Virus record (IMG/VR): IMGVR_UViG_3300025927_000001
DNA length: 23,285 bases
Origin: an uncultured virus (IMG/VR IMGVR_UViG_3300025927_000001)
Lineage: Duplodnaviria > Heunggongvirae > Uroviricota > Caudoviricetes
Strand: one strand, 5' to 3'
Position numbers and translations under genes: made by a program. Positions 1 through 23,285 of this stretch are shown here, one piece after another. Every line of letters starts with the position of its first letter. Positions within the stretch are counted from its first letter, which is position 1. The notes beneath the pieces were generated by a model. The model saw nothing but the letters and a program-made list of their open reading frames with translations, made no database searches and was not told the origin of the DNA.

Positions 1-65
1 GAGGTGCTTGATGACCGGCGGTCCGGTCGGGTCGGGGCTCACGCCCCCCTGGTGTTGTTGACCAT
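1..65 (-). CDS. Possible 5' end of a divergently transcribed gene (MVNNTRGREPRPDRTAGHQAP...), runs off the window
   Basis: ATG at 65-63 lies 6 nt downstream of a TGa-TACCAT extended -10-like element; frame open to the window edge. Confidence 0.3.
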
Positions 66-133
66 GGACACATGGTATCAAGTCCACGAACCCTGTCTAG
101 CGCGCTTCACGGAAATGTGTAGGATGCTAGACA
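63..133. promoter_or_regulatory. Putative back-to-back leaderless promoters with inverted repeats
   Basis: Plus: TAGGAT (120-125), 7 nt, ATG133. Minus: TAGACA (99-94), 16 nt, TACCAT (77-72), 6 nt, ATG65. Inverted repeats TGTCTAGC(94-101)/GCTAGACA(126-133) and TGGAC(65-69)/GTCCA(82-86). Confidence 0.5.
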
Positions 134-321
134 TGGGAGAGGACGCAGACAAGGCGCTCGCGGAGGTCCGTGCCGCAGCTGAAGCCTGCAAGAGCGCCTC
201 AGCCTGGCGCAACGATGCGATCCGGCGCGCAGCCAAAATTGAGCGCCTACCACGAATCCAGATCGCGGATGCGGCCAAGATCAGCCGCCAACGGTACTAC
301 CAGATCATCAACGGCAAATAA
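133..321 (+). CDS. Small helix-turn-helix DNA-binding protein (62 aa; likely start ATG133 rather than GTG4)
   Basis: C-terminal RIQIADAAKISRQRYYQII fits an HTH pattern, preceded by a helix (RNDAIRRA) typical of small actinophage HTH proteins. Confidence 0.75.
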   Translation: MGEDADKALAEVRAAAEACKSASAWRNDAIRRAAKIERLPRIQIADAAKISRQRYYQIINGK

Positions 322-360
322 AAAAGCGGACCCGGCCAGCGGGGCGGCAACCCTCTGGCC
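319..360 (-). terminator. Possible hairpin terminator
   Basis: GGCCAG-c-GGG...CCC-t-CTGGCC stem (334-360) near an A-run at 320-325 (U-tract on the minus strand). Confidence 0.3.
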
Positions 361-366
361 AGGCCC

Positions 367-1071
367 TTGACGGAAGAGAGGCTTCCGCCCATGAACACCG
401 TAATGGATCCACCCATCTCACCGATGCTGGCGACCACCGGCGCACCACCCACCGGCCCCGGTTGGGCGTATGAGATCAAACACGACGGCCAACGCTGCAT
501 CGCCACGATCGTAGAAGGCGGCCAACTACGGCTCTCAGCGCGACCCCGCGACCCCGGACGACCCGGTAACAACATCACCGACACCTACCCCGAACTGCGG
601 GTACTCGCCGACGTGCTCTACGCCAGGCGGTCAGTGGTGCTCGACGGGGAAATCGTGGTACTCGACGACCAAGGCCGCCCACGTCTCGGGCTGGTCCAGC
701 ACCGGATCAACGCCAACCCTGACCCGCGGCGGGTGCGCCGATACCCCGCCATCTTCTACGCGTTCGACGTACTCGAAATCGACGGTCGGATGGTTCGGCG
801 GGAAACCTACGACGTGCGGCGTGCACTGCTGTGCGGGCTCGACCTCAACGGCAAGTCACCGCACGTCCGGGTACCGCCGTCGTTCACCGACGCTGACGGC
901 GTCGATGGGTGGTCGCTGCTGACCACGGCCCGGCTGTACGGCCTGGAGGGCATCGTCGCTAAGTGGCGGGACTCGAAGTACCTACCCGGGTACCGCTCAC
1001 CGCAGTGGCGCAAAGCGAAAGTCGCCGACCACCCAATTTTGACAACAGGTGAAATGGGTGACAGGAAATGA
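367..1071 (+). CDS. ATP-dependent DNA ligase, adenylation domain only (LigD/LigC-like); start may be ATG391
   Basis: Motif I YEIKHDGQR (KxDG), III VLDGEIV, IIIa FYAFDVL, IV EGIVAK, V WRKAK. Confidence 0.9.
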   Translation: MTEERLPPMNTVMDPPISPMLATTGAPPTGPGWAYEIKHDGQRCIATIVEGGQLRLSARPRDPGRPGNNITDTYPELRVLADVLYARRSVVLDGEIVVLDDQGRPRLGLVQHRINANPDPRRVRRYPAIFYAFDVLEIDGRMVRRETYDVRRALLCGLDLNGKSPHVRVPPSFTDADGVDGWSLLTTARLYGLEGIVAKWRDSKYLPGYRSPQWRKAKVADHPILTTGEMGDRK

Positions 1072-1361
1072 CCCTCACTCCGCTATTCCCGCCCGGGAAA
1101 CTCGTTGCCACACACGGTGGTAGGCAAGTGATGGAACGAATCGGGTACGAAGCATTCGAATACCTGTACGGGCTGCACTGTACCGGCGACTGGGGTGCCG
1201 TGAGTAACTCCGACAAACACGCGAACGACCAAGCGGTGATGGACGGCACCCGCATCATCTCGAAATACGGTGACGGTGCCGACGTCGTGTGGTTCATCAC
1301 CGAAGCCGACCGGAGCCGCACAACCGTGCTGACACCCGATGAGTACCTGAGGAAGGTCTGA
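1068..1361 (+). CDS. Conserved small phage/plasmid protein of unknown function
   Basis: Recognisable pattern LFxxGxxVAT...HxxGDWG...N...GxRIxSxY...WxITEADRSxTTVLxPDEY; ATGA overlap with the ligase stop. Confidence 0.75.
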   Translation: MTLTPLFPPGKLVATHGGRQVMERIGYEAFEYLYGLHCTGDWGAVSNSDKHANDQAVMDGTRIISKYGDGADVVWFITEADRSRTTVLTPDEYLRKV

Positions 1362-1363
1362 TC

Positions 1364-1909
1364 ATGAGTGACCCTCGCCTAAGGTTCGGCTACAACCAGG
1401 GCCTGCCGGAATACGTCGAGGCAGCGTGGGGATGCCAAGCGAACATCAACCCGGACGGCACCATAGACCTGGTGTCGGACCGCATCAGCACCTACGGTCA
1501 AGGCGACGCGGTCAAACGGCTAGAGGCTCGCCTGGACTCGTTAGGACGGGGCGAGCGATGGCGCAAACGGGCTGAGGCGCTTCTAGTCTCCGGGATCATG
1601 GACCCCAAGGTCGCCGCTGAACACGTCCTAGTTGATGACGGGGTTGTTGTAATCAAGGCGAATACCAACAGCTTTGGACACCTCTGCGTCTGCGCGTACG
1701 ACGCATACCAGCGGGTACCCGAACCCGAGATCCCTGACGGGATGCGGGTGTTCCTAGCGCATTACCTGCGGTGGCTAGCCAATGACGACGGGACACACGG
1801 CGGTATGCAATGCCGATGGGACCGGGCTGACCTAGCTGAGCGAGCTGATCGGATCCAGCCAGGGCCAGTCAAGGAATCGCTCGGCGACCTCGTGCAGGAG
1901 ATGCCATGA
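1364..1909 (+). CDS. Hypothetical protein (181 aa)
   Basis: GGAAGG SD-like sequence; tightly packed in the plus-strand operon; protein-like composition. Confidence 0.7.
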   Translation: MSDPRLRFGYNQGLPEYVEAAWGCQANINPDGTIDLVSDRISTYGQGDAVKRLEARLDSLGRGERWRKRAEALLVSGIMDPKVAAEHVLVDDGVVVIKANTNSFGHLCVCAYDAYQRVPEPEIPDGMRVFLAHYLRWLANDDGTHGGMQCRWDRADLAERADRIQPGPVKESLGDLVQEMP

Positions 1910-2180
1910 AAAAAAACAGCCCCCCGGACGCCCTGCCGTCAAAATCGAGCTGGGCATGACCAACGCCGATGGCAGCATTGATGACGGATTCGCTGAGGCA
2001 CTGAAAGCAGGTGGCGTATACGGCAGCCACGCCGGGTGGGATTTTTACGGGAACGTCTGGTGGGACGGAACCGCATTCGTAGAAGAAGTTTGGCACTACC
2101 GCAGCCCGGTCGCCACCTACCGGGCTGCATCCCTGCCAGAGCTGATGACGCTGGTGAACGCGGAGTGGGGCGAACGATGA
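1906..2180 (+). CDS. Hypothetical protein; core ORF 1956-2180, probably starting at ATG1906 via a frameshift in an A8 run
   Basis: SD GCAGGAG plus ATGA overlap at 1906; a -1 shift in A8 (1909-1916) gives MKKKQPPGRPAVKIELG fused to MTNADGSIDDG... Confidence 0.6.
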
Positions 2181-2256
2181 GCGATCACAAATCGGCACTA
2201 CCCGCGCCGGGCCGGACGTCGCCGCAAAGTCGCTGATGCGCGTGCCACCGGGGCTG

Positions 2257-2293
2257 AGTAGCGGGAGCGGGATTTGAACCCGCGACGATTATG
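2257..2293 (-). pseudogene. 3'-half tRNA-Met fragment (T arm, acceptor 3' strand, discriminator); imperfect direct repeat of 2643-2672
   Basis: Minus strand CATAA-TC-GTC-GCGGG-TTCAAAT-CCCGC-TCCCGCT-AC; 2257-2286 matches 2643-2672 at 25/30 nt. Confidence 0.85.
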
Positions 2294-2301
2294 CTCGGCG
2301 A

Positions 2302-2685
2302 GTGGCGTACAAGAACCCCGAGGATCAGAAGCGTGCAGCGCGGCGACACTATGAAGCGAACCGCGCTCAGTACATAGCGCGTGCAGTAGCGCACAATCGG
2401 AGGAATCGTTTGCGCGTGAATGCGAAGGTTCGCGAGTTGAAGTCGGTGCCATGCGCCGACTGTTGCCAGTCCTACCCGTATTACGTCATGCAGTTCGACC
2501 ATCTCGGTGAGAAGCTGTTTGCGATCGGTCGTCGCAGTTCGAGCATGGCCTACCACAAGGTGCTTGACGAGATCGAGAAATGCGAGGTGGTTTGCTCTAA
2601 CTGTCACGCCATTAGAACGTGGCAGCGTCGCCAAACGAACGAAGTAGCGGGAGTAGGATTCGAACCTACGACCTGCGGCTTATGA
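2302..2685 (+). CDS. HNH endonuclease (Zn-binding type), antisense-overlapping the tRNA
   Basis: Basic N-terminal helix, PCADC...MQFDH...EIEKCEVVCSNCHAIRT; TATGCT (2290-2295) 6 nt before GTG2302 suggests leaderless expression. Confidence 0.9.
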   Translation: MAYKNPEDQKRAARRHYEANRAQYIARAVAHNRRNRLRVNAKVRELKSVPCADCCQSYPYYVMQFDHLGEKLFAIGRRSSSMAYHKVLDEIEKCEVVCSNCHAIRTWQRRQTNEVAGVGFEPTTCGL

Positions 2686-2719
2686 GGCCGCCGAGCTAAC
2701 CGAGCTGCTCCATCCCGCC
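2645..2719 (-). tRNA. tRNA-Met (anticodon CAT), initiator-like; CCA not encoded
   Basis: GGCGGGA TG GAGC AGCTCGGTTA GCTC G GCGGC CTCATAA GCCGC AGGTC GTAGG TTCGAAT CCTAC TCCCGCT A folds into a complete cloverleaf. Confidence 0.95.
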
Positions 2720-2724
2720 CAGGA

Positions 2725-2733
2725 ACCCTACCA
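2725..2733 (-). promoter_or_regulatory. Putative extended -10 promoter for the tRNA
   Basis: TGG-TAGGGT (TGn-TAnnnT) with only 5 nt between it and tRNA position 1. Confidence 0.5.
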
Positions 2734-2745
2734 CCCCGTGAACGC

Positions 2746-2801
2746 AAAGAATCGCCCCGTTCCAACCCATTGCTGCTGGGTTGGAACGGGGCGTTTCTTT
2801 T
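2746..2801. terminator. Strong, probably bidirectional intrinsic terminator
   Basis: Perfect 17-bp arms CGCCCCGTTCCAACCCA (2753-2769)/TGGGTTGGAACGGGGCG (2777-2793), 7-nt loop, flanked by AAAGAAT and TTTCTTTT; lies between convergent units. Confidence 0.9.
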
Positions 2802-2832
2802 GGTGCTGGGTGCGCCCACCGCACCGGCCTGC

Positions 2833-3222
2833 TCAGCCGCGCCGCTTCGCAGGTGTTAGGGAGCTTACTTCGTACCGTTGGGTGGGGATACCAGCGGCCT
2901 GGGCTAAATCCGCGGTGTGGGTGGCGCCACGGGATCCGTCAGCGATGAACGCTAGGCAAAGTTCCGCGCCGAGGGCGACCATTTCAGCGTTACGTCTAAA
3001 TCCAGCGGCTTTGCCGAAAATGTCCCACGCTGCTGGGTGGCGTTCCACGACACCACCCCACGACTCCCAAATCCGTTCGCAAATCGCGTCACCACCCTGG
3101 GGGCACGCACCGGAAACGAGGACCGCGGTGCCGTCACCCCACACCGTTTTCAGGGCCTCATCGATGGTGGCGACGTCGGTCCAGCGGCGGGACGCGGTGA
3201 TAAGGATCCGACGCTGGCTCAC
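2833..3222 (-). CDS. SLOG-superfamily (YspA/DUF2493-like) protein
   Basis: RILITASRRW, LVSGACPQGGD, HPAAW..GKAAGFRRNAEMV, CLAF...SRGA; SD GGAGGT-like (AGAGGTG). Confidence 0.85.
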   Translation of the reverse strand: MSQRRILITASRRWTDVATIDEALKTVWGDGTAVLVSGACPQGGDAICERIWESWGGVVERHPAAWDIFGKAAGFRRNAEMVALGAELCLAFIADGSRGATHTADLAQAAGIPTQRYEVSSLTPAKRRG

Positions 3223-3224
3223 CT

Positions 3225-3377
3225 CTACGGCTTCCTAAGAATGTGAATGACACCACCGATGATGGTGACCGCGAAAAGCACGAGTGCGACGAACCCTAGC
3301 CACAATAGTGTTTTGAATAGGAATCCGATCACGCCCAGCGCGATCCACAGGACCAGTAGGGCAGCGAGGATGACCAT
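3225..3377 (-). CDS. Small two-TM membrane protein (50 aa), possible lysis accessory/holin
   Basis: SD GAAAGGA before ATG3377; MVILAALLVLWIALGVIGFLFKTLLWLGFVALVLFAVTIIGGVIHILRKP. Confidence 0.75.
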   Translation of the reverse strand: MVILAALLVLWIALGVIGFLFKTLLWLGFVALVLFAVTIIGGVIHILRKP

Positions 3378-3391
3378 CGCGGGGTTTCCTT

Positions 3392-3781
3392 TCAGGTCCC
3401 GAGCGGACCGAAAATGGTGCTCCCACCGGCGGTGGTGGTGCTGATCGGCGGGAAAGTGGTACCCGGCGCGACCGGTGGTGGCATCACAGGTGGCAGGGTT
3501 TCCGGCACGAGACGCTGCCCGTTGTCGTTCCGCGGATCCGACACTGGCGTGACCAGCACCGAGCCGGCCGTCGCGACGTGACGGGCCGCCATGATCGTTC
3601 CGAACGCGGCGAGCGCACCAGGGATGAGGCCGTACAGGCTGGTGATCAGGCTGCTGGTGTTGACGCTGATCAACCCAGCGGACACCAAAGCGGTGGCGAT
3701 ACCCATCCACAGTCCGGCGGTGACAGCGACGTCTCTGGCGATTTCCTGTAACGGTTGCGGCCGGTCCGGTGTGGTGGTCAC
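3392..3781 (-). CDS. Holin-like membrane protein (129 aa)
   Basis: GTG3781 overlaps the endolysin stop (GTGA); two hydrophobic segments followed by VTPVSDPR..G..LVP, a pattern seen in actinophage holins. Confidence 0.75.
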   Translation of the reverse strand: MTTTPDRPQPLQEIARDVAVTAGLWMGIATALVSAGLISVNTSSLITSLYGLIPGALAAFGTIMAARHVATAGSVLVTPVSDPRNDNGQRLVPETLPPVMPPPVAPGTTFPPISTTTAGGSTIFGPLGT

Positions 3782-4704
3782 GCTGACCTGCCCGTCACTG
3801 CGTACGCGCCACCTGGGGCGGCGTAGTTCACGGTGAGCCCCACCGCGCCGTGCGGTGCCTGCCAGGGCCCGGCGATGGTGTGCGCTTCGACGGTTTGACC
3901 GCCGCCGTGCGCGGTGTGGGTCGCGTCGACGGGTACCAGCGACCCATCCCTGAGCATCCATGACGCTAAATACACGAAAGCTCGGGTGGTGTCTTTGGTG
4001 CGACCACCCCAGTCCTGGCCACCGAAACCGATCGCGCATTCCCCTTCCCACCCACCGGCGAGGTCGAACCCGATATCGAAGTTGCGTTGCGGCCATGTCG
4101 CCGGTGCGCTGTTCGGGTCGGTGGGGGTTGCAGTGGCGGGCAGTTGATCCATCGTGTGGCGGTCCTTACTTTTGGTTTGCGGTGTGGCACTGGCGACCGC
4201 GGTGGCGATGACGTAGTCCCAGGGGAAATTCGGGCCAGGATCGGTGTGCGTGCCATCTTGGGCGCCGATCGTGTAGTCATAATGCCCGATGACGCCTTTC
4301 GATCGGTTCGCTACACCTTGGGGCCCGATATGGGTCAGCGGGATACCACGTGCGTGTGCCCGGTGTGCGAGCCACTGCGCGATCCGGTCGAGCATTCCGC
4401 GGTGCGCCATCCACGTATCACGTGACCACGCAGCGAACCCGGTGCAACAAATTTGGTCGGCCCGCGGGTTGCCGCCCAGCATCGCCCACGCTTCTTGTTC
4501 ATAGGGGACGATTTGGATGGTGGTGGTGTCATCGCAGACAGTGTTGTAGCTAACCTGGTTCGTGGGGTTGGCGAGGAAGTTGGCTAGGGAATCCGCGGTG
4601 GTTGCGCCTTCAGCGGTGTGCACCGCCAACCAGATCACTGATGCGTCGCTTCGGCTGGAACAGTTCGGTGACCACTTAACGTATTCAGTCATATTCCCCG
4701 GCAC
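3778..4704 (-). CDS. Endolysin, N-acetylmuramoyl-L-alanine amidase (Amidase_2 type) with an unrecognised C-terminal domain; start may be ATG4692
   Basis: VHTAEG, EAWA, GVIGHYD, HTDPGPNFPWD motifs; adjacent to holin. Confidence 0.92.
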   Translation of the reverse strand: MPGNMTEYVKWSPNCSSRSDASVIWLAVHTAEGATTADSLANFLANPTNQVSYNTVCDDTTTIQIVPYEQEAWAMLGGNPRADQICCTGFAAWSRDTWMAHRGMLDRIAQWLAHRAHARGIPLTHIGPQGVANRSKGVIGHYDYTIGAQDGTHTDPGPNFPWDYVIATAVASATPQTKSKDRHTMDQLPATATPTDPNSAPATWPQRNFDIGFDLAGGWEGECAIGFGGQDWGGRTKDTTRAFVYLASWMLRDGSLVPVDATHTAHGGGQTVEAHTIAGPWQAPHGAVGLTVNYAAPGGAYAVTGRSA

Positions 4705-4715
4705 CCATTGTCACG

Positions 4716-4767
4716 TAAAAGGAGCGAGGCCAGTGCCCCCGGCGCGAATCGGGGGCACTGGCCTCGC
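4716..4767 (-). terminator. Intrinsic terminator just upstream of the endolysin
   Basis: Perfect 18-bp arms 4724-4741/4750-4767, 8-nt loop, followed by TCCTTTTA on the minus strand. Confidence 0.8.
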
Positions 4768-4781
4768 GTGTGTGGACGCTA

Positions 4782-5090
4782 TCAGGCAGTCGGCGCCGGT
4801 GGCAGGACCAAACCATCGGGCGGCGTCGGCACCGGGTTAGCCGGTGCACCGAGAGCCTTCAAATGCTCAATGACTGGTGCGAACTTCGCGGTGATAGCCG
4901 GGTCGCTAGGAAGGTTCGCGGTAATCCAGTCGGCGATGCGAGTGGTTTCAACCTCAACAGCAGCCAAACCGTCATCAAGAGCAGTCATGTGTTCCTCCAG
5001 TCGTTTAATGCGATGGTCATGCTGGACAACTTGTTGGTGCAGCGCCCGAATGTTGAGCGACTGCATGAGATCCACGAACTGGTTCGCCAT
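4782..5090 (-). CDS. Hypothetical coiled-coil protein (102 aa)
   Basis: SD GAAGGGA; heptad-like IKRLEEHMTALDDGLAAVE; Pro-rich tail. Confidence 0.75.
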   Translation of the reverse strand: MANQFVDLMQSLNIRALHQQVVQHDHRIKRLEEHMTALDDGLAAVEVETTRIADWITANLPSDPAITAKFAPVIEHLKALGAPANPVPTPPDGLVLPPAPTA

Positions 5091-5112
5091 TCAGTTCCCT
5101 TCACCGGGATGG

Positions 5113-5628
5113 TTATTTGCCGCTACGGAGCGCGGCGTAGGTGGCGAGCGCGGCGATGACAATCGTGGCCAGCGCGACGAAGATGGTCCACCCAGTGGAA
5201 AGCCCTGCGCTTTTACCGTCGTTGAGGTTCTGCCGCGTCTCCAACACTTGGAGGCGTTCGCTGTAACGCTCCTCGGCGACAGTCATCTCGGTTCGCGTGA
5301 GACAACCCTGAACAGTGGTGATGAGTTCCTGGATCCGTTCGGTGTTGCGGGTCGTCGCAGCTTCGGCTTCTTGGCGGGTGATGAATTTACCCTGCTCATC
5401 CTTCGATTGAGCACGGAACTCGTTGAGTAGCGTGAGGCGTTCACCGATAGCGGCTTCCGCTTTGTCGACGGCTTCTTTCGCCGCTGTGAGGGCAGCGCTC
5501 ATGGCTTGTTCTTGAGCGTCGAAACGCTGCTGGTAACGCCGGTCCCGTTCGTTAAGGATGGCCACTACGTGGGCGCGGAGCGTGTCAGTGGTCCAGCCGG
5601 ATACGTGCTCTTCCGTCTCACCACTCAT
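5113..5628 (-). CDS. Coiled-coil protein with C-terminal TM helix (lysis-region membrane protein)
   Basis: Long helical region, LNEFR..S.D...FITRQE, C-terminal WTIFVALATIVIAALATYAAL. Confidence 0.8.
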   Translation of the reverse strand: MSGETEEHVSGWTTDTLRAHVVAILNERDRRYQQRFDAQEQAMSAALTAAKEAVDKAEAAIGERLTLLNEFRAQSKDEQGKFITRQEAEAATTRNTERIQELITTVQGCLTRTEMTVAEERYSERLQVLETRQNLNDGKSAGLSTGWTIFVALATIVIAALATYAALRSGK

Positions 5629-5640
5629 CGCGCTGCGCTC

Positions 5641-8600
5641 TTATGTGGTGCGGACGTCGGCTTTCGCGGTGCCAACAAGCTCTGTGTCCTTAATCGTGTT
5701 GTGAGTCACTGAAGTGGAGGCAGTGGTGGTGTCAGTGATTTCGGTGCCCCCAATCGTGTTGTAGGTCACCGATGCCGAATCCGCGGTGCTGATATAGGTG
5801 ACCGTGACTGAACCGACCTGCGGTGGCCACGCATTCGGGTTGAATCCGACAGCGACATCCGTAGCGATGGCCGGGTCGGAAACGGTGCGGACGAACACCA
5901 CGAACCGGGTGACACCATCAACCACGAAACCCGCATCGCGGCAGGTCAGGCCGGTCAGTGCGGTGTCGGTTGCTGCTGCGGTGTCAGTAGCGAAACTGGT
6001 CCGTGCCTGCGTCCCGGTGGCGACGTCCGTCGCTGGGGTCGCGTCGGCCAGGGCCCGTAGCAGTAGCAGCGCCCGAGTGTTCGCGTCGGCCGCGAGCGCC
6101 GTCGCGGTGACCGGTCTCGCCGTGAGAACAGCGCGGGTGACAGCATCCGATGCGGCAGCCGAGTCGGATGCGGTGCGCCCGCCACCCGATGCGATGAGGT
6201 CCGTAGCCAGTGCGGAGTCACTGCTTGACCGGGTGAAAACCAGCGACCGGGACACCGTGTCCGTGGCCACCGCGGTGTCGGTGGCGGTGCGGGTTTTCGT
6301 TGCCGGCGACCGGGTGACCGCATCTGTCGCGAACGCAGTGTCCGTCGCGGTGGTTTGGGTAATAGACCCCGTGAACACCGCATCAACGGCTGTAGCGGTG
6401 TCCGCGACCGAACGCGCCCAGCTGGTGACGGCCCGAGTGACCGCGTCAAGGGCTGCCGCTGTATCGGTGGTCGCCCGAGCCCGCGCTGCGACCGGAGCAG
6501 TCGAGTCCCCCGCGGCAGCGACGTCGGCAACTGAACGCGTTTGGGCTGTTACCTCAACGACTGCGTCAGTCGCTAGTGCCGTGTCCGTGGTGGTGCGGGT
6601 TAGTGGTGCGGTCCGGGTGAACGCATCCGATGCGGCAGCCGAGTCGACGGCCACCCGGATTTGGGTAGACGCCTCCCTGGTGGCCGTGTCCGACGCCACC
6701 GCGAGGTCCGCTGTAGCGCGGGCCTGAGCACCCACCTGGGTTGAGCTGTCCCCTGCGGCTACCGCATCGGCGCCGGTGCGAGTGAAGGCTTGCGCCGCAC
6801 GTGTCACCGAGTCGGTAGCTGCCGCTGTGTCGGTGACGGTGGCTTGGGTGAAGTGCCCCGTGAACACTGCATCGGTAGCCACCGCAGTGTCTGCGGTGCT
6901 ACGGGCGACCACCACCAGGCGCGTAGTGGTGTCCGTGGCCGCCGCGGTGTCCGTGGCGAAAGCCGACCCGACTGCGTTCCGTACAGCAGAATCCGCTGCC
7001 GCCGCGATATCCGCGACGGTGCGGGCCTGAACCAGTAGACGGGCTGCTGATTCGGTGGCCCCTGCCGTGTCGGTTGTCGTCCGAGCCCACGTGTAGGCCC
7101 GTGCGACCACGTCAATCGCGGTAGCCGAATCAGCTGCCGCCCTGGCCTGGACCTCAACGCGTGAGATGAGGTCCGTGGCTGGTGCAGTGTCACTGACCGC
7201 CCGGGTCCTGACAACAGCCCGAGCGACAGCATCCGAAGCGGACGCGGTGTCCGTTGCAGATCGCGCGGTGGGGGCGGTCCGCGTGGTGGTGTCCGCGGCC
7301 GAAGCCGCGTCCGTCGCCGACCGCAATACCAGGCTCGACCCGCGGACGACGACATCCCCAGCGGGGGCCGTGTCCGCAGCGGTGCGGGTTTTCGGGGCCA
7401 CCCGGGTGGTGACATCCGATGCGGACCCACTGTCGCTGACCGACCTGGCGAAGGCCACAACCCGAGCTGTGGAATCTGTGGACCCAGCCGTGTCGGTCAC
7501 TGAACGGGTTTTGGCGCCAGCTGCGCCAGCCACCGAATCCGCGGCACCCGCCGCGTCCGTTGTGGTGCGAGCAAAAGCGAGCGCACCACGGGCCACCGAA
7601 TCGGTCGCCGCAGCACCATCTGAAATGGAACGGGTCCAGATAGCTGCGCGGGTTGTGGTATCGCTCGCCGCCGCCGTATCCGCGGTGACCTGAGTGCGGC
7701 TCGTCGACCGAGTGACCGTGTCAGCCGCTGCTGCACTGTCGCTGACGGTGCGAGTAACAGCCCGCACAGTCGAATCCCCGGCGGCTGCGGTGTCCGCGAC
7801 GGTGCGGGTCAGCGTCACGGTGCGGGTGACCGCATCGACCTCGGTCGCGGTGTCCGCTACCGGCCGCGTAGACGTCCCGGTCCGGGCACACGTGTCCGCC
7901 GCAGTCGCTGTGTCGCTGGTGACGCGAGCGGTGGCCAGTAGGCGTGCGCTGGTGTCGCCGGCAGCTGCGGTGTCCGCGATGGCGCGGGACAGCACCGGCA
8001 CTCGGACCGTTGAATCGCCAGCTGCTGCCGCGTCGGCGACAGTGCGGGCAACGACAAGAAGCCGGGCGATCGTGTCTGATGCAGCTGCGGTGTCGGCTAC
8101 CGGTCTGGTCCGGGCGGTAGCCCGGGCCGTTGTGTCGCTCGCAGCCGCCGTATCAGCGGCAGTCCGGTTGTAGGTTTGGGTGCCTGGAGTGAACACACCC
8201 GACGCGGCGTCCGTCGCTGCAGCGGAATCGGAAACCGGGCGGCTATCAGCCGTAGACCGCGCGGCGGTATCGCTGGCGGCTGCCGTGTCCGCAACGGCCC
8301 GGGCCTCGACGAGGCTACGGGCGATGGTGTCGCCAGCCGCTGCCGTGTCACCCGTGGTGCGCGTCAGCGTCTGGCCTGAACGCACCACGGTGTCAGTCGC
8401 GGTGGCTGTGTCGCTGGTCGACCGGGCCAAGGGCCGGGCTCGAAGCACAGCGTCCGCCGCCGCTGCGGTGTCGGTAGCGGTGCGAGTGAACACCAACATC
8501 CGCGTAGCGGCGTCAGTCAACGCAGCGGTGTCCGCTGTGGTGCCCACGTGGGACCCGGCACCACCCGCTGAGTCACCAGCGGCAGCGAGATCCACGGCGG

Positions 8601-9783
8601 TACGGGTGAACGCTTCCGCGCCCCGGGTCGCGGCGTCAGTCCCGGTAGCGGTGTCCGCGACCGTGCGGGCCAAAGCTAGCGGGGAACGCGTCGCAGCGTC
8701 GGTAGCTGGTGTCGTATCCGACGTTGAACGGGTCAACGCCAGCGGTGCTGGGCGTACTGCGAAAGTCGCGGCGGACCAAACCGAGTTTGGTGTGGTGAAC
8801 GCACTAGGGTCTTCGCTCGTGGCGACCAGGCCGCGGGTGGCGTACGCCATGATCGGCCCGGCGAGACCATTGCTGCCGACCCGAAAACCACCCGAATAGT
8901 TAGTGGGATAACCAGTGGGACCGGATGTGGACTGGTAGCACGTGGCGGAAATCCACAAATCGCTAGCGGATCCCCAGCTGGGCGTCAACGACGCCGAATT
9001 AGGTGCCGTACTGGACCCCGTCGCGAGGGTCGTTACCGCCGGTGCGGTCGCGCCGTCACCGCCGCTGATGCGCAAACAAACCCACGCCGCGTCGGTCCCT
9101 GACGACGTCGTCAACGTTGGTGCGGTATCGCTACCCGTCGCGACCCGGTAACGGGCTTCGAACGCGTCACCGTGAGTGGTGTCGGTGATCAACGCGGTCC
9201 ACCCAGCTGGCCAGGTGGTGGTGACCGCATTGATCCGGCCGAACATCATCAGCAGCAGGTCGCCGACGACGATCCCAGACGGCAACGTCGTCGCATAAGA
9301 CGTGGAACCACCAGTGGACGTCGCGCCACTCGATGTGGTCGTGACAACCGGATACCCAGCCAGTGAAGCGCTGGAGTTCACCACATCCGACGCGGTAGCG
9401 GTATCAGCGACCGGACGGGCGAAGTTTTGGATGCCCCTACCCGCGCTGTCCGAAGCCGCCGCGGTGTCGGCGGTCGTGGGCGAGTGAGCGACCGACCGTG
9501 ACACGATTTCCGTGGCCACCGCGGAGTCCACTGCGGTGCGGGCGTAAACCCGGGAACCAGCCACAGAGTCCGTGGCGGCGGCGGTATCCGTGGTCGTGCG
9601 GGTCAGCGGGATGTGACTAACAGACCCGGACGCCGCATCAGTGGCCGCAGCGGTGTCGCTGACGTTTCGAGTCGACTGCGCGGAGCGCTCTAGCGCATCG
9701 GTTGCCAGTGCGGAGTCGGATGTACTGCCGATAAGATTCGCTGTCTGAGGCAGCCAGTGAGCGTGGTAATGCTTGACTGCCAT
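5641..9783 (-). CDS. 1380-aa Ala/Thr/Asp/Arg-rich tandem-repeat protein with one inserted globular domain; probable tail fibre/appendage
   Basis: Uninterrupted ORF in the tail operon; about 20-aa repeats R-x-x-x-D-T-A-x-A-x-D-x-x-x-R. Confidence 0.85.
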   Translation of the reverse strand: MAVKHYHAHWLPQTANLIGSTSDSALATDALERSAQSTRNVSDTAAATDAASGSVSHIPLTRTTTDTAAATDSVAGSRVYARTAVDSAVATEIVSRSVAHSPTTADTAAASDSAGRGIQNFARPVADTATASDVVNSSASLAGYPVVTTTSSGATSTGGSTSYATTLPSGIVVGDLLLMMFGRINAVTTTWPAGWTALITDTTHGDAFEARYRVATGSDTAPTLTTSSGTDAAWVCLRISGGDGATAPAVTTLATGSSTAPNSASLTPSWGSASDLWISATCYQSTSGPTGYPTNYSGGFRVGSNGLAGPIMAYATRGLVATSEDPSAFTTPNSVWSAATFAVRPAPLALTRSTSDTTPATDAATRSPLALARTVADTATGTDAATRGAEAFTRTAVDLAAAGDSAGGAGSHVGTTADTAALTDAATRMLVFTRTATDTAAAADAVLRARPLARSTSDTATATDTVVRSGQTLTRTTGDTAAAGDTIARSLVEARAVADTAAASDTAARSTADSRPVSDSAAATDAASGVFTPGTQTYNRTAADTAAASDTTARATARTRPVADTAAASDTIARLLVVARTVADAAAAGDSTVRVPVLSRAIADTAAAGDTSARLLATARVTSDTATAADTCARTGTSTRPVADTATEVDAVTRTVTLTRTVADTAAAGDSTVRAVTRTVSDSAAAADTVTRSTSRTQVTADTAAASDTTTRAAIWTRSISDGAAATDSVARGALAFARTTTDAAGAADSVAGAAGAKTRSVTDTAGSTDSTARVVAFARSVSDSGSASDVTTRVAPKTRTAADTAPAGDVVVRGSSLVLRSATDAASAADTTTRTAPTARSATDTASASDAVARAVVRTRAVSDTAPATDLISRVEVQARAAADSATAIDVVARAYTWARTTTDTAGATESAARLLVQARTVADIAAAADSAVRNAVGSAFATDTAAATDTTTRLVVVARSTADTAVATDAVFTGHFTQATVTDTAAATDSVTRAAQAFTRTGADAVAAGDSSTQVGAQARATADLAVASDTATREASTQIRVAVDSAAASDAFTRTAPLTRTTTDTALATDAVVEVTAQTRSVADVAAAGDSTAPVAARARATTDTAAALDAVTRAVTSWARSVADTATAVDAVFTGSITQTTATDTAFATDAVTRSPATKTRTATDTAVATDTVSRSLVFTRSSSDSALATDLIASGGGRTASDSAAASDAVTRAVLTARPVTATALAADANTRALLLLRALADATPATDVATGTQARTSFATDTAAATDTALTGLTCRDAGFVVDGVTRFVVFVRTVSDPAIATDVAVGFNPNAWPPQVGSVTVTYISTADSASVTYNTIGGTEITDTTTASTSVTHNTIKDTELVGTAKADVRTT
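5840..8745 (-). repeat. Main degenerate coding repeat array (about 60-63 nt units); a shorter array lies at about 9370-9730
   Basis: Repeating units such as RTVADTAAAGDSTVR, RSTSDTATATDTVVR; roughly 50 copies in total, estimated by eye. Confidence 0.85.
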
Positions 9784-9802
9784 CGCGCTGGCACCTACTC
9801 AA

Positions 9803-10132
9803 TCAGTCCAAAGTGAGGACAGCCCAGGGGAAAGCCCTACCGGTACCTGCTGTTTGTTTCAGCGTGAAAGTTGCTCCCTGATTGGATGAGATCGGTACGG
9901 ACTCCACAATTGGTTGGCCTAATGCGTGGCAGTAGGTCAAGCAGTGCTGTTCACGGACCGTGCCGGCCGCCAGGACCGTTGTTTTGATCCGTAACTCGAC
10001 GACGTCTCCAGCGACCAAGGCGCCCAGGTCTACGCGTAGCACTCTTGTCTTGTTGGTGCTCGGTGCGGCTAGGCTATGTTCGGTGTTGATTGTGGCGGTT
10101 ATAGTGCCTGAGCTTTCTACCGCGAGTGCCAT
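9803..10132 (-). CDS. Small beta-rich tail-associated protein
   Basis: TGATG coupling with the upstream gene; beta-strand pattern ending LKQTAGTGRAFPWAV. Confidence 0.8.
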   Translation of the reverse strand: MALAVESSGTITATINTEHSLAAPSTNKTRVLRVDLGALVAGDVVELRIKTTVLAAGTVREQHCLTYCHALGQPIVESVPISSNQGATFTLKQTAGTGRAFPWAVLTLD

Positions 10133-10956
10133 CAGCAGATCCCGGTGATTGTGATGTTAGGTACCGCTGCCGCTCCGGAGACAGCGTTGGCTTGATGCCT
10201 AGCCACTAACCGGACACCAGCGGGAAGGTTCACGGGGTATGTCATCGGGAACGCGGCCAAGATGTCTTCGGCCGTTGATGTGCGGTACGGAATGTCAGCG
10301 ATCACTACAGCTTCCACGCCAGCCCCACCTACCCCGATATCCATCAACCCGTTCGCGGCGGCAGATGTCGCCGTGTTCGGCGCAGCCATACCAATGGCCA
10401 TCCAACGCATAGGAGATGTCGTCGCCGCCGAGATCACTGTCCACGCCGTTTTTGTGTTAAGCGCACCAGGTGTCGCGAGAGTCGTTCCCTGACTGGTGGC
10501 GGTGACCGCACCGTACGTAGTGGGAAAGTGTCCCGCTTCTACGCCCGAGCCCCCGCCGTGCAGCATCATTCCGAAAATACTTGCCTTGCTTGCCACTACG
10601 GACCGCAGTCGCAGCGAAAGACGCGAACCACCAGCTACAGCTATGGGAAAATGCCACGTTGCGAATTGCGCGTTACCGCCAATGGCCACATTCGGCACAA
10701 GCACCTGCTCCGAACCGACCGGGCCCAGTCCTACGTCCAACAGCGTTTGCGAGTTCTGCGTCGACAAGAAAATCCCGCCATTACCGATAAACGGCACTAC
10801 CATCGACGACGGGAACGGGGTTGAAAGGAACATTTGCACCCAGGTGCCAGGTGTATTAACAGTGGCAGATGCTGTTACGGTCGTCACCGTGGACGACGCG
10901 GTAAGTTGTCCGCCCATTGCATGCCGACCTGCGTCCGAAAGAAACCACGTACCCAT
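10132..10956 (-). CDS. Tail-associated protein of two duplicated beta-sandwich-like domains
   Basis: Internal repeat: NTPGTWVQ/NTKTAWTV, LDVGLGPVGSEQVLV/MDIGVGGAGVEAVVI, FPIAVAGGSRL/YPVNLPAGVRL; SD GAGGG. Confidence 0.85.
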   Translation of the reverse strand: MGTWFLSDAGRHAMGGQLTASSTVTTVTASATVNTPGTWVQMFLSTPFPSSMVVPFIGNGGIFLSTQNSQTLLDVGLGPVGSEQVLVPNVAIGGNAQFATWHFPIAVAGGSRLSLRLRSVVASKASIFGMMLHGGGSGVEAGHFPTTYGAVTATSQGTTLATPGALNTKTAWTVISAATTSPMRWMAIGMAAPNTATSAAANGLMDIGVGGAGVEAVVIADIPYRTSTAEDILAAFPMTYPVNLPAGVRLVARHQANAVSGAAAVPNITITGIC

Positions 10957-10962
10957 GATCCC

Positions 10963-11373
10963 TCAGTCCAGGTCGACGTTCTGAAAAACCAGCCGGTAAC
11001 GGAACGAGCCGAGTAGTTCGGCGACCCGACTCTTGAGGGCCTCGGTTTTTGTGGGATCCAAAGCTGCCCATACCGCGGTGAGCGACGCATCCGCGGGTAG
11101 ATCGTCATATGCCCGATCGACCAGTGTGTCAGGTGGGCGAGGAACAAATATGCGTAGAGTCGTGTCCCATATCACGGTGCCGTCGGGAAGACCTGTTATT
11201 ACGAGCAAGGCAGTACCAGTCGGAATTGTGTCCGGAGGGGTCGGCAACACTGTACCTATGGATAACAGTTCACCGGTCGTCGTATCATATAACGCATACC
11301 AAATAAGACCGATAGAGATGTTGTAATTCTGGACCAACGGTCGAATTAGGTAACTGCGGCCGAGTCTAGCCAT
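10963..11373 (-). CDS. Hypothetical tail-region protein (136 aa), possibly fibre-assembly type
   Basis: SD AGGAGGT; YALYDTTTGELLS and IWDTTLRIFV segments. Confidence 0.8.
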   Translation of the reverse strand: MARLGRSYLIRPLVQNYNISIGLIWYALYDTTTGELLSIGTVLPTPPDTIPTGTALLVITGLPDGTVIWDTTLRIFVPRPPDTLVDRAYDDLPADASLTAVWAALDPTKTEALKSRVAELLGSFRYRLVFQNVDLD

Positions 11374-11403
11374 GAGCTACCTCCTAGGCTCCCATGTGCC
11401 AGA

Positions 11404-11904
11404 TCAGCATTCCGCCCACACGACATAGCAGTAGCAGTTCACGGCAGTTCCGGCAGTCACCCGTACTCGAAGAAACTTGCTGATCGGAACCTGGAACTCA
11501 TTATCGAGAGGCCACTGCTTAATGTACTGATTAGTTGGAGCGACAAACTGGACGTCACCTTGTCGCGTAGTGGTAATAGTTCCTTCTGCGGTCGCGGTGT
11601 ACCCGGTGGCGGTGGTCCCTAACGTCACCAGCGACGCTGGTGCATTAGGGTCATTGAAGGGCTGTACCCCGGCTGCGACGTGCGCCGTCACTGTCGCGGC
11701 CACATCAGTCTGCAACAGCTCACATTTGATCGGGGTGGCTGCGGCGGATCCGTCGAAACTGATGCCCCATTCCACTACCCTGATGGGCCGAGTCGAGGGA
11801 GTCGCGATCTGCAACATTGTTTTGATCGCGGTTCCTGTGGTAACCGGCGCGAACGCTGCGGTAGTGGGCATCGGGCCATTAGCTGCCCAATAAAGGTCCG
11901 GCAT
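11404..11904 (-). CDS. Conserved actinophage tail-region protein (166 aa)
   Basis: SD GGGAG; beta-rich, TTGTAIKTMLQ...IRVVEWGISFDG...FLRVRVT. Confidence 0.85.
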   Translation of the reverse strand: MPDLYWAANGPMPTTAAFAPVTTGTAIKTMLQIATPSTRPIRVVEWGISFDGSAAATPIKCELLQTDVAATVTAHVAAGVQPFNDPNAPASLVTLGTTATGYTATAEGTITTTRQGDVQFVAPTNQYIKQWPLDNEFQVPISKFLRVRVTAGTAVNCYCYVVWAEC

Positions 11905-11920
11905 TCCAGGGACTCCCTAT

Positions 11921-12604
11921 TTAGTAAAAGTAACTTCGGTTCACAGCTTGAGGTGTGTCAACAATGGTGCCGACAGGCGCTGGAGCGCCGTCAAACGTGA
12001 TGCACCCGCATGCCCAAATGGTTGTAGCCGAAGCACCAAACGACGCTGCCTGAGTACCGGTCGATGCAACGACTAATGATTCCTGTGCGACGGCCACGTT
12101 AGCGGCGTCTTGTTGGTTTAAATTGGTGTAACCAGAGCCCGCGGTAAATGTGGTAGTTCCGCCAAGCATTGCAACAGCACCGATGACAATTTCATTAGCA
12201 ACCGTTGTGGTCGATGTTGAACCTGACGCTGGTGAGTTACTACTCCCGGTAGCTGTCACCGACTTATCTAACGGTGATGTGACGGCAATTCCTGAATACT
12301 CGTGGGCGACAACGGCGGTAGCTCGGGTCGATGAAACCGACACCGTCACGGTCTGGCTCGCACCGCCGGTGATATTCGAGGCATACCATAAATCAGATGT
12401 TACCGATGAGTTAACAACTGACCAGACTTTCGTGTACGTGTTCCCTGCCACGTCAGTTACGCTGGTGACAGCATTCGCGGTACCGTTAGTTGAGATAGAA
12501 ACGACTATAAGATTCCCGGTCGTAGTGGCACTAGGGAAAGCGCCCGTGGTGGTGGAGGTAGCGCTAGCAGCGCCTTTAGCCATCTGAACATAGGCTGGTA
12601 CCAT
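11921..12604 (-). CDS. Ser/Thr-rich beta-domain protein, putative adhesin/carbohydrate-binding tail module
   Basis: SD GGGGAGGT; VQ...TTTGNLIVVSI...VTSVTD.AGNTYT...HEYSG pattern. Confidence 0.8.
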   Translation of the reverse strand: MVPAYVQMAKGAASATSTTTGAFPSATTTGNLIVVSISTNGTANAVTSVTDVAGNTYTKVWSVVNSSVTSDLWYASNITGGASQTVTVSVSSTRATAVVAHEYSGIAVTSPLDKSVTATGSSNSPASGSTSTTTVANEIVIGAVAMLGGTTTFTAGSGYTNLNQQDAANVAVAQESLVVASTGTQAASFGASATTIWACGCITFDGAPAPVGTIVDTPQAVNRSYFY

Positions 12605-12619
12605 GAATACCTCCCCGAC

Positions 12620-12962
12620 TTATCTGACATTGTTGCAAGATCCACTCACATAGTTACCGTCTGCGTGACCGGATTTTGGTCGGGTCGGTATCTCACCTGA
12701 CGCCCACCGGCGCTTCATCGCTTCGCTATACTTCGCAGACACATGAGCCCGATGCTGCGGGTCTTCCCACAGCGTTGTAACCACACTGGACGCACTGTCC
12801 ACCTAGGTGCTGGATGACTTTAAGCCTCAGCTTGTCGCGACTGTCCTTAGACCGCGCTACCATACACACGGCGCAGTACGGTGAAAGACCGTCCTTTCTG
12901 CCGGCATTCACATACCAGTCAGCTAACGGCTTCGCCTTCGTGCAGCTAGGGCAGTATTTCAT
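12620..12962 (-). pseudogene. Decayed HNH homing-endonuclease-like gene (internal deletion/frameshift near 12774)
   Basis: KYCPSC...DGLSPYCAVC...VIQHLGGQCVQCGY in one frame; NUMOD3-like WEDPQHRAHVS..SEAMKRRWA in another; catalytic DH...CxNC core absent. Confidence 0.7.
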
Positions 12963-12969
12963 GATTAAC

Positions 12970-13638
12970 TCACATAGTAACCGTCTGGGTTACAGTCAAA
13001 GCATCGCCTATTGCCGACAAAGTGGCAGTCGCGGACAATAGAGTCCGGTGCAGGAGGATCCCGGTGGCACCGGTCAAAGTGTCGAATGTGCCCATTTGCG
13101 CGATGGTCACTGGGATCGAATCCGAGCCGTTGACGGTGTATGTGCCGGTCAGCGTGTACGTCGTCGCGCTCGTGGTGTGCGCGAACGCAGCGGCTTGGCG
13201 GATCAACCCACCACCAGCGGTAACAATCTCACCAGTCAAGACAGTGTCCGTAGAGGATGGGGCGGTCGCGGTCGCGGTCAACGCCATGTAAAACACCGGT
13301 GCCTGCCCGGTCATAATGACGAATACCGCCGTTGATGACGGCGTCGACGCCGCGGAACCAGTTGGGGTCGCTGGGGCGTACCACTTGTCGATGGTGAGAA
13401 CGCTTGACGTATTCGAGATGATGACGCCGTACACGTTGCCGGTGGCGACCACGAAACGCCCAGCGTGGGCGTTCACCGACCACGGCGTGCCAGTCGCGGT
13501 TAGTGTTGTCGCGGACGTGGCAGTGGCGGTGCCTGTGTATCCGGCGGTAACACCATTAGCGAGCGCAGCCGCTTGCTTGTCTTGTCCAGTATTGACCTTG
13601 ATTTGAACCAGCCCCTTCGAAATTTTTCGGACATGCAA
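12970..13638 (-). CDS. Tail fibre/baseplate-associated structural protein; true start uncertain (possibly ATC13602)
   Basis: YMALT...TDTVLTGEI...GLIR...GDALTVTQTV resembles tail-fibre N-terminal adaptor modules; Thr-rich insert. Confidence 0.75.
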   Translation of the reverse strand: MHVRKISKGLVQIKVNTGQDKQAAALANGVTAGYTGTATATSATTLTATGTPWSVNAHAGRFVVATGNVYGVIISNTSSVLTIDKWYAPATPTGSAASTPSSTAVFVIMTGQAPVFYMALTATATAPSSTDTVLTGEIVTAGGGLIRQAAAFAHTTSATTYTLTGTYTVNGSDSIPVTIAQMGTFDTLTGATGILLHRTLLSATATLSAIGDALTVTQTVTM

Positions 13639-13672
13639 AAGGCACCGCAGTCCGGAAATGGACTCGGGGGCC
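13637..13672 (-). terminator. Possible terminator/attenuator within the tail operon
   Basis: Imperfect stem GGCCCCCG-AGTCC/GGACT-GCGGTGCC followed by TTTT. Confidence 0.5.
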
Positions 13673-13683
13673 GTGAGAGTTAG

Positions 13684-14016
13684 TTACGCGAGGGTGGGTA
13701 TGTCGTCGAGCGACGAAAGGTCATCCGGTGCGATTGCGTCGGGTGCGGTCGCGTCGGTGGTGTGCGCGGTCACATCCTTGATGGGGCAGCCGTAATGAGT
13801 GCTCAGCTCCACCGCCAGAGCGGTGTCCTCTGACTCCACCCACGTTGGCGCGGTAGCACCGGAATGATTACGCCACACCCCGTCCGGGGCGGTGATCGCG
13901 GTGAATAGTTGCGCGGAGGTCCAATTGTCGGGCAGCACCGCCTGGGTGACTTGCTCACCTTCGAGGACGCGGCCGCCGTCGAGCGCAGCGGGATTACCTA
14001 AACGAACTGATGGCAT
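13684..14016 (-). CDS. Hypothetical protein (110 aa), tail region
   Basis: SD GAAAGG; PDGVW..HS...PTWVES; acidic tail. Confidence 0.75.
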   Translation of the reverse strand: MPSVRLGNPAALDGGRVLEGEQVTQAVLPDNWTSAQLFTAITAPDGVWRNHSGATAPTWVESEDTALAVELSTHYGCPIKDVTAHTTDATAPDAIAPDDLSSLDDIPTLA

Positions 14017-14046
14017 GCCAAATAAGCCTTTCTACGGAAAGTTTTA

Positions 14047-14442
14047 CTACACGACGGCTTCGAAGCTGACTTCGTAAACTTCGTCGATGATTCTTTCGAC
14101 GTATCCCGTGACCGGGTCAGTCATCTCCGCTTGAATGATCACCAGGGGGCACAACCAGTTCAGGGTTTGTGTCGGTGTGACATGCAACTGGACCTGGTCG
14201 GTGACCGTTCCTCCAGCGGTCGCGGTGCCTTGCGTACCGGTCGGTGTGGTGGACCATTCCGCTACCACGGGACTGCGTTGGTAGTTGTTTTGGCCTAGGG
14301 TTCGGCGTTCGTAAAGCGCCCGGGCCACGGCGTGCACGGAATAACCGGTGACGTCCAGGGGCTGGCCGGTGCGGACGCTGGTAATCGAGTTCGCTTCGAT
14401 CCAACAGTCGACGCCTTGCTTAATAACACGCGTCATATCCAC
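14047..14442 (-). CDS. Tail-region adaptor-like protein (resembles BppU N-terminal-type modules)
   Basis: IKQG.D...G.PLDVTGYSVHAVAR...VQLHVTPTQT pattern. Confidence 0.65.
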   Translation of the reverse strand: MDMTRVIKQGVDCWIEANSITSVRTGQPLDVTGYSVHAVARALYERRTLGQNNYQRSPVVAEWSTTPTGTQGTATAGGTVTDQVQLHVTPTQTLNWLCPLVIIQAEMTDPVTGYVERIIDEVYEVSFEAVV

Positions 14443-14473
14443 GCCACCGCCTTCATTGGAGTAGGGCCCCGAT

Positions 14474-14986
14474 TTAGGCGGGTACGGTCACGTTTTGGTT
14501 CGGTGCCGCGGTGATCGCGAATTTGATTGTCACTCGCGCTGGTCCGTTTGTCCCTGTACCACCGATAGTGTTACCTGAGCTGCGTAGGACGTTGACGGCG
14601 GCGACGGTGACCGGGTACACCTCGGCGCGGTTCGCGGCGACATCACCACCATCAAGGAACATGATGTAACCCGTCGTGCCGGGCGGTAGTGACGCGCGAA
14701 CATCAACACCGGTTTTCGACGTGTAAAACGTCAACGTCGAATCCGGGGTCGAGAGAACACCCGGGGCTTTCGTGCGAAACGGGGTGTTGATGTTTTGTGT
14801 GTCGAAGAACTCGGCGTCAACGACCCACCCGGATAGGTCATTGAGTTCGGGAGTGAGGTTGATGCCGTTATTCATTTCCGTTCGTGTGGGCACGAGCGTC
14901 GACGCGGCGATGACGGGGAGGTAATACACGCGGGTGATAGCAACGTCGAAGTACCGGGTGCTTGCCGTGATCGCGGGAGTTGGCAT
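14474..14986 (-). CDS. Major tail (tail tube)-like protein
   Basis: SD GGGAGG; STRYF...YYLPVIA...PTRTE...G.NLT...SGW...DSTLTFY...GYI...GGDV...VYPVTV...FAIT..P..NVTVPA resembles Streptomyces-prophage tube proteins. Confidence 0.8.
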   Translation of the reverse strand: MPTPAITASTRYFDVAITRVYYLPVIAASTLVPTRTEMNNGINLTPELNDLSGWVVDAEFFDTQNINTPFRTKAPGVLSTPDSTLTFYTSKTGVDVRASLPPGTTGYIMFLDGGDVAANRAEVYPVTVAAVNVLRSSGNTIGGTGTNGPARVTIKFAITAAPNQNVTVPA

Positions 14987-15041
14987 TTACCGCCTCCCAG
15001 TGTTTTTTCCAGCGTGGTTAACGGTGTTCGTTCACTGGGTT

Positions 15042-15266
15042 TCATCCCGCGGTGTCGGCGAGGGATCCGATCGAGTCAGCAGCCGTGACACTAACGGTGG
15101 TCACATCTGGGGCCATTGATGGCCGCAGCAGCGGTGGGGGTCCCGGTGGGTAGAACCGGCCGGGCCACCCGTGGATGTCGCATTGCCGAACGTCGGGACC
15201 ACCATGGGCGCGGCACATCGGATCGAAGTCCGGGGTGCACGTGCAACAAACACAAGGGTTCATCAA
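15042..15266 (-). CDS. Small Cys/His-rich hypothetical protein
   Basis: Start overlaps the upstream stop; CVCCTC...CRAH...CDIH; Pro-rich tail. Confidence 0.55.
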   Translation of the reverse strand: MMNPCVCCTCTPDFDPMCRAHGGPDVRQCDIHGWPGRFYPPGPPPLLRPSMAPDVTTVSVTAADSIGSLADTAG

Positions 15267-15775
15267 ACCACCCGAGCCAACGCCATAGAGGTCCCGATCT
15301 TTAAGGTCGTCGTGCCGCTCGCCGCGAGCTGAGCGAAGCCCAGAACGATGTTCCCTGAGGCTGTGATCACGGAAATGAAACCAGCGATCCGGGCCATCAT
15401 CATGGTGCCCGTGGCGACACCACCGAAGGACATCGTGGCAGTGGCAACCTGATCTGTTACTGATTGGACGATCGCACCTGATGTGGTTGATGTGCCGCTA
15501 GCAATTCCCCAGGGGGCGGCTCGGATTGTGGTCCCGGCGGGAGCAGTGAACCGGATGACGACGTCCCCCGCGGACGGGGCGTCGTAAATGATTTGGGAGT
15601 CGAATATATAACCAGCGTTAGCGGACAGCGCGAACGTGAGGTCCGGGCAGTCAGTGAAGGTGGTCACCGTGCTGGACACATCCGCGAGCAGCATTTTCGT
15701 ATTACGGGTGTTGTCGAAAGCCGTGGTCAGTAGCGCCGCGGTGGTGTCTTGCCCAGCGAGGAACGGTGTGAGCAT
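15263..15775 (-). CDS. Minor tail protein (170 aa)
   Basis: SD GAAAGGGA; FLAGQ..TAALL N-terminus; DLTFAL.AN..Y...FTAPAG...FAQ pattern typical downstream of the large minor tail gene. Confidence 0.8.
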   Translation of the reverse strand: MLTPFLAGQDTTAALLTTAFDNTRNTKMLLADVSSTVTTFTDCPDLTFALSANAGYIFDSQIIYDAPSAGDVVIRFTAPAGTTIRAAPWGIASGTSTTSGAIVQSVTDQVATATMSFGGVATGTMMMARIAGFISVITASGNIVLGFAQLAASGTTTLKIGTSMALARVV

Positions 15776-15786
15776 GGTTCCCTTTC

Positions 15787-18543
15787 CTACAAGCCCATTT
15801 TGGCTGGGCGGGCGAGCGATACCACAGCTCCCGCTGATTGCGCCTTAACGATGCCGTTAACGCTGCGGACGACAGTGAACGTTTGCGGTGACGTGGCGCC
15901 CGTGACTGCGGTGACGTTCATGACTTCGCCGGCTACCCGGATGGGGATGGGCATGTCACCGGCGGCTCTAGTCCAGGTTTGTCCCACTGATGTCACCGAC
16001 AGGCTGGTGGCGGAGCTGGTCACACCTGACGTGAGAGTGGAAGTGTCGCTATCAATTTTGCGTTTCCCGACTGTGTCCAGTTGCAGCAACGCGTAAGGCG
16101 ATTCGGGGGCGCAATTGAAGGAGATGGTGTGTTCGAAAGCGCGGATCGTTTCGGAATAGCCCCGGACTATTTGGGAGATTGTGTCCGGGGTTTGACCTGT
16201 TTTCGGGTTAGTGATGGTGATCCGGTCGTCGACATCGACGGTAAGGGCGGCGGCTTCCAAGCCAGCGGCGACCACTTGTGGGCTCGCGAGGTTCACTTTG
16301 ATCGTGGGGTACCGGGGTTCGTCGGGGGTGCCCATGGTCATGCGCCAAAACGCGAGGTCGGGGAGCTGGTCGTCGAACGCGACGACGAATGTTTCCTGGG
16401 TGCTGTACCGGCCTGCGCCACCAGCTGACGGGTCGGTGACCGACATGCGCCCCGTGAGGAGCTGGGCTTCAGCGGATGACCCGTCCCGGCGGATAGCGGT
16501 CACATCGTTGCGAGTTAGCTGGTCATCATCAACGGGTTCTAGTGGTGGCGCGACCTGGCCCGCGGTGTAATCCAACGATAGGGTCGGGTCCTGGGAATAC
16601 AACGAAGTGCGAGTGCGGAAGGCTAAGCCGAAATCACCTCGGGGTTCGTACAAGGTCCCAAGGTCAGCGTCAGCGGCTTCATCGAGCAGCGTCAGCAGGG
16701 ATTCGGGTCGTTGTGCGCCAGCGGCAGCGGTAGTGGTCCTGTCCCCATCACCGCTAACAGTGATTCCCTGTTGGGCACACAAGCGCACAATTCGCGCACC
16801 GGTGGTTTCCCCGGAAACGAGTGGATCACCGGTGCGCGCGTTCAAAGCGGGCGCGGTGTCATATATTTGGGTCACCGCTTTCCGGATCGCGATGTGCCCC
16901 ATGGTGACGCCTTTGCATATCTGCAAAGGGTCAGCGACAAAAGTAACGACTTGACCAACAGTGCGGCCAGTGAGAGTACCTGAAGCGAACTTACCGGAAG
17001 TCTGCCCGACATCGAGACTCTCTATCGCCCAGTCGACGTTCGCGCCGTTTTGAGTAAGGTCCAAACCGAGCAACGTGTGAGTGTCGATCAAACCGAAAGC
17101 GAACGGCCCCGCACTCATAATACCAAAACCTGAGGAGTCACCGGCGTTAATGAGGATGGAACCGGGGGGGGTAAGAGTGCTAGTGCCGATGATCCAGATC
17201 GCGGCGGTCCCGGTGGTGACCAACCAAAACAGTGGAGTCCCATCAGTCAGCGGTGTTGACGGGGTGTGAATGTAAAACCGCAACGCGGTTTGCCCAGTGA
17301 CGGTGTAGTTGGCTACCCCGCCGCGCCACGAACCCACATCCATCACCGGTAGCGGTGCTGAGCCGGCCAGCGATGTATCGGACGCGAAAGTGGTTTTCCC
17401 GGATAGCGACATATCCGGGGCGCCAGGGAGTCCAGACGCGATCGTGGTAGTGGTGGTGCCGTCCTCGCACGGCCAGTAAGCGACCACATCACTGGCCAGC
17501 TCATTGGTGTAGGCGCGGCGCAGTGTTGACAGCAGCGGTCCGGTGCCCTGCCCGAGACGGCGACGCAACCCCGACGCCTCAACCTGAACGTAAACGTCGG
17601 TGCCGGTGATGTCCCAGCGTTGCGGCCAGTTGGACACTTCACCGAAAAAACGGGGGACCCGGATGGTGAGGTCGTCGTAGGAGAACACAATCGGTTTGGT
17701 GTTCGTGTTGCCGGTGGCGACCCCGGAGCGGATCCCAACCCATCCGGTGAGCGGGTCGGTGCTCAGGCGCCCGGTGACGAGCCATCCGAACGGTTCGGGG
17801 CTCGCGACGGCCCAGATCTTCGCCCGCAGGGTTTGGCCCTCGGAATGGAACCGGACCCGCAGTGCTTGTGCACTGGAATGGGTGAGCCCGGTGGCCACCG
17901 CGGCGGCGACAACAGTCCCGTCGTAGTGGACGATCCCCAGGGTGATCGCGCCGCTGGTGGCGACGCTGACCCGCGCCATGTAATAGTCAGTGGTGCTCTG
18001 ACCCCGCAAGACCACGTTCGCTGGCTCGACCGGCCCACCAGTGACCGAGGTGAACGGCAAGCTCACCGTGACTCCGACATCAATGTTGCGGTACGACGCG
18101 GCCGGTAGGTACGCGATCCGGTGGGCTGCCGCGACGGGCACCGATTGGGTGCCGAACCCACCGGACACCGCGAAATCACTCGCGGCGACGGTCCCGCCGA
18201 GACCGCTGGTGGTGTAGACGTGCCCGGTGTCGGCGGTGCCCCACCCGTTGGCGACGGTGCGAGCGAAAGTGTCGGAACCGGTTTGGACGGCCACCCGCAG
18301 TGGGGTGTTCCTACCCAAGGAACCGAAATAGGCGCCAACAGGGTTACGGGGACTGTAATTCCCGCTTCTATTGTTCAGGGTCAGTAAACACCGGGACGGT
18401 TCCGGGCTGCTTTGTTCGTCACGCCGGCCCCGGCTGATGGTGATGCCATCCCGGTTGTAAACATCCGGGGTGACATCAACCCACCCGCCGTTGACGAACA
18501 AATCGACTTTCGAGACTCGGGGGACCGCGGGAAACACCGCCAT
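15787..18543 (-). CDS. Large minor tail protein (hub/baseplate-type, 918 aa) with inserted lectin-like domains
   Basis: Directly follows the tape measure; WVDVT.DV...ISRGR.DE...LTLNNRSGNYSPRNP, VAYWPCEDG, RNDVT, EPRYP, TVVRSVNG. Confidence 0.9.
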   Translation of the reverse strand: MAVFPAVPRVSKVDLFVNGGWVDVTPDVYNRDGITISRGRRDEQSSPEPSRCLLTLNNRSGNYSPRNPVGAYFGSLGRNTPLRVAVQTGSDTFARTVANGWGTADTGHVYTTSGLGGTVAASDFAVSGGFGTQSVPVAAAHRIAYLPAASYRNIDVGVTVSLPFTSVTGGPVEPANVVLRGQSTTDYYMARVSVATSGAITLGIVHYDGTVVAAAVATGLTHSSAQALRVRFHSEGQTLRAKIWAVASPEPFGWLVTGRLSTDPLTGWVGIRSGVATGNTNTKPIVFSYDDLTIRVPRFFGEVSNWPQRWDITGTDVYVQVEASGLRRRLGQGTGPLLSTLRRAYTNELASDVVAYWPCEDGTTTTTIASGLPGAPDMSLSGKTTFASDTSLAGSAPLPVMDVGSWRGGVANYTVTGQTALRFYIHTPSTPLTDGTPLFWLVTTGTAAIWIIGTSTLTPPGSILINAGDSSGFGIMSAGPFAFGLIDTHTLLGLDLTQNGANVDWAIESLDVGQTSGKFASGTLTGRTVGQVVTFVADPLQICKGVTMGHIAIRKAVTQIYDTAPALNARTGDPLVSGETTGARIVRLCAQQGITVSGDGDRTTTAAAGAQRPESLLTLLDEAADADLGTLYEPRGDFGLAFRTRTSLYSQDPTLSLDYTAGQVAPPLEPVDDDQLTRNDVTAIRRDGSSAEAQLLTGRMSVTDPSAGGAGRYSTQETFVVAFDDQLPDLAFWRMTMGTPDEPRYPTIKVNLASPQVVAAGLEAAALTVDVDDRITITNPKTGQTPDTISQIVRGYSETIRAFEHTISFNCAPESPYALLQLDTVGKRKIDSDTSTLTSGVTSSATSLSVTSVGQTWTRAAGDMPIPIRVAGEVMNVTAVTGATSPQTFTVVRSVNGIVKAQSAGAVVSLARPAKMGL

Positions 18544-21500
18544 TTACGCCCCCAATGCTTTCTGCACATCACCGCCTTGCGCCCGGACGGCCCGGCGGAG
18601 GATTTCGCAGAGGAACGCGTCTAGGGACGCGCTGCCGCTGCCGATGGTGAAATGGATAGGTGGTGGTTTTCCACCACCAGGTGCTGGTGTTGGTGTCCCA
18701 GCGTTGAGTTTCATGTCATTGGCGAAGTCAGCTGCTCCGTAAGGCGCAGTTTGGGCTCGGGTCCGACCGGCTTGGGTGATACTCGCTGTGGACCCAGGTC
18801 CCGCTGACACGTTGCTGGTGACCATCCCCGCGACGGATGACGTACCGGGAAAAAGATTCGCTGAAGGCGGCCCATTGGGTGTACCGCCGCCACGGCCATG
18901 GCCGTGTCCGAACCAGCGCCAGATATCGTCGTCGTCGTCCCAGGACCGCCCTCCACCACGCCCAGCCACTCCGCCACGCCCAGCACCGCCACTAGTACCG
19001 GTGGTGCCACCAGACAAAGTCGACCGTAAATTGATGGAGCCGGGAGGCATTGAACTCACCGGGCCATAAATCGTTTCGTAACCTGATGGCATCTGTGAGT
19101 TCGGTTCATCCCAGTACATCCAATCCCCGGACCCCGAGACTCCGCCAGAGGCCATCGGAACAACACGTTTACCCATCCGACGGGCAGTTTCACTGAGGAT
19201 CGCGGTAGACACACCTGAGTTGTTAATCGGAATGAACGCTTCGTCCCCGATTGGCCGGTCCCCGATGAGGCGCATCGAGTTCGGGGGCACAATCGCCGCC
19301 GACGCCGCTGACATTGACGTGAAACCACTCGCCATGGGCACGATCCCGCCGCTGGCCATTCCCGACACGATCATCCCGCCAGCACCGGCTTGAACGGTTT
19401 GAACCGTCACGGTCACAGTTTTGTTTTGCAACGCGTTCAATTGTTGCTGGACTTGCTGGATGGCTTGGAGGGCTTGACTGTTGTTCGCGGTGATCTGTAT
19501 CGGCTGGGTTTGTTTGACCGCGTTGACTTGCGTGGTCGCGTCAGTCGATCTTTTGGTGACGTCGGTAATGTCGGCGGTGAGCTTGATCGCCGGTGGTGCC
19601 ACTGCGGCAGCGGTGATCTGGGTCGTCGCATCGGTTGTTTTCGTGGTGACGTCGGTGATGTCGGCGGTGAACTTCGTCGGAGCTGGTTGCTGGACTCCGG
19701 TGATCTGAGCCTGTGCCGTTGATGTCTTCGCGGTGATATCGGTGATGTCGGCGGTGAACTTAAACGGGATGGGTTGCTGGACCCCAGCAATAGCTGCTGA
19801 AGCCTCACCAGCGCCAGCTACAAGTTGGCTGGGATCACCGACGAACTGCGTGATCGGTGGCGTTGGTACCGACCCGATCGCCGTGCTGGCTTGGCCCACG
19901 CCAGCTACAAGATTACTAGGATCTGCAGTGAAAATCACCGGAGCGGGTTTGTGCACTCCGTCGATCGCGGAATTGACCGCTCCCATTCCAGTCTGCACAC
20001 CGGACGGGTCCACGGTGGGTTTGAGTTGCAGTAACGGGTTGGATTTCACATAGTTCTGAGTCAGGGTATTGAGCGAACCGTTCTGTCCGTCAAGTTTCCC
20101 CGTCGCAGCCTGAATCTGCACGCCTAGGTCGGCGTGTAGCTGGGCTAGCTGTTGGTTGCTCTGACCGTTCTTCTGCGCTTCTGTTTCCCACGATTGTGCC
20201 TTGTTGACGAGGTCGATGATGTTGGTGACGTTCTTTTGGCCAGCGGCGGTGTTGGTGTCAGTCGCGGTCCCGTTGTCTTTGATCGCCTGGGTTACCGTGT
20301 CCAGCTGAGATTTGAAGCCGACTTCCGCGCTGAGCGCACTGCCCATTTGCGTCGTTTGGTCCCGCATAGACTTAGTAGTCGCGTCCTGGGCCGTCTTGAG
20401 TAGGCCCTGCTGCGTTGTTAAGTTCTTCGCCGCATCGTCCATTTGCTTGAACGCGGCGACAGCCTGCGGGCTATCGGTACCAAATTTTTGCACCGAAGTG
20501 AGATAGTTATTCTGCGCCGCTGTCAAGTCGCTCTGCGCCCGCGTAAGCGGGTCCATCGCGGCTTTCATTTTATCGACTTCAGCGGTGACCTCCGCGAGCT
20601 TTGGTTTGGCGATGCCTAGAGCGGCGCTCAGGGCCCCGATCCAGTTACCGAACGAGTGTGCTGACGCATCCGCGTCCGCTGCCTTTAGCTTGTTGATCGC
20701 ATCGGTGGCTTCCTGACCACCCTTCATGATCGCAGCGGCAGCGGTGTCGACAGCGGACTTGTGGTTCTGCCACTCGATTGTTAACGCAACGAGCGCGGCG
20801 CCAAGGATTGGTAGCGACCCTCCGAGCCCGGCCACAACAGTGCCGACCTTACCCATGGTGGATTCCATGGCCGCACCGGCTGCCGCTGATCCAGTGAACT
20901 TCGTGGTCATCGCTTCGGTGGCGGTAGCTATTTCGTTCATTTTCAGGGCGAGGCCGCCGCCCTCAAGGAACGTCCACGCTGTACCGAGCGCTGTTACTGC
21001 TGTCGTAGCACCAGTGATGGCGCTGGTTAAGGAACCGGTAATGGTGGTGACTATTCCGCTGATGCCCTGGACGACTTTTGCGAGCAACCAAGCATCAACG
21101 AACGCCTGCACAATCGTAGTGAGGGCGGGAACGTTTTCGATCAGCCACCGGATTCCGTCCGTGACGGTTTTCAATGCCTGCAAGAACGTCGGGCCGAAGC
21201 CTGGTGCAGCAGTGATGTCCGCGATAATCGCGACAACGTTTTTCAGGGAGTCCCACAGCTCTTTAACGGCCGTTATACCCGTTTGGATCCACTGTGATAG
21301 CTGCCCGGTCTCCTTAGCCTTAGAGACGAATTCGGCGGCTTTCGCCGCCGCGTCGGCAAAATGCTGCGCGAGTTGGGGAAGGAATTGCGATCCAACCTGC
21401 GTGATATCGGTGATGATTTGCAGTATCGGTTTAACGGCACCAGCGAGGTTGGACGCGGCTTGTCCAATGTTAGCGAAAATGCTTTGCCACGCGGAGACTG

Positions 21501-22791
21501 ACGTCTGCTGCTGAATGAAAGAGCCAACATCTTTTACTGCCGTATTGATCGCGTCCGCCATCTGCGTCAAACCGGACTGCACGACCGGCAACGCAGTATT
21601 CGCAATGTCCAACAGAACCTGCTTCAAGCCCTCAAAAAGGTGCTGTTGGACTTCCATCCGCAAAGCGGTGAACGCCGGTTCCAGCTGCAACATCGCCGAC
21701 ACCACGCCTTGTGCGGCAGGTGCGAGGTTATTCATCGCAGCGGCTTGTTCGTCAGCCGCTTTCGCGGCTGCTTTGTGAGCTGCTGCCGCTGCCGACGCCG
21801 ACGAGGACGCTTGCTTCTGCGCGGCGCTATTAGCGGTAGCAGCGGCTGTATTACCGGACGCCGCAGCGGTCGCGGTTTTTAGATCAGCGGTATAGCCAGC
21901 CTGGGCGGCCTTCGCCGCGGCGAGCTGGGTGGTTACGTCCATTCCAGCGGCTTTTTCCGCTTGCAACCGCGCAACGAGCGCAGCGCCTTCCGCTACCCGC
22001 TGCTTCAGGACCGCGATGTTTCCGGTGCCCGCCGCGGTCGACGCGGTAGTCGCAGCGGCTGCGTCTTTCTGGGCCGCTGCATCAGCCTTGACTGCGGCCT
22101 CGTTCGCTTTCTCCGACTTCTCGGCCGCTTTGAATGCCGCGTCCATGCCTTGGGTGCCGACCACGACAGCCGCGAGACCAGTCCCAGCGGCGGCGGCGAT
22201 AGCGGGAATCAGGCCGAGTGCACCGGACAGTTGCCCGATCGACTGGATCAAAGGGATGATCGCGGCACTGATCCCAGCAGCCCATGTACCACCCAAGTTC
22301 AGGTTCTCGAACTTGGTTTTGAGGTTGTCCGCTTCGGTCCCGAGTTTACGAACATTCGACACAGCAGTATCAGTGTCGACTTTCACCTCAGGGTGAACTG
22401 TTTTCGCACCGAGCTTGTCTAGTTCCGCGTTGATCTCGGCGACCTTCGCGGCGATCTCACCTTGCAACTCGGCTGATGGTGTTTCCTTTTTCCGGCCCAA
22501 CTCGTCGAGTTTCGCGCTCAACGCGTCGATTTCGGTGCGGGTCTCAGTGAGCCCGGTCGCGCCGATCGTTGGGTTGATTCGGTCAGCTGACAGCGCGTCG
22601 AGCTTCGCTTTCAGCGCATCAACCTCAGTACGGAGCTGGGTGGCGTTACCCAGGTTGATGGTGGGTGTCGCGGTGATCCCACCGAGTTCCCGCAGTTTCG
22701 TGCCGATACCGTCGAGGTCACCAGCGAGGGTCCGTAAACCAGCGGAAGCCTGCTCGAAAGCCGCGATGATTGTGAAAGTGAGATCAGCCAC
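18544..22791 (-). CDS. Tape measure protein (1415 aa)
   Basis: Long Ala-rich helical protein with hydrophobic segments and C-terminal MASGG...IGDR..GDEAFIPI motif; canonical position. Confidence 0.93.
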   Translation of the reverse strand: MADLTFTIIAAFEQASAGLRTLAGDLDGIGTKLRELGGITATPTINLGNATQLRTEVDALKAKLDALSADRINPTIGATGLTETRTEIDALSAKLDELGRKKETPSAELQGEIAAKVAEINAELDKLGAKTVHPEVKVDTDTAVSNVRKLGTEADNLKTKFENLNLGGTWAAGISAAIIPLIQSIGQLSGALGLIPAIAAAAGTGLAAVVVGTQGMDAAFKAAEKSEKANEAAVKADAAAQKDAAAATTASTAAGTGNIAVLKQRVAEGAALVARLQAEKAAGMDVTTQLAAAKAAQAGYTADLKTATAAASGNTAAATANSAAQKQASSSASAAAAAHKAAAKAADEQAAAMNNLAPAAQGVVSAMLQLEPAFTALRMEVQQHLFEGLKQVLLDIANTALPVVQSGLTQMADAINTAVKDVGSFIQQQTSVSAWQSIFANIGQAASNLAGAVKPILQIITDITQVGSQFLPQLAQHFADAAAKAAEFVSKAKETGQLSQWIQTGITAVKELWDSLKNVVAIIADITAAPGFGPTFLQALKTVTDGIRWLIENVPALTTIVQAFVDAWLLAKVVQGISGIVTTITGSLTSAITGATTAVTALGTAWTFLEGGGLALKMNEIATATEAMTTKFTGSAAAGAAMESTMGKVGTVVAGLGGSLPILGAALVALTIEWQNHKSAVDTAAAAIMKGGQEATDAINKLKAADADASAHSFGNWIGALSAALGIAKPKLAEVTAEVDKMKAAMDPLTRAQSDLTAAQNNYLTSVQKFGTDSPQAVAAFKQMDDAAKNLTTQQGLLKTAQDATTKSMRDQTTQMGSALSAEVGFKSQLDTVTQAIKDNGTATDTNTAAGQKNVTNIIDLVNKAQSWETEAQKNGQSNQQLAQLHADLGVQIQAATGKLDGQNGSLNTLTQNYVKSNPLLQLKPTVDPSGVQTGMGAVNSAIDGVHKPAPVIFTADPSNLVAGVGQASTAIGSVPTPPITQFVGDPSQLVAGAGEASAAIAGVQQPIPFKFTADITDITAKTSTAQAQITGVQQPAPTKFTADITDVTTKTTDATTQITAAAVAPPAIKLTADITDVTKRSTDATTQVNAVKQTQPIQITANNSQALQAIQQVQQQLNALQNKTVTVTVQTVQAGAGGMIVSGMASGGIVPMASGFTSMSAASAAIVPPNSMRLIGDRPIGDEAFIPINNSGVSTAILSETARRMGKRVVPMASGGVSGSGDWMYWDEPNSQMPSGYETIYGPVSSMPPGSINLRSTLSGGTTGTSGGAGRGGVAGRGGGRSWDDDDDIWRWFGHGHGRGGGTPNGPPSANLFPGTSSVAGMVTSNVSAGPGSTASITQAGRTRAQTAPYGAADFANDMKLNAGTPTPAPGGGKPPPIHFTIGSGSASLDAFLCEILRRAVRAQGGDVQKALGA

Positions 22792-22833
22792 GGGTATCGC
22801 ACCGCGCTTCCCGGGGTGATCCCCTATTCAGGT

Positions 22834-23223
22834 TTAGGTGGATTCGACCAGCGCCAACTCCGCAGGTGCGTCGGGTTCGGTCGCCAAATCGTCGGGTTGC
22901 GCTGGTGCTGGATCTGCGACGACCGGTGGCGCGTCAACGACGTCGGGTTCATCGGTCAAAGCAAACCCACGCATGACGTCGGTCAGTGACATATCGTCCA
23001 GCTCGGACCATTCCACTACCTCACCAGCGCGGGACAAGACGAGGTAGAGCACACTCGCGAGGACATCCGGGTCACCGAAATCCTGGAGCTTCTCCAACCA
23101 CACCGTGATAGACATACCCGTTTCGCGTTTAATGGTCCGTGACTCGCCGATACTTAACGAAAACAGGTCCACCAACTCACACCGGTATGGTTTTCCATTC
23201 ACGGTCAGCGTTAGCACCTTCAA
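22834..23223 (-). CDS. Probable tail assembly chaperone
   Basis: Small acidic protein immediately upstream of the tape measure; SD GAGGGA before TTG. Confidence 0.7.
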   Translation of the reverse strand: MKVLTLTVNGKPYRCELVDLFSLSIGESRTIKRETGMSITVWLEKLQDFGDPDVLASVLYLVLSRAGEVVEWSELDDMSLTDVMRGFALTDEPDVVDAPPVVADPAPAQPDDLATEPDAPAELALVEST

Positions 23224-23228
23224 CGGTT

Positions 23229-23285
23229 CTATCCCTCAATTCTTCGTGCGGTCGCAGCCACGGCTTCAGTAACACTGGCTTCGAC
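23229..23285 (-). CDS. 3' end of the upstream structural gene (...VEASVTEAVAATARRIEG*)
   Basis: Open frame from the window edge to TAG 23231-23229, containing the SD of the next gene. Confidence 0.55.
   Translation of the reverse strand, partial: VEASVTEAVAATARRIEG

Follow-up and report, generated by a model that had tools for sequence, protein, structure and literature searches.

A probable relic of tRNA allele replacement: an orphan tRNA-Met 3' end next to an HNH endonuclease gene in a tailed phage

Homing endonucleases cut genomes that lack them and are copied into these, together with flanking DNA, during repair. The 3' ends of tRNA genes are classic integration targets, and the borders that integrases leave at prophages and genomic islands carry duplications of such tRNA 3' ends. 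Among the systems resembling the locus that we describe here, the SegB protein of phage T4 is a GIY-YIG homing endonuclease encoded within the T4 tRNA cluster; its recognition site includes a conserved T-arm motif, it drives the inheritance of itself and of the neighboring tRNA genes, and it is absent from related phages (PMC2330249). HNH-type enzymes are present in the tRNA region of phage T5 (cited in PMC2330249). In fungal mitochondria, mobile endonuclease ORFs bring along a foreign 3' end that becomes the working end of the invaded gene, while the native end comes to lie beyond the ORF, where it is recognized by its near identity to the gene of a relative; such 3'-end swaps are described for atp6 of Allomyces macrogynus and for atp6, atp9, cox2, and nad3 of Glomus (PMC3630166). 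In the tRNA arrays of mycobacteria and mycobacteriophages, HNH genes are the commonest protein genes (PMC5966550, PMC6409571). HNH genes in phage tRNA clusters, co-conversion of tRNA genes by homing, and endonuclease-mediated 3'-end replacement are therefore already known. Our literature searches found no report of an orphan tRNA end in a phage left by an antisense-overlapping HNH or homing endonuclease. Here, we present a phage locus at which an HNH gene has probably arrived together with a foreign tRNA-Met allele, so that the tail of the resident tRNA gene was left behind as an orphan relic.

The window, by which we mean the entire stretch of 23,285 nucleotides that was analyzed, is phage DNA, as judged from the tape measure, major tail, endolysin, and DNA ligase proteins encoded among the 25 ORFs scanned. 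The genes for the tape measure, major tail, and minor tail proteins, the endolysin, and a SLOG-like protein occupy the minus strand between about 23.2 and 2.8 kb, whereas a helix-turn-helix protein, an ATP-dependent DNA ligase, several small ORFs, and the HNH endonuclease are encoded on the plus strand (positions 4-2685). The two blocks, with early genes on the plus strand and late genes on the minus strand, meet at a terminator hairpin, which is predicted to close the plus-strand HNH transcript (Table 1). The source is a high-GC tailed phage with one initiator-like tRNA-Met gene, the sole tRNA gene of the window, at the point where its early and late genes converge. The order fragment, HNH gene, tRNA gene recurs with zero differences in contigs of three other public runs (X2, 2167-2971; X3, 2172-2975; X4, 2228-2682), and it is consequently not an assembly artefact. 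Neither an HNH-less form of this phage nor any joints were present in the contigs of four runs; rare variants are dropped from contigs. The nearest sequence record (G001) matches the window at 13325-18579 only. Elsewhere in the window, a minus-strand gene (15787-18543) located between the gene for the tape measure protein and those for the tail encodes a protein of 918 aa that matches PHROG 5313 over its full length (E 8.6e-185) and also a PHROG labeled as phosphodiesterase. Directly after the stop codon of the 181-aa ORF, positions 1909-1926 form a slippery-looking run of eight A, three bases, and six C.

Table 1. Coordinates of the features at the tRNA-Met/HNH locus (positions refer to the window)
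Feature	Position	Strand	Remarks
181-aa gene	1364..1909	+	Left synteny anchor common to the window and L011; 69% amino acid identity
Orphan 3' end of the native tRNA-Met	2254..2286	-	29 nt of tRNA (2258-2286) plus 4-nt 3' trailer (2254-2257)
15-nt leader	2287..2301	+	Between the orphan and the HNH start codon
HNH endonuclease gene	2302..2685	+	127 aa, GTG start; fills the space between the two tRNA-end copies
Intact tRNA-Met(CAT)	2644..2719	-	ARAGORN; Rfam RF00005, 66.5 bits (gathering score 29)
-10-like hexamer TAGGGT, candidate tRNA promoter	2725..2730	-	Ends 5 nt upstream of tRNA position 1
Terminator hairpin, two-way, strong, 17 pairs	2753..2793	both	Between the tRNA and the minus-strand late genes; conserved with L011
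SLOG/YAcAr-like gene	2833..3222	-	Pfam PF10686, E 2.2e-7; right anchor, common to L011 and L013

A search with the 181-aa protein led us to a contig of a related phage (L011) that is syntenic with the window on both sides of the tRNA gene. The DNA identity amounts to 75.6% on the left (window 1361-1870 versus 3986-4501) and to 79.3% on the right, and the SLOG/YAcAr-like protein is 86% identical to its counterpart on that contig (L012). In the terminator, changes relative to L011 (about 5197-5237) occur on both arms with the pairing of the stem kept. L011 lacks the HNH gene and possesses exactly one tRNA-Met gene, which agrees with that of the window in place and strand. The same holds for a more distant relative (L013), which likewise carries one tRNA-Met and no HNH gene. 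Of these three syntenic tRNA-Met genes, only that of the window is thus accompanied by the nuclease. The small ORF beside the tRNA gene is specific to each phage: in L011 it occupies the gap between tRNA and terminator (about 4711-5186), and in the window it lies to the left of the fragment (1956-2180), so that the tRNA sits between variable cargo slots in both phages.

The intact tRNA-Met of the window is predicted to be a functional-looking gene with a cloverleaf as its minimum free energy fold (-32 kcal/mol). Its 3' end, read in the tRNA sense, is GTC-GTAGG-TTCGAAT-CCTAC-TCCCGCT-AC, with GTAGG/CCTAC as the T stem. Bacterial initiator tRNAs are distinguished by an unpaired 1:72 position and by an anticodon stem with three G-C pairs at its foot. 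The label tRNA-fMet, which an earlier note on this DNA had used, fits the D arm and the 3' end, both of which are initiator-like and resemble those of bacterial initiator-like genes found in a pattern scan; it does not fit G1, which stands opposite U72, or the anticodon stem (GCGGC/GCCGC), from which the three G-C pairs are missing. In the tRNA-Met of L011, these three pairs are present, and G1 is as well. The start GGCGGG, with G1 opposite U72, occurs in all three phages (window 2713-2719; L011 4665-4671; L013 4041-4047), and the bacterial genes that we inspected and that share the 3' end have C or T at position 1 and look like initiators. Judged from these sequences, the phage tRNA-Met may derive from an initiator tRNA, with its 1:72 pair closed. 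With regard to its expression, a consensus scan for sigma-70 promoters returned none between positions 1800 and 3300. A -10-like hexamer is found at an identical distance from the tRNA in the relatives, as TAGGGT in L011 (4677-4682) and as TAAGCT in L013 (about 4029-4034), and TANNNT is the actinobacterial form of the -10 element. Since such a hexamer stands exactly 5 nt before the tRNA in all three phages, the transcript could start at or beside the mature 5' end.

The second tRNA 3' end of the window, the orphan, comprises the variable-loop GTC, the whole T arm, the 3' strand of the acceptor stem, A73, and C74. In the tRNA sense (2286 down to 2258), it reads GTC-GCGGG-TTCAAAT-CCCGC-TCCCGCT-AC. 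It had been placed at 2257 to 2286; the upper limit is correct, and the tRNA homology begins one base later, at 2258. The two copies of the 3' end (2258-2286 and 2644-2672) flank the HNH gene and match each other at 24 of 29 positions. That their T stems differ by compensatory changes, as noted earlier, is borne out: four of the five differences are two base pairs swapped on both sides (U50-A64 and A51-U63 in the intact gene, C-G and G-C in the orphan), and the fifth is a G/A exchange in the T loop. The acceptor strand TCCCGCT is indeed the same in both copies, as is the AC tail. Chance accounts for neither the repeat nor the pattern of its differences, as a local alignment scores 33 while 200 shuffles of the upstream region reach a maximum of 21 (0/200 attain 33), and just 662 out of 2,000,000 random sets of five substitutions keep full pairing with at least two pairs changed on both sides. 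Past position 2286, we found no significant tRNA homology in a comparison of 2287-2340 with the rest of the L011 tRNA (703 of 1000 shuffles score equally well or better); an extension of the orphan into the anticodon arm, considered on the basis of a TTATG in common, was rejected by this same comparison. The left junction of the inserted segment is accordingly placed at 2286/2287. The exact 30-mer of the orphan has zero matches in viral contigs, and DNA searches of isolated phages, near and distant, yielded generic tRNA-Met matches only. About 50 nt past the 3' end of the orphan, a weak terminator-like hairpin with a T-rich tail (2193-2209, minus strand) may be the former terminator of the resident tRNA.

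The HNH gene runs into the intact tRNA on the opposite strand: over its last 42 nt (2644-2685) it is antisense to the tRNA, with a TGA stop codon that falls within the complement of the anticodon loop. The deduced protein matches PHROG 3106 (E 8.9e-23), PHROG 2255 (E 5.5e-19), and three further HNH PHROGs; a Pfam search gave no match for it and, for its relative from locus L014, PF01844 at only E 0.4. Eight residues (C51, C54, D66, H67, C98, N100, C101, and H102) are invariant in an alignment of 24 sequences, and with them the catalytic His, Asn, and His and the two CxxC zinc pairs are conserved (CxxC...DH...CxNCH). The structure model attains a pLDDT of 83 overall, with residues 121-127 below 50, and the tail past about residue 112 is unconserved in the 24-sequence alignment. 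The C-terminal tail encoded by the antisense strand of the tRNA hence looks like accidental read-through. A sequence search of solved structures gave a chance match only (E 0.66), and Foldseek returned nothing for the model at E <= 0.001; its best value is E 0.32, and the weak top rows (E 0.3-1.3) list the HNH of Cas9, Cap5, T4 endonuclease VII, and Gme HNH. The best match with VIA is likewise weak (Z 4.2, rmsd 3.1 over 60 residues) and concerns the Gme HNH nicking enzyme (4h9d_C).

Comparison of the two 3' ends with the related phages reveals which of them belongs to this lineage. The orphan together with its trailer agrees at 32 of 33 bases with the 3' end and trailer of the only tRNA-Met of L011 (4593-4625), whereas the region of the intact tRNA (2643-2733) is just 78% identical to the L011 tRNA, which is the level of the flanking DNA, and 87% identical to that of L013. 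Over the 30-nt 3' end, the orphan matches L011 at 28 positions and the intact tRNA at 26, so that the displaced copy is the one closer to the relative; of the two mismatches of the orphan, one falls on the junction base. Over its 5'-terminal 46 nt, the intact tRNA shows about 11 differences from L011 (a manual count on the alignment). Because the orphan matches L011 so much better than the intact tRNA does, we regard it as the native 3' end of the lineage, displaced and young. On this sequence evidence, the tRNA in use carries an allele other than that of the lineage, with the GTAGG/CCTAC T stem as the HNH-linked version, and, with two relatives to infer from, the whole intact tRNA rather than its 3' part alone is probably foreign. 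Two related phages were available for this assignment, which rests mainly on L011. L013 has a third T stem, GCAGG/CCTGT; as the T stems differ in all three phages, compensatory change in place does occur among them, and no position can be assigned to the right-hand junction. To the right of the tRNA, homology to L011 is regained from position 2747 on.

The earlier note had considered that both halves stem from functional tRNA alleles, and this part of it gains support: the allele of the orphan exists as the whole tRNA-Met of L011, and both T-stem versions recur in whole tRNAs of bacteria and phages. Scanning with a degenerate pattern of the T arm and acceptor strand uncovered at least 120 bacterial loci. 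Among the 123 matches listed, GTAGG/CCTAC appears at least 34 times and GCGGG/CCCGC at least eight times, several other paired T-stem combinations are represented at least 11-20 times each, and the T-loop base is G in at least 56 and A in at least 67; the exact orphan allele is absent from these 123 matches. In viral contigs, the same pattern hit 37 loci, 35 of which are whole tRNA genes as judged by eye, and one of these (L220) contains the exact orphan allele, loop A included, in a whole tRNA. Given this variety, this family of tRNAs shows free covariation between stem positions 50-51 and 63-64; two homologous working genes are expected to differ just as the two 3' ends of the window do.

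Relatives of the HNH protein are commonly neighbors of tRNA genes. In a set of 54 non-redundant loci, that is the window plus 53 others left after 11 duplicates had been dropped from nine viral and 55 metagenome matches, a tRNA gene overlaps the HNH ORF or lies within 60 nt of it in 40 loci, three loci have tRNAs elsewhere, and 11 have none. In the closest relative (L014; 54%), the HNH gene has the same geometry, as it enters a tRNA-Met on the opposite strand from the 3' end and overlaps it by 20 nt; no donor or closer HNH, above 54%, turned up in viral contigs, metagenome contigs, or isolated phages. The tRNA-Met of L014 (2838-2914) has three clean T-stem pairs (TTGGG/CCCCC) and an unpaired C1 and is possibly impaired, and the TGA stop codon of the HNH gene lies in the complement of its T loop. 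In Phabba, an isolated Mycobacterium phage, an annotated HNH (53.9%) overlaps the 5' end of a tRNA-Met within an array of more than 30 tRNA genes, and the HNH of Myrna (41.2%) occupies another slot than that in Phabba. Since the tRNA-Met of Phabba represents a different type and is encoded on the strand of the HNH gene, we do not claim a fixed tRNA-Met target. In the HNH tree, neighbors of tRNA-Gly(UCC) and of tRNA-Arg(UCU) form clades of their own, and the pairing of the window with L014 is not resolved; as kin share neighbor labels, the tree is no proof of target specificity. A large metagenomic group of this clade (L015-L018, L020-L022, L024, L025, L029, L030, L034, L039, L043, L054, and L067) has the HNH gene antisense between tRNA-Pro(GGG) and tRNA-Gly(UCC), with a stop codon that ranges from overlapping the 3' end of tRNA-Gly to ending about 36 nt short of it. 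Two loci (L208 and L212) that seemed to place an HNH beside a tRNA-Met were discarded; the tblastn match was a spurious one from translated antisense tRNA, and no HNH is encoded there.

We likewise inspected the DNA upstream of the HNH genes for further orphans. Among the 20 other loci with an antisense tRNA at the 3' end of the HNH gene, not one contains an orphan fragment. Eight significant upstream matches (L015, L016, L020, L021, L022, L027, L029, and L030) turned out to be the neighboring tRNA-Pro, a gene that in L027 is truncated at the end of the contig. In L014, 47 nt upstream of the HNH gene resemble, by eye, a decayed copy of the tRNA end, with the same offset, end motifs in common, and a would-be stem that is broken; the resemblance is not significant, and we rejected it, as scores just as good were reached in 66 of 1000 shuffles and in 64 of 1062 windows.

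The observations reported here lend themselves to a model that we consider likely to be correct in its main outline, the arrival of the HNH gene with a foreign tRNA-Met allele. A free-standing HNH homing-endonuclease gene would have entered the site along with the tRNA-Met allele of another phage; as the HNH reading frame, on the opposite strand, extends into the tRNA and ends there, the nuclease gene and the 3' half of the tRNA would travel as a unit. On the right, the join would have been made by homologous repair upstream of the tRNA, a step suggested by the return of L011 homology at 2747 and by the TAGGGT hexamer in common. On the left, an illegitimate join at 2286/2287, within the variable loop of the resident tRNA, would have stranded the last 29 nt of the resident gene and its trailer about 360 bp downstream as the orphan. 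The paired T-stem differences between the two 3' ends would exist because each end had been shaped in a working tRNA before the event, and the orphan would be too recent for much decay. Most likely, then, the orphan is a relic without a function of its own. We infer that the HNH protein would have caused the event by cutting the resident tRNA gene, and the location of the cut is part of this inference. In this reading, the window holds the footprint of a homing endonuclease that moved a tRNA allele between phages, a clean and datable one, with the nuclease gene and both ends, old and new, inside 470 bp.

A duplication in place offers another route to two tRNA ends. Here, the HNH gene would have inserted into the resident tRNA gene and duplicated about 30 bp as a target site, with no foreign allele involved; the working copy would then have drifted by compensatory changes, and the orphan would have kept the ancestral state. 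The direct repeats flank a segment that holds the HNH gene alone, the T stems differ among all three related phages, and the -10-like hexamer common to L011 suits a resident 5' part, all of which is in keeping with this scenario. However, the unselected copy would have had to change more slowly (at most 2/30 relative to L011) than the selected one (4/30, with two double changes), and the 5' part of the intact tRNA has about 11 differences from L011 in 46 nt while the orphan 3' part is identical at 32 of 33 positions. Moreover, the HNH frame of L014 also ends in a tRNA-Met, in keeping with a unit that brings a tRNA end of its own along. We therefore regard duplication in place as unlikely.

The orphan could instead be a working RNA element, be it that its T-arm-like hairpin serves as a processing or stability signal of the tRNA transcript, that it pairs alternatively with the 5' acceptor strand, or that it forms a hairpin in the leader of the HNH mRNA. 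Its hairpin is intact, and on the plus strand the region 2250-2310 forms a longer stem around it (-23.5 kcal/mol, z -2.15; 7 of 200 shuffles fold equally well). In the minimum free energy fold of a 480-nt minus-strand RNA, the 5' acceptor strand pairs with the orphan region, but this fold is no better than those of shuffled sequences (z -0.86; 24 of 100 fold equally well). The earlier note had offered, as one of two alternatives, that the fragment is still selected as an RNA structure; such a structure is seen in this window alone and in none of the 20 other HNH-clade loci that abut an antisense tRNA. Stem-breaking changes in homologous fragments, which had been named as the outcome that would speak against this idea, are what the corresponding spot of L014 displays, although the look-alike there is not significantly tRNA-like in the first place. 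It remains true that random decay would not produce the compensatory pattern, but selection on the orphan is not required for it, as little decay has occurred so far: the match to the functional gene of L011 explains the intactness of the orphan by its youth. Weak selection may act on the orphan, of which we have one sequence with at most two changes relative to L011, one of them at the junction. On balance, a working RNA element appears very unlikely to us. That the orphan is an att relic (an attP core, attL, or attR) of an HNH-independent, integrase-mediated integration at tRNA-Met is highly improbable: tRNA 3' ends are used as integration targets, two viral contigs (L214 and L219) have, by eye, a 3' end of this tRNA type without a recognizable 5' half, possibly att sites or orphan ends, and the L013 contig encodes a tyrosine integrase, but that integrase lies roughly 18 kb from the tRNA, none is encoded by the 25 ORFs scanned in the window, which represents 23 kb of the phage, the 93% complete L011 contig has neither a tyrosine integrase nor a serine recombinase, the L011 counterpart of the orphan is a whole gene, the segment between the repeats measures about 390 bp and holds the HNH gene only, and the exact orphan allele is absent from the 123 bacterial matches listed.

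Returning to the replacement of the resident allele by an HNH-linked one, we can ask why the two T stems differ where they do. It is conceivable, though we hold it to be rather doubtful, that this HNH clade homes on the T arm and variable loop of tRNA genes and that the linked tRNA-Met escapes cutting through its recoded T stem. Immunity to the HNH by recoding, which the earlier note had raised, is plausible in view of SegB, an analogous case in which the T arm is part of the recognition site. If this were true, the locus would present a fresh, one-sided homing event in which the target (the orphan), the invader (the HNH gene), and the immune allele (the intact tRNA) are preserved together, and in phage tRNAs the compensatory evolution of stems and the turnover of alleles would be driven by selfish nucleases. 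With the GCGGG and GTAGG versions of the T stem, two substrates are at hand for assays of tRNA gene cutting by this widespread, tRNA-associated HNH clade and of protection by recoding. For genome scans, the locus also counsels caution, as perfectly compensatory differences between a gene and a fragment close by can come from allele replacement and need no selection on the fragment.

When viewed against the known systems, the borders made by integrases share with our locus a partial tRNA 3' end downstream of a complete tRNA gene that incoming DNA has reconstituted; they differ from it in that we found no integrase, in that the element measures about 390 bp and contains a single nuclease gene, and in that both the tRNA and the relic lie inside a phage genome. 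The HNH genes of the mycobacterial and mycobacteriophage tRNA arrays belong, where Phabba (53.9%) and Myrna (41.2%) are concerned, to the same protein clade and lie similarly tight against tRNA genes, but the arrays show co-occurrence among many tRNA genes, whereas the window has a single tRNA, an antisense overlap, and a displaced tRNA end. The likeness to SegB is that of a free-standing nuclease gene amid phage tRNA genes that is absent from related phages; moreover, the T-arm site of SegB corresponds to the region that is alike in both 3' ends of the window (GGTTCRAATCC), and the differences between these ends adjoin it. SegB is, however, a GIY-YIG enzyme of demonstrated activity encoded between tRNA genes of the same strand, whereas ours is a predicted HNH enzyme, and the part of PMC2330249 consulted here describes no orphan tRNA end for it. 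The mobile endonuclease ORFs of fungal mitochondria resemble our locus in that two 3' ends flank a nuclease ORF, the displaced copy is the one nearer to the gene of a relative, and the copy within the gene looks functional. They differ in that they reside in mitochondrial protein genes and encode LAGLIDADG or GIY-YIG enzymes, whereas here a phage tRNA gene is concerned and an HNH gene on the opposite strand; what is synonymous change in the fungal genes corresponds, in the phage tRNA, to the compensatory pairs of the T stem.
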